A DNA stretch of 63,290 nucleotides, filler included, from Ministeria vibrans ATCC 50519 (GCA_943704425.1; 5 parts of 5 records of this genome joined end to end with filler, not necessarily neighbours in it), one strand, 5' to 3'; counted from the whole stretch's first letter, positions 1 to 63,290 are shown. The notes: generated by a model not told the origin, from the letters alone. Program-made: numbers and translations.

Positions 1-707
1 GTTTCAAGGTGACTCGAGCTACCCGCATCGAGAACCCGCTTCTGTGGCGAACGTACGCTTTGGAGCGACAACGAGTGGCAGACCAGTGGAAAGGCAAGGG
101 GCAGCTGCAGGTGACGCCAGCTGTACGTACGGACTCGGTGATGTGGGACGGACGTCAGCGACTGATGCAGGAGGCGGGCGAGCATTACCTCTTCCACGGA
201 ACGAGCGTAAGGCACAGAAGAAAAACGAATGGTATATCACATCTTTTATCGTGTTTTAGGAGCTGTTCTTTGAGCAGATCAAGCAACAGGGATTCGAGGA
301 GCGCGTGTCTAACGCGGGACTGTTTGGACGGGGCTGCTACTTTGCGGAGAAGTACGAGATTTTGGACGCCATCGTTTCCAAGCGCACTGACTGATAAACA
401 CCTTTGATCTAGGTCATCGAAGAGCGATCACTACTGCCGCGGACAACGCTTAATCATCTTTGTGTGCCGCGTGGTGGTGGGCAAGCCGCACACGGTCTAT
501 GCGAGCAACAGCAATATCGTGCGCCCCCCGTGCGTGAAGGGCCACTTTGATCCACACTTGTGCGTTGACAACCGCTGCGACAGTGTTGTGGCGCCATCCA
601 AGCGCGAGGACGCGCGTGCCATGTTCTTGGAGAGGTTTCGCGAGTTCATCGTGTACGATCGGCACATGGCCTACCCCGAATACTGCGTGGAGTATGTGCG
701 GCAGTAG
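1..707 (+). CDS. PARP catalytic domain (tankyrase-like), 3' part; 3 exons visible
   Basis: Splicing GT-AG introns (~207-259, ~352-412) gives HYLFHGTS..GFEERVSNAGLFGRGCYFAEKSSKSDHY..IIFVCRVVVG..REFIVYDRHMAYPEYCVEY*. H-Y-E triad positions present. Confidence 0.9.
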
Positions 708-1214
708 GAAGGTGGAGCGAGCGGGGGAGACCTTTTATCAACTGAGAGTGGAGCCAGGTGCTAATGAGAGTGAATAAATATATAAATTCTTGTGTGTTAC
801 CTCATCTGACTCGGGAGAGGAAGTGAGTTATAGTGAGAGTGAATAAATAGCCTCATCGCATCTCGTGCACAATTTGCCGGTGTCCTCATCTGCCGTCGTC
901 GTCCCATAACCCCTGCTCATGTCCACTTCCTTGCACTTGAGTAGTCCCAACACGGCTCGCACTGCAAACCGCCTCCTTGCGAACGGGATGCCCTTGCACA
1001 GCTGCGCAAATCCCTCCTTATCTCCATCGCTCACTGTCTCTCCTTGTCGTCTCAGTGTCTTCCATCTGTCAATTCTCTTCTTCTACAATGAAGCTTTTGC
1101 CCTCGGACTTCCAAAAAAAAAAAATTCTCTTCTTCTGGGTCCGCTGTTCACAAACCTGTGTTTTTTTCCTATTCATCTCCCAGGTTTAAGGTTGCGACCA
1201 AGGGCTAAGGAGAT

Positions 1215-2110
1215 ATGCAGGAGGAAGAGATGGAGAGACTGGAGGATGGAATATCCCCCAGTGCAGCTCCGTCGCCGACACCCAAAGACAACAACAACAT
1301 ACCCGGTATTTCGCCGGTCACCTATGCGAAGGCGGCAGCGCCACGCCCCAGGGTCTACATCACCAGACCCATTCATCTGCCGGACAGCCTGGCGGATGTG
1401 CCGATGAGCGGCCCAGCAATGGCTGGAACCGTCTCGAAACAACTGAGTGTCAAGGTTTTCTGTGACGTTGTCCCAGTCTTCAAGGCAAAGGGCGCGATCG
1501 GAAAGGCACTTCTGGTCCACTACCCAGAGGAGGACGCGGAGACTTTCAGGGAGAACCTGTATGAGCGTGGCATCATCTACAAGGATATGTGGATAGCACC
1601 GAAGCACACACTCTCCTTCTCCATTTTCCACGTCCCGTTCGCCGCGACCCATGAGTCTCATGCCACGTTCAGCATCGCGCCGTAACACCTCGACACCCGT
1701 CACGACTACAATGGCGAAAAATACGAAACCCCCAGCCAGCGACACAGACCCACTCAGCCACTCAGCGCACACTCGCCAAGAACTCAACAGCACCAAGCCC
1801 GCGCAACAGTCCGAACCGCAGAGAGGAAGGCGTGCTGTTGAAAACCCAGTGGAGCGACATTCAAATGAGATCTCAGCGCCACTCACAACCGCGAGAACAA
1901 TCACAGCAACCACCACCACCACACCTCTATCTATGAGCGTTACTCCCACTCCTCGAAAGGCTGACGTGTCGTTTGAATTTGACGACGACAGCGACGACAG
2001 CACGACCGCTCTTGTCACGCCGAAACACATTCCGTCGCGGCACCCACCAACCTCTAAACCCACGACAACTACCTCGAGCAGCACCACAACCACACCGGCC
2101 TCCATGAAGG
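1215..2110 (+). mobile_element. Probable degenerate non-LTR retrotransposon (L1/Tx1-like) ORF1 remnant
   Basis: Intronless ORF 1215-1685 with VTYAKAAA and FSIFHVPF motifs resembling LINE ORF1, followed by a frameshifted T/S/P-rich tail. No endonuclease or RT seen. Confidence 0.4.
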
Positions 2111-2148
2111 CTACTTCCACATCAAAAAGAAAAACAACAAAACATCAA

Positions 2149-3621
2149 TCACTTCTCCTCACACCACTCGTTCTCCTTCTTGACCTGCGCCGCTTCCTCG
2201 GGCGTAAAGTCATCGACAATATTGAAGGTCTGGCGGATTTCAAGTGCAGTCTTGCCCTTGATCATGTTAGCGACGGTGCGGCACGTGAGGTCGAGCAGAC
2301 CATCGATGTTCATGTCTCGGGCTGCCAAAATCATCTGAGCCAGTCAAAACAGAAGAAAATACAAAAAAGAATCAGAAAAAACTTCAAAAAAACGCGAGTC
2401 ATCTGATCGAAACAAAGAACTTCCAGAGAACATCCAAAGGTGAGTACGTCAAAGAGTGTTCCCTGGTCCACTTGGCAGAAATCAGCATCGTCAGGCGAGA
2501 TATCGGGAGTGTCTGTGCCCTCAACAGGCTCTGCGTCGTCCTTGTGGCGCTATATTCAAATGCAATCGACAAGAGTCAGCGCTTTTCATTCATTGTGTAA
2601 GAATACCTCGCAGTAGTCAATGACTTTCTTCAGAATGGGCTCAGGTATATTGAGCAGTGGAATGGGCGTTGACTCGTTCTTTACAGACAAATCTGAAATC
2701 CGAATTCGATACGAAGAAAGAGAGAGTAAGAGAATGAAACAAAGTGATAGAGTGAGAGAAACAAAGTAAAACAAAGTTCAAGCAGAGTGACGGAGAGAGA
2801 GAAACAAAGTGACGGAGAGACAAAGTGACAGAGAAAGAAACAAAGTGAAAGAGAGAAAAGAAAAAAATAGTGATACTCGCAAGACGAATTATTATGGTGG
2901 GTTGGAAGAAACAAGAGCACAACTGGAAGCATGTACAGCGGGTGTTACTTTACTGGATTGATCGCGGAGAAAAAGAGGGGGAGGGGCAGTAAAAAAAAAG
3001 GGTTTAACGCCAGGAGAGGGAAAAGAGGAAGATAATTAAAAGAGAACAAATAAACAGGAGAAATCCAAGGCATCGCAGATGCGAAGAAGGTGGGGATCAA
3101 AGGAGAAGCGAAAAAGAGAGAGCCAGTGAACGTGAACTCACCTTGTGACTGCTTGCTGGCTGCCTGCGCTTGCTTAGCCATCGCTTCCTGAACATACGCT
3201 ATTTCTATGAAATCATCGAAAGCAATGAGCCAACAGCTGTTTGAGGTTCGTTTGAGGTTGCTGCTCAACTTACGAACTCCGATGAACAGGTACTTGACAT
3301 ATTTGGTGTTCGCGGTCACGCCCTCCTTCTCGAGGCTGCAAGTGATGTTATCGGCAAAGTATTTCGGACACGGTTTGCCCTGCAGGTCGAGCGAGTTTTG
3401 GAAATGGGACCAAATGGTTTCCCCCGAGAGGCACCTAAAATGCGGTGCTACGTCTGTCCGTCGAATGATCTTGTCGAGTTTGCTGACAAGGTCATCGCCC
3501 GTGCCAAAAGTGATTACTATCATATCATGGGTGATAAGAAAGGATGATGGTTCGAGGGGTTCTGATGCGTACGGTCGGTGTAAGGCGTGCACTTGTCATA
3601 CGCAGTGTTTGGATTCCCCAT
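2149..3621 (-). CDS. Divergent Skp1-family protein, probably fused to an orphan N-terminal domain (~265 aa)
   Basis: Skp1 exons 2692-2607 ([20 protein letters not shown]), 2549-2448 ([13 protein letters not shown]) and 2334-2149 ([36 protein letters not shown]). Upstream exons 3621-3573 and 3516-3142 join in phase via GT-AG introns. The Skp1 core is near-certain; the fusion is inferred. Confidence 0.75.
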
Positions 3622-3972
3622 AATTATGTGGATTTTGTTCCAATTATTTTCTCGTGGACCTTCAAAAAAAAAAACGAAAAACTCCTTAAGGTGATAACCG
3701 TCAAGAAAAGTGTTAAAACTACGGAGCAAAACACGCTCCATTCATATGGAGTATGAAACGAAGCGTACAGGCAAATGATTGGCTATAATAAAAAGGTGCG
3801 ACTCCCTTAAGTGCAAGAGCCGTCTACTCGGCAAGCGCCATGTAACACACGGGTAGTCCCGGTAGTGACGTCAACCAATGGGCGAAAAATCGAATTGATT
3901 GACACAACAATGTCAAGTTTCACAAAAGGAAAAACTACGGAAAAACAAACGAAGACGCAAGCAAAAACGCCT

Positions 3973-4327
3973 TTAGATGTAAGCTGCAAGCAAGGCATTA
4001 CCATACACTGCATAGCACAATGCAGTGGCATCAGGGAGACGGATAAGGAGAGTACATAGAGGCGTGCTGAGGCCGAGGGGAGAGAATGGCTTGGTTCGTT
4101 TTCGTTGCTGTTGCGAGATATGGCTTCTATCGCACCCCCGAGTCTTTACAGGCACATAGTCACCCTCAGATACAAAGCAGCACCCCATTATATGGCCGTA
4201 GAAGCCATATTTGGTCCGCAAATCGTCCCTGTACGCAATCTCAAAACCAAAAACGATTTGGACGGAATTTGGATCGGATGAACACGGCGATGAGACAGCG
4301 AAACATTCGACAACCTGCGTGTGGCTA
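3973..4327 (-). CDS. Possible exon of an unknown protein, running into assembly gap
   Basis: Open frame VQIVFGFEIAYRDDLRTKYGFYGHIMGCCFV with protein-like composition; no recognised motif. Confidence 0.25.
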
Positions 4328-5136
4328 NNNNNNNNNNNNNNNNNNNNNNNNNNNNNNNNNNNNNNNNNNNNNNNNNNNNNNNNNNNNNNNNNNNNNNNNN
4401 NNNNNNNNNNNNNNNNNNNNNNNNNNNNNNNNNNNNNNNNNNNNNNNNNNNNNNNNNNNNNNNNNNNNNNNNNNNNNNNNNNNNNNNNNNNNNNNNNNNN
4501 NNNNNNNNNNNNNNNNNNNNNNNNNNNNNNNNNNNNNNNNNNNNNNNNNNNNNNNNNNNNNNNNNNNNNNNNNNNNNNNNNNNNNNNNNNNNNNNNNNNN
4601 NNNNNNNNNNNNNNNNNNNNNNNNNNNNNNNNNNNNNNNNNNNNNNNNNNNNNNNNNNNNNNNNNNNNNNNNNNNNNNNNNNNNNNNNNNNNNNNNNNNN
4701 NNNNNNNNNNNNNNNNNNNNNNNNNNNNNNNNNNNNNNNNNNNNNNNNNNNNNNNNNNNNNNNNNNNNNNNNNNNNNNNNNNNNNNNNNNNNNNNNNNNN
4801 NNNNNNNNNNNNNNNNNNNNNNNNNNNNNNNNNNNNNNNNNNNNNNNNNNNNNNNNNNNNNNNNNNNNNNNNNNNNNNNNNNNNCACTGTCGATCGCATT
4901 GGCGTCTCAGCTACATCCTCTCGGTGTTTTCTAGGCTTCAGACTACACAATACACAAAACTGCATTCGTCTCGTCTAGGCGCTTTTTTACTTGCATCCAT
5001 AACTGAATAGAAATATATATTGCAATGCTCCTGACCACACACACACGACTCACACTAACCGACAACAGAAAACGACGTAACTTAAGTCGTTCTTCGAACT
5101 TGTTTCAAAATCTCTGCAGGAGAAGCGGTTTATGAA

Positions 5137-6863
5137 TCATTCAAGTTTACGCGGAGCAATAGGGTCTGAAGTGTAGAGGACATCGCCATTGTCGCTGTGG
5201 TAGACAATGGTCATGTTGTCCTTGTTGACGCGGAAGGACGCAAAGCCTCCGAGGACTCCCGCCGGGCGGTTGCTGCCGTCCATCGAGTATTTGAGCGAGC
5301 CCGCCGGAATCTTGTCCTTGTTCTTGTCGCTGTAGCAGCACTCGTGCCTACAAAACATAGATTCAGTGTTAGGGCACAAAATGAGCTGTGACTGAGTCGT
5401 ACGCGGCGCCTGAGAGAGAGTAAATGACGCCCGAGCCATCATCAATGTGCTCGAGACAGTGGTCGTGGCCGCACATGTAGTGCGCGTGGTACTTCTCAAG
5501 AAGCGGGCGCAGGCGTGACTTGAGCTCAAAGTTGGGTCCATGCTGGCATACGGACCAGACGGGGTAATGGCCACCCACCCACACGTACGTCGCATTAGCG
5601 GCGGACACAAGCTCACTCTCAATCCACGACCACTGCGACTCTGCAACCTGCGACCACGCACGCACACATACATGAAAAAAAGAGTGTGTGAGAGAGCGGG
5701 AAAGCAAGAGTGAGTGAGTGAGTGAGTGAGTGAGTGAGTGAGTGAGTGAGTGAGTGAGTGAGTGAGTGAGTGAGTGAGTGAGTGAGTGAGTGAGTGACTG
5801 AGTGACTGAGTGAGCGACTGGGTGACTGAGTGACTGAATGAGTGAGTGAGTGAGTGAGAGCGGGCAAGCGAGAGTGAGTGAGTGAGAGCGGGCAAGCGAG
5901 AGTGAGTGAGTGAGAGCGGGCAAGCGAGAGTGAGTGAGTGAGAGCGGGCAAGCGAGAGTGAGTGAGTAAAAATGAGTGAGCAAGTAAGTCGGGAAAACGA
6001 CGACATGTTGAAAAGAGAGCAGCAATTGAAAATACCTCTGTGTCATATTCGTCAAAGACACCAAATTCAAGGTCTGACTCAAGGCCTGTCAGTTTGACTG
6101 TGTCCACCAGAATCAGCTTGAACGTGAGATTGGCGCCAAACGTGAATGTTTGAGAGTAGTAGTAGTCTGGAAAGCTACGCAAGGTGAGTGAGTGAAGGTC
6201 GAAACCAGTACAGGGATGGAATGGCTTAGGCGTACTTCCAGCGCTTTGAAATGTTTGTGTACGCAATTTCAGCCTCAACGCCATTGTCAGCGTTGGCGTA
6301 ATCGTGGTTGCCCGCAATGAAGTAAAAGGGAATCTGGAGCGAAGGGGCCGTGAAGACGCTCTCAAAGCTGCAAAGGGAGAGCGAAGAGAGTTCAAAGGAG
6401 GTTCAAAGTGTGAAAGTGCAATGGAAAACAACGCAACGACCAGTCGCTCTCTTCGTGCATACGTCTCGTTAAAGCGCGGGTCTGTTGCGTGGTGGTGAAT
6501 GCCGCTGTTGTAAAAGTTGTCGCCCAGACCGACTAGGCAGTTGTGTGGGCAGGCGAGAGGGATGAGGAAGGGACGAGAGGGTTAGCACTGTGTGTCGGGA
6601 GACAAGCGCACCCAGAGCAGTCCTACCGACAAACTCAGCCTCAAGTTCAGCAGCAATCTTGCCCATTCCCTTGGCACATCCCACTTCAGCGGGCGTAGTG
6701 AATGGCTGCAGCAAAGAAAGACAGATCAAAAAGAAATCCAATTGAACTCCAGACGTACAGAAGAGTCCGCACCGCCCCAATCTCCCATAGTCAGGAAGTT
6801 GAGAGTTTCGCCAGCGAAGGCAGAGCCAACGGCGAGAGCCAGAATGAGACAATGGATTTTCAT
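5137..6863 (-). CDS. ACP5: Secreted tartrate-resistant (purple) acid phosphatase, ACP5-like
   Basis: Signal peptide MKIHCLILALAVGSAFA; metallophosphoesterase motifs GDWG, GDNFY, GNHD, GGHYP, CGHDH; C-terminal GGFASF; multi-exon GT-AG. Confidence 0.92.
5708..5968. repeat. (TGAG)n microsatellite with interspersed GAGCGGGCAAGCGA units (ACP5 intron)
   Basis: Directly visible tandem array. Confidence 0.95.
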
Positions 6864-7133
6864 GAAGAATTTATTTGATAATATTATTTTTAATAATAAT
6901 AATGATAATAATAATAATAATAATAATAAAAATTATTATTATATTTTATTATTATAGATTTATTGGAATTGTCTTATCGCCAGTCGGATGCTATAATATA
7001 ACAATCAAATTCAGCTACTGGAGCGAGCCTACGACAGTACAAAAAACCCCGCCAGTCAAAACTCAACCGGAGTCAACACTCAACCCCCATAAACTCATTT
7101 ATAACTTGATATTGTATACATTAGCGAGAACAA

Positions 7134-7330
7134 TCACATGTCTTGACGGAGTCGCGCAAGACGATCAGTCAGTTCGTCTTGCTCCGAGGCCGATGCCGAT
7201 GCGGTACCCACTGGAATCTAAACAACAATCGGAAAATGGATGAGTCACACCCAAAAAGCTCTTCTCTTCACACAAACCTTCGTCTGGTCCAGCTCCACTC
7301 CAAGTTCCAGGCCATGTTCATCGGCAACCT

Positions 7331-7404
<74 letters not shown>

Positions 7405-8011
7405 NNNNNNNNNNNNNNNNNNNNNNNNNNNNNNNNNNNNNNNNNNNNNNNNNNNNNNNNNNNNNNNNNNNNNNNNNNNNNNNNNNNNNNNNNNNNNNNN
7501 NNNNNNNNNNNNNNNNNNNNNNNNNNNNNNNNNNNNNAAAAAAAAAAAAAAAAAAAAAAAAAGACATGTCAGATTCAGCGTAGAGCCGAGTTCGAGTCCA
7601 ACGTTCGGTCGTACCTCTTGCATGAGCAGGTCGACCTTGTCCTCGGGCACAGTCAGTGTCGTCGTTGCCGACATCGACGACTCCATGTACTGCGTCTGCA
7701 CATCCAGATTCTCAAACTGCTTCTCAAACTTGTCCATCGTCAGCGAGATCTGTCATAATATCAATGAATGTTAGGCCAAAACTTGTTCCCTTGTTTGTTG
7801 CACCTGTTCCAAATTCATCGCGCTTGCAGCCTGGTCCATCGCCTTGACTACACCTGCCATGTCCTTGGTGACCTTTTTCATACGCACGGCAGTCTCAACA
7901 CGGGCAGCAACAGCGTCAACGCGCGATGCCATCCGCAAGAAGTTCAGAGACTGAAACAGAAGAACATTATTTGAGGGTTGCAAGAGATACGAAGCATCCT
8001 CGTCACAACAC

Positions 8012-8055
<44 letters not shown>

Positions 8056-8571
8056 CTGAAGAAATCGCGTGGAGCGGCGGTTGCGCCCCTCTGCACTCAA
8101 CCCTCAGAGGACAAGCGGGCAAATCCCCAAATCACCACATCCTCACGACCCAGCGCAACGCCCGCTGCAGCCCCCAGTATGCACACGGCAGGCAACAGCA
8201 GCCACAGCAAGACGTGAACAGTGTGCAAAGGGAGACGACGCACACAGCGAATGCGCAGGAATGGGACAACGGTCGACAGGAGGCGCTCTTCCCTCTCTCT
8301 CATTTCGCTTCTCTCACACACACACACTCACGCAACCCCCACCCCTCCCTCTCTCTCTCTCTCCCACCTGCGTATGGTTTCGGATGCTGTTCTCGGCATA
8401 GATGCGTGCGCCTTCCCTGTTCCCTTGCTTGATGGCTGTCTTGAGTTTCGTCTTGGCCACACTCGACTCCTTTTCACACTTTTTCGACATTCGTTCCATT
8501 TGCTTTGCCGTCATCTTCAAATTGAACATGTGCTTTTCGAGGTTATCACCTCCACCTCCAAACCACGACAT
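7134..8571 (-). CDS. CHMP1: ESCRT-III CHMP1/Did2/Vps46
   Basis: [59 protein letters not shown]-terminal MIM-like [11 protein letters not shown]; one intron spans a gap. Confidence 0.95.
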
Positions 8572-8815
8572 AATGATAAATTGATTTTCAGGGTGAGAGA
8601 GAAAAAATAATAAAAATTAAATAATTTTGCGATTACCTCACTGGATAGCGATTGCACTTGTGATTTTGTAGTAGATCTGGTGAGTGGCGACTGTATCATG
8701 AATAAATGGGTTGTATTCTTCTTCGTCTATTAATAATAATAATATTATTATATTGTATAAGGACAAAACTTATTCTAATGCTTCACTTTATAAAAATATT
8801 AATACCATTATTTTT

Positions 8816-11800
8816 TTACATTTTTTTGCGAGACGAATGTTTCGTCGGTGTCGAGCCATAGAGGTCCTCGTAGTCGTGTTCCGGCTCAATTTCGCAATCG
8901 ATTTCGACGGCGAACGCAGGCGGTGGTATCTTGTCGGTCTCGGGATCAATGTAGTCGGGTTCGTCGTCGGTGCGGTACTCGGGAGTTGCATTCTCGTACT
9001 CGGGTTCAGAGTAATCTGGATCCTCCTCTGAGTCGTACGCTTTCATTACCTCCTCGAGTGTCTGTTCATCTTCTTCAGAGCTATCGTCCTCCTCATCCGA
9101 CGCAGACTCTGACTCAGACTCAGACTCAGACTCAGACGCAGACTCTTCTTCTTCTTCGCTCTCTCCTCCCTCCCCACTCTCCTCCTCATCCTCATCCTCA
9201 TCGTCGTCCTCCTCCTCCTCTTCTTCATCGCCTTCATCTACTTCAAAATCTTCGTCGTCCTCTGAACAGTACTGATTCACAAACTCATCGAGTTGCATGG
9301 GCCGACCACGACCGCCCTCGACCTGATCATAGTCATCCCCATCACTCTCCTCCTCCTCTTCCTCCTCCTCCTCACCCACCGCGCCTGCACCCATCAGCGC
9401 TTTAGCATCGCATGATATGCGCTTGATAATGTTCGCCACGCGCACATTGGACAATTCGTCGTTGATGACGTCCGTGTGGTCCTCTGTCACTCCCGTCAGT
9501 GTCAGCGTTGGCTTCCGAATCGGCGTTTCAATCTCGGCAAAGTCGCTCTCCGACGACGACGACACCGCCGCCGCCGCCTCGCCCTTAAACACATCGTCGT
9601 CATCATCATCATCATCATCATCTTCTTCTTCCTCCTCCGTCTCGTGTTCGTCGCCACTCTCACTTTCGCTCTCGCTCTCACTTTCACTTTCAACGGCTGG
9701 GGGGGCGCTCAGTGTCGCTGACTTGGTCACCAGCGAGCTCATCGACAAACTCTTGGGAGGCAGCTGCGGAGCACCCGAGCTGGACGATAGACTCATCGTT
9801 GACAGATTGCGGATGGAGGCACTCTTGGGAGGCAAGCGAGGGGGCGTAGAGACCGCCGTCGACTCGGGCGGGTCACTTACTGTCTGTGCCTCGGGAACCG
9901 CAGCGGCAGCAGGCGAGGTAATGGTAGCTGCAGCGTCCGTGCGCGCCGACGCTGGTGGTGTGGGAAGCTTGCGCGAGGGAGTCGACGAACCAGAGTCAGA
10001 CGAAGAGGGACCTTTGACTGACGCTTGCTTCATAAAGACCTTGAGGGCCGCTCGCTTTTGCGCCATCTCAGCTGCTTTGGCACTTGTGCTCGGCAGCTTG
10101 CGTACGGGGGTGTGCGTCGAAGCAGCATCAGTACCAGCAGCAGCAGTAGCAGTGGCAGCGGTAATGGGAGTAGTAGTAGCAGTTGCAAAGTCGCCAGCGT
10201 TGGATACGGACATTGACACTTGAGGATGTGACGCAGAGGGACTGGTCACTTCGCTAGTAGGCTGCACCTCCGTCTCGAGCTCGGCATCGCGATACGCCTT
10301 CTTGACTTCTTCTTCGTCGTCGAGTGCATCGCCATCTTCCATGTCGTCCTCGGCCCCAGGCACACTTGTGGTGTCACTGGTGGCACGCTCGTGATGGTCC
10401 GCCGACACCGCCAGGGCTGCAGCCAGAACCTGAGACGCCTTCATACCGTACGGAAGATGCGACGACGACTCACTTGCGTACGACTCGAGACTCGCGTCGT
10501 CGCGCACCGCCTTCACAACCACCTTGTGGAAGACGCGCGTGCCCCGTCGCCACTCGGGTGGGCTCCTCTGCACCACTGCCTGTGCTACTTGTTGACGCAG
10601 TTGCGCCAGACTCATCAGGCGTTGTCGAAGCGGTGCCTATGGCATTCATTCATTTACTCGTTCACTTTTTTTTTTCACTCAAATATATAACTTACCTTGT
10701 GATGGCCAATGAACATGCCCATGCCGTGGCTCGCTGTGGCCTTGCGGTCGAGACGCTTGAGACGTGACGCTGCGGCATTGAGCTGTTGCGACGACGACAC
10801 GTCGGCACGGGAGCCCTCGGGCATAGACTGACCAGAAGCACTGCCGCCGCTACCACTGCCCCCATTGTGGTTGTTGCCCAGGGCTGCACTGCTACCTTGC
10901 TTGTGAAACAGACTGCCCAGGGTGCGACGGCGCTTCATTTCGCCAGGCAGTGAGGACGGCTGAGGCATGATGATGGAGCGGCGTCGCGCTGCCGTGGCTG
11001 CTGCCGTGGTGGTAGTCGTGCCGGTGTTGGCTCCCGCCAACGACGATCCATCCCCTTCCGCTGGGGCGTCTGCGCCCACCCCCGTCAGCGACTGTTGACT
11101 GCCGCTCATGGTGAGCGCTTCAAACTCGGCAAAATAAACGGGATCGCACAGTGACTCGGCGCGCTCCTTCTCCGACCCGTAGTACATTGGCTTGCGTCCA
11201 TGGTTGTCGCGAATAAAGGTGTCCGCCCCCGCGGCCATCAGTAGATTCGCAATGTTGTGCGTCTCGTACAAGTAAGCAAAGTGCAACGGTGTAAATCCGC
11301 CGTACGTTTGAATGTTCTAATAGTATTATGGTGAAAACATTGTCTTTCAAACTCTCGCTTGATTCGTTCGCAAGTTCCCATACCGGATCGGCACCCGCCA
11401 GTAAAAGGGTCTTGACGAGCTTTCGGTTGTTGTGTTTCACAGCCCAATGGAGTGCAGTGTAACCTACAGACGATGGTGTGTGTCAGCGCGACTGGCCAGC
11501 CACGTCTCCCATACGTCCGCCTCAATGGACGTGTGCTCTGCCTCTGTCCATATGACGCAACCACAACCGGCGCTGTTATTGTCTCAGAGTGTCCCTCCCC
11601 CCCCTTCCCTGAGAGTCTTGCAACCCATCGCACTCTCAGCTCATTTGCCGTACCCAAATAAAAGTCCTGTGTATTCACCACCTCGGGGTCGACGCGGATG
11701 ATACGATTCATGCCCTCGGTTGAATTGCTCGCGGCCAGTGCAAACCAATGTCTGTTTGACAATCGAGAAAGAGCGCAAATTAGAAGATTTTTTTTTGAAA

Positions 11801-12110
11801 AACAAAAACGAAAAAAAAAAAAGAGTACCTTTGACTCCCAACAAAGGCAGCCATGTAAGCCTCGTGCTAATAGTGATTGAAACGCAGGTGAGATGTGCGC
11901 TATAGGTCCTCGGGCGTACCGCTTGTTCGCGTTTCTGTAAAAGCTCTTGCGATCCCGCAGAAAGCTCCAGCTGCAGCGCCGCATGGCCCTTGATGATCTA
12001 CACATGCAAGTCGGGTCGGTGAGAGGCGCGGGGGGCGGGGCGGTGGCCGCCAGGAGACGTACGCCGGTGGAAGAGCTCTCACGAACCGCAGACGCCTTCT
12101 TTGAACTCAT
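8816..12110 (-). CDS. Ankyrin-repeat protein (SOWAH-like N-terminus) with long acidic low-complexity C-terminus
   Basis: Spliced RHWFALAAS..DPEVVNTQDFYLGYTALHWAVKH..TYGGFTPLHFA..ADTFIRDNHGRKPMYY. The exon ending HHK|gtaagt splices in frame to the 599-aa acidic ORF (APLRQRLMSL). Confidence 0.8.
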
Positions 12111-12353
12111 GCCGGACGGGCCGCAGTCGCAGAGGGGGCGCGTCACAGAGAGAGACTGAGAGGGCGGTGCGTGAGTGAGTGCGTGGGTGGGTGGCTGCGT
12201 TTGTGCGAGATTAAATTTTGCTTTTTTTTTTGTCTTTTGAAGTTTGAGTTTTGAGTTTCACACACAGTTTTGACCTTGGACCTAACAATGATCAATGATC
12301 TTAGCCTCAAAAGTCAAAATTTTCACTTTTCTTCATCATTTAATATTTGCAAC

Positions 12354-15300
12354 ATGGAAGCTCAGACGACTGCCGAGGATACGTGGGCTCTGATCGAAAG
12401 CGGCATTGGGGAGGTACGCACTAAACCCATTTGACGGTCGAACTATCGCTTTCCATCGGGTGTCTCACGCCACGCCCTGCTCCCTCCGCGTAGGTGTTTG
12501 GCTTTGACGACACCCGCTCCTCCGAGGTGCTCTCCACTGAGAAGTACATGGAGTACTATACGTAAGACGAGGAAAAAAAAAACGGGACGAAACATCAAAA
12601 AAAAGGAGACAGAGAAAGACGCTTCGCACGCCTGTACCGCGGTTGCCACGCCCCCGCCGTCAGCGCAAGGCGCAACCCAAGTGCTGCACCTTGCTGTGTT
12701 TCACGCGCAGACGGCCGTGGACCGATGTCTTGCGCTGTCTTGGCAAAGCGACACGGCACTCTGGTCGACACACCATCCTTCTCCCTTTCCTCTCATGCGC
12801 TCCTCGTCCTTCCCCCCGCCTCCCCCCCGCCTCACCATCTCCTCTTCCCCCTTCTTTTTTGCTTTTCTCATTGTTTGCTGCTCAACCCGGTCGCGCTTGT
12901 GGAGCGCGTCAAAAACGCAGAAATGTGTCTTCTTCTTCTCCTTTTCTCCTCCCCTGCACCTCTTCGGACCTCCCATTGCCGTATCCTCCCACCTGATGTC
13001 CCCCCAGCCTTTGTCCCGTGTGTTTGTGTGTGTCGTGCACCGTCGCATTCCGACGTGTCCGCCATACCTCGTAAAAACACTTCCTTCTGACAACTCGCCT
13101 CTTTCGATCCTTTTCAATCTTTTTTCGCTGCTCCCTTTTGCGTGACCCCCGACCATGTCACCATCCTTCCACGCCATATATCCTCTCAGGCATCGATGTT
13201 TTGACGGCACAATTTACCCTGTCACAAATGTGCTTTTGCTCTAAACCTGCAAACCCTGTAGCGCTGTCCACAATTACTGTATGGGTTCGAACACGAACCA
13301 AACCCAGGTGGTAGTTGGGCCTCGAGCTCACACGTCGGGTGCCAAATACATTGGTCGTGATGTGTACGAGCGCCTTTCGCGCTTCATCGAGACCTACCTC
13401 ACCGACATCTCTCAGGCAAGTTTCTCCCACAACTGCAACTGCGTCGAAGCAAACACTAATAAATTTATTGTTTTGTTTTCATTCCTTCTCCCTCCCCTCT
13501 CTCTATTTCTCTTTACAGAGTGAACTGACCGGTCACACGGGCCTGGCCTTACTCGAACGCGTCAAATACCAATGGAGTCGATTTACATTTTCAGGACGTG
13601 TTGTTAACAATATATGTGGCTACCTCAACCGTCACTGGATCAGTCGCGAGCTTCAGGAGGGTCACGATAACGTCCACAAGATTTACGCGGTATTACATTA
13701 AACCGTTCCGTGCGGGGGGGGGTTTTTTTTTTGTTTTTGTACATCCCGGCTCACATTTTATTACCCTATCCACACTCCCTCTTCCTCTGTGTAGATGGAG
13801 CTGATCAAGTGGAAAGAGATTGTTTTTGTGGACCTGAGCATGCAGTGTGCATCGGCGTTGCTTGAAGAAATAGAGAAGGACCGCAACGGAGAGAGTACGA
13901 CATTGTTACTCTTTCGTGCGTCAGTCATATTAATAACATGCTCTCCTGATTCTGCACAGGTACTGATAGCAACCTACTTCGGTTGGTTATTGAGACATTC
14001 CTTGCATTGGGTTCGCCCGATTCGGCTTTGAACGACCCCGCGCATGTTGGTGACGAAGACGAGATGAACGCCTACTACCGCGTAAACCAGACACACGCTA
14101 ATCATTGTGTTTCTCACGATTCACACTTCCTTTGTCGATAGGAACACTTTGAGGGCCGTTTCATTGACATGACGCGCAGCTACTATTATCGAGAGAGTGA
14201 ACAGTTTCTTGAAGAGAACCCTGTCACAGAGTATGTGAAAAAGGTACCATTTTTGTTTTTGTTTTTTTTTTTTTTTTTTTTTTTTTTGGGGGGGGTGTTC
14301 TGTATGTTCTGTATGGTCGTCTTTCTTCTATGATGCTTTTTTTCAACCCCGCATGTTAGGTCAACCAGCGAATTGAGGAGGAGGAGAAGCGCTTGCAACT
14401 GTACATTCCCAAGACCACAAGTGTGAAGCTGATGTCGACGCTGGACGACGTCCTAATCACAGCGCACCTGCACCGCTTTCAAGGCGAGCTCAAAAAGCTG
14501 CTCGACCACGACCGCACCGACGATCTCCGTTTTTTGTACAATCTGCTAGTGCGTCTGCCCAACGGTGTTGATGCACTCCGTGATGCCTTTGAAGAGCACG
14601 TCAAGGCGTGCGGTCTGCGCGACATTGCCGAAGTGGCCAACACGGCGTTCACCGACCCGAAATTGTACGTCGAAAAGATCCTGCACGTCTACAATAAGTA
14701 CGACGACTTTGTGAGCAACGCCTTCCGCAACTCGCACCTGTTCAAGCAGGCCCTTGACAAGGCCTGCCGTGCCTTTATCAACGCCAACGCTGTCACTGAG
14801 AAGGCAGGCTCGAGCAGCAACAAGGGCCCCGAACTCATCGCTCGCTATTGCGATCAGCTTCTCAAAAAGACTGCGCGCGCCGTCGAAACTGAGCTTGAAA
14901 CGGTTCTCTTCCAAATCATGATTGTCTTCAACTACATCGATGACAAGGATGTCTTCCAAAAATTCTACTCTAAACTCCTCTCAAAGCGGTAAAATTCGAA
15001 CGAAAAGAAAAGAAAAAAATTATGAAGTGTATTCATTCCCAACGTTGCATTTTTAGTCTGATTGCTGGTGTGTCTGCGTCCGAAGATGCCGAAGAGTTAA
15101 TGATTAGCAAACTCAAACAGGTATCACCCCACCAAAAAAATTATCATTTTTATCTTTCTTATTATTATTTTCTTAGGCGTGTGGTATTGACTATACAGCA
15201 AAGCTGCACCGCATGTTCAACGACATGGGACTGTCGCGTGACATCAACAGCGAATTTCACTCCAAGATGGACGGTCGCATCAACATCGACTTTAGCATTC

Positions 15301-15789
15301 TCGTCCTTACCACGAGCGCCTGGCCACCCACCAAGGCCCAGTTTAAGTCGTACCTCGTGCCCGAGGAGCTCTCCTTTGCTATTGCCAAGGTAGTCTTTGT
15401 GTATGCCCTTGTGTATTCTCAACAACTTCACGTGTGTAGTTTACCGAGTACTACCAAGTCAAGTTCAACGGTCGTGTTCTCTCCTGGGTGTACCACATGT
15501 CCAAAGGCGAGCTCAAGACGGGCTTTACCAAGCCGCAGACGTACACTCTCCAGGTGTCCACCTACCAGATTGCCATTCTCCTTCTCTTCAACCGCCAGGA
15601 TACCATACACTCCAAGGAAATCTCCCAGGATACCGGCATTCCCGAGCCGCATCTCAAGGTTCACTTGTTCATTTTATTTGCGCGTCTGTCTCATCGTCCC
15701 CTGTAGAACATCATGGAAATCCTCGTCAAGTCGTCTCTCCTCAAGGACGCCGGTGACGGCAACTACTCAATCAACCGTTCCTACAAGAG
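12354..15789 (+). CDS. CUL1: Cullin-1; 3' end lost in gap
   Basis: YMEYYTAVHNYC, YLNRHWI, KGPELIARYCDQLLKK, FNYIDDKDVFQKFYSKLLSKRL, MISKLKQACG, GRVLSWVYHMSKGEL. One GC-AG intron at ~13416. Confidence 0.95.
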
Positions 15790-16000
15790 GTTTGTCATAC
15801 TACCAGCTACAATCAGGAGTAAACTGTTCGATTTGTATACTCTAACATTGTCGTTTTTGTTTTTTTTTTTTNNNNNNNNNNNNNNNNNNNNNNNNNNNNN
15901 NNNNNNNNNNNNNNNNNNNNNNNNNNNNNNNNNNNNNNNNNNNNNNNNNNNNNNNNNNNNNNNNNNNNNNNNNNNNNNNNNNNNNNNNNNNNNNNNNNNN

Positions 16001-16107
<107 letters not shown>

Positions 16108-16226
16108 TAACAAAAATGGGTTGTATTCTTCTTCTTCTAATAATAATAGTGAGAATAATAATATGTAAGAAAATACACAAAATTCAATGACAAGTTCAAA
16201 ACTTTACTGCGTCTCTTTGCACGTAC

Positions 16227-16670
16227 CTTTCCTACATACTCGATTGGAACCCACACTTCGTACGAACCGCACGGATGAGGGCCGGTCGGCACATGGTTGA
16301 TTGGCGGGATGCTGCTGGTGTTGAGGCCGGGCAGCATGTCGTCGCTGACGCCGTCGAGGACCGCCACAAGCTCATGGCGGCGCACCATGTCCAGCAGCTC
16401 GTCGCGGATGCGCATTGCCGCCACATACGAATCGTTTTCGTCGGGGATTTCCAGCCCTGGAAGATGCCAGTACACATGGAAGTGCCACTCCTTGATGGCG
16501 GGGTCGGGCCAGGCCACGTCGGCCGCAAAGTCGATGGGGTTCACTTGCGCGTGTGTCGTCACGAAGCGCGAACCCCCATGGATCGGATCCATCTGTGAAG
16601 GGGGCGGTAGAACTTCTTGTCCAAAGCCAAGCGCACAGTGGGTAGCTATAACGAGTACCAAAGGGAGCAT
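16227..16670 (-). CDS. Secreted DOPA 4,5-dioxygenase-family protein; first exon, remainder in gap
   Basis: Signal peptide MLPLVLVIATHCALG; IKEWHFHVYW and INHVPTGPHPCGSYEVWVP motifs typical of the DOPA_dioxygen family; exon ends VGK|gtacgt. Confidence 0.8.
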
Positions 16671-16752
16671 GAAAAAAATAGGAGAAGTGAGCCAAGATCA
16701 CAATTCACAAGATGGGAGTGAACTTAAACACTTTCACTTTCACTTTCTTGCG

Positions 16753-19142
16753 ATGCGCATCTTCGTCTTTGCCGCCGTGCTCGTCGGGTGTGTGTCGCTG
16801 GGGTCGGCTGGCGACTGTGGCCTGTTTGGGCAGGCGTGCTGCAACAATGGAAAGGCGCTCGTGTGCAGCAAGCACCAAGGCGCCTGTCTTGTCTTCGACG
16901 GCAACATTGACGGCGTCTGCTCCGCCTTTGGCGGCGTCTTTGTCAAGAACTCCACTGCATGTGTGCAGCCAAATTACTTTGCTGACCCTCAGGTGAGACG
17001 GCTCCTCTGCCACGCAGCCAGACAATACCCCAACATCAATACTAAAAAACGAACGGGTTTTGCTTGGAGGTCCGCACTCACCTCACCTGCGACTGTGCAC
17101 CCGGGTTCGCCACTGTGTGTGCTCCTACTGACGATGGGCTGTCGCTGTGCACGTGCACCTCGACCAACCTCGTCTCAGACTCGCTCTACGGCGGCATGTA
17201 CGCCCTCGACGCCCTCACGCACCAGTGCGCCACCGTCAACCCGATTACCCTCCAGTGCGCCTGTCCGTCGTGGACCACCCCTGCCAAGCCCATTCCAACG
17301 CAACATTCAACTATTGTCATCTGCTCCGCCGATAAATTCGCCATGCCCGCTCCCTCTTACGGCGGTAGGGTGTGCATGCAGCAACCCCAAAGACACCCCC
17401 TTAACGTTCTGCTTTCTTTTTTATATATACTTCTTAGGATTTTGGACATCATCAAACACATCGGCCTGTCTCTCGCCCAACCCACTGACAGGCACGTGTG
17501 GCTGTCCGGCAGATCCGACAGACTCAGGCTTGACCTTCTGTCCCTTTTCGTACCCGTTGGCTCATTCGTCGGCGAGCGACACACTGACTGTGTGCCACAC
17601 ACGACAGGCGTACGGTGGTCTGGAAGTGCTGATGAGCGCACCAGGCGTTGAAAGCATTGTTGTGGGGGAGGTGCGTGCGGTGGTGGGTGTGCCTGCCGTG
17701 CAGCACTTTGACCTGGGCGGTTTCCACGGTGTCTACGACCACATTCACTTTGACGTGGATGACGTGCACCTTGCGTCACTCTCCCTTGGCGACGACGTCT
17801 CCTTCACCTTTGCCGACGACGAGTTTACCTTTGAGATTGACGGCGGATCCACTCTGGTCAAGGCGGACCATGTCGAGGGCTCCTTCATCGGTCTTAAGGC
17901 ATACTGTGACGCGGACATCACTGTCACAAAGGTACAGTGCGATACTCTCGTGATACGACACTCTCTCTTGCTTACTTCCTTATTTACCCATTCGCCCATC
18001 TACCCGATTAGGTGAAGGTTGTGCTTGCGGTGAACGCGTCGCTGCTGACGCCCGGGGGTCGTCTGTATCCTGTTGTGTCGTTGCGTCAGTTGGTCTTTGA
18101 ATTGGGGCACATCAAAGTGCGCATTTCGGGAGGGAATCTGCCCGACGACAAGATTGACATTGTGATTGCATTTCTTGAGTGGCTGCTGCCCAATCTGTTT
18201 CGCGCCAACCTCGCGCCTGTCCTTGCGCCCATCATCCAGCAGCAGCTACAGAAGCTGACAGGACTGGCGGCACTTCAGCTGTCGCCTTTCTTCAACTTCA
18301 CGCTGGGCCCGTACGCCTTTGCCTTTGACGCCTCCCTTGTTGGCTGCGAGATTGCCATTGCCAGTGCAGGTCTAGCCGCGCGTGTCCAGGGCGTACCGTA
18401 TCTGCTGGCTCCGCCTGCCCCCGCCTACGAGTACCGCCCGGCCCCGGCTTCGCGCGTGCCCCTGCCCCACCGCATCCCCGGCATGGCGGGTGCCGTCCTC
18501 TCCCCGGCCCTCCTCGAGGCCCTTGCACTCACCCTCTTTCAAGTGGGCGCCGGCAATTTCAACATCAGCCAGTACACCACAAAGGATAACCGCACCGTTG
18601 GTCTCATGGTCCGCGATCTTGCCCTCTTCATCCCCGAGGCCGCGCGCATGTATCCCGCCGCCCCCATGTTGCTCGCCATCCAGACGAGCCCTTCCGCTCC
18701 GTACGCCATTGCCCCTGTGTTTGACATTGACGCCACTGGTACGCTCTAATCTCTTGCAATTATATGGACTAACTCACAGAATGGCGCAGGCATCAACCTC
18801 AACATGACCATTGGGCTGTCTCTGTACGCACTGACCAACGACACGTCGCACGGCAACGCCAGTCAGTGCGTCTCGTCCACTCCCGCTCCCAATCAGCCCC
18901 TGTCCAAGTTTACTTGCAACATGCTCCTCTTCTCTCTTGCCGTCTACACTACCATTGAGCCTGTCTTTGCCAACGACACTACATCGTAACAAATCACGAA
19001 ATCACGACGACTTCTTTCTATTTGCTTATGTGACTGATACACCTATCTCTCTCTCTATCACTTTGTCTCTCTCTTTCACTTTGTTTCTTTTTCGCTTTAT
19101 TTGTTCTTTTTCCCTCTCTCTCTTCTCTCTCTCTCTATCACT

Positions 19143-19182
<40 letters not shown>

Positions 19183-19599
19183 CTCTTTGTTCTCCTTCCT
19201 TTTTGTCTCTCTCTCTTTCTGTCTCTCTCTCTCTTTCTGTCTCTCTCTCAGATGGACTGCGACCATCCATTTTGACCTGGCTGAGTTGGAATTGGCCCTC
19301 GAGCAGTCCCTTGTGGGTCCTGTCGACGAGCGCATTGTCGCAGGGCTCAACATGCTCATCAATGGATTTCTTGAGATCATTTCGGCCAATCTCAATCGTG
19401 CACTCGATCGCATTGCCCTCCACATTCCAAAAGACACCACATGTAACGTCCCTTTTCACACTCACTGACTTGCGCCCCTATCTACACACTAACTTTTCGA
19501 TCCTTTTTTGTAGTCCTCACGATTACCAATATGCAGTCTGAGACAGGCAATGAGTATGTGTCCGTCGCGCTGGACTACATCTTCCACCCGCAGTTGTAG
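16753..19599 (+). CDS. Secreted Cys-rich (FGG..NP.TG.C.CP repeats) + BPI/LBP-like lipid-binding protein, paralogue A
   Basis: Signal peptide MRIFVFAAVLVGCVSLGSA; repeats FGGVF..PNYF, YGGMY..VNPITLQCACP, YGGFW..PNPLTGTCGCP; then GLEVLMSAPGVESI, FIPEAARMYP, SLVGPV as in BPI/LBP/CETP; about 7 exons ending IFHPQL*. Confidence 0.75.
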
Positions 19600-19631
19600 C
19601 TTCTTTCTTTCCATCACTTTGTTTCCCTTTC

Positions 19632-19683
<52 letters not shown>

Positions 19684-19778
19684 CTCTTTGTTCTCCTTCC
19701 TTTTTGTCTCTCTCTCTTTCTGTCTCTCTCTCTCTTTCTGTCTCTCTCTCAGATGGACTGCGACCATCCATTTTGACC
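19149..19778 (+). repeat. ~130-bp direct duplication (19149-19276 and ~19640-19778) of a CT-rich intron end plus exon start
   Basis: ctacctctttgttctccttcctttttgtctc...ctctcagatggactgcgaccatccattttgacc occurs twice. Confidence 0.9.
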
Positions 19779-19798
19779 AATATTAAAGAAAATAACTA

Positions 19799-22191
19799 TT
19801 AAACTACTACATCGAGATTGAGGAGAATGGTAAAGAAGTGTTGGGCAGGCACAAATGGCACTGGCGGAAGGGAAAAGCTCAGATGGAAAGCAGTGGGCTG
19901 GGCAATTTGCAAAGGATGCGCCGCAGAAAGCGTGTTGATGGCAGGCGCAAAAAGAAGCAGAATGCCATCAAAGAACCGGTCAAATCCAGCGAGAGGGCCC
20001 ACATTCGTACTCTGTTGTGCGTGTGTGGGTGAGACAAACTCTCTTTCTATCTCTCTCTACTCTTTCTACTGTCTTATCTTACGATAGTCTTGCCAGTCAC
20101 ATCGGCAAACAGAAGGTTGATGGAGAAGCTCACGTGCTTGTCATCAGCCGAGACAATCGGGAAGACGTCAGCATGGAAGACGAGGGTGCTGGTAAAAAGG
20201 GTGCACGAGCAACGTTGAGCAGTCGCGTCGTACACGCATGTGGGGTCGGTGCGGCACGACGGCGCGTGTGTGAGCGCAACCATGGTGACCACAAAAGCAA
20301 AAGAGACGGTCACGCCAACCGGGCTGGTTGTAAATTCGGGCGCGTGTGTCATGGTGAGCTCAGGCGTGCACTGGAAGAGTACATCGACGGTCGCATTGGG
20401 AAACTTTTGAGGAATCTCATTACTGATGCCGGCCACAAGCAGACTGTGCGTTGAGAGGGAACAGTTGACGCCAAGCAGATGGCACAGTGTCGTGAGGTGT
20501 CCGTTGATATGGTCGTCGGCGTAGAGCACGTCGAAGAGTGAGTTGATCATGCTATCACTGATGGTCACGCCAAAGTCCTCAATGGCGGGCTCACGCGGAA
20601 GCGGCGCATACGGATAGATGGGCTCACGCAGACCTCCACCCGTCGCAGAGTGGTTGGCAAAGAAGAGTGCTCGCAAGGGCAGAATCACGCCGGAGTGTTC
20701 AAGCGGAATCTGTTCGCCGGCCGCAGAAAGATCCAACTCTAAGTCGCCCACAAGTGCAAGGTGCATCGGAGGTGCATCAAGCACACCTGACGCACCAATG
20801 GCCGCCACTGCATCTACAAGCACGTCCGAAAGCAGAGTCGACAGCACCTTGCCATTGCACAGATCTTCCAAGGCCTTCGAGACGGCCTCCTCGACGGCGA
20901 CCGTCAGCACCGGCTTGTCCCACAGCGACGCGTTAAAGTGCGTCTTGACATGCCCCACTTGCACCACAATGCCCCCCACGTCGCCGGTCCCAATCTGTAG
21001 ATCCACCCGCCCACCTACCACAGGCGCATCCAGCGTCACCCGCGCCGCCAGCGAGAAGTCGCTCAGCGTAATGGTGACCGTACGGCTCACATCGCCCAGA
21101 ATAGACTTAACAGACACAGCTGCACTCGCACTAAGAGAAGCACCACGCATCCCGACCGTCCATACGTTTCCCTCTGAAACAACCTCAATCTTGCCGGCCT
21201 GCGCAATGGCCGGTCGCAGCTCTGACAGCGAAAACGTGACCTGGAAGAAACAGAACAGAAAAAATAAAATGGTATATACGAGGGTGGATGGGTTAGAGTA
21301 TAGCGTCCTGTTGTTATTGTCCTCTCGCTTTGAGTTTATCGGTACTTTGAACCCAAAGACGTCGACGGTGTCGCTGATGGTGGGGAAAGTGGTGTTTTGC
21401 AGGAGAACGCCGAGCACGCTGAAGAGCCCCTGACCAATGGCCTCCATGCCGTTCTGGTTGATGGACACGCCGAGGTAGGCGGCTTCAGGCGACACCAGAC
21501 AGAGAGTGACGTCGCGGTTGCCGGTGCGAAACGAACGGCGCGAAACTTTCATGTCGGTTGCAGTGAGGTTGAGCGAGGGACAGTCGCATGTGCTGTTGGC
21601 CACGAGCGGGTTCCCGCTTGAGCATGACGACACTCCCGGGTTGCGGCTGAACCCGCCGGCGTACACGGCAAGCGCGTCGGTTGGGAAGTGTGCGCCGACG
21701 GGCAGGAGAGGGACGCAAAAGACGACAAAGGTCGCGTTGCCGTGGCTGTCGAGCAGGCCCGGCAGGTAGGTCGACGGGCCGTAGCCCTCGGGGCAGCTGC
21801 AGCCGCCAGTGTAGTCATTGGGCGAGCATGCCTCGCCGGCAGCCGTGCTTTGGTACACTCCGCCAAAGGCAGCGCCGGCGGCAAAGTGAGCGGCGGCGCA
21901 CACGCAGAAGCGCTGCTTGTCGACGAGCGAGAAGCAGCGCTCCTGGTAGCCCCGCGTGCACTCGCAGCGCGGATGCTTCCACGTGGGGCTGGAGTAGTAG
22001 TTGGGCAGGGAGCAGGCGCCGGCGCCGTCAAAGATGTAGAAGCCGCCAAAGGACGAACAGACGCCGTTGACGTTGCTGTCGAACACCAGACAGGTGGGAC
22101 ACGCCGCATCGCATTCCTGTCGTCCAGGTCCTCCGGAGCGCGCCAGGGCGGGGTACGCCAGCACGACGAGCGTCAACAGGATGAGTTGCAT
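19799..22191 (-). CDS. Secreted Cys-rich + BPI/LBP-like lipid-binding protein, paralogue B
   Basis: Signal peptide; CLVFDSNVNGVCSSFGGFY (paralogue A: CLVFDGNIDGVCSAFGGVF); FGGVYQ..NDYTGGCSCPEGY; LGVSINQNGMEAI, ISDSMINSLF, IPQKFPN, STNVG (BPI-like). Last exon 20011-19799. Confidence 0.8.
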
Positions 22192-22322
22192 CGAAGACGA
22201 GAAAATAAATACTACACTTGAATTAAAAACATTGTCTTGTGACCTTATCTATTGATATTTGATTCTGCTCCAAAAGAAAAACTTATTTCGCACCCTGACT
22301 CCTGGGTTGCCCACCTGCTGCA

Positions 22323-23500
22323 ATGAAGCTACAGCTGTTGATTGCGTTTGTTGCGGCGGCGGCGGCGGCGGCAGTGGCGGCAATGACGGCGCCACTGGTG
22401 GTCAGCATTGATGTTGACCAGGAGACGGTCAGCTTTGTCCACAACGACCAACTGATCGAGCTGCTGGCGTCGGAGCGGCTCAGCGTCCTTGCCCATGTCT
22501 TTGGAGAGCGCTTTTCTCTCATTGACCCGCGAGGGATGTCGCATATTAGCGTCAACTCGACGCTGGCAGCCGCATTGCGGACGGGACGCATTCTCGCTGT
22601 GGGTGGCGCCCAACTGGAGCTTGTGATCAAGAACCCCGCCGTCACAAGCCGTCCTGTGGTAGCTCCGGCCGATGCATGCTCTTGCGCCACCGGTCGTGCC
22701 ACTATCTCGTCGACGGCAAGCGTAGTCTCGGCGACTCTCGCCCTGCAGGACATTTCGGGCGAGACATGGAGCATTGTTGCGTCAAACGGCACGATGAACA
22801 CCGCACGGGTTGGCACGGGTGTGCGCAGCTCACTTGGTGCGGATGGTACACTCTGGGTGAATGGCAGCGTTGTTTCGACAGAATCAGTGACGGGCGCACA
22901 ACTCAATGTTGCCGGTGACGGCACCGTCCAAGGAAAACTGACCATTGGTGGAGGTCTGACGACCACGGGCGATGTGTCGCTGACTGGTGGCAATCTCAAT
23001 GCGCAGACCGTGTCGGTGGGCGACGCAACAGTGTCACACGACCTCATTGTGACGGGCAAGACGACAGTGGGTGCCGTAGACATCCAGTCAGGCAGTGCAA
23101 CGACACTCACCGCACACACACTCGCAGCAACCACCGCAACGACCGACACACTCGCAGCAACCACCTCAGTCACAGCGCCCTCGGTCTGTGCCGGTACTCG
23201 CTGCCTCGACACACTCTCCTTTGCATCATCGACCTACCAAGTGGATGGTGGCACTGCCAAAGTGCACAATCTGGGTCCTCATCTCTTCTGCGCTCTCTCG
23301 GCCGTCCACCCACACGGCTGGACGAGCTTTGACATTGTACACAAAGATAGAAGGAGGGAGGGTGGGCGATGGAGAGAAGACTCACGCTCGAATTTTTGAA
23401 TTGTCTCTTGTAGGAACTGACCATTGTCAATGGCAATTGGACTGTCACCACCTCTGCTCCTCAGAGTGACTCGGCAATTATGTGTTTTGACTTCAAATAG
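22323..23500 (+). CDS. Secreted fibre/adhesin-like protein with beta-repeat stalk and Cys-containing tip domain
   Basis: Signal peptide; V/T/G-rich short repeats (LNVAGDGTVQGKLTIGGGLTTTGDVSL); VCAGTRCLD; HNLGPHLFCALSAV; intron 23337-23413 gives ELTIVNGNWTV..AIMCFDFK*. Confidence 0.75.
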
Positions 23501-23604
23501 AGAGGGAGAGAGAACGAACGAAGAACGCAAACACTATTGGTACAGGGACCTTTATACATTGCACAGTTGTTGGTCAGTTGTTGGTGGGTTTCTCCTTGGC
23601 GAGT

Positions 23605-24013
23605 CTATGGGGACACAATGAGCCAATAGACCATCGCAATGACAAGCGCCATCAGCGCAACAACGCTCGAGAAGAGAGTAAGGTCGGATGCGCTGCCCAT
23701 GGGTGCACCGTAGGGACCACTAGCAATAGGCTCAGGCGCACTCTGGTCCTGCATGAGTTCAAGCTGAAACATGGGGAGATGAGAGAAGAAAGAGAGGGAT
23801 GGTAAACTTACGCGTTCGGTGACAAAGGGGAAGAGATCGCGAAAAAGAGAGGAGCGTAGGTTGAAGGAGATGGACTCGCGAGCAAAGCGACGTTTGGTTG
23901 CGTCGGACGAGCGGATGCTGCCAGCGGTGTCTGTGTCCTCGGACATGAACGACAATAGCCCTGTCAGGATAGTCTCGACTGACCATGATGGGTTCCACGT
24001 ATCGGGGTGGAAA
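23605..24013 (-). CDS. UBE2J2: Tail-anchored ER E2 enzyme Ubc6/UBE2J2, 3' part
   Basis: FHPDTWNPSWSVETILTGLLSFMSE..GSI..S..FNL..LFRDLFP, then C-terminal transmembrane segment; 5' exons beyond scaffold end. Confidence 0.9.
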
Positions 24014-24014
24014 C

Positions 24015-24119
<105 letters not shown>

Positions 24120-24219
24120 NNNNNNNNNNNNNNNNNNNNNNNNNNNNNNNNNNNNNNNNNNNNTTAATTAATTAANNNNNNNNNNNNNNNNNNNNNNNNN
24201 NNNNNNNNNNNNNNNNNNN
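24120..24219. other. Scaffold-join spacer (N-padded TTAATTAATTAA); also at 27424, 30126, 48488
   Basis: Identical six-frame-stop linker embedded in 100-nt N blocks at four positions. Confidence 0.95.
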
Positions 24220-24375
24220 CCCTCAATGACCCCGAAGGCTGTATCTCCTGCTCTGGATAATTATAACTGTCAAAACATATCAATATTCATCAAACCGACT
24301 AAAATAATAGTAATAATAAAATAATTTGTTACTATTATTATTGATTAAAAGAAGACTTTTTTCAATTTTCGCGTG

Positions 24376-25327
24376 ATGAACCGCCCAGAACGGTGGATTC
24401 CGCCTGCAACACGTCCTTTGCCACTGCTTTACCGGCTGGCGTCGCAGGCGGTCTTGACAGCGACCACAGCCGGCGCAAAAGCCCTTCTTGCGCTCCAGCA
24501 CGTTGAGGTGCACGGCGACGTGGAGGCCTTTCGCACACTTGTCTGCGACGGCCCTCGAGGGCGCTCCCAGCCACTCATCAGCGTTGCAAACCACGATTCG
24601 GTGCTGGACGAGCCGCTTCTGTGGGCGGCGCTGTTGCCCGTGCCATTCTTTCGACCACACGTCATCCGCCATGCCCTGGGCGCGTACGCTCCTCCACCGC
24701 TCCTCTGCCATCATAAGGATGCGTCTGATCTTGCTCTTCTTGTGTGTTTTTGTGTGTGTGTGTGTTGTTTTTAGATCCGACATTGTCTTTAAGACTCCTC
24801 TGATGGCATTGTACTTCTCGCTGGGTCAGACTATTCCGGTCACTCGCGGAGAAGGCATCCATCAGTTTGGCATGAATCACGCCATCGAACTGCTTCACCA
24901 GCGCCAGTGGATCCACGTGTACCCCGAAGGTCGCGTCACGCCGTCCGAGGTGCTCCTGCCGCGACTCAAATGGGGCGTAGGCCGATTGGCCCTCGAATCA
25001 GCCGAACCCCCACTCATCTATCCCTTCTACCACAGAGGTACGTCATTTGGTCTTGCGCGTATCTGCATCTTCTCAACTATCTCTGTCTATCTGTCTGTTT
25101 TGCCCCCAACAGGCTTGGCCGAGGTCATCCCCAGTCTTCCGCGCGTCAAAAGTGCCATTCCGCACACACACAAGCGCGTCACAATCCTCCTTGGCGAACC
25201 ATACGTCTCAAAGGCACATTCTCAACCGGGCTCAGACGCCGACAGACGCATTGCCCTCACTGCTGAGGTTCATGACCGGCTCGAAGCACTCAGAATACGA
25301 ATGGACCAAATTCACCCACTCAAATAA
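24376..25327 (+). CDS. TAZ: Tafazzin (cardiolipin transacylase)
   Basis: LISVANHDSVLDEPLLW, FSLGQTIPVTRGEGIHQ, WIHVYPEGRV, LKWGVGRL; two introns. Confidence 0.93.
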
Positions 25328-25347
25328 ACTTTTTATCCAACTGATGT

Positions 25348-26481
25348 TTACTTTTTCTTCTTTGTCGGGCTCTTCGCGCGACGAGAGGGCATCACACGCA
25401 CAGCAGCAGTCGGTGTGGCACTGCGACTCACTCGTTTGCTCGTCCGCCTCTTTTCCTCCTCCCCTTCTTCTTCTTCTTCTTCTTCTTCTTCTTCTTCTTC
25501 CCTTGCTCTCTTCCTCGTCTTCTTCTCCTTCACCTTTGGCTCTTCCTCTTCCTTCTCCTCTTCCTCTTCGTCGCTATCATCGGCAAACCGCGTCACCACT
25601 GCGCCCTTCTTCTTCCCCCCTTTGCGTCGCTTCCGCACAGCCTTCACCTCCGTCTCATCCACAGCTGCACTCCCAGCCACAGATTCAGTCTTCGATACAC
25701 TCACCACCACGGATTCATTTCCAGGCGCAGCGTCAGTCTGAGACTGCGTCTCGGCCATGTGCGCCTGGTGAGCGCCAGTGCCACGCTTGCGCTTGCGACT
25801 GGGCACTTCCTTCTGATCCCTGCGTCGTCTGCGCTCCTCCTCAATTCCCTTCCAATACTCCACCTCTTCATCCCCTTCCAGCAGTCGCGCACTGCACGCC
25901 ACTCCCCGCTCACTCTCCACAAACCCTCGTGCATCAGACGCGCTTGCAAACCGTGCATACCCCTACAGATAGAGAGAAGAAAAAAGGAACAAGAAAGAAA
26001 CAAAGTGATAGAGAGAAGAAAGAAAGAAACAAAGTGAGAGAGAGGAGAAAGAAAGAGACAAAGGGAGAGAGAGAAGAAAGATTGAAACAAAGTGATAGAG
26101 AGGAGAAACAAAGAAAAAAATTGAGAGAGAGTTAGTTGTTGTGTGTGCGTCAAGAGTACACATACTGTGGTTGCGCCAGTCGTATAGTCTACATAAACAC
26201 ACCGCCCAACGCCACTAAATTCATCCTATACATAGTTCACCATCAGACATTTTCCCTCTCCCTCTCTCTATCATCGTACTCTCAATGTGCCGCGTTTACT
26301 GTCCTCGGGTACTCCGGAAAACGCAGCAACAGTGTCTACGCAAAACAGAACACACAAATCAATACTCAACTCACTACTGACTCAATGTGACTTACTCACC
26401 CACTCACTCACTCAGAAAGTCACACACACACACACACTTATCCACACACACACACACTTATCCACACACACACACACTTAT

Positions 26482-26534
<53 letters not shown>

Positions 26535-27273
26535 ATCTCGCATTACCTTCCTCGATGCCCAGCAGATCCCGCTCCGCATTGCGCCGCTCCTGTGCGCGAT
26601 GTGCCCGCACCATTTCCTGTTGCAGCTTCTTGTACTCCCGCTTCATCGCACTCCACTCTCCTCTACACACACATACACACACACACACACACACGTGTTT
26701 TTCATGTGGCATGTCTGCTTTTCGCCCTTACTTGGCCATTACGCGAAGTCCAACTCCATTCTGGTCAAACTCGCACAGTTCTTCAATGGCCCTTTGCGCT
26801 TCACTCACCGTTGAGTATTCCACAAAGGCAAATCCTATCAACAGTACACCCGCACACGTGAGCACAGCCCCTTTCACATTTCCTCCAAACCAACACTCTA
26901 CCTTTGATCGTTTTTGAGCCGGCGTAGCGCGGAAGCGAGACATAGAGAACAGTGCCGCAGGCGCTAAAGATGTGGCGCAGCGAGTCGTGGTCAGTGAGCG
27001 CAGGCAGTTGCTCGACATAGACTGTGCGCGCGTCGACGTCACTTGCCATGGCTTTCACTTCATCAAGGGGCGTCCTTCGACGAAGACGGAGGCCGTCCGA
27101 GCTCAGCTGTAACGAGCGAGAGAGAAAACAAGAGTGAGCCGGTCAGACAATCCATTCGCTTTGCCGTTTACTTCCAACGACGGAATTGCAAGAATCGCCG
27201 CGCGAATTTGCTCCTCGGTGGGATGCAGCGAGTTGAGTTTGTTGAAGGAGGCAATGGTCGCAATGTCAACATC
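25348..27273 (-). CDS. LARP7: La-related protein 7 (La motif, RRM1, xRRM); 5' end missing
   Basis: VDIATIASFNKL; RTVYVEQLP..VSLPRY..KGFAFVEY; LRVMAKGEWSAMKREY; xRRM VYVDY..GYARF..LLEGDEEVEYW. Confidence 0.88.
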
Positions 27274-27315
27274 TGCACAAAGAGAGCGGTGAGCAACGAC
27301 TCAACGACGTTGATC

Positions 27316-27379
<64 letters not shown>

Positions 27380-27480
27380 NNNNNNNNNNNNNNNNNNNNN
27401 NNNNNNNNNNNNNNNNNNNNNNNTTAATTAATTAANNNNNNNNNNNNNNNNNNNNNNNNNNNNNNNNNNNNNNNNNNNNA

Positions 27481-27576
27481 CCCTAACCCTAACCCTAACC
27501 CTAACCCTAACCCTAACCCTAACCCTAACCCTAACCCTAACCCTAACCCTAACCCTAACCCTAACCCTAACCCTAA
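27481..27576 (-). repeat. Telomeric array (CCCTAA)16 = TTAGGG at scaffold start
   Basis: Perfect hexamer array immediately after a spacer, oriented as a left chromosome end. Confidence 0.95.
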
Positions 27577-28092
27577 GCCAAAACCCTCACAAGAGCCCCA
27601 AGATCTAGAAAAGATGGGCCCGTACAGCTCACGGTAATTACCTTTCACTGTCAGCTCCATGGGGAGAGGCGATCCGCCGTAGGCCACATCGTAGGCTTTT
27701 TCTATGACAAGATAAAAATCTTTCTCGCCGGGAGAAATTTGGGAGTGGCGACGCCACGGTAACCAGTTGCAACGCACACGACTAAACATGATACAAGTAA
27801 CAAGTCACTGTCTTGGTCACAGGGAAGTAAATAAAAAGATTGCGGATCACTCATCACAGTATTCAATGGAACAGGAGGAGGCCCACGAGTAGCACATGAT
27901 GAATTTCGCAGGGAATGCCACGTCACGTATGCTCAGCAAAACAAGCGTTTTTTTCCTAGGATAACCCGTCATCAATTTCCCAGCAATGAGCAATCAGCAT
28001 TCCTTTTACGTTTTTAGTTCAATCAGTCCTTGGGTACCTCTATAAGCTGGAAATAAGCTGTCCCTCAAGCAAGGCGAGAGCGAAGCAAAAAG

Positions 28093-29184
28093 ATGGCGAG
28101 CGGTATGTTTTTTGTTGTGAGAGGAAAATATGTGAAATCTCACATGCATGTGGTGTATCACTATCACTGTCTTGGTTTATCGAACTCAAAACTGTAACTC
28201 TCATCATAGGCACGAAGAACTCCTTGAAGATTTTGGTTCAGAGATACAACAGAAAGATTAATGATCAGGCTCTCAACAACGCTTTCGACAAGTTTGTTGA
28301 CACCCTACAAGCACACCTCTCTGGTTGTGAAGGCACGTGGGAGAAGACTCTTACCTCTGATGGTAGAACATGTGCGCTCTTCACATTTTACTCTCATTTT
28401 ACCCCTTTCTCTTCGTTTTTTTTGTCTCAGACTGCCATCGTTCCGCTTGTGGCGAGATTGTCCCAAGCAACGGCAGCATCCAAGACCTTGAGGTCGTGGC
28501 CTATTACGGCTATGACTTTCGTACCCTCAGTAAGGTTGTGTCTGATTCGAATGGGCGGAACAAGTTGTTTGCCAGGTGCAAAAAGTGGGTCGCGATCGTT
28601 GTCGTTGTGCCGCCGAATGAAGAAGCGGACTTGCCCAAGACGTCTTTCAAGTGTCTGGACGACCTTTTTTTGCAAAAATCATTCTACTACGTGTGCGATG
28701 GAGGAGAGCCATCGGTGAAGTGTGCCACATCTCAGGAGTGGAAAAGGCTGCCAATCGAGGTGTCAAAAACTCAAGATGCTGCTCTGGCTGTCCTGATGAG
28801 CAAGATGTGGAGTTTCCAGGATGCCCTTCTGCTTGAGAAACAGTCAAAGAAAGAACTTGGGCGAGGGTTCCGTTCGGAACATGCGGATGACTTTTGTGGC
28901 GGCGACCTACCGAAGAATGCCACCAACAAAGAGGAGCCTGCAAATGCCCCCCGCACGCCCATGGGTAAGTTTTTATTTTTTGTTCTCACTCCCAGCCAGG
29001 CAGAACACTCACTCTCAACTCATCCACTCTTTTCCCTTCAACATACATTCTATCAGTTGAAGAGCCTCCAACAGAGCCCGCTTCGGAATCAAAGAGTGTT
29101 GTCGGTGGGTTTCTGAAGAGTGTCAGCGGCTCATTGACGAGTGAAACACCCATTCAGGTACAATCTCCTAGTGAGATATTGTGA
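28093..29184 (+). CDS. Subtelomeric orphan protein, 4 exons
   Basis: MAS|GTKNSLKILVQRY..TSD|DCHRSACG..TPM|VEEPP..EIL*; three phase-compatible GT-AG introns; no recognised domain. Confidence 0.6.
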
Positions 29185-29454
29185 GATTGGAGAAGTAGAA
29201 ACGGAAAATAAAATTAATTTATTAAATTTTATGAAGAGAAGAATTCGAGAAGAATGCAGCCCATTTGTTCCCATGGATGCAATGTCACGTCACAGATTTA
29301 GAGAACAATGAAGCGCAGATACGCATGCGGCAAACACCATACTCGAGCTCACCACACGTCACAAAGACACACGGTTCGTCCTGTACAGCTCAATAATTGA
29401 CCCAAGCAAGGGTTCTGGCCAAGTCCGTTTGATACACTTCTGTTCATTTCGTGT

Positions 29455-29925
29455 TTGTTATCCTTGAATGTGTGGAGGTGTCTATGTTTAGCTCTGGGAC
29501 TGTTTTGCCATCTACCTCATAAGAGAATTAGAGAAATGCCAATTAAGGCAATTTTTCCTGTGGCCAAAATTGTTGGCAAAAACAAAAAAAAACAATCACA
29601 AGGAAGAGGAAGGCGATTGATTACTTTCTGCTTGTTTGATTTATTTTTATATCAAATTCCTGTCTTTTACTCTGAATGTGTGGGTGTCTATTTACCCCTG
29701 GTACTTTCTCCCGTCTACGTCTTATAAGAGACATCCAAAAAAGCGCTAAGAGGACTCTACCTGTGGCTCAAATTGTTGGCAAAACACAAAACAAACAAAA
29801 GAAAAAAGGTTATCATTTTCTGTCATTTCATAAGGTTTCTCTTCATTTCGTTGTTTTTAGCCCTGAATGTGCGCGGGTAGCTAGTTCTAGCTCAGGCACC
29901 TTTTTCTCATCTACCTCTTACTGTT
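29455..29925. repeat. Degenerate ~200-bp subtelomeric tandem repeat (about 2.3 copies)
   Basis: tgaatgtg..gtcta..tctac starts at ~29464, ~29672, ~29863; cctgtggc..aaattgttggcaaaa at ~29557 and ~29760. Confidence 0.75.
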
Positions 29926-30181
29926 CGACTATGTGTGAATCTCATGTAACATTTTTCGTGTACCTTCCCTTCCACGAAATACATTTAAAGTTCAAAACAA
30001 AACATTTTCAGCGTCTTTCATTGTATAATTTTTTTGATCCACGCCCTTGCCTTCGCTGACGAGCTCTGCTGCGTTCCCGGANNNNNNNNNNNNNNNNNNN
30101 NNNNNNNNNNNNNNNNNNNNNNNNNTTAATTAATTAANNNNNNNNNNNNNNNNNNNNNNNNNNNNNNNNNNNNNNNNNNNN

Positions 30182-30287
<106 letters not shown>

Positions 30288-30363
30288 TTATTACAATTTT
30301 TAAATATTAATTTTGTATTTTAATGAATAATAATAAAGATGTTAATGTTACTTTGCTGTGTAG

Positions 30364-30689
30364 AACCTGAATCTGATTCATGTCATTGATGAAAAATCTC
30401 CGCTGTTTGGGTGGGATGCGAAGCGCCTCTTTGCGTCGGGTGCGTCCATTTGGTTCAAGTTTTCCGGCGAAGACACTACGTTTGAGAAAACGTACTCCTA
30501 CAGCACAGCGAGCAATTTCGTTGTTTTAATATTGACCCCGTCTCTCCGCGTAGGTTTCATGGGAAGACAGTGCACTCTCCGTTGCAAATTGTGTGGGGCG
30601 GTCGCTTTGTTGACACGGTTTACCGTCGCCCCACAGACCACATGCCGGTTATTGACTTTGCCCGCTTCCACGATGTCCTTGTTGACTAA
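30364..30689 (+). CDS. Inward-rectifier K+ channel cytoplasmic domain, last two exons
   Basis: LIHVIDEKSPLFG..FSGEDTTFEKT|FHGKTVHSPLQIVWGGRFVD..IDFARFHDV*, matching Kir/KirBac C-terminal motifs. Confidence 0.85.
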
Positions 30690-31043
30690 CCTCTCCCTCG
30701 TCTCTTCTTATATTTCATATTGTACATCGTTCGTGTGTGTATTGTAATGAATCATTAATTGATTTGATCCTACTGGGCTCAGTTTGTTTCTCCCTCCTTT
30801 TATCACTTTGTCTCTCCATCACTTTGTTTCTATCTACCTCCTCTCTCTATTACTTTGCTTCTTTCTTTTTTCTCTCCATCTAACACTTTCTCTCTCTCTA
30901 TCATTTTGTTTCTTTCTTTCTCTCCTATCTATCACTTTGGTTCTTTCTTTCTCCTCTCTCTCCCTATCACTTTGTTACTTTCTTTCTCTCCTCTCTCTAT
31001 CACTTCGTTTCTTTCTTTCTCTCCTCTCTCTATCACTTTCTTT

Positions 31044-35521
<4,478 letters not shown>

Positions 35522-35718
35522 GGGGATGCAGACGACAGCTGCACTTTAAAAGAAGGCTTTTTGGAAAGGGACTGAATGCTCGGAGGACGAAGAGTCGGCG
35601 ATCAGCAGTCCAAGAAAAGTCTCACTCGTTCAGTAAGTCAGAGTTTCTCTCATCCATGATCCAATCATCCGACATCCAAAGTTTCCTAATTTCACAGTTT
35701 TTAACCTTCCTTGATAGA

Positions 35719-35998
35719 ATGTCAGACTCTGGCCCTTCAGAAGCGGCTCTGGCGCCAGGTAGGAACCCGTGCACGTGCGTAGCATATTGGAGTACTTACA
35801 AAGCGTGCTGGTGCGCCTGGACGCAGTGTACACGTCGGATGCGACGGGTGATGATGAAAGCGGCACGGGTGCTGCCGAAGCCCCGTACAAGACGCTCGTT
35901 AAAGCAATCCAGGCGCTCGGCGTCACAGATAACCTGCCGGTACGTATTCTTGCTCATCGTGCGTCGTCTCTCGCCGTGCAGCGCAGTGAAAGAGAGAG

Positions 35999-36029
<31 letters not shown>

Positions 36030-38001
36030 GACCTGCAGCGCGTCTACGCGGCCGGAACACACGACACCTGGTCTCTTTCTCGGTCTGATTTCTCATTCAC
36101 GCGATATCGCAATACCTCTGAAAGAGGCGACGCACGTGTCGTCGGCCGTGTGCGTATGCACAGAAACAGCGTGCCGTAGCACTGGCGTGGCTGTGTCGGG
36201 CCTAGCAACGGCGCTCACCCACGGTCTCTTTTTTTCCGGTGGCTGCACAGGCACTGTTCGTCGACAGCGCAGAGGAAGGCCAGCAGTGGGCCCCTGCGCC
36301 CAAGTCGGCCCTGAAGAAGGCCGTCAAGAGTGTGCAGATTGAGACGAGGAAGGCGGCGGAGCGCGAACGCCGCGAGCAGGAGGACAAGGCCAAGCAAGAG
36401 GCGGCAGCCGAGGCGCATGCTGCCATGATCGAGGAGGCGAAGAAGGTGAGGCGACTCGTTGGTCATCGTGTCACCCGTCGACTCTGACACCTTGCCATTG
36501 TATTGCACAGATTGTCCTTGAAGAGGACACGTCGCTGCCGGCCGCCAAGCGCATTCAGATTCGCGAGGCAGCCGAGCACCGCGGCGAACGCATTCGAGTT
36601 CAGGCATGGGTGGCAACAATCCGTCGTCAGGGCAAGTCGCTGGTGTTTCTGGTGCTGCGTGACGGCTCGGGACTGCTCCAGACGGTGCTGACGGACCGAT
36701 TGTGCCACACGCACGACGCGCTGCTGCTCGGCCAAGAGTGGAGCGTTGAGGTGTTTGGAACGCTGCACGCTGTGCCCGAGGGCAAGGAGGCGCCCGGAGG
36801 TCACGAACTCAAGGCGGACTATTGGCGCGTGATTGGGCGTGCGCCGGCCGGCGGACTAGATGTTGTTTTCAACCGCAACACGCACATTGACGTGCTGCTT
36901 GACAACCGCCACCTGTGGATCCGCGACCCCGAGGTCACCAACATCTTGCGCATGCGCGCCTACGTTATGCAGTGCTTCCGCGACCACTACGCCGCTCGCC
37001 ACTACACCGAAGTCACTCCGCCTACTCTGGTTCAGACCATGTGCGAAGGTGGAAGCACCCTCTTCAAGTTTGACTACTATGGAGAACCGGTACGCGGCAC
37101 AGGAATGAACGAGAGACCAAAGCCACTGACAAAACTGCGTGTGCATCACATAGGCGTACTTGACCCAGTCGTCACAGCTGTACCTCGAGACGGCCATGGC
37201 CTCGGTCGGCGATGTCTTCTGCGCGGTCTCGTCGTACCGCGCCGAGAAGGCCCGCACTCGCCGCCATCTCTCAGAGTACCATCACACACACACACACACA
37301 CATCCACACATCGCTGACGTGTGTGTTTTTGTCTCGTTTTTTTTTTTTTCTCGTTTTACTTGGTAGGTACTCGCATCTTGAAGCGGAGTGTCCATTTATT
37401 ACGTTTGAGGATCTGTTGGTGCGCATTGAGGACCTTGTCTGTGATGTGGTCGACCGTGTGCTCTCCGGCCCCCATGCCGATCTTTTCCGTCAGATGCGAC
37501 CTGACTTTGTCGCCCCCAAGCGTCCCTTCAAGCGTATGCAGTATGTCGAGGCTATTGAGTATCTTAAGGAGCACGACATCCGCAAGGACGACGGCTCCTT
37601 TTACGAGTTTGGCGAAGTATGATATCCCCTTCGCGCGTTATGCTTTTTTTTTTCAACTCATTTCACCCTCTTTTTTATCGCTACTCCCCGCTAGGACATT
37701 CCTGAGGCGCCCGAGCGCAAGATGACGGACCAGATTGGCGAGCCTATTCTGCTTAACCGATTCCCCAAAGAGATCAAGGCCTTCTACATGCAGCCGTGCG
37801 AGGACGACGCCCGTCTCACCGAGAGGTACGCCCAATGCAGACCTTTTAGACTCACTCACTTTACGTTTCTGTCCTTCCTAGTGTTGATGTGTGCATGCCC
37901 GGCGTGGGTGAGATTGTGGGGGGTTCCATGCGTATGTGGGATGAGCAGCTGTTGCTTGAAGCCTACAAGCGCGAAGGCATTGACCCCGACAACTACTACT
38001 G

Positions 38002-38096
<95 letters not shown>

Positions 38097-38278
38097 ACAT
38101 TCATGCATTCTAACTCGTCTCACCCACGCATAGGTACATTGACCAGCGTCGCTTCGGCACTTGCCCGCACGGTGGGTATGGCCTGGGTGTCGAGCGCTTC
38201 CTGTGCTGGCTGCTCGGCCGAGACCACATTCGCGAGGTTTGTCTCTACCCCCGCTTTACCGGCCGCTGCAAACCCTGA
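35719..38278 (+). CDS. NARS1: Cytoplasmic asparaginyl-tRNA synthetase
   Basis: VYTSD..APYKT; [11 protein letters not shown]; [12 protein letters not shown]; [15 protein letters not shown]; [12 protein letters not shown]; [12 protein letters not shown]; [12 protein letters not shown]. Confidence 0.97.
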
Positions 38279-38397
38279 TTTGATGGTTTTCCAACAATAC
38301 AACACATTGCTATGCACAGACACACAGACACATACGCACACTCGCTGTTGGATATGAAATCAATATTGCAAAAATCGGTACACTCAAAGAGTGGCTA

Positions 38398-41037
38398 CTA
38401 GAAAGGGAAGCCACCGCCGCCAAAGCCGCCAGGGAAGCCACCACCACCACCACCACGCCGTCTGCGCGACCCGCCGCCACCACCGCCACCATGTGAGTGC
38501 CCTGGGAAGCCACCTCCTTGCTGTGCAAACATCGAGAAGATGTCGTTCATGTCCACTACACACAAAAGCAAGTCGATCAGTCGCCAGAGAAGAAAAAAAG
38601 AGAGAGTGGAACAAAAACGAAAAATTCATACTTCCACCGGGGAATCCACCGCCACCGCCCTCGTCGTCCAGGTCGGCACCCGTGTCGTACCGCTCGCGCT
38701 TGCGAGGGTCATTGAGCACCCCAAATGCCTCACCGACATCCTTGAACATCTTCTCTGCCTCCTTGTGCATCTCCTCCGTCTCATTGTTCTTGTCTGCACC
38801 CCAATCAAAACATATCATTAGATCCCCCTTCCATTTTCTCTCGTGTCCGAGCGCCTACCAGGATGGTATTTGAGCGCCATTCTGCGATACGCCTTCTTGA
38901 GCTCTTGTTCCGTTGCGTTCTTCTCCACTCCCAATATCTAAACGGAAGTGGACCAGTAAGAGAACACCACAATTATAAGACATACACAAACACAAAAACA
39001 CACTTGCGGGATCAGATAGGAGCGAAAGACATTTTGTTACTGATTGATATATTGCTTTACATGTCAACATTGTCGAAAGAAACCTGTACAGGTTTTTTCC
39101 AACATCGGATGAACTATACCGTCATCATACCACACAAACACGAGAGACAAAGAAACAAGAGAATATGAGTGTATTGCTACCTTGTAGTAATCCTTCCTTT
39201 TGCTCTTTTTCAATTCGAGTTTCGCTTCTCGCAAAAACGCCGCATATTCTATGGAGAGGGAACAAAAGTATCGTTAATATTTAGGGTGGAAAAAGAACAT
39301 CAAAATTATCCTTTGAGCAGTGGAAGAGGGATAGTTTTTTTGGTGACATCATATGATCGGAGAAAGCATGGTGAAAGGATAGTTTTTTGGGACCTCTGTT
39401 ATGGGGGTCGTTGGAGCTGAGGGTTTCATAGTCGCGCACCGCCTCGTCAAACTGCTTGGCATCCATGTGGGTCTTGGCGCGGCGCAACTTGGCTTTTTCG
39501 TAGTTGGGGTCGATTTCAAGGGCACGCGTGCAGTCAGCAATGCAGTCCTCGAGACGCCCCAGTTTGGAGCAGACGGTTGCGCGATTGCAGTATAGCTTGG
39601 CAACCACGTCGCGATTGTCCGGGTCCACCAGTAGTGCTTCCGAGTAAAGTGTGTGCGCCTCATCCAGACTGCCGCGCTTGAATGCATCGTTGCCCGCTGC
39701 CTTCTTTTGATCGATCAGCTTGAGCTTCTTGAGCTGCTCGCGGGCGCGCGTGTAGTCTGGGTCGAGACGCAGAGCCTGTTGAAAGTGCACCTTGGCCGAG
39801 TCGGCATTGCCCTGGCGGTAGAGTACAAGACCACGCACAAAAGTCGCCTCGGCGTTGTTGGTGTCCTCGCGCAGCACGGCGCTGGATGCATCCAGCGCGT
39901 CCGTCAATCGACCCACCTGCAGGAGAGCTTCGGCGCGACGCAGACGCAGCACGCTGCTCTGCTCACACTTTTTCAAAGCGCGGTCCAGGTAAAACAATGC
40001 AGTGCGTGGTTCGCCCTTGCTCATGGCCGCCTTCGCCTGTTCGTCCAACTGCTGAATCTCCAGGATTCGGTCGAGGTCGGCGCGTGCCTGTGAATTGGCC
40101 GGCTCCAACTCGACGGCCGCTTTGTAAAACTGTCGCGATTTGGTGAAGTCGCCCATCTCGAGAGAGCAACGACCGCCTCGCAGCATGGCCTGGTGACAAT
40201 ACATGGGTTAGGGAAGGGGAGGAGGGGGGCGGGGCACAGAGTGCAATTGCTCTCTCTCTACCTTGACAAACGCAGGATTTAATTCAAGGGCATGTTCGAT
40301 GTCTCTGAGAGCGTCACGAAACTTTTTCAGCATCATGAGCGCTGCCGCACGGTTGCCATAGTAGGCTGCAGTGTCAGGCATGAGCTCTAAAGGACAAACC
40401 GCGTGAGAAAAGCGCGTCTGGACGCTTCTTTCATTTTGCGTGTCGGCCCAAGGCATTTCCTCGTGGACGAATCGTACCAATGGCCTCAGAGTACTGTTTC
40501 ACGGCAGAAATATAATCCTGGGCCTTGTAGTAGGTGTTGCCCACGTCCTTGGCTTGCTCTGCAGCGATCTCTACTCGTCGGGCAACGCGAATGTTCCGAG
40601 TCGAGGCAACACTCACGCGACTATATTATTATAATTATAATGATNNNNNNNNNNNNNNNNNNNNNNNNNNNNNNNNNNNNNNNNNNNNNNNNNNNNNNNN
40701 NNNNNNNNNNNNNNNNNNNNNNNNNNNNNNNNNNNNNNNNNNNNNNNNNNNNNNNNNNNNNNNNNNNNNNNNNNNNNNNNNNNNNNNNNNNNNNNNNNNN
40801 NNNNNNNNNNNNNNNNNNNNNNNNNNNNNNNNNNNNNNNNNNNNNNNNNNNNNNNNNNNNNNNNNNNNNNNNNNNNNNNNNNNNNNNNNNNNNNNNNNNN
40901 NNNNNNNNNNNNNNNNNNNNGGTGGGCGGGTGGGCTGCTGGTCCTGTCGTACTGGGATCAATGCGTTCGGGCTCGACCGCGTCGACCTCCATCGGGATGG
41001 ACTCAACATCGCTGGTGTCTTCGTCGCTGGATGACAT
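38398..41037 (-). CDS. DNAJC7: DnaJ homologue C7 (TPR repeats + J domain)
   Basis: TPRs ([37 protein letters not shown]); J domain [22 protein letters not shown]; G/F-rich tail. Confidence 0.95.
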
Positions 41038-41203
41038 ATTGCTATTTGGACTGGTGCGTGAGTGCTAGTGAGAGTCTGCGAGCAATAAGAATGATCGACA
41101 ATGATTGTCGATTGATCATTGATGAAAGGAAGATCAAACTCGTCAACTACTTTTTTTTTCTTTTTCACACACATCTGTAACTTGAGTGATTAAGGTTTGT
41201 CAG

Positions 41204-41969
41204 ATGAAGGGTGGTATTGTATTTTGTCTCCTTGTATGCGCGTGGGCGATGATGGGAGCTGCGAACAATATCAATGATGAGTAAAAAAAATAGTTTGATG
41301 TGAAATTTCGTTACATTCGCATTGTTAGGCACATGCGAGTGCACGCCGAGGAGCTGGGTGTCTCGGTGGACGATATGGCTGGTAACGAGCGCGTCGTCTA
41401 CTTTGGCCTGCACGACTTCAACAGCGACGGCTTCTTGGACGGCCTTGAGCTGACGGTTGCTGCCTTCCACGACCTCGACTCGCCGCCGCTCGACACCATT
41501 GTGTACGGATCACGCGCGTGTGGGTGATGTGTTTGTGGTGTGTGTATGTGGTGTGTGTATCTTTGTGATGTGTGTATCTCTGTGGTATGTGTGTGTGGTG
41601 TGTATTTGTGTGGTATGTGTTTGTGTGTGTATCATTGTGGTGTGTGTATCTGTGTGTGTGTGTGTGTGTTTGTGGTGTGTGTATCATTGTGGTGTGTGTA
41701 TCTCTGTGGTATGTGTGTGTGGTGTGTGTATCTGTGTGGTATGTGTTTGTGATGTGTGTACCATTGTGGTGTGTGTATGCATTTGTGGTGTGTGTATCTC
41801 TGTGGTGTGTGTATTTGGTGTATCTGTGTGGGTGTTGATCTGCGGTGTGTGTAGACGAACCCAGCTTGCAGTGCGAGTGGGAGAGGAGCTCGAGTACGAC
41901 TCGAATGGCGATGGTCTCATTTCGTTGCCGGAGTTTGTCAATGGGACCATCACTAGTGACGCATCGTGA
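41204..41969 (+). CDS. Secreted two-EF-hand protein, MCFD2-like
   Basis: Signal peptide; YFGLHDFNSDGFLDGLEL; YDSNGDGLISLPEF; two introns. Confidence 0.8.
41520..41852. repeat. TG-rich degenerate minisatellite in intron
   Basis: Repeated tgtggtgtgtgtatc(tc)tgtggtatgtgt units. Confidence 0.9.
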
Positions 41970-42266
41970 GCCGTGTTTGACGACGCTGTATTGTATCTTA
42001 ATGTATTATTGCTACTCTGCGCTGAGTTTGTTTATTTGTGAGACTGACAATTGATTTCACTGAGACCACTCATGCTCGCTGAGTCACTGACCAGTGTTTC
42101 AGAGGAGACTCATGAGAATGCTCTTGGATCAAAAGGAAAAATACAGTTATTATTATTTTAATTAATTGACCTTCTGTCGCAGAGTGTCGGGCATCGGGCA
42201 TCGCTTGACCCATTTCTACACGCCGAGCACCTTCCCTCGGCACCCTCCGTTTGGGCGTCAGTCGCC

Positions 42267-43477
42267 ATGCAGGGCCATCCCGCACACACTGCGCTTGCCG
42301 CTGTCAAACTGAAATATCCTCTCCTGTGGAAGCATCGTCAAAGTGGCACAGTGGCCGAGACCCGCCAGCTTCGACTTCGTCCAGTGAGCGACAGGGTCCA
42401 GAGAAAGGAGCAGCAGACAACGCGGGAGCAGCGTCGTTTGAAAGAGGTAGCTTTTCAAACTTGGCGCGTTGAACTCGCCTCACTCCGCTGCCTCTGTAGG
42501 ACCGACTCACCTCTGAGAATGTGCGGCGTCGGCGCTTCTTAGCAGTTGACAGGTGGCAGGAGGGGTCGGAGCTGGACGAGACGATCTTTGTGGAGACCAT
42601 TGAGCATTGCTATCTGACCTCCTGTCGTCTGCAGGCCATTCCGGATGCCGTCGGGCGTCTTCGTCTTCTAGTCCACCTCGATGTGTTTGACAACCGCATC
42701 ACAGAGTTGTCCGTGAGCCTTTGTCGAGCACTGGCGCATGCTCCACTGCGCACACTGCGTCTCGCGCACAATCATCTCACTCTGCTACCCAACGAAATTG
42801 CTCTACTCGACACACTTGAGGTAATCAAGGGTTGCACGATTGCCACCTTTCCCTCTCTTTCTCTCTTTCTCTCTTCTCTTGGTTTTTCTCCATAGATCCT
42901 TGACGTCGCTCACAACGATCTGGTAGCACTGCCGCACACTGTGGGTTCCCTCTCGCGACTTCTGTCTCTTGACGCATCGCAGAACCATCTGCGTACCCTT
43001 CCCCACGACCTCGACCGCCTCGTCTCGTTGCGCGCCCTAGATGTGTCGCGCAATCGCATCCGTGTGCTTCCGGACTCGCTGGGCGGTCTCTTGCAACTGC
43101 GTGTGCTTAACCTCAGCGACAACCGCCTCACCTGTGTGCCTCTGACAGTCTCCAGCTTGCAGCACTTGCGGTGCGTGCGTCTCCAAGGCAACCCTGGGCT
43201 GCCCCTTCACCAGTGGCCCTTCCGCCCTTCCGAGCCGCCTGTTGTGCGTCTCACTCGCACTGCCTTTGACACGGCCTTTGTCGACTCTGATGAAAGCGAC
43301 GAGAGCGACGAAGAGCCCTATGGTCTCTGGAGCGAGACCAACACTGCCTGCAGCAGCGCTGCGTCGCACTGCTCAGACTGCTCTCTCTGTCGCCGCCGCC
43401 GTCTTGGTCTGGAGCACCCAAGCGACTTTGACTCGCCCCTCTCAGACTGTCAATGTTCCCTCTGCAACGGCGAGTAA
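42267..43477 (+). CDS. Leucine-rich repeat protein
   Basis: About seven LxxLxLxxNxLxxLP repeats; acidic and Cys-rich tail; two introns. Confidence 0.85.
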
Positions 43478-43533
43478 ACCAAAATATGAGTAATATAATG
43501 TAAAATAAATATTTCACTTTTCACACACCATTA

Positions 43534-43575
<42 letters not shown>

Positions 43576-43660
43576 TTAATGTCACACAACAATAATAATC
43601 AAAATTAATTTATAAATCATAAACATTACGAGGAGTAAACAATTTATTTATTGCTTTATT

Positions 43661-44399
43661 ATGACTCGATTTGTTGCATCAGCTCTTCTCATTGTTGTGG
43701 CATTCGTTGCCTTGTCGGCCGCCGAGCTGGATGCGACGAGGTGTGTGTTATGAAAAAATGCTCGACAGCTCTCTGACAGATTGTGCGACAGCGAAGAACA
43801 CCTTGCCGAGCATGGACTCGATGACGAGTCGTACGACCACCGCAGCTTCTTCACGCAACACGTAAGAAGGGCACGGCATGCCTCGCAGCGCCGACACGTC
43901 GGCACCCACCCACTGCGACGCGCAAGTGCCGTCGCCCCGCACACTGCTGCTCTGCCGCCCCCGGACGAGCGCGTCTCTGCAGGCCCTTCCACCCTAACAT
44001 GCCGTTGTTTGCCTCCTCTGCACAGGACTTCAACAATGACCAGTTTCTCGACGGGGCTGAGCTCAAAGCCATGTTTATGCCGGTAAGAGCGCACGCACGG
44101 CACACCGCCCCTCCTGCGCCGGCTGACCGCCTGTGCCCTCCACTTCCAGCATGACGACGCCATGAAGCTGGACGAGCTGCCGGAGAACGAGCGGGAGGAC
44201 TACCATGCGCAGCTCAACGAGATGCTTGTGGAGGTGACGACTGACTGCTCTACACAACCAGTCATATTCATCGGTATTCTCTTGTCGATCTTCTTAGACT
44301 ATGCGTGAAATTGATGCTAATGGCGATGGAAAAATCAGCCTGGGCGAGTGGGAGTCGATCCCTGAGCCGTCCGCCGAGGATGACACACAAGACGAATAG
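43661..44399 (+). CDS. Secreted two-EF-hand protein (MCFD2/nucleobindin/Ssp120-like)
   Basis: Signal peptide; YDHRSFFTQH|DFNNDQFLDGAEL; MREIDANGDGKISLGEW; four introns. Confidence 0.8.
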
Positions 44400-44562
44400 T
44401 CTTTTCCTCCTTTCATCGCGAAAAAAAAAGACAAATTCCGAATAAAATCAATTCCTTCAAGACGTTTGTTTCATTTCATCTGATCATCTCGCTTGACATT
44501 TCATTCTCATTCATTCTTAGTCTCTCTCTTTCTCTTTCTCTCTCTCTCACACACATACTAAA

Positions 44563-46303
44563 ATGACGGACAAGCCTACTTCGGAGATGTCCAAGATGCA
44601 CCGGCTGTCGTGGGGCATGACACTGAGCAAAAAGAACAACCTGCCGTGGGCTGCTGCCCGAGGCTACCTGAAAACACTGCTCTGGTACCATCCGCCGCCC
44701 CTGTGCTGCAGCGACCCCATCCCATGTTGCCTCGTGGCCCTTGCGTCGCCCATCCATTGCCCCTTTTCCCTCTCCGACTGTCTGTTTTGGTTTTTTTTTT
44801 TTTCCTGTTTGTTGTTGCCGCCGCCTCCACCGTCCACGAGCCACGCTGCGGGATACACCCCGTCCGCACGGCCTTAAAGGGCGGTGTGTATTGCATTGCC
44901 GCTGCGTGCGTGCGCTGGAGCAAGACGGCGTGTGCGAACCAGTCGCATTTGCGATGGCCAAACCCAAAGTCAGACTCCTTCGTCATCTTGCTGCTCCACT
45001 GTCCGACTCCCCTTGCCAACCGACCGACGCATCTCTTGTTGAGAGCCCTCCGTGGCCCCTCCTGCTCCGTCCTACTCCCCACATTCTTTTTTCTTTTTTT
45101 TTTTCTTTTTTTTTTTTTTTTTTGCCTCGCAATAATCATAGGAAATGACTGTCTACTTTTTCTCGAAAATAATAATAATAATGTTGTTTCTTTCCACGGC
45201 TACAGCTACAGCTCTGTTGCAACACGGTGCCGACCCGAACGTGCGCAACAAGTACAATTTGTCTGCGCTCGACATTGCCATTGCCAATCAGTTTGTCGAC
45301 CTGACGCGCGATCTACTCAAGGTGAAGAAGACAAGGAAAGAGAGGGCTTTTTTTGCGTTTGCTCATCAATCAGTTTTTTTTTTATGGTGTGTAGGCTGGC
45401 GCCAAGACAGACTACGTAGACAACTACGGAGCGACGGTGCTCCTGAATGCAGTATTCATTGGCAACCCCAAGATAGTAGCGCTTCTGCTCAAGCACGGCT
45501 GTGACCCTGTGCCCACCAACAACGACGGACAGGTATGTGCGGGGGAAGGGTACAGTAGCTATTGTTAGGAATAGTAGTAACACCTGTACGAACACATGGG
45601 TGTGTGTGTAGTCTTGTTTGCGGTATGCAGTGGAGTCGGGCCACGGTGAGATTGTAGTGATGCTGCTCAAGAGCGGACTGGGCAAGGAGGAGATTCAGAA
45701 GAACGACTCGGAGGGTCGTGATGCTATTGGTAACGCGCAAGTTGCACGCCAGTGGGCAATGTGAGTTGATGATTGATAATGAAACTGTAGATGTGGCGGT
45801 GGAGAACAAGAGGATGAAGATTGGCAAGGTGCTGGAGCGAGTGGCGGGCGTGGACCCGTCCAAGTCGCGCTTTGGCGATGCTGAGACGGCCAACGAGGCA
45901 GGCAAGGATTTGACTCTGGACGAGACGCCCGCTGTAAGCGAGGAGACAGCCAAGCTGCAGCGTCGCCAGTCGTCCTTTGTCATCTTTCAGAAGCTGTTGG
46001 ATGTGTACAAGATTGGAAAGGACGTCAAGAACATCACTGAGGAGGAGCTGAAGAAGATGGGAGTCAAGCCGGCGCACATTCCCCGCGTACACACATTGTT
46101 TCATTGTCCATTGTTTATATCAACTCAAACATGTGTTTTTTTTTTTTTCCTTTGTGTAGTTGATGGAGGCAGTGCGACTGCAAACGTCGCGCTCCAATGC
46201 CAAGGAGGGCAAGAAGGAGAGGCCCATTGAGGAGCAGGACGAGAGTGCCCTCGCGCAACTCAAGGCCGCCAAGGACTCCGACTCCGCCGGTGGTTCCGAG
46301 TAG
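44563..46303 (+). CDS. Ankyrin-repeat protein with C-terminal SAM-like segment
   Basis: LPWAAARGY, LLQHGADPNVRNKYNLSALDIA, CLRYAVESGHGEIV; ITEEELKKMGVKPAHIPR|LMEA. Confidence 0.8.
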
Positions 46304-46460
46304 AGCTCGCAATAATACTAATAATAATGAAAAAGGAACAAGTTTCAGCGAAATCATGAACTATTATTCATCAATATTCAAAATAAAATTAATTAAATTA
46401 TTTCTTTTTTTCCTCCTCCTTCTTCTCCCTTTCGCACACACCTTCCTAAACAGAGTCTGC

Positions 46461-48300
46461 ATGTCGAACCTCATTGCGGCGCTGACGCAGGCGGTCTCGC
46501 AGGATGGCTCGCAAGTGCATCAGGGACAGCGCACCCTGGCGGCCCTCGAGTTAAGCATGCCCGGCTACCATCGCGACCTGGTTCGCATCTACAGCGATGT
46601 TGCCAATGTGCCCCTCGAGGTGCGCTTTATGGCCCTCATTTGCGCCAAGAACGGTGTGGATCGTTTTTGGCGAAGCACGGCGACCAACGCCATCTCGGAA
46701 GAGGACAAATCCGCCATACGCCAGGCGCTGCTCAGCACCCAGACTCTCTCCGAGGAAGTCAATCAGCTGGCGACCCAAGTCGCCGTGATCCTCAGCAAAA
46801 TTGCGCGGCTCGACTTTCCGGCTCGCTGGCCCGAACTCGTGCCGTCGCTCATTGGCGCCCTCTCGTCGACCGAAGAACTTCTTGTGCGCCGCCGCCTCCT
46901 CCAAATTCTCCACCATGTCACAAAGGCGCTCTCCAGCAAGCGTTTGCCGGGAGATCGAAGAGTACGACCGCGAGAATGATGAAAAGTGCAGGGCCATAGT
47001 CGACAACTCACTTACACTTGTTCTGCCCCTTTTACAGGCATTTCGATCGCTGTGCGACAGCATGATGCCCCACGTATGGCAACTACTGACAACGCATGTG
47101 GGTCTCATGCAACAGATTGTGGCGTCAGGCGATCTGGACGCAGCCTATCCCTGTTGCGAACTGTCCATTCTGTGCGTGAAAATTGCCCGGCTCGTTGTTG
47201 TTCATGGACTCGCCGACATTGGCGCCACCACCGAGTCCATGTCGTTTGCCGCGGAGCTGCCTGAAGTGTGCACGTCGCTGCTGTCAACGTTGCGATCCGT
47301 CGACAACAGCTCGGTGTTTGGCGAGGCACTCGCGCGCCTCTGTGCACGTCTCGTCAAAGGTGCAGTGGAGATGCAGGCGCGCCATCCGCTATCGATGCAG
47401 CCTGTCCTTGACCGCTACCTCTCGTTTACGCTGGGTCTTGTGTGTGCCGACGACGCGCAGCGTCTGCCGCGCAAAGTGCTCATCTTTGCACTGACCTTTG
47501 TCAAGAATGTTGTCACGTGCAACGAGTACATGCCATTGCACTTTGAGAGTCTGGCGGGCACTCCGGAAATGCGGGAACTGTCGTTGGGTGGCCACCAGGT
47601 GGTGCGACAGTACTTTATTGATGGGGCGGGTGCGTCGCGGCTCGTGCACACGCTCGTGACGCGCTTCTTTGTGGTAGACGACAGTGCCCTGGCGGACTGG
47701 GCGGGCGATCCCGAGGCGTACGCCAACGACGAGGACGTCGTTGAGGCGTGGCGGTTTCGCGTGCGACCCTGTGCCGAAGCTCTTTTCATGGCGCTCATGT
47801 CGCAGTATCGCGAGCAGCTAGCACCTGTTGTTATGGAGATGCTCAGTGGTGTGCAAAGTGCCGATGCGGCTTTGGCAGCGGCCGGTGGGCCTGCGCAGGC
47901 AACGCCCGACGCCCTCTTGTCACACTACCGTGCCAAGGAGGCCGTCTACAATGCGATTGGGACGGGTGCGTACGATTTGTACGATGCCCTTGACTTTGCC
48001 TCGTGGTTCGAAAGTACTCTTTGCCCTGAACTGCGAATCCTAGACGCCTCGTTTGCGCTTGTGCGACGGCGCATTGTTGTCGTGCTCGCCTTCTGGGTGG
48101 GCGTCAAACTGCCGGTTGAGCAGCGGCCCGTGCTGTACGAGGTGCTTTTGGTTGTCCTTGAGCACGACCCGGACCTGGTCGTCCGTATCGAGGCGGCCAA
48201 GGCTCTGCGCTGCGCCATCGACGACATGGATTTCCGCGCCTTTGAGTTCCAGCCTTTTCTCACTCGCTCTGTCCAGGCGCTCTACAATTTGGTTGTCAGT
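46461..48300 (+). CDS. IPO11: Importin-11 (karyopherin beta), 3' truncated by scaffold end
   Basis: KNGVDRFWR, KIARLDFPARWPEL, KALSSKRL, RPCAEALF, KEAVYNAIG, DLVVRI..AIDDMDF. Confidence 0.9.
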
Positions 48301-48339
48301 GTAAGTCAATGAGAGAAGAGGAGGGAGAAAGAAGCAAAG

Positions 48340-48443
<104 letters not shown>

Positions 48444-48625
48444 NNNNNNNNNNNNNNNNNNNNNNNNNNNNNNNNNNNNNNNNNNNNTTAATTAATTAAN
48501 NNNNNNNNNNNNNNNNNNNNNNNNNNNNNNNNNNNNNNNNNNNGGTAAGCTTATAATTAAGCCCCACGTGCATTTCTGTCACACTTTGCTGTGTCATAAC
48601 AATCATCTCCCTCTCAATTTTGCAG

Positions 48626-48869
48626 TGCATTTGCCAAGGGCATGAATCGCACGTTCTCGGTGACGTACGATGCCGAGACTGAGTCTCTCAAGGTTCACAA
48701 AGTGTGAATATTGGAGTTTGACGCCGAGAGAGAGAAAGTGAGAGAGGGAGAGAAGTCACTGATTAAAAACAAACAAAACGGTATTAATAGGAAAGAACTG
48801 GCGAGAAAGTTGCTATATACATAGCTTTTACCGTGGAGCAAGTCGTTGGTGCAGTGCACTTTGGGGTAA
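48626..48869 (+). CDS. Probable C-terminal exons of an aromatic amino acid (Phe) hydroxylase
   Basis: Short exon AFAKGMNRTFSVTYDAETESLK resembles the PAH/TH/TPH RPFSVRYDPYTQ segment; only ~35 aa visible. Confidence 0.5.
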
Positions 48870-49133
48870 GTCGACCTAGAAGTCCGCGTGCGGCAGAGCC
48901 TGCTAGGCGATCGAACCACTTGACGTAGAACGAATGATCGAGACGCGATTGTGATCGACGCGCAATATTTATTCGTCGTTAAGGACCGGCAGTAGCAATG
49001 TTGGAAGAGACTCCATTGTGTAACACCCAGCCGCCGGGTTGACCATGGTGCACGTGAGCACAGTCGACACGGCAGCTCTGGCTCGGCGCACAGACTATAT
49101 ATTCTCCATGTATTTTCTTTGCATAATTTTGTT

Positions 49134-51356
49134 TTAATCTACAATGTGTTTGAGAGAGACGGGTACAGCTTGTTGGGATTTGAGGGAGTATGTGGCAGCT
49201 TGCATGGCAATGGGAATGGCATCAAACAGTTTCGATCCTGTGGCCAGACGACCGAAGAGTGTGCCGGCGAGCGAATCACCAGCGCCGTTGACACTGACAG
49301 GGTGCTCAACAATTTCGCGGGGTGCAAAGTAGCGGATGGTACTCGAGTCAGGGTCACGTGCAAGTACACCCAGTTCGCCGAGTGTTACCACAAGAGCGGG
49401 AATACGTGTGGCAACAGCAGCCATCTGCGGGAGAAGCACATCGAGCGAGAGGAGTGGATCCTGCACAATAGGATACGCATCGCCCTGTACCAACTGTGAC
49501 TGCGTGTCCCCTTTATGCTCCCCACCGCCGGCACAACACTCCTCGGCCATCGCCCTGAGCTCGTGTTCATTGGGAGTGGCGCAGTAGATGCGTGTGGTCA
49601 GGGCGAGTGTAGCAATGGCAGTCGCCTTGACAACCGACGTGGGCTCCACACACACGCGTATTCGGCTCTCATTGCACCGCTCAATCAGTGTCTAAACAAC
49701 CGTTCAGTGTCATTTAAAAAGAAAGAAAAAAAAGCAGGCAAAAACAAAAAATGAAAAGAGTCCTACTTTGAGAGTGGCAGGGGGAAAGTTGGCATCAAAA
49801 CAGGCGAGACGAGTCCCTTTGATAGCGCTCCACAGCCGGTCGAGAGTATCGGACGATGGTTCAGTTGCACTTACTCCCCCGTCAAACCCACCAGTGACCA
49901 GATCACCCTGTACACAATAAACATGAGAGAATGAACCAGAAGAGGCATTCTTACGTTTGCATCGAGGAATGCGATGAAGCGCGTGGACGAAGTACTCTCT
50001 GTGCTTTGCTCATTTGACGGCTGACAAAGATGGGATGTGCTGAGTCCACGCGAGTGCAGTTCGGACTGGATTGTCTTGGCAGTATCGTCACAGCCAATGC
50101 GAGAGACAAGACGAGTGCACTATGAGAAAATAAGCAGGGAGTATGAAGGAGGAAGTAGCTGTTTTTTTTTGTTTGTTTTTAGCACGTACGACTGTAGAGG
50201 CAGTGGAGTAATGGAGGGCAGTTGCGACGTTGCAGGCAACACCGCCCAACGAGTGTGAAATGGTGCTTGGGACTGTCGTGTGTAGCAGGTGCGGTTCGGT
50301 AAAGGGTGACTGGGCGTGCACAAGCGTATCGAGGGCCGTTGCGCCCACGACGGCCACGTCAACGTGATGACCCGGCGGTGTTGTGGAAGCGACCTTGGAT
50401 CGGAGTTGGTTAAGATGAACGCTGATTTGTGCAGCAGTGCGTGCGTTGTTGAGGGCGAGGGCAACGTTGGCGCGCAGCGAGGCACCTTCGGTCAGCGCAC
50501 TCACTCGCTTGAGGATGTAGGGTGTCACCGCCTGGCCCGTTACTTTGTCGCGCTCCGCCTCGGTGAGTGCCTGCTGAATAACCGCCTCGATGGCGGCTGC
50601 GTCTGCGGCAATGTTGCTTGGGATAGGATTGGCAATGACAATGCCTGTGAGCAGACGATGCGTGTCGAATTGGTGAGCAACGAGCGCGGCACAGTCGGCG
50701 ACGGACGCGAGCGAGAGGGGCGACGGGTGACCGCTGTCGCGTGCAAAGAAGGCTGGAAACTGTGCGCTGCCCAGGGTTGCCACTGGCACGCCCTGCGTCT
50801 CGAGGTACTCAAGCGTACGCGCAATGTCCAGGATGCTTTTGACGCCCGAACAGACGACGGCGACGGGAGTACGGCCCAGCTCAACAAGATCCGCACTCAC
50901 GTCCATGGTCGTTTCGCCGTGGCGGTGCACTCCGCCGATGCCGCCCGTGGCGAACACATCGATGCCACACTCGTGAGCCACCTGCATCGTCGCCGACACT
51001 GTCGTGGCGCCTGTGAGGCGCTGGCTGGTCACATAGGCAAGATCGCGACGCGACGTCTTGATCGCACTAGCGGCGCCCTCGCGCGCCAGCGTCTGCAGGC
51101 TGGCGTCGTCGAGGCCCACGTGAACGCGCCCGTCCAAGACGGCAATGGTCGCGGGCACGGCGCCCGCCCCGCGCACCTCCTGCTCCATGCCCAGCGCCGT
51201 CTCGTAGTTGGTGGGCCACGGCATGCCATGCGCCACAATCGTCGATTCAAGCGCAACCACGGGCCGCCGCGACGCAAACGCCTCCGCCACCTCCGCAGAC
51301 AGCGCATACCGACTTGATGTGGCCGCGGCAACGGACGACAAGCAACGTCGAATCAT
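49134..51356 (-). CDS. Bifunctional pseudouridine-5'-phosphate glycosidase (PsuG) + pseudouridine kinase (PfkB)
   Basis: VALESTIVAHGMP, GATTVSATM, FATGGIGGVHR, VKSILDI; then GGVACNVA, VEPTSVVKA, PNEHEL, SVNGAGDSL. Confidence 0.95.
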
Positions 51357-51604
51357 TGGGAAATAAATACAAAAAAGTTTATTATTATGTGAATAATTTA
51401 TGAATAATTATTCTCTATTATTGTATTTTTCTTAATACAATCATTATTTATCATCGACTTTTCTTCTGTGACATCTTCTCTGAGTAATGAGTAGTCTGCC
51501 TGACATCTTCATTCACCTGACTATTCATTGTTCACTTTCACGCATTGTCGATACATTACAATCATATATTTTGCATTATTACTTCCAATGATATCCTTCT
51601 TTTC

Positions 51605-52004
51605 TCACTTCTTACGACCTTTGCCCTTGTCGCCCTTTTGCGCTTCGTTCCGCTTCGCCTCCGTCTCCACCGCAATAATCTTTACGGCGTCCACATGGAC
51701 AGTCTCTTCGTTGACACCCATCGTAGCATCTTTGACCACAAATTGCCAAATACCATCAATCAGGTTGTACGTGTGCAGTTTGCCCTATGCAACAAAGAAG
51801 ACGTATTATTTTCCGTGATGTTGTCAAGCAAAAAAAAACAGTGAGACAGAGATAGAGTGATAGAGAGAGAGAGAACACACAAAGTGATAGTGAGAGAACA
51901 AAAGTGAACGAGAGAGAGAGAACACACACAGTGATAGTGAGAGAACAAAAGTGAAAGAGAGAGAACAAAAGTGAACGAGAGAGAGAGAGAGAACAATTAA
52001 AATG

Positions 52005-52101
<97 letters not shown>

Positions 52102-52693
52102 ATACAAAAGTGAATAAGAGAGAGAGAGAACACACACAGTGATGTGAGAGAACAAAGTGAAAGAGAGAGAGCAAAAGTGAACGAGAGAGAGAGAGAGAAC
52201 AATTAAAATGAAACAGAGAGAGAGAGAGAGCATACAAAAGTGAATAAGAGAGAGAGAGAGAACACACAAGGTGATAGAGAGACAACACACCAAGTGAGAA
52301 CATGTCCTAATCGCTGTGGGTCACCTTGATTGTGGCATCTTGCGACACTGCCTTCTGCAACTGACGCGTCGCAGCCTTGTCATAGTGCTGCAGGACAGTA
52401 GCAGCAAGATCCGGGGGGATCTGTCTTCTCTCAGTCATCTCATCGAGAGCATCGAGCAACGAACTGGCGACGACATTTGAGAATGAGACAAAACGGAAAA
52501 AAACTGTCAGGGAGAGACAGAGAGAGAGAAAGAGAGGGATGGAGGGGGTTGCGAGAACAAAAGAGCGTCTGTAGAGCCTGTCAAGGAGGGCGTGGGCGAG
52601 CAGGGGCGGCGCGCAGGCCGATGGGAACACCAAACGCAAGTCGAACCTGCCAATGGCTGATTTTCTGTAGATTTGCGTGGTAAACTCGGCCAT
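51605..52693 (-). CDS. GTF2A2: Transcription initiation factor IIA gamma subunit
   Basis: QIYRKSAIG|SSLLDALDEM..VLQHYDKA..K|GKLHTYNLIDGIWQFVVKD..VKIIAVE; 3 exons. Confidence 0.92.
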
Positions 52694-54177
52694 GTCCAGT
52701 CGTGTATGAATCAACTAATAGAGGTGGGCCGGGTGACTCGGTAAAATCAAGATGCGATGGAAAAATAATACTGATTAGATTTTAGAAAATTTTTCTCATT
52801 ATTCATTTTTGAAATTTCAATCAAAATGGAAATAAACAAAGCAGCGGCCCCTGAGTGATTTACATCTCACTCACGCATTGATTGGGCTGCGGGCGGACTG
52901 ACCGGCGCAGTGAGCTTAAAGCGCGGGTGGTGTGAGTTGTACGATTGGCACAATAAGTCAGTGACTGATCTCACTCGTTACTCGTCAGTCGACGCCGGAC
53001 ACTAACACGTGGAACGCGACATAATGGGTGACTGATCAGTGGCTACTGCCTTGCAAGCGGCAACGTGTTGGCTGAACGAGAGTTGACCTCTTTTAGATTT
53101 ACGATTTGACTTTGATGAATAAGCGAACTTGATTCTGCCGACTCTCCCATGGCCCCAGCGCGAATCGCACAACTTGCGCTGTAGAAGCCTTGCATAGCAT
53201 ATTCTTTACTCATTCCCATGCTTTTATGAAACATTTTACATATAAAATTTGGTGTTAGCTCACAAAAAGAAAAATCGGCGCCTCAAAAATAAGCGAGATT
53301 TCTTTTGTCTTAATTACAGTATGGCAGAATGTCACACAAAAACAAACGATCTTCACACACAAAAGCATACTATGCGATAGAAATCTATGCGGCTAGTGCC
53401 TACGCCTTGCTGCCTAGTACTACACGTCCAGGGAGCGCAGGCCTCTGGGAATGAAAGTGCGATTTCTCCCTTGTTTGTGTGTTTGTGGGAGTTGACTTAT
53501 TTCGTACATGTCAGCACAGTCATAATGGACAAGCGTCGTCTGGCATAGGCCATAGGAGTAGCTCATGATTAAGAATGATATTGATTTGTACTTGATTAAT
53601 GATGGATTGACGAATCGTTCCTGTCAATATTATAATAAATAATTCGTCAAGATCGATTGATTCGTTTCGTTTTCATTATGAATTCCGTGAAACTCTTCTG
53701 AAAAGACATTTGAGTACGACGGCGCACTAAAAACACAACTGTTACAAATCAACTAACAAAGTGTACATCTATCCAGAGCAACCTTGACGTTTGGACTCAC
53801 AACTGACAATAATTGGAGTCTCAATAAAAAATCGCAGTTCTGACTTTTAGGTCGGGTTAGGTCCTTAATCAATAATCATCTCACTAATGAGCAACTCATT
53901 GTTGACTACGCCCTACGGAATAATCAGCATTACAGCAATTACAACTCGGCGTTATTTGTAGTCGTATGTGAGTTGTGACATATTTAAAGAAAGTACTAGA
54001 AGTTTATTGATTTTTGTGTGATATTTTGTCATTGTGTCATTAATAATTATTACTCAATTACTCATCTCATTGATCACACTTTTTTGTTCATTTATTCATC
54101 CAATAATCAAATTATTTTCCACCCCTCTCCGACTTTGTCGTGACCAACCCGCCTCGCTGACTACGGTGCACTACACG

Positions 54178-55560
54178 ATGGCGTCGTCGCCGTCGACGAG
54201 CTCTTCCCCCTCGCCCGTTGAGTCTCCACCAATCGTTCGCACTGCCCCTCCACCGCCTCTCTCAAGCGCCCCCAAGCGGCCCCAGGTGTCCTTTGCCGAC
54301 TGCAAAGGGCTCACGCTGTGCCACCGACAGGTATTGCGCTCGTGCGAGTCCTCTCCGTTTACTTTCTCGCACATCACGCTTTGTCTGACTGCCAAATCAC
54401 GCACCGGCCCCCTGGCGCCTCCCCAGCCTCGCTCGCCTCGCGAACCCCCCTGGTGTGCCGTCTCATGCGACATGATGTTGCAGTCGCTCTTTGAACTCGC
54501 GCTTGAGGGTTGGAATCGTCGAGACATGACTTTTTTGGGGTTGTTGACTTGCAACGTCGGAAGTTATCCTCTCATGTGTTGCCGCTGTGTCCCACTGCAC
54601 TCCCGCTGCACGGCTGTCGGGTGTCCACATCCGTTCTATTGTCTCAGACGTGTGCTTCGGCGGCTCTTAGCTTGCGCTGCTCAAGTGCGATACTTTTTTT
54701 TTTTTTACCACACACACAATATCCGAAAGTGCACTTTTTTGGGTGGCACAATTTCCCTCCCTCTCCGCTTTCTTCGCACCGCTCTTCACCACGTGCACGT
54801 GCACCTGTTATATACCTGACGGCATGTCGTGATTTTGTGTTTGTTTGTCGCAAAGGAGTACGATCCGGCGGTTGAGCCGATCATGATCAGTATGGGCGCA
54901 TTGCGTGCCAAGGAGCTGCCAACTCGCAAGTTTCTTGCGCCGCTCTTTAAGCAGCCGGCGCTCTCGCCACTCTTTGCCAAGACGCTTGCTACAACGGGAG
55001 TTGCACTGGAAAACATTGTGGCGGACGCACGTACGATTGTGGGCACAGTGTTGGTGCAGAACCTGTCGTTTGAGAAGAACGTCTTTGTGCGCTATACCGT
55101 CGACAATTGGGCGTCGTCGACCGACGTGCCCTGCTCTTATGCATGCTCACAGCGACATGCCACAGTTGATCGATTCAGCTTCACCCTGACGGTCGCGGAC
55201 ACGACGACGCCAGGCAAGACAATCGCCTTTGCCGTCTGCTACAGACTGCCGTCGGGCGAGGAGCACTGGGACAACCAGCACGGCCGCAACTACCAAATCT
55301 CCTGCTTTTCCAGCCAAGTGTTCCTTGACAAGGTCAGCGAAGAACAGTCGCGACGCGACTCCAACCCTTTCGCGCCCACTCCTCTCCTCGGTGCTCTTGT
55401 GCGTCGCCACTCGTGTCCCACCCGCGCTCCCATGCGCGGCTGCATCCGCCCAGCCTCGGTCACCTCCACCGACACGGCTACTGCGACCACAGCCACAACC
55501 ACAGCAGCTCCATCCGGCTCTTCCTCAGACTCGACCCTACGCGCACTGGCGGTCGCATAG
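54178..55560 (+). CDS. PP1 glycogen-targeting regulatory subunit (PPP1R3-like, CBM21)
   Basis: QVSFADCKGLTL PP1-docking motif; VALEN, GTVLVQNLSFEKNVFVRYT, DRFSF, FAVCY, WDNQHGRNY. Confidence 0.92.
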
Positions 55561-56134
55561 GATTACGCGTCGGACTCGACTGACCACCATGCACACCAAC
55601 AAGAACAGCAGCAGAAGATACCCTTCTCTTCACATAATACCCACACCCCCACCACCACCACCACCACTACCACCACACGTCCACCGCCCAACCTCTTTGC
55701 CGACTATGTCGACCATCTCTCCTTCCACTACTGACCGACCTGCTATTCTCCTGTGTGCGTGTTGTCGATGTCCGACACCCCAACAGAAACCCCCCCTGCA
55801 TTGTACACTTGTTTTGTATAAATACACTCCTTGCATGCAATTCCATCTTAAAAATGAGAAGAGCGGAGCTGTCAGACGTATCAGTCGCTCAATAATATAG
55901 AAATGGTCAAAATATAGTTTTTATATTATTTTAACTAATAGGAAAATAGAGAATCGAGAGCTGTACTCAATGTCAAAACAACACAATATAGAAACCAAAG
56001 AGCAGCACAATACTTCCGCCGTAGACTTCAAGACGAGAAATTATTTACGTCTCACTACTCTGAGTACTCTCAAGTCTTATTCACTTATTCTACTTTTTAC
56101 TCATTTTAGTTTTAGTTTTTTCTTCATTGTAAAT

Positions 56135-56906
56135 ATGAAGCGAAGCCGCGAGGAATCGGACGAGACGGAAACAGCGTCGTCGGCGGCGGCGGACAAGACG
56201 GACAAGGACACGGAGACGCCGGCCGAGAAAAAACTGGGCGCGTGGCGCGAAAAGCAGAAGAAGAAGCGGAAACTCGTGCAGCGACAGCGCCAGAAGGAAA
56301 AGCAGCGCCAGCAGCTGCAGCCGGGCGTCGAGATGCTCGCGCCTGCCGCGGAGAGCAGTAGCAGTGGGAGTGGCAGCAGTTCGAGCGTGAGTGGGCGAGA
56401 GGCGGCCCTTGCTTACCTCGACGTGTGGGAGACAGACAGAGCAGCATGGAAATTTGCCAAAGTGCGACAGGTGTACCTCCTGCAGCACTGGCAAGACGAG
56501 CGCGTGCTCTCCAAGGACCGATTCAAGGTACGGCCACCCGAGACTCTTTCATCGTGTGTTTTGATCGCTCCCGTATATGTGTATGTGTTTGTGCGTGTGT
56601 GTGTAATAGATCTTTTTGCGCTACATCGCTGCGCTGCAAGGCGCCAGTCGCAAGACGACTCTTAAGATGACCAAAAAGATGCTCAAGGACGAGTGGCAAC
56701 CGCCGGCTCTCGACACGGAAACAACAGCCGTCCCAGTCATGGAAGGGGTTGAATCCTCGGCGACTCCTAATGGAGACGAAGCGAGTGCAAGTGCGGCAGA
56801 GACAACTCCGATGGTCGAGACTGACGAGGAGAGGGCCAGAAGACGAAAAGTCATGCAAAAGCGTGCTCAGAAGCTTCGAGACGTGCTCAAGAGCCAAGAC
56901 GACTGA
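56135..56906 (+). CDS. WKF-domain protein (C7orf50/DUF2373-like)
   Basis: AALAYLDVW..AWKFAKVRQVYLLQH; F|IFLRYIAALQGASR; KRAQKL. Confidence 0.85.
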
Positions 56907-57315
56907 AGCACAACTAGAGAAGAGGAAGATAGAAATCAAAAGTGATTATTAAGAGAGAGAGAGGGAGAGAGATGTAAATAGTTCTTCTCATACATTTTTA
57001 AAGGCTCTGTTCTAAGTGTTCTTCTGCTAAAAATGTTTGAGTAATGTGTGGGAGGTGGTTGCAGTGCTTTGAAAAAGTTTAGATTTAGATTGGTGGCATC
57101 ACTCACACTCAAAGATCAGGAGTCAGGATCACTCACTCTCATCACTCGTATCACTCACTGATGACTGATGAGTGATCACTGACCACTGACAGGACAGACA
57201 GGTAAGTGAATGACGCATCAGGATTGCTCACGTCAACTCACTTCTCATCGTCGCTATTCCTCTGGGATCTTTTTCAATAATAATCAATATTAATTTTTTT
57301 TTAATTCTTGTTGCT

Positions 57316-58507
57316 ATGCAAAAGGTTGCTTCAATCATCGCAATCGGGTTGGCGCTGCTCTGCCTTGCAACAGGCGCCACCGTCGACGATTGCAGCAACG
57401 GCGGTGTTTTGAGTGCTACGGTTGTAGAGACGGCATGCTCCACCAGCCCCAGCTGCTCCACCGGCTACACCAAGCTCTACGAGATCCCCTGCACCGGCTC
57501 CTTCCTCAAGAAACTCTCCTGTTCCAGCGTCAGCTCGTGCTGTCCGGGTTTCTATAAGCACGAAGGCGCCTGCATTCGTACGACGCGTCTCGATCGCTTC
57601 CATGGCCATTGCCACGTCTTCCAAAGCAGCGTTGTCCACGCATGCTAGTGCACGCACCGTCTTGTCCACGCGGGCCGTCACTCAACGTCGATCATACGGA
57701 TCGTTTGCCGTTTTTTTTTTGTGTGTGTGTGTTGTGTTTCGTCCCGATTTGGAACTTACCCCAAACCACGTCGTCCTGTTTGCTCTTTCTGCGTCTAACC
57801 GTTGTTCACCGTGCTAGTTTAAGCCCCGCCATGTTGCGGAACTGGCTGCAAATGTCTTGCGTTTCCCTTTTTTCTTTTTCTTTTTTTTTTTTGCGGTCAA
57901 CTTTTGTCTCGCGCCACAAACGGGAACCTTTATCCATTGTACTCCGCACAACATAACATTCTCTCCACCTTGCATTTTAGTTGGCGTAGTGTCAACCCCC
58001 TCCCCCCAATCAAAGACTCACACATCACCGACAAGTTTTCCTAACATTGTTTTTTTTTTTTTTTTTTTTTTTTTTGTGCCTCATTCGTTTAGGCGCTCCC
58101 GTCGATCACGTTGCCATTGACAGTGTGAAATCTGCTTGCCCGGCAGGAACAAGCACCAACAAGAAGACGGGCCAGGTTTGACTTTATCGAAATATGACAA
58201 TGACCTGTCACTAACTGTCATTTTAGACTGAGTGTGGCATCTGCCCTCTTGGCCAGGAGTGCACAGGTGGAGCCTCTAGCGAGTGTCGTGCGACGCCTTC
58301 ATGGGGCACTCACTACTACAATGGAACAAAAGCATACAATGCCACCAATTCGGCGACCGTTGAGGCGTCCACCACACCACTCTGGGACACCCAGGCTTCC
58401 TGGGAGAACAGTCGCTTTCCTTGCTCCACCGAAACAGCTCTCTTCCGCCAAAGCCCTTCGGTACAGCGTGTCCACGTTTCCGACAACCAAGTAAGAATAG
58501 AAGCAAC

Positions 58508-58570
<63 letters not shown>

Positions 58571-58581
58571 TTTTATTATTA

Positions 58582-58625
<44 letters not shown>

Positions 58626-58637
58626 ATAATTATTAAA

Positions 58638-58684
<47 letters not shown>

Positions 58685-58710
58685 ATTATTAAATTTTTAT
58701 TATTATTAAA

Positions 58711-58807
<97 letters not shown>

Positions 58808-61800
58808 ATATTTTATTATTATTATTAAATATTGTATTTTTATAATAATAGATTGCTGGAGGTATCAGCGTCGAGGACGGCGGCCGCCTATCGCTCGTCA
58901 TCGAAGTTGGTGGGATGCTGTTTCTGGATGAAGGCAAGGATCGCAACTTGAAGTCGTGTCAGCTGGGCGTCACTGACGAATGCGCTGCCGGAAACGACAT
59001 TTGTGGTAACGACGGCACCTGCTATGATGCCTACCTCGGCACCAAGTGCTGCTGCGACATCTCCAAGGGTTACTCCGGCAGCGACTGTCGCACCCCCTGG
59101 GCCTTCAATGCCTGCTTCAATAGCCCTTGTCGCAACGGCGGCACCTGCCACGACGGCACCTCGCTTCTCCTCTTCACCTGCACCTGTCCCGCCGGCTACA
59201 CCGGTGATTTGTGCCAGACGAACATTGATGATTGCGCCGAAGCATCGGTCTGTCAGGATGGCGGTACCTGTGTTGATGGCATTGACTCCTTCACATGCGT
59301 CTGTCCCGTCGGCCGCACCGGCGACACTTGCCAAATCGGCATTGACTACTGTTCACGCATCTCGACCAACGAGGTTGGCCTACCTGGACTCTTCAGCGTG
59401 TCGACGGGCATCGAGCTACTCGATGCACCCATCTGCTTCAACAGCGGCACGTGCACCGAGGTGAACAATCGCGCGTTGTGTACTTGTGCCACCGGCTATA
59501 GCGGTCGGTATTGCCAGCAGAACGTGGACGATTGTGCGTCGTCGCCATGCACAGGCACCGACGTGTGCATTGACGGTGTGGCGTCGTACACTTGCGAGAG
59601 CATCACGCGCATTTGTCAGTCCATGACCATCTCGAGTGCAAGCACCGCCCAGCTTCTCCTCGACTGTCAGGTCGTCGAAGGCAACCTCCTCATTACTGAG
59701 TCGGCTGCGGGGACACTCGCGCTTTCTGACATCACAGCAAACTCGGCCAAGCTTGTCGCCATCCAGGGCCGACTTTCCATTCAAGGCACGCGCACCATCA
59801 CGTCCCTTGCCCAGGCTTTCCCCAAACTTGCGCGGGTCACGGGCGATCTCATTATCAGCGACAACACCGCCCTTGTCCAGCATCTCGGCCTCGATCTGCT
59901 TGCCCACGTCGGTGGCGCCCTCGCCATCACGCGCAACGCAGCCCTCGAGAACATCCTCGGTCTTGACAAGCTCGTCACTATTGACGGTGTCCTTCACATC
60001 ACCGACAACATCAAGCTCGCCGCAATGCGCTCTCTGTCCAATCTTAACAGCATCGGCAAGCAAGATCTTGATTCAGGTTCGCTTGGTTCGCTCCTTCTCA
60101 AGTCTCTTCCCGCGCTCACAAGCACCTCGGACCTGAGTGGCGTCACCACTGTCACTGGCGGCGTCCACATTGAAATGTGTGGTCTTACATCGCTCTCCAT
60201 GGCATCCTTGACGCACGTGAGCGGCTCGTTCACCCTCAAGGATTGTGACCTCCTCAACGGAGAGCGCGTCGGCTTTGCCGCTCTCGTCAACATCACCGGC
60301 GCGCTCACTGTCACCGACAATGCCGTGGTCACGTCGCTCGAAGGCGCATTTGACGCCCTCGAGCACATCGCTGGTCTCTACATTCAGCGCAACAGCCTGC
60401 TTCGCTCGCTGCCCTCTCTTCCGTCGCTCCTCGTCATTGCCCCAATCAAGTCGTCGATCACATTTGCCGTCGAAGTGAGCGATAACGAAGCGCTTGCGAG
60501 CGCTGCCAACTTTGCAAGTGCCCTCACCTTGTTGCGCTCGGGCAGCCTCAAGTTTGCGCGAAACCCTTCGTGGTGTGCTCTCGACGATAAGACAACCCTC
60601 AAGCGCATTCGTCAGATTCTGTCGCCCTCCCAAACGCGCGTGTGGGAACAGTCGCAAAACGAGGCGTGCGAACAGACGCGTCTTTTCAACATGGCACAGC
60701 AGGCGACTACGGGTCGTCAGGAGGACGACTCCCTCTCAGTCATCCAACAAATGAACAACATGGCGGGAGTTATCGAGGACGAGCTCGTGGTGGGCTCGGT
60801 GCCCGGTGCCATTGTGCTCGAGTCGATACATTCGAACCTGGACATTGCCATCGCCCAAGACCCCGAGGTCCTTGTCAAACTCATGAGTCCCCTTCTCAAC
60901 GACAACACCGCGTCGGCGAGCAACCTCGCCGCCGCTGAGAGTATTGATGTGGGCGCAGGCGCTGTCAAAACCACCAGCGTGCTGGTGCAGGTGGGCAAGA
61001 AACTCAGCAACAAGCTCAAGCAGTTGGGCTCGGGTCAACAGGCATCCTACTCGGCCGATAACCTCGCCGTGAGTGCCAGTTCTATTGCTGTCGGCTCCTG
61101 GAGCGCCACCGAGTCGCAGCTCTACGCCGACAGCGACGTGCAGTTCAGCTTCCCACCCGAGACAAAGGCACTCCTCGAGCAGAAGAGCATTTCGACAACA
61201 GGCATCACCTTTATCAAGTACCAGACGATGGGTGCCTTTTCGTTTGGCTCCGATGAGGCAAGTCTCTCGGTCGTCATCGAGGCGCTCCTTGACGATTTCT
61301 CCGTCGAGACGGGCGACCTCGGCTCCGACGACGCCCTCTTCAAGTACTCCACCGTGGTTGACAGCAAGCCAGAGGCAGGCACGCCCGTCTGCGTCTACTA
61401 CAACCTTGCGACGGACACGTGGGAGCGCACCGGTGTGCAACTGCTGAGCATCACCGACGACAACGTCAGCGGTGGTGTCACCTATCAGTGCGGCTCGTCG
61501 CACCTGACGAGCTTTGCCGTCATCCTCGATCACTCTCAGTCGAGCCAGGCCAACAAAATCCTCTCTATTCTCTCGTACGTTGGCTCGGGCCTGTCCATCT
61601 TTGGTTGTATCGCCGTGCTCTTCACCTACTCGGTGCTTCCCAAGATGCGCACGTTGCCCATCCGGCTGCTCATGTGGCTCTGCTTTGCCATTCTCGGCGC
61701 TCAGCTCATGTTCATCTTTGCAACCGTGTTTGCCTCGGGTGCCTCCCAAATTGGTTGCTTCACCCTTGGCTTGCTCCTCCACCTCTTCCTCTTGGTGCAA

Positions 61801-62775
61801 TTTACATGGACGCTCGTACAGGGCATCAATGTGTACCTGCTCCTCGTCAAGATGAAGCCGGACACCAACAATCTCATGCGACGCTACCACATACTTGCCT
61901 GGGGCGTGCCCATCGTCACTATTGTTGTGTACGTGACGGTGTCAGTCGCGCTCAATGGCGTGTCGGGCGCCTACGGTGACGTATACGGCGACGGCCGTGT
62001 CTGCTTCATCTCCACCACGGTGGGCAGCCTTGCCGCCTTTGTGGCGCCCTGCTGTGCCGTAACCCTGCTGAACGCTGTTATCTTTACCATTCTTGTGCGT
62101 CACATGCTCCGTGTGCGCAGCAACTCGGCACGCACCAAGGGCGGCAGCTCCCGCGGTGCTGACGTCAAAGTGTTCGTCTCCATGGCCATCCTTCTTGGTC
62201 TCACTTGGGTCTTTGGCGCCCTCCTCGTCATCGTCCAAAATGTTGTCTTCAGCTACCTCTTTGTGCTGGGCAACGCCGCCCAGGGCCTCTTCCTCTTCTT
62301 CTTCTACTGCTTCAACGACAAGGTGCGCGCGGGATACCGCGAGGGACTCTCCACGCGATTCCCGTCACGCTTCTCGGGACCTTCCTCGCGCGTGGGCTCC
62401 TCATCGCACACGTCTCTCTCGGTAGGCGACTCCGGCAACGGCTCGCGCCTTGTCGGAGGCAAGCGTGGTGCCGTGCGTGGCAAGCGACGCCAGTCAGACA
62501 TGTCCGAGATGAGTGTCCTCGACATCTCCGTCAAAATTGGCGCCACCTATGGCCGCACAGGCGCCACTTCGGATGCACGTCGCTACGCCAACGAGTCCGC
62601 CTCATCCGACCTCGACGAAATGCTCCCTCTCGACTTGTACAGCCAGCAGAGTGACATGGAATCCGACTCGTTCGACATGAGCTCGCCCTCCTCCGAACGC
62701 AACCTGCTCATGTCCGACGAGGCAGAGCCGCCCAAGACCGATCAGCTCGGTCGCTTTACCTCCTTCAGCGTCTAA
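57316..62775 (+). CDS. Adhesion GPCR: signal peptide, Cys-rich N-terminus, ~5 EGF repeats, receptor-L-like LRR solenoid, GAIN/GPS, 7TM
   Basis: Exons 57316-57577, 58093-58175, 58228-58490, 58852-62775 in phase; CxNGGTC EGFs; DCQVVEGNLLIT; GPS CVYY..W..G..CGSSHLTSFAVIL; secretin-class TMs (LSYVGSGLS, LLHLFLL, WGVP, LLGLTWVFG, QGLFLF). Confidence 0.93.
58511..58850. repeat. (TAT)n microsatellite in aGPCR intron
   Basis: Directly visible; similar arrays at 16001-16106 and 30182-30286. Confidence 0.95.
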
Positions 62776-63013
62776 TTCGGACTTTTTGCACACACACACA
62801 CACACACATACACATGAACGACTCATACAATACAATCAATATGATTATTATTTTTTTTTTATCAAACATCGTTACCCAAAATGAAACCTGTAAACCACAA
62901 TCAAAATGTCTCACCACAGTTGTCTTTCCATCCGCTGCAACTCCCCGTGTATTTGTGTACTGAGAATAGTCACCAACCACTACACCACTCCAAGCGGTCG
63001 CTACCGACCCTAA

Positions 63014-63095
<82 letters not shown>

Positions 63096-63175
63096 CGAAC
63101 TCCCTCAAAACAAAAATAAACAAACAACTCATTCAATGATCATTCGAAAGAATAAATTAATATTCTTTGCTTGGT

Positions 63176-63244
63176 ATGACCCAGGCCAAATTAGCCGCCC
63201 TCATTACGGCTTGGGGTACCTACGATGACCCCACCGCATGGGAG
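63176..63244 (+). CDS. Probable first exon of a gene continuing beyond the window
   Basis: AT-rich leader, ATG, MTQAKLAALITAWGTYDDPTAWE, then GAG|gtaata donor and intron-like TAA/poly-T. Confidence 0.45.
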
Positions 63245-63290
63245 GTAATAATAATAATTTATTATTGCTCTTTTTTTTTTTTTTTTTTTT

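Follow-up and report, generated by a model that had tools for sequence, protein, structure and literature searches.

Gene content of the locus

Positions 16227-23500 of the window, by which we mean the whole 63,290-nucleotide stretch of Ministeria vibrans DNA that was analysed (filler included), carry four intron-containing genes in two head-to-head pairs, G1 (minus strand) with G2 (plus strand) and G3 (minus strand) with G4 (plus strand). Their positions, strands, start codons (16670, 16753, 22191 and 22323) and the 82- and 131-bp gaps are all as an earlier note on this DNA had given them, and at the flank that it had called CUL1 a cullin was found, the UBE2J2 that it had named for the other flank being a candidate only within this stretch. 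Each of the four N-termini has a hydrophobic stretch (mean Kyte-Doolittle value 2.6-3.3 over 10 residues) with small residues at -3 and -1. The signal peptides previously read at the start of all four proteins are thereby borne out on a heuristic basis (hydrophobicity plus the -3/-1 residues), and we call them signal-like. The features are as follows, with RNA contig sources designated by X numbers.

G1 exon 1: 16227..16670, minus strand; 148 codons, ATG at 16670; signal-like N-terminus, extension of about 40 aa, first half of the domain, HFHVYW motif
G1 candidate exon 2: on contig C1592 (L015:253-450), outside the window; 65 codons and stop
G1/G2 spacer: 16671..16752; 82 bp between divergent start codons
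G2 exon 1: 16753..16992, plus strand; signal-like peptide, Cys-rich lead-in, first half of repeat A; joint 16992/17070 in X17, X7 and X18
G2 exon 2: 17070..17364, plus strand; end of repeat A, repeat B, start of repeat C; spliced joints
G2 exon 3: 17438..17931, plus strand; end of repeat C, start of BPI-like N lobe; spliced joints
G2 exon 4: 18012..18738, plus strand; remaining N lobe, linker, start of C lobe; spliced joints; aligned with G3 and the transcript P0002 in family profile A4
G2 exon 5: 18790..18985, plus strand; BPI-like C lobe; joint 18738/18790 in four runs including X20
G2 exon 6: 19252..19442, plus strand; C lobe, helix; contig pieces 18789-18985 then 19253-19442 (X17, X7); joint 19442/19514
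G2 exon 7: 19514..19599, plus strand; TAG at 19597-19599; G2 about 742 aa in total
G3 probable exon 3: 19799..20011, minus strand; 70 codons and TAA at 19799-19801; predicted from homology, outside RNA contig cover
G3 exon 2: 20083..21240, minus strand; 386 codons; BPI/LBP-like body
G3 exon 1: 21346..22191, minus strand; 282 codons; signal-like peptide, three P2-like Cys repeats, start of N lobe
G3/G4 spacer: 22192..22322; 131 bp between divergent start codons
G4 exon 1: 22323..23336, plus strand; 338 codons; signal-like peptide, alpha/beta N-terminal part, Thr/Ala/Val/Ser/Gly-rich stretch, Cys-containing C-terminal part
G4 exon 2: 23414..23500, plus strand; 28 codons and TAG at 23498-23500

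The RNA contigs carry three different organism labels or come from a poly-A marine metatranscriptome (X20). They include the GT..AG spliced joints of five G2 introns and of the G3 intron, a sixth G2 intron at about 18986-19252 is implied by contig pieces, and the 5' ends of G1 and G4 also lie under RNA contigs. The exon frames of G2 are open and in phase across exons, and the intron phases of G3 and G4 are likewise consistent. All four genes are real and transcribed. A spliced leader was considered for the G1 transcript, which in X7 begins with 30 non-genomic letters; since the genome lacks an AG acceptor there and X7 bears another organism label, strain divergence is the likelier explanation. 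The host scaffold contains N gaps and microsatellites, and a 144-nt segment is duplicated within the region (19134-19277 and 19635-19778). Elsewhere in this genome an SH2-domain tyrosine-kinase-like ORF is present, and an LHC gene was not found; on these two grounds an algal origin, to which algal and seawater RNA runs had pointed, was rejected.

G1 and the DOPA 4,5-dioxygenase family

Exon 1 of G1 matches positions 1-63 of Pfam PF08883 at 20.5 bits, and the exon on C1592 matches positions 58-105 at 47.6 bits (cut-off 25); together they cover the whole profile, the H-x-H-x-Y and HP-x-T motifs included. C1592 shares the TAT/ATA microsatellite and has a cullin neddylation domain on its other strand, and an X7 RNA contig (record 18) is as long as expected for the spliced G1 mRNA. 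Together with the scaffold gap, these observations fit a location of G1 exon 2 on C1592, within the N gap at about 15870-16000.

The earlier naming of G1 as a DOPA dioxygenase is upheld by PF08883 and by the PDB entries 2nyh/2peb (E 2e-5), and G1 is a member of the DOPA 4,5-dioxygenase family with a predicted signal peptide. Like the known members of PF08883 (Amanita DodA type; PDB 2NYH, 2P8I and 2PEB, 'putative dioxygenase'), it has the full profile and the same motifs; it differs from them in its signal-like peptide and 40-aa N-terminal extension, and cleavage of L-DOPA by G1 is putative. Both additions recur in a second G1-like copy on C1214.

Structure and relationship of G2 and G3

Searches with G2 were run exon by exon; for G3, both the searches and the structure prediction used the open frame 20077-22191, in which the 35-codon intron is translated and which ends before exon 3. 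In G2, the repeat profile A5 matches exon 2 at 17157-17330 (E 5e-27), and P0002 matches 17428-17910 (E 3.7e-6). The G3 intron, 21241-21345, has its joints in X17 and X18. Exon 3 of G3 is probable, given a GTAAGA donor after 20083 and a CAG acceptor before 20011, both in phase 0, and a BLASTP match to the homologue at L023:2606-2899 (E 9e-8). Public gene calls end G3 at 20074.

The two proteins are each about 740 aa long with 26 cysteines and have 8-10 N-glycosylation sequons; identity between them is 41% across 57 aa of the first repeat, falling to about 20% beyond it. Their genes converge, and about 200 bp separate the two stop codons. G2 and G3 are anciently diverged paralogues, and both are probably secreted, with a luminal or extracellular destination.

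The P2-like N-terminal domain

The three repeats of G3 span aa 40-99, 100-161 and 162-233 (genomic 22074-21493), and their alignment with repeat B of G2 has four invariant cysteines, one glycine and one asparagine. When the G3 model was compared with 48,161 chains by VIA-align, the best match, over model residues 46-164, was the crystal structure of the mouse perforin-2 P2 domain (6sb1_A, Z 9.8; 100 residues aligned, rmsd 4.1, 22% identity), with MPEG1 second and the next unrelated chain at Z 4.8. The top 13 Foldseek matches of the model were all P2/MPEG1, with E from 3e-5. With an E limit of 10, profiles A6 and A7 found MPEG1 chains and nothing else in the whole PDB (best E 7.6e-4 and 0.013), the match being carried by the motif FGGxY..NPxTG..SCPxGY, and the single-repeat profile A5 returned noise only. 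The AlphaFold model of G3 has a mean pLDDT of 39, reaching 50-70 only in the Cys-rich part, and therefore only this part is usable; because the G3 model is poor, the structural matches depend partly on sequence and on a model of no more than moderate quality. VIA-align, Foldseek and the MPEG1-only profiles agree with the perforin-2 P2-like Cys-rich domain proposed for both proteins, and the N-terminal repeats, predicted to form a disulfide-rich beta-prism, are homologous to the P2 (MABP) domain of perforin-2/MPEG1.

P2 has pseudo-threefold symmetry, a disulfide per repeat and affinity for anionic lipids (PMC6989145, PMC7593815), and was long without recognisable relatives until its solved structure led to assignment of the MABP fold (PMC7593815). 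With the P2 domain of MPEG1 (6SB1, 6SB4, 6U23), G2 and G3 share three tandem Cys-rich repeats of the pattern [FY]GGxY ... N-P-x-T-G ... C-x-C-P-x-G, as well as a signal peptide and a luminal or extracellular setting. The differences are considerable: the P2-like domain is N-terminal and followed by a BPI-like body, and the MACPF domain, EGF-like linker, CTT/L-domain, transmembrane anchor and cytosolic tail of MPEG1 are missing. Also missing is the hyper-extended basic beta-hairpin of repeat 1 that carries MPEG1's lipid binding; when MPEG1 is aligned to the family profile, this hairpin stands out as an insertion of 17 residues. The net charge of the P2-like region of G3 is -2. Searches of G2 and G3 gave no match to MACPF and no hydrophobic C-terminal segment, and since they are without MACPF and transmembrane anchor, they are not MPEG1 orthologues. 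MPEG1 itself is described as an ancient metazoan effector. In the genome's only MACPF gene (C1760) P2 repeats were not detected; beyond G2 and G3 they occur in this genome only as a G3 fragment on C1696, beside a 2.5-kb gap.

The BPI/LBP-like body

In a PDB search with family profile A4, the three best matches were human BPI (1BP1, 1.4e-5; 1EWF, 1.7e-5) and mouse LBP (4M4D, 2.6e-5), and the match to BPI is collinear over about 280 positions, from mid N lobe to mid C lobe (BPI residues 93-339). Aligned by hhalign with the genome's canonical BPI ORF on C313, A4 reached a probability of 92.7% and E 4e-7. The Pfam family LBP_BPI_CETP_C is matched by P0002 at 26.3 bits, above the threshold of 23, and by G3 exon 2 weakly and collinearly at 14.3 bits, the proteins of the window remaining below Pfam thresholds. 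By language-model features, the best Atlas matches are BPI-family clusters. BPI is also the first non-MPEG1 Foldseek match of the G3 model (1EWF/1BP1, E 7e-3 to 9e-3), at low TM-scores and with the modelled body below pLDDT 50. The Y/F-P-N motif of the C lobe is common to the body and BPI/LBP, and a G3 cysteine appears, in an alignment read by eye, to coincide with the BPI disulfide cysteine, which we take to be Cys135. The BPI-like body claimed earlier for both proteins is thus confirmed by the A4 and hhalign matches, and we interpret it as a putative two-lobed, tubular lipid-binding body of BPI/LBP type.

Like BPI and LBP (1BP1, 1EWF, 4M4D; double-TULIP), G2 and G3 are secreted-looking with a body of about 480 aa, but they are very divergent and have about 210 aa of P2-like domain added at the N-terminus. 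They do not show the cationic N lobe of bactericidal BPI and are strongly acidic, with net charges of about -27 and -29 for the whole G2 and G3 proteins, -20 for G3 exon 2 and -17 for G2 exon 3. Because G2 and G3 are so acidic and lack the basic P2 hairpin, BPI-style binding of anionic LPS is doubtful, and neither known mode of binding anionic bacterial lipids is simply transferable to them. A functional precedent among unicellular eukaryotes, likened here by description only, is the BPI-like protein BpiC of Dictyostelium discoideum, without which Klebsiella is not efficiently permeabilised in phagosomes (PMC10107278); a P2-like domain as in G2 and G3 is not reported for BpiC among the papers retrieved.

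Distribution of the P2+BPI fusion

The same domain order was found in two other organisms, in the EukProt transcript P0002 (691 aa) and on a contig of 67% GC (L023), which brings the organisms with the fusion to at least three. The family is tiny, with 3 matches in 1.8 billion representatives. When G3, G4 and P0002 were used as queries, word-indexed searches across 5.8 billion proteins yielded no relatives beyond P0002 itself, metagenome scans revealed none for G3 or G4, and plain phmmer searches of the PDB with G3 or P0002 were uninformative. In Pfam annotations and in a literature collection of 8.4 million papers we did not find a P2-type prism without MACPF fused to a BPI/LBP-like body; we found no description of this architecture, which is apparently undescribed.

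The orphan protein G4

G4, which was handled without its last 28 residues, is covered by an X7 RNA contig over 22300-22499, and its intron at 23337-23413 is predicted from GT..AG boundaries in phase 0. Its Thr/Ala/Val/Ser/Gly-rich stretch has weak 5- and 10-residue periodicity, and a paralogue on C1507 is 67% identical with the same exon end. The earlier assignment of G4 to fibre proteins or shufflon PilV found no backing: PF04917 (shufflon PilV) had no match in G4, nor in control genomes; Pfam, PHROGs and NCBIfam gave noise only; a profile search of the PDB gave nothing; and Foldseek gave nothing below E 0.7, with a model of pLDDT 32. Atlas leads connecting G4 with phage fibre clusters, at 0.82-0.85, are in the chance range. 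Sequence and fold searches detected no relationship of G4 to lectin, tail-fibre or shufflon proteins; it is a lineage-specific orphan, secreted-looking and with no recognised fold.

Interpretation of the locus

We regard it as reasonably likely, somewhat above an even chance, that the locus holds four separate secretory-pathway genes, G2 and G3 being P2+BPI paralogues, with no selected four-gene module. The neighbourhood would then reflect an old local duplication of G2/G3 in a compact genome, beside two unrelated secreted-protein genes. For G2 and G3 we infer secretion, lipid and membrane binding, a cellular site and a target: they would be soluble luminal or extracellular proteins whose P2-like prism brings them to a membrane or lipid surface, where the BPI-like lobes may take up or transfer lipid. 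The likeliest setting would be the endolysosomal or phagosomal lumen or the cell surface, with ingested or foreign membranes as targets.

The earlier note had proposed a co-regulated cassette with shared bidirectional promoters, in which a lectin-like fibre (G4), LPS-binding G2/G3 and an oxidative enzyme (G1) catch or kill bacteria. Four secreted-looking products and two divergent gene pairs with gaps of 82 and 131 bp between their start codons are in keeping with it, as are the antibacterial membrane-targeting roles of P2 and BPI in animals (PMC6989145), the permeabilisation of bacteria by a BPI-like protein in Dictyostelium phagosomes (PMC10107278) and the joint occurrence of G1 and G2 contigs in X7, X17 and X18. 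Linkage, however, is not conserved, since the contigs of the G4 paralogue (C1507) and the G1 paralogue (C1214) have no P2-BPI gene nearby and the 3' neighbour of the L023 homologue of G3 is a protein kinase rather than a G2-like gene. The RNA runs disagree on G3 and G4: X7 contains contigs of G1, G2 and G4 and none of G3, and X17 and X18 have G3 contigs and nothing over the first 177 nt of G4, though contig presence cannot measure co-expression. No link of G4 to lectins, fibres or shufflon proteins was detected, the basic hairpin is missing from G2 and G3, both of which are acidic, and, because these two are paralogues, an old local duplication explains two of the four 'members'. We found no evidence that the four genes act as one antibacterial unit; the module is not supported, and we hold such a cassette to be decidedly unlikely. 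That the genes are chance ORFs, pseudogenes or assembly artefacts is far less credible still, to the point of being negligible. The scaffold's gaps, microsatellites and 144-nt duplication, the gap adjoining the G3 fragment on C1696 and the near lack of matches among 5.8 billion proteins might suggest it, but canonical introns in spliced transcripts from four independent runs already refute it, and frames open across exons, same-architecture homologues in two other organisms and a G4 paralogue 67% identical with the same exon boundary speak against it too.

G2 and G3 might instead handle the cell's own lipids, by CETP/PLTP/TULIP-like luminal transfer or lysosomal digestion, or build a surface or coat, the prism anchoring them to endomembranes with no antibacterial role. 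Their acidic charge is like that of lipid-transfer rather than bactericidal family members, ESCRT-I uses its canonical MABP domain to bind endosomal membranes of the cell itself (PMC7593815), RNA runs from ordinary cultures show expression, and a separate canonical BPI gene is retained on C313. Against this, both domains have their nearest sequence relatives among immune proteins (MPEG1, BPI and LBP) rather than in CETP or ESCRT MABP, and the signal peptide, the 26 cysteines and the 8-10 N-glycosylation sequons suggest that the protein is luminal or extracellular; we consider a role in own-lipid handling possible, if rather unlikely.

Returning to separate genes with P2+BPI paralogues, we offer as a speculative extension, itself unlikely, that P2 is an older mobile targeting module, fused in some unicellular eukaryotes to a BPI-type lipid extractor to give pore-independent secreted or phagosomal effectors acting on bacterial envelopes. 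To our knowledge, the P2 domain has until now been recognised solely in the animal pore-former perforin-2, where it docks to membranes. If the proposal is true, two pillars of animal innate immunity would be combined in one protein outside animals. The P2+BPI fusion makes it possible to test how modules for membrane targeting and lipid extraction were joined before or outside animal immunity, and the hairpin-less P2 domain offers a way to ask what the prism itself recognises. Genes of this type are nearly invisible in public protein sets, where G3 is present only as a 164-aa fragment.

Gene structures and transcription

The real finding of the locus is a small, conserved and previously undescribed protein architecture, P2(MABP)-BPI, in which a Cys-rich domain related to P2, the membrane-docking domain of perforin-2/MPEG1, precedes a BPI-like body. 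It is encoded by G2 and G3, two of the four genes (G1 to G4) at positions 16227-23500, on a contig (CALSCP010000220.1) belonging to a eukaryotic assembly of 29.7 Mb in 2860 contigs. The ORF listing and the raw sequence place all four genes where an earlier note had put them, as two divergent pairs with start codons separated by 82 bp (G1/G2) and 131 bp (G3/G4). Contigs from four public RNA runs, aligned to positions 16500-22499, contain canonical spliced joints, and the runs are therefore cDNA and G2 and G3 are transcribed and spliced.

Features of the four genes, with the evidence for each
16670, minus strand: start codon of G1 (ORF listing and raw sequence)
16753, plus strand: start codon of G2 (ORF listing and raw sequence)
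22191, minus strand: start codon of G3 (ORF listing and raw sequence)
22323, plus strand: start codon of G4 (ORF listing and raw sequence)
16992/17070, 17364/17438, 17931/18012, 18738/18790 and 19442/19514, plus strand: intron joints of G2, canonical GT..AG (RNA contigs)
18986-19252, plus strand: further intron of G2, implied by the pieces of the RNA contigs
21346/21240, minus strand: intron joint of G3, GT..AG (RNA contigs)
23337-23413, plus strand: predicted intron of G4, with the gene ending at 23500

The exons of G2 are in phase without an internal stop and end at a TAG at 19597-19599, giving a protein of about 742 aa. The coding part of G3 extends past the stop used in public gene calls into a probable extra exon of 70 codons (GTAAGA donor after 20083, acceptor before 20011, TAA at 19799-19801), and an E-value of 9e-8 links this last exon to a homologue in another organism. 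With it, G3 encodes about 738 aa, and the stop codons of G2 and G3 are about 200 bp apart. For searches and folding, G2 was used exon by exon, G3 as the open frame including a 35-codon intron and excluding exon 3, and G4 without its last 28 residues.

All four N-termini carry a markedly hydrophobic stretch with small residues after it, the heuristic on which their signal-peptide calls were based instead of SignalP, and the 26 Cys in each of G2 and G3 together with the N-glycosylation sequons (10 in G2, 8 in G3 and 4 in G4) support this reading.

A direct duplication of 144 nt with 97% identity (19134-19277 and 19635-19778) includes the CT microsatellite that ends G2 intron 5 together with the opening 26 nt of exon 6, and its second copy lies just past the G2 stop, between the 3' ends of G2 and G3; either a genuine segmental duplication or an error of assembly could account for it. 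The RNA contigs of G2 begin within 3-5 nt of its ATG. In run X7, the contig of the G1 transcript follows the genome only up to 16673, 3 nt before the ATG, and a further 30 letters there are without a match. Divergence between strains within the 82-bp spacer probably accounts for them; as an AG acceptor is absent at this point, a spliced leader is considered unlikely.

A P2-like domain fused to a BPI-like body

The N-terminal domain of G2 and G3 is built of three repeats in which four Cys, one Gly and one Asn are invariant, and P2 itself is pseudo-threefold with one disulfide per repeat (PMC6989145). Although the AlphaFold model of G3 has a mean pLDDT of 39, with 50-70 in the Cys-rich part, its comparison with 48,161 PDB representatives ranked the crystal structure of mouse perforin-2 P2 first (Z 9.8 over 100 residues, 22% identity) and MPEG1 second (5.7), the first unrelated chain scoring 4.8. 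In Foldseek, the top 13 matches of the same model were all P2/MPEG1, with E-values from 3e-5 and probabilities of 0.69-1.0 (0.98-1.0 for the ten best). Independently of the model, two sequence profiles of the region (A6 and A7) found no PDB chains other than those of MPEG1 (E 7.6e-4 and 0.013), sharing with them the motif FGGxY ... NPxTG ... SCPxGY, which occurs in two successive MPEG1 repeats. P2 now counts as a divergent member of the MABP beta-prisms (PMC7593815).

For the body, G2 and G3 individually fall under the Pfam thresholds, and the G3 model, unreliable in this part, does not confirm the fold in 3D. The two proteins share 41% of residues across 57 aa of the first repeat and are barely alignable pairwise in the body. 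Word-based and exhaustive HMMER searches returned very little, namely three matches in 1.8 billion representatives, one of them a 164-aa fragment of G3 itself. This C-terminal fragment, P0001, is the sole public protein record of G3, covering 20074-20568 and ending at the read-through stop; records matching G2, G4 or full-length G3 were absent from the searched protein sets, which accounts for the blank homology searches. The sole full-length relative, the 691-aa EukProt transcript P0002, exceeds the Pfam threshold for LBP_BPI_CETP_C and is collinear in alignment with G3 and the G2 exons. A profile of the body family formed by G2, G3 and P0002 (A4) had as its best three matches in the whole PDB human BPI (1BP1 and 1EWF, E about 1.5e-5) and mouse LBP (4M4D, 2.6e-5), spanning BPI residues 93-339, and in hhalign it matched a canonical BPI-like ORF of the same genome, on contig C313, with a probability of 92.7% and an E-value of 4e-7. 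Language-model features agree with this assignment, and at the level of sequence we regard homology of the body to the BPI/LBP family as established. Both domain calls of the earlier note, P2 from the structural ranking, Foldseek and the A6/A7 profiles and BPI from the A4 matches and hhalign, are thus borne out.

The fusion is conserved in at least three organisms: P0002 and L023, a 4.3-kb contig of another organism with 67% GC, have the same order of three P2-like repeats followed by a BPI-like body, and the identity of only 22-35% indicates that the fusion is old. The complete G3-like gene on L023 lies in several frames, owing to introns or frameshifts. In the Ministeria genome, P2-like repeats were found only in G2, G3 and a fragment of 29-36 residues on contig C1696, and none were detectable in its single MACPF gene (C1760). 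The C1696 fragment (19042-19149), 92% identical to the first P2 repeat of G3, borders a CT microsatellite and an N gap of about 2.5 kb; it may represent a third copy concealed by that gap, part of an allele, or a read placed wrongly.

Proposed action of G2 and G3

By homology, the prism would deliver G2 and G3 to a lipid surface, where the BPI-like lobes would bind or move lipid, presumably either extracellularly or in the lumen of the secretory or endolysosomal compartments. P2 binds PS, cardiolipin, E. coli lipids and LPS via an extended hairpin of its first repeat (PMC6989145), and in a protist, Dictyostelium BpiC is required for the permeabilisation of Klebsiella in phagosomes (PMC10107278). 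However, the hyper-extended, basic hairpin of MPEG1 P2 is an insertion relative to the G2/G3 profile and is therefore missing from both proteins, and whereas BPI has a cationic N lobe, G2 and G3 are strongly acidic, with net charges of about -27 and -29. As both the cationic lobe and the basic hairpin are absent, the handling of neutral or self lipids is a serious rival to an action on bacteria. The organism's DNA is present in marine and algal-culture runs, and a search of its genome for an LHC gene found none.

G1, G4 and the question of a module

The part of G1 in the window covers positions 1-63 of Pfam DOPA_dioxygen, under the family threshold, while the 1-kb contig C1592 carries positions 58-105 (47.6 bits) behind an acceptor site. 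Its TAT microsatellite mirrors the ATA run at 16000-16110, and its other strand encodes the C-terminal neddylation domain and stop codon of a cullin, the earlier exons of which lie at 14393-15800. Taken together, the split domain, the microsatellite and the cullin end fit the reverse-complemented C1592 (L015 1-1021) into the N gap at about 15870-16000. Among structures, 2NYH and 2PEB, 'putative dioxygenases' from structural genomics, match the C1592 exon (E 2e-5), and a 710-nt X7 RNA contig has the length expected for a spliced two-exon mRNA. G1 is thus a complete 213-aa member of PF08883 with a signal-like start, and the DOPA-dioxygenase call of the earlier note is confirmed. Members of this family are usually small and apparently cytosolic. 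A second copy on contig C1214 (L014 957-1851), away from the locus, also has a signal-like N-terminus, and secretory-pathway versions seem to be usual in this organism.

G4 is rich in Thr (14%), Ala (12%), Val (11%), Ser (11%) and Gly (10%), with weak hydrophobic periodicities of 5 and 10 residues that are at most compatible with a beta-solenoid or fibre. A paralogue on contig C1507 is 67% identical with the same exon end; no other relatives, families or folds were detectable in Pfam, protein, metagenome, PDB profile and Foldseek searches, which covered G4 up to its last 28 residues and, for Foldseek, used a low-confidence model. The fibre/shufflon (PilV) call is not supported.

A co-regulated antibacterial module of all four genes, as proposed in the earlier note, is not supported, the evidence being negative or neutral. 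Two of the four members, G2 and G3, form a pair of paralogues; the second PF08883 gene lies away from any P2-BPI gene; and the ORFs neighbouring the G4 paralogue include none resembling P2-BPI or DOPA dioxygenase. On L023, a convergent protein-kinase gene takes the place of G2 on the 3' side of the G3 homologue. X7 contigs represent G1, G2 and G4 without G3, and those of runs X17 and X18 include G3 and leave the first 177 nt of G4 uncovered; as contigs cannot gauge expression levels, this pattern merely hints that G3 and G4 are not strictly co-expressed. With so compact a genome, close head-to-head spacing of genes would be expected.

By eye, the neighbours on C1507 resemble thioredoxin, EGF, HYR/LRR, SH2 tyrosine kinase, epimerase and lipase proteins, the SH2 and tyrosine-kinase-like ORF (L007 2941-3978, minus strand of C1507) adjoining the G4 paralogue. 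Such a kinase would point to a holozoan-, apusozoan- or amoebozoan-like lineage for this marine heterotroph. Upstream of the four genes, also by eye, the ORF translation at 5137-6082 (minus strand) resembles a purple/tartrate-resistant acid phosphatase split by a long microsatellite that codes for SLTH, and that at 7318-7737 (minus strand) a CHMP1/Did2-like ESCRT-III protein.

Follow-up and report, generated by a model that had tools for sequence, protein, structure and literature searches.

Two convergent genes

Two genes, here named gene A and gene B, lie end to end at this locus of the window, i.e. the whole 63,290-nt stretch of Ministeria vibrans DNA that was analysed, filler included. Gene A (16753..19599, + strand) opens with an ATG at 16753 and ends with a TAG at 19597-19599, and gene B (19799..22191, - strand) opens with an ATG at 22191 and ends with a TAA at 19801-19799. 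With their stop codons facing each other they form the convergent pair of paralogues described in the original prediction. As read from the sequence, gene A encodes a protein of ~743 aa in seven exons. Exons 1-4 (16753-16992, 17070-17364, 17438-17931 and 18012-18738) are supported by homology to a homologue from Cavostelium apophysatum (P0002) and to an environmental homologue (L006). Exons 5-7 (18790-18985, 19252-19442 and 19514-19599) are based on the open frame and splice sites, and no significant homology support was found for them. All six introns of gene A are of the GT..AG type and span 51-266 nt.

Gene B encodes a protein of ~742 aa in three exons (22191-21346, 21240-20083 and 20011-19802, followed by the stop). 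Its two GT..AG introns lie at other places than the six of gene A, confirming that intron positions have diverged. Intron 1 (21345-21241, 105 nt) is in frame and free of stops, and the genomic ORF of 22191-20077 therefore runs through it. Exon 3 matches L006:2606-2899 (E 2.9e-6), and the region 19917-20967 of gene B is 98.7% identical to an ENA metagenome contig. The reading frames of both genes are intact. Between the two stop codons lies a 144-nt copy (19635..19778, + strand), 97% identical to 19134-19277, a stretch in which the last part of intron 5 of gene A is followed by the initial 26 nt of exon 6.

It is highly improbable that the two genes are decaying pseudogenes or mis-modelled fragments of something else. 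Such a reading could point to gene models predicted from genomic sequence alone, to exons 5-7 of gene A standing without significant homology and to the piece of gene A duplicated downstream, but it is opposed by the fact that both genes retain long open frames and canonical splice sites and encode proteins of matching length (~740 aa), by the same order of parts in homologues from two other organisms and by the nearly identical copy in an independent metagenome. Judged from their sequences, gene A and gene B are to be regarded as paralogues, inverted relative to each other, that arose long ago within a single rare protein family.

Domain layout and putative secretion

Both proteins begin with a hydrophobic leader, a putative signal peptide in each case, at aa 1-20 of gene A (16753..16812, + strand) and aa 1-21 of gene B (22129..22191, - strand), the latter modelled as a helix at residues 2-17. 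Many NxS/T sites can be read in both sequences, and both proteins are probably secreted, a call made by visual reading of the leaders. A Cys-rich domain resembling the P2/MABP domain of perforin-2 (MPEG1) follows in gene A (16885..17601, + strand), where a motif scan places three repeats, split by introns 1 and 2. In gene B, three P2-like repeats occupy aa 34-101 (21889..22092), aa 102-164 (21700..21888; containing FGGVYQ and CSCPEGY) and aa 165-236 (21484..21699; ending in a predicted long Arg/Lys-rich beta-hairpin), all on the - strand. The remainder of each protein is a BPI/LBP-like (double TULIP) part, at 17602..19596 (+ strand, containing introns 3-6) in gene A and from aa 237 to the end at 19802..21483 (- strand, containing introns 1 and 2) in gene B.

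No Pfam match to MACPF (PF01823) was obtained in either gene, as had been anticipated, and the sole MACPF match of the genome is a MACPF-Kelch ORF on contig C1760 that lacks P2 repeats. No C-terminal transmembrane anchor was seen in the last exons of gene A or gene B, and the TULIP C-lobe forms the C-terminus of both proteins. We thus consider it likely that the proteins consist, in this order, of a leader, a disulfide-rich beta-prism of ~200 aa with three repeats and a double-TULIP module of ~480-500 aa, with neither a MACPF domain nor a transmembrane anchor. The union of P2 and BPI is a new domain architecture assembled from known parts, and our literature search found no description of a P2-BPI combination without a pore-forming part.

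The N-terminal domain as a P2 homologue

The motif [FY][GA]G..C..N..C.C[PT] was found by regular expression three times in gene B exon 1 (aa 48-79, 109-134 and 177-205) and three times in gene A (split over exons 1/2, within exon 2 and over exons 2/3), in accordance with the roughly three Cys repeats per gene that had been proposed; three copies each are also present in P0002 and L006. When the N-terminal domain of gene B was shuffled, at least one match arose in only 12 of 20,000 sequences. The strings quoted originally (FGGVYQ, NDYTGGCSCPEGY and YAGGF...SGNPL) are all located in gene B, and the conserved N-terminal block given there as CLVFD.N..GVCS.FGG recurs as C.V.D..[IV][ND]G[VL]CS[AS][FY]GG in gene A, gene B and the environmental homologue.

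A family profile of the N-terminal domain (A7) was searched against all PDB sequences (177,635), and its matches were exclusively MPEG1/perforin-2 chains, with 6u23 as the best (E 5e-4), followed by 6u2j (E 2.5e-3), the P2 crystal structure 6sb1 (E 3.8e-3) and two further MPEG1 chains at E 0.048. The FGG..NPLTG..CP.GY motifs pair up repeat by repeat in this alignment, and no EGF or other Cys-rich protein was matched up to E 10. Single-sequence PDB searches with the proteins of the window gave no match, and Pfam, Atlas and word searches with the N-terminal region alone were blank. The N-terminal exons of gene A were recovered by tblastn with P0002 (E 2e-10 and 4e-8) and by profile A7 in a search of its own genome.

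MABP domains are three-repeat type-I beta-prisms, each repeat of which bears a PxGY signature on its second strand (PMC2881412). The signature is seen in repeats 1 (CTRGY) and 2 (CPEGY) of gene B and not in repeat 3, in repeat 1 only of gene A (CAPGF) and in repeat 2 of P0002 (PAGF). The hairpin of the MPEG1 P2/MABP domain binds anionic phospholipids and LPS (PMC6753088, PMC7593815). The Arg/Lys-rich hairpin of gene B, predicted at aa 214-235 (pLDDT ~62-70), is not kept in gene A or P0002; going by the aligned repeat lengths, the long MPEG1 hairpin would be placed in repeat 1, as against repeat 3 for that of gene B.

Structural comparison relied on two AlphaFold models, neither of which represents the joined spliced protein (mean pLDDT 43 and 39); the gene B model (mean 43) reaches 60-80 only in the core strands of the prism. 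When 48,161 chains were searched blind with VIA, murine perforin-2 P2 (6sb1_A) ranked first with Z 7.6, ahead of the next chain at 5.3. VIA-align of the Foldseek matches placed six perforin-2/MPEG-1 chains on top (Z 8.1-6.2; rmsd 2.9-3.8 Å over 109-120 residues, 22-25% identity), the next unrelated chain having Z 5.3; values of 7.6-8.1 fall in the middling range of the tool's own scale. For 6sb1, the superposition of this low-confidence model gave Z 7.6-7.8 and rmsd 3.1-3.6 Å over 119-120 of 196 residues with 23% identity, and the domain is covered in full, residues 46-236 of the model being matched to residues 376-580 of the chain. Since the models are poor and the TM-score to BPI is ~0.1, the fold matches depend largely on local 3Di/sequence similarity and on those strands of the prism that are predicted better. 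Chains of Plu-MACPF, MVB12, DENND4/Crag and VPS13 are absent from the best 50 matches listed in the fold searches, which argues that the domain is of the MPEG1 subtype.

A generic Cys-rich module, EGF-like or other, whose likeness to P2 comes from short motifs by chance would fit the blank results that this region gave with Pfam, Atlas, word searches and single-sequence searches of the PDB, as well as a low-confidence model with structural Z below 8.5. We regard this as very unlikely, given a profile whose PDB matches up to E 10 are all MPEG1 chains, a Foldseek-independent search with P2 first among the 48,161 chains and 2.3 Z units ahead, three repeats on both sides in a whole-domain match and 22-25% identity at structurally aligned positions. 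The N-terminal region is therefore probably a homologue of MPEG1/perforin-2 P2, a divergent MABP domain, as was first suggested from the motifs.

The C-terminal BPI-like part

The BPI-like region expected after the repeats was recovered by a second family profile (A6), which takes in the BPI-part exons of gene A and matched human BPI (E 6.4e-9 and 7e-9) and LBP (E 1e-5) in the PDB, the next match being at E 0.055. Foldseek ranks 1-5 are BPI, CETP and LBP (E 3e-6 to 8e-4), with BPI (1ewf) as the best at E 3.3e-6; the alignment covers 429-436 columns of the 456-aa BPI with a TM-score of ~0.1 and an rmsd of 27 Å, values that arise because the model is unreliable in the C-terminal part. The length and order of secondary structure of this part are compatible with two TULIP barrels. 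With Pfam, no match above threshold was found in the proteins of gene A or gene B: PF02886 scores 14.3 bits (E 0.027) in gene B exon 2, under the cut-off of 23, and is not matched in gene A at all, while PF01273 (N-lobe) has no match in either gene or the homologues. The same PF02886 reaches 26.3 bits, over the cut-off of 23, in P0002, and by Atlas language-model features all top clusters for the BPI part of gene B are BPI-like (0.89).

Exon 4 of gene A matches L006 (E 1e-10) and, by hhalign, the gene B/L006 profile (78% probability, E 1.8e-5). Pairwise BLAST between the BPI parts of gene A and gene B gave no match and their homology is visible via profiles only, bearing out that these parts have diverged. 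Identity between the two TULIP parts is ~20-25%, and therefore gene A and gene B probably have different targets or lipids. Taken together, the C-terminal part is likely to be a lipid-binding module of the BPI/LBP/CETP double-TULIP type.

Both proteins are acidic, with net charges of -20 (pI 4.8) for gene B exon 2, a TULIP exon, and -15 for the TULIP part of gene A exon 3. As human BPI is cationic, these acidic proteins are unlikely to attack LPS electrostatically in the way that BPI does.

The same genome encodes a canonical BPI (G000:C313:291832-292554; L009 ORF 1456-2727, - strand) with a PF02886 match of E 1.6e-24. No FGG/Cys repeats were seen in its 423-aa ORF, N-terminally of which the gene may extend. 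By hhalign, the family aligns with it over 218 columns (80.5% probability, E 1.3e-5).

Relatives and distribution

The same architecture was found in a transcript of the amoebozoan Cavostelium apophysatum (P0002) and on one GC-rich environmental contig (L006), whose intron-bearing homologue bridges paralogues A and B. It was not found elsewhere among 1.8 billion representative proteins, and the P2-BPI family is so far known from only three organisms, in line with the expectation that the architecture had not been widely catalogued. The closest relative found is amoebozoan, and the holozoan framing of the original prediction is thus unsupported. Its description of two joined animal modules applies to the P2 half, MPEG1 being metazoan by description (PMC7593815), but fails for BPI, because BPI/CETP homologues are spread throughout eukaryotes (PMC5507252).

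Proposed function

Considering function and architecture together, the best overall explanation, and in our judgement a probable one, is that P2-BPI proteins act as non-pore-forming effectors that attack membranes or strip lipids. The protein would enter the secretory or phagosomal pathway, where the P2 prism may dock onto lipid membranes and so substitute for the targeting by the cationic N-lobe of human BPI. The TULIP barrels would next bind lipid of the docked membrane or pull it out, and the outcome would be a membrane attack or lipid stripping, without pore formation, by a bacterivorous protist.

The same architecture might instead belong to a digestive or housekeeping lipid carrier that is not antimicrobial and that would recover lipids from ingested membranes in the food vacuole, by recycling or scavenging, or would move lipids about outside the cell. 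The acidic proteins are nearer to CETP/LBP-type carriers than to bactericidal BPI, carrying lipids is the general role of TULIP proteins (PMC5507252), and the digestive vacuole of Plasmodium is reported to contain a lipid transfer protein of the TULIP type. However, MPEG1-type P2 is otherwise known only in an antimicrobial pore-former, and the protein has neither an enzymatic partner nor a membrane anchor; we consider a carrier role less likely than that of an effector.

The perforin-2 P2 domain has so far been treated as belonging to an animal-specific immune protein. Here it occurs outside animals, free of MACPF and joined to the other classical lipid/LPS-recognising fold of innate immunity, which offers a natural experiment on the P2 prism without a pore and makes P2 as a portable membrane-targeting module a testable idea. 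Read as membrane-attacking effectors, the P2-BPI proteins may represent a new effector class of bacterivorous protists directed against prey membranes. As a tentative joint reading, which we put forward as a possibility, the P2 beta-prism might predate animals and have served first as the MACPF-less targeting head of secreted BPI-type effectors in amoeboid protists; the joining of P2 to a pore-former in MPEG1 would in that case be a later shuffling event, and the P2-BPI proteins would be a separate, non-pore-forming class of membrane-attacking effector in protist phagosomes.

Comparison with known systems

Like the P2 domain of MPEG1 (6sb1, 6sb4, 6u23 and 8a1d), the N-terminal domains of gene A and gene B contain three repeats, each of the form FGG[VF][YF] ... 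NP.T ... CP.G[YF] ... C, and are disulfide-rich in an extracellular or luminal setting, a putative one here. Unlike MPEG1, the two proteins lack the MACPF domain, EGF-like linker, L-domain/CTT, transmembrane helix and cytosolic tail, carry P2 at the N-terminus instead of after MACPF and come from a protist.

BPI-family proteins are secreted, have 350-500 aa and are described as nearly always stand-alone, the sole accessory domain noted being a C-terminal PqiA in a few protists (PMC5507252); P2-BPI thus provides a second accessory-domain architecture. The C-terminal ~480-500 aa of both proteins are collinear with BPI and of the size of two barrels, and by eye their leaders give them the secreted look of BPI, LBP and CETP (1ewf, 4m4d and 2obd). 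They differ from these in the added 200-aa N-terminal P2 prism and in a divergence that leaves them under the Pfam threshold, and from human BPI, whose N-lobe is strongly cationic, in being acidic. The canonical BPI of the same genome has the TULIP C-lobe in common with the P2-BPI family; it is a distant relative and no recent source of the fused genes.

Work on how the phagosomes of the phagotrophic amoeba Dictyostelium discoideum kill bacteria counts BpiC, by its description a member of the BPI family, among the effectors under study (PMC8545105, PMC10107278), a setting like that proposed here; the abstracts on BpiC do not report a P2-like domain. The partners of MABP domains elsewhere are MACPF, UMA, DENN and VPS13, and BPI is not among the architectures listed (PMC2881412). 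In Plu-MACPF (Photorhabdus plu1415, 2QP2), MVB12, DENND4/Crag and VPS13, MABP serves as a membrane-association module combined with a membrane-active or lipid-handling partner (PMC2881412), the same arrangement that we propose for P2 and the TULIP barrels of gene A and gene B.

Gene structure of the two convergent paralogues

Genes A and B lie on contig C220 of the 29.7-Mb assembly of 2860 contigs, and the region is eukaryotic in character, with short GT..AG introns. Both strands were read. Gene A runs on the plus strand from the ATG at 16753 to the TAG at 19597-19599 in seven exons (16753-16992, 17070-17364, 17438-17931, 18012-18738, 18790-18985, 19252-19442 and 19514-19599), and gene B on the minus strand from the ATG at 22191 to the TAA at 19801-19799 in three (22191-21346, 21240-20083 and 20011-19802). 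The outer coordinates of the original prediction, 16753 and 22191, turned out to be exactly the two start codons. All eight introns are GT..AG, with lengths of 51-266 nt, and each product is ~740 aa long, begins with a hydrophobic leader and carries numerous NxS/T sites. Intron 1 of gene B (21241-21345, minus strand, 105 nt) is in frame and stop-free, so that a genomic ORF of 705 aa (22191-20077) runs through it; intron-blind gene callers read through it, and its retention would add 35 residues near the beginning of the BPI part. The spliced models were searched exon by exon, gene A per exon and gene B as the genomic ORF plus a separate exon 3. Exon 3 of gene B is backed by homology to the environmental contig L006 (E 2.9e-6). 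Exons 5-7 of gene A are putative, placed only by open frame and splice signals. When the terminal exons of both genes were compared by pairwise BLAST, with each other or with the genome's canonical BPI homologue, nothing significant emerged.

A 144-nt repeat was observed at window positions 19134-19277 and 19635-19778 (97% identity). Its source takes in the last, (CT)-rich stretch of gene A intron 5 together with 26 nt at the start of exon 6, and the copy lies ~500 nt downstream, past the gene A stop and within the 200 nt that separate the two convergent genes. Either a local duplication has left a remnant here or the assembly has duplicated the stretch. Head to head with gene B, a 358-aa ORF (22323-23399, plus strand) encodes a hydrophobic Ala-rich leader followed by Thr/Gly/Val-rich repeats, with no Pfam match. 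The start codons are ~130 nt apart, suggesting that the two may share a promoter region. Upstream of gene A are a 177-aa ORF (16137-16670, minus strand) with a sub-threshold match to Dopa 4,5-dioxygenase (20.9 vs 25 bits) and a multi-exon cullin gene (13300-15800, plus strand; PF00888, E 3e-55 in one exon). The N gaps at ~4300-4900, 7400-7540 and 15870-16000 are bordered by long microsatellites, among them (CA)n, (ATT)n and poly-A. The contig is thereby a scaffold in which repeats have been left unresolved. Actin genes in the same genome are broken up by introns or gaps.

Relatives of the family

With the 705-aa gene B ORF as query, phmmer matched only three of 1.84 billion representative proteins. 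P0001 is the same gene in an ENA metagenome, on a contig 98.7% identical to the window across 1051 nt; P0002 (691 aa) belongs to the variosean amoebozoan Cavostelium apophysatum, whose transcriptome is in EukProt; and P0003 is part of a homologous gene on L006, an intron-bearing eukaryotic Logan contig with a GC content of 67%. The family is rare in current data, with three organisms, one of them an amoebozoan. In both P0002 and L006, three repeats precede a long C-terminal region, the arrangement seen in genes A and B. L006 bridges the paralogues, matching exon 4 of gene A (E 1e-10) as well as exon 2 of gene B (E 1e-7 to 1e-12). In this region genes A and B have no mutual BLAST match; through a profile they do align (hhalign probability 78%, E 1.8e-5, 166 collinear columns). 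Word-indexed protein searches returned nothing beyond P0002 itself with P0002 as query and no match with the gene B ORF or its residues 30-240, and family patterns run twice over JGI metagenome contigs returned no relative; the sequences of one alignment had diverged too far to supply patterns. On L006 (SRR33270664, 4262 nt), frame changes resembling short introns were seen in the P2-BPI gene, which is adjoined by a protein kinase gene on the opposite strand.

Searching the whole genome with the P2 profile gave matches to genes A and B and to a 100-nt fragment on contig C1696 (G000:C1696:19042-19152; L005:1043-1150), and to nothing else. The fragment was considered as a third paralogue and rejected: its 100 nt are DNA-identical to gene B 22085-21986 and lie between a (CT)n run and a ~2.4-kb N gap, which makes it an assembly artefact, with the look of a misplaced read or chimeric join.

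The N-terminal domain

The cysteine-containing repeats originally described are present. Regular-expression searches located three motif copies in gene B (aa 48-79, 109-134 and 177-205), three in gene A, spread over exons 1-3, and three in each homologue (P0002 and L006), whereas shuffling of the gene B domain yielded at least one copy in only 12 of 20,000 shuffles. The repeat unit spans 60-70 aa: it opens with [FY][GA]G, continues with C..N..C.C[PT].G[YF] and closes with a hydrophobic-x-hydrophobic-C strand. The block directly before repeat 1, also part of the original prediction, is conserved in gene A, gene B and the environmental homologue.

The P2 domain of MPEG1 (perforin-2) is a divergent MABP beta-prism with a hairpin that binds anionic lipids and LPS (PMC6753088, PMC7593815), and MABP domains are three-repeat prisms bearing a PxGY signature (PMC2881412), which several repeats of the P2-BPI family carry in exact or variant form. 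That the N-terminal domain is P2-like, as first proposed, is supported with moderate strength from three directions: a profile search, a structural comparison and a blind search of protein chains. For the first, a profile of the domain (A7), built from gene B, the gene A exons and L006, was searched against 177,635 PDB sequences. All five matches with E up to 10 were MPEG1/perforin-2 (6u23, 5e-4; 6u2j, 2.5e-3; 6sb1, the isolated P2 domain, 3.8e-3; 6sb3 and 8a1d, both 0.048), with no EGF or other Cys-rich protein among them, and the FGG[VLF][YF], NP[LM]T and SCP.GY elements correspond in successive repeats of the alignment. Atlas features gave no match for the N-terminal part.

For the structural comparison, the gene B model was a fold of the 705-aa genomic ORF, including the in-frame intron and without exon 3, with a mean pLDDT of 43 that reaches 60-80 in the prism core strands only. 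In Foldseek, perforin-2 P2 crystals (E 1-2e-2, probability 0.93-0.97) ranked immediately below the BPI family. On re-alignment of the Foldseek matches with VIA-align, the top six chains were all perforin-2/MPEG-1, led by 8a1d (Z 8.1, rmsd 3.4 Å, 117 residues) and including 6sb1 (Z 7.8, rmsd 3.1 Å, 120/196 residues, 23% identity), with the next unrelated chain at Z 5.3; on the tool's own scale, Z values below 8 are "middling". Model residues 46-236 pair with chain residues 376-580, so that model and chain are each matched over the entire domain. A Foldseek-independent search of 48,161 representative chains ranked 6sb1_A first (Z 7.6; second, Z 5.3). A second AlphaFold model, of the N-terminal domain alone from a 6-row alignment without P0002, was worse (pLDDT 38.6) and was left unused. 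Gene B has a predicted Arg/Lys-rich hairpin (aa 214-235) that its relatives do not conserve, and the functional reading therefore does not depend on it.

The C-terminal region

The assignment of the C-terminal part to the BPI family was borne out by Pfam in P0002, a profile search of the PDB, hhalign, language-model features and Foldseek. PF02886 (LBP_BPI_CETP_C) scores above its cut-off in P0002 (26.3 vs 23 bits) and below threshold in gene B (E 0.027) and P0001 (E 0.005); across all exons of genes A and B, Pfam gave no above-threshold match. The family profile including the BPI-like part (A6), searched against all PDB sequences, retrieved human BPI (E 6.4e-9 and 7e-9) and LBP (E 1e-5), with the next match at E 0.055; single-sequence phmmer searches of the PDB gave no match. 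The genome also encodes a canonical BPI/LBP-like protein (L009:1456-2727, minus strand, contig G000:C313; PF02886, E 1e-23 to 1.6e-24), with which the family aligns in hhalign at 80.5% probability (E 1.3e-5, 218 columns), so that the organism has a plain BPI plus two P2-BPI fusions. Language-model features placed BPI clusters at the top (score 0.89), and Foldseek ranked BPI (1ewf, E 3.3e-6; 1bp1), CETP (2obd) and LBP (4m4d) first for the gene B model. These BPI alignments cover ~430/456 BPI residues in a C-terminal model with pLDDT mostly <50 and TM ~0.1; given this unreliability, the two-barrel geometry is deduced from homology and length rather than seen in the model.

Domain architecture

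No earlier account of a P2-BPI fusion was found. BPI/CETP proteins are described as secreted proteins of 350-500 aa across all eukaryotes, with PqiA, in a few protists, as the sole accessory domain named (PMC5507252), and a survey of MABP partners lists UMA, DENN, VPS13, MACPF and others, BPI not among them (PMC2881412). Since no Pfam model matches the P2 region, an InterPro architecture query would show the family as BPI-C proteins only. The original prediction spoke of two animal modules; this holds for the P2 half, MPEG1 being treated as metazoan in review (PMC7593815), and fails for the BPI half, given the spread of BPI/CETP over all eukaryotes.

As predicted, Pfam finds no MACPF domain in gene A or gene B. 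Their products also differ from MPEG1 in having neither its transmembrane anchor nor its tail, and are therefore not MPEG1. An MPEG1-like gene combining MACPF and P2 was sought in the genome and the candidate rejected, as the sole MACPF gene is a MACPF-Kelch gene without P2 repeats. This only MACPF match is an uninterrupted 1394-aa ORF (L013:1229-5413, minus strand, G000:C1760) on another contig; it has an EGF-like start, then MACPF (PF01823, 32.9 bits), and Kelch repeats at its C-terminus, an unusual pairing.

Proposed function

In other proteins of the secretory and phagosomal pathway, both modules bind membranes or lipids. On the simplest reading, the proteins probably combine P2 docking with lipid handling by TULIP, the lipid-binding barrel fold of BPI, LBP and CETP: the P2 prism would dock the protein onto a target membrane, the TULIP barrels would then bind or extract lipid from it, and the result would be a non-pore-forming effector against ingested bacteria. 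This would agree with the study of BPI-family proteins such as BpiC among the phagosomal effectors of Dictyostelium (PMC8545105, PMC10107278). Both proteins are acidic, with a net charge of -20 in the TULIP exon of gene B, and this acidity fits equally well the main functional rival, a role as digestive lipid carrier. The cationic N-lobe of bactericidal BPI is missing from the acidic products of genes A and B, as would suit a split of tasks with P2 as the targeting part.
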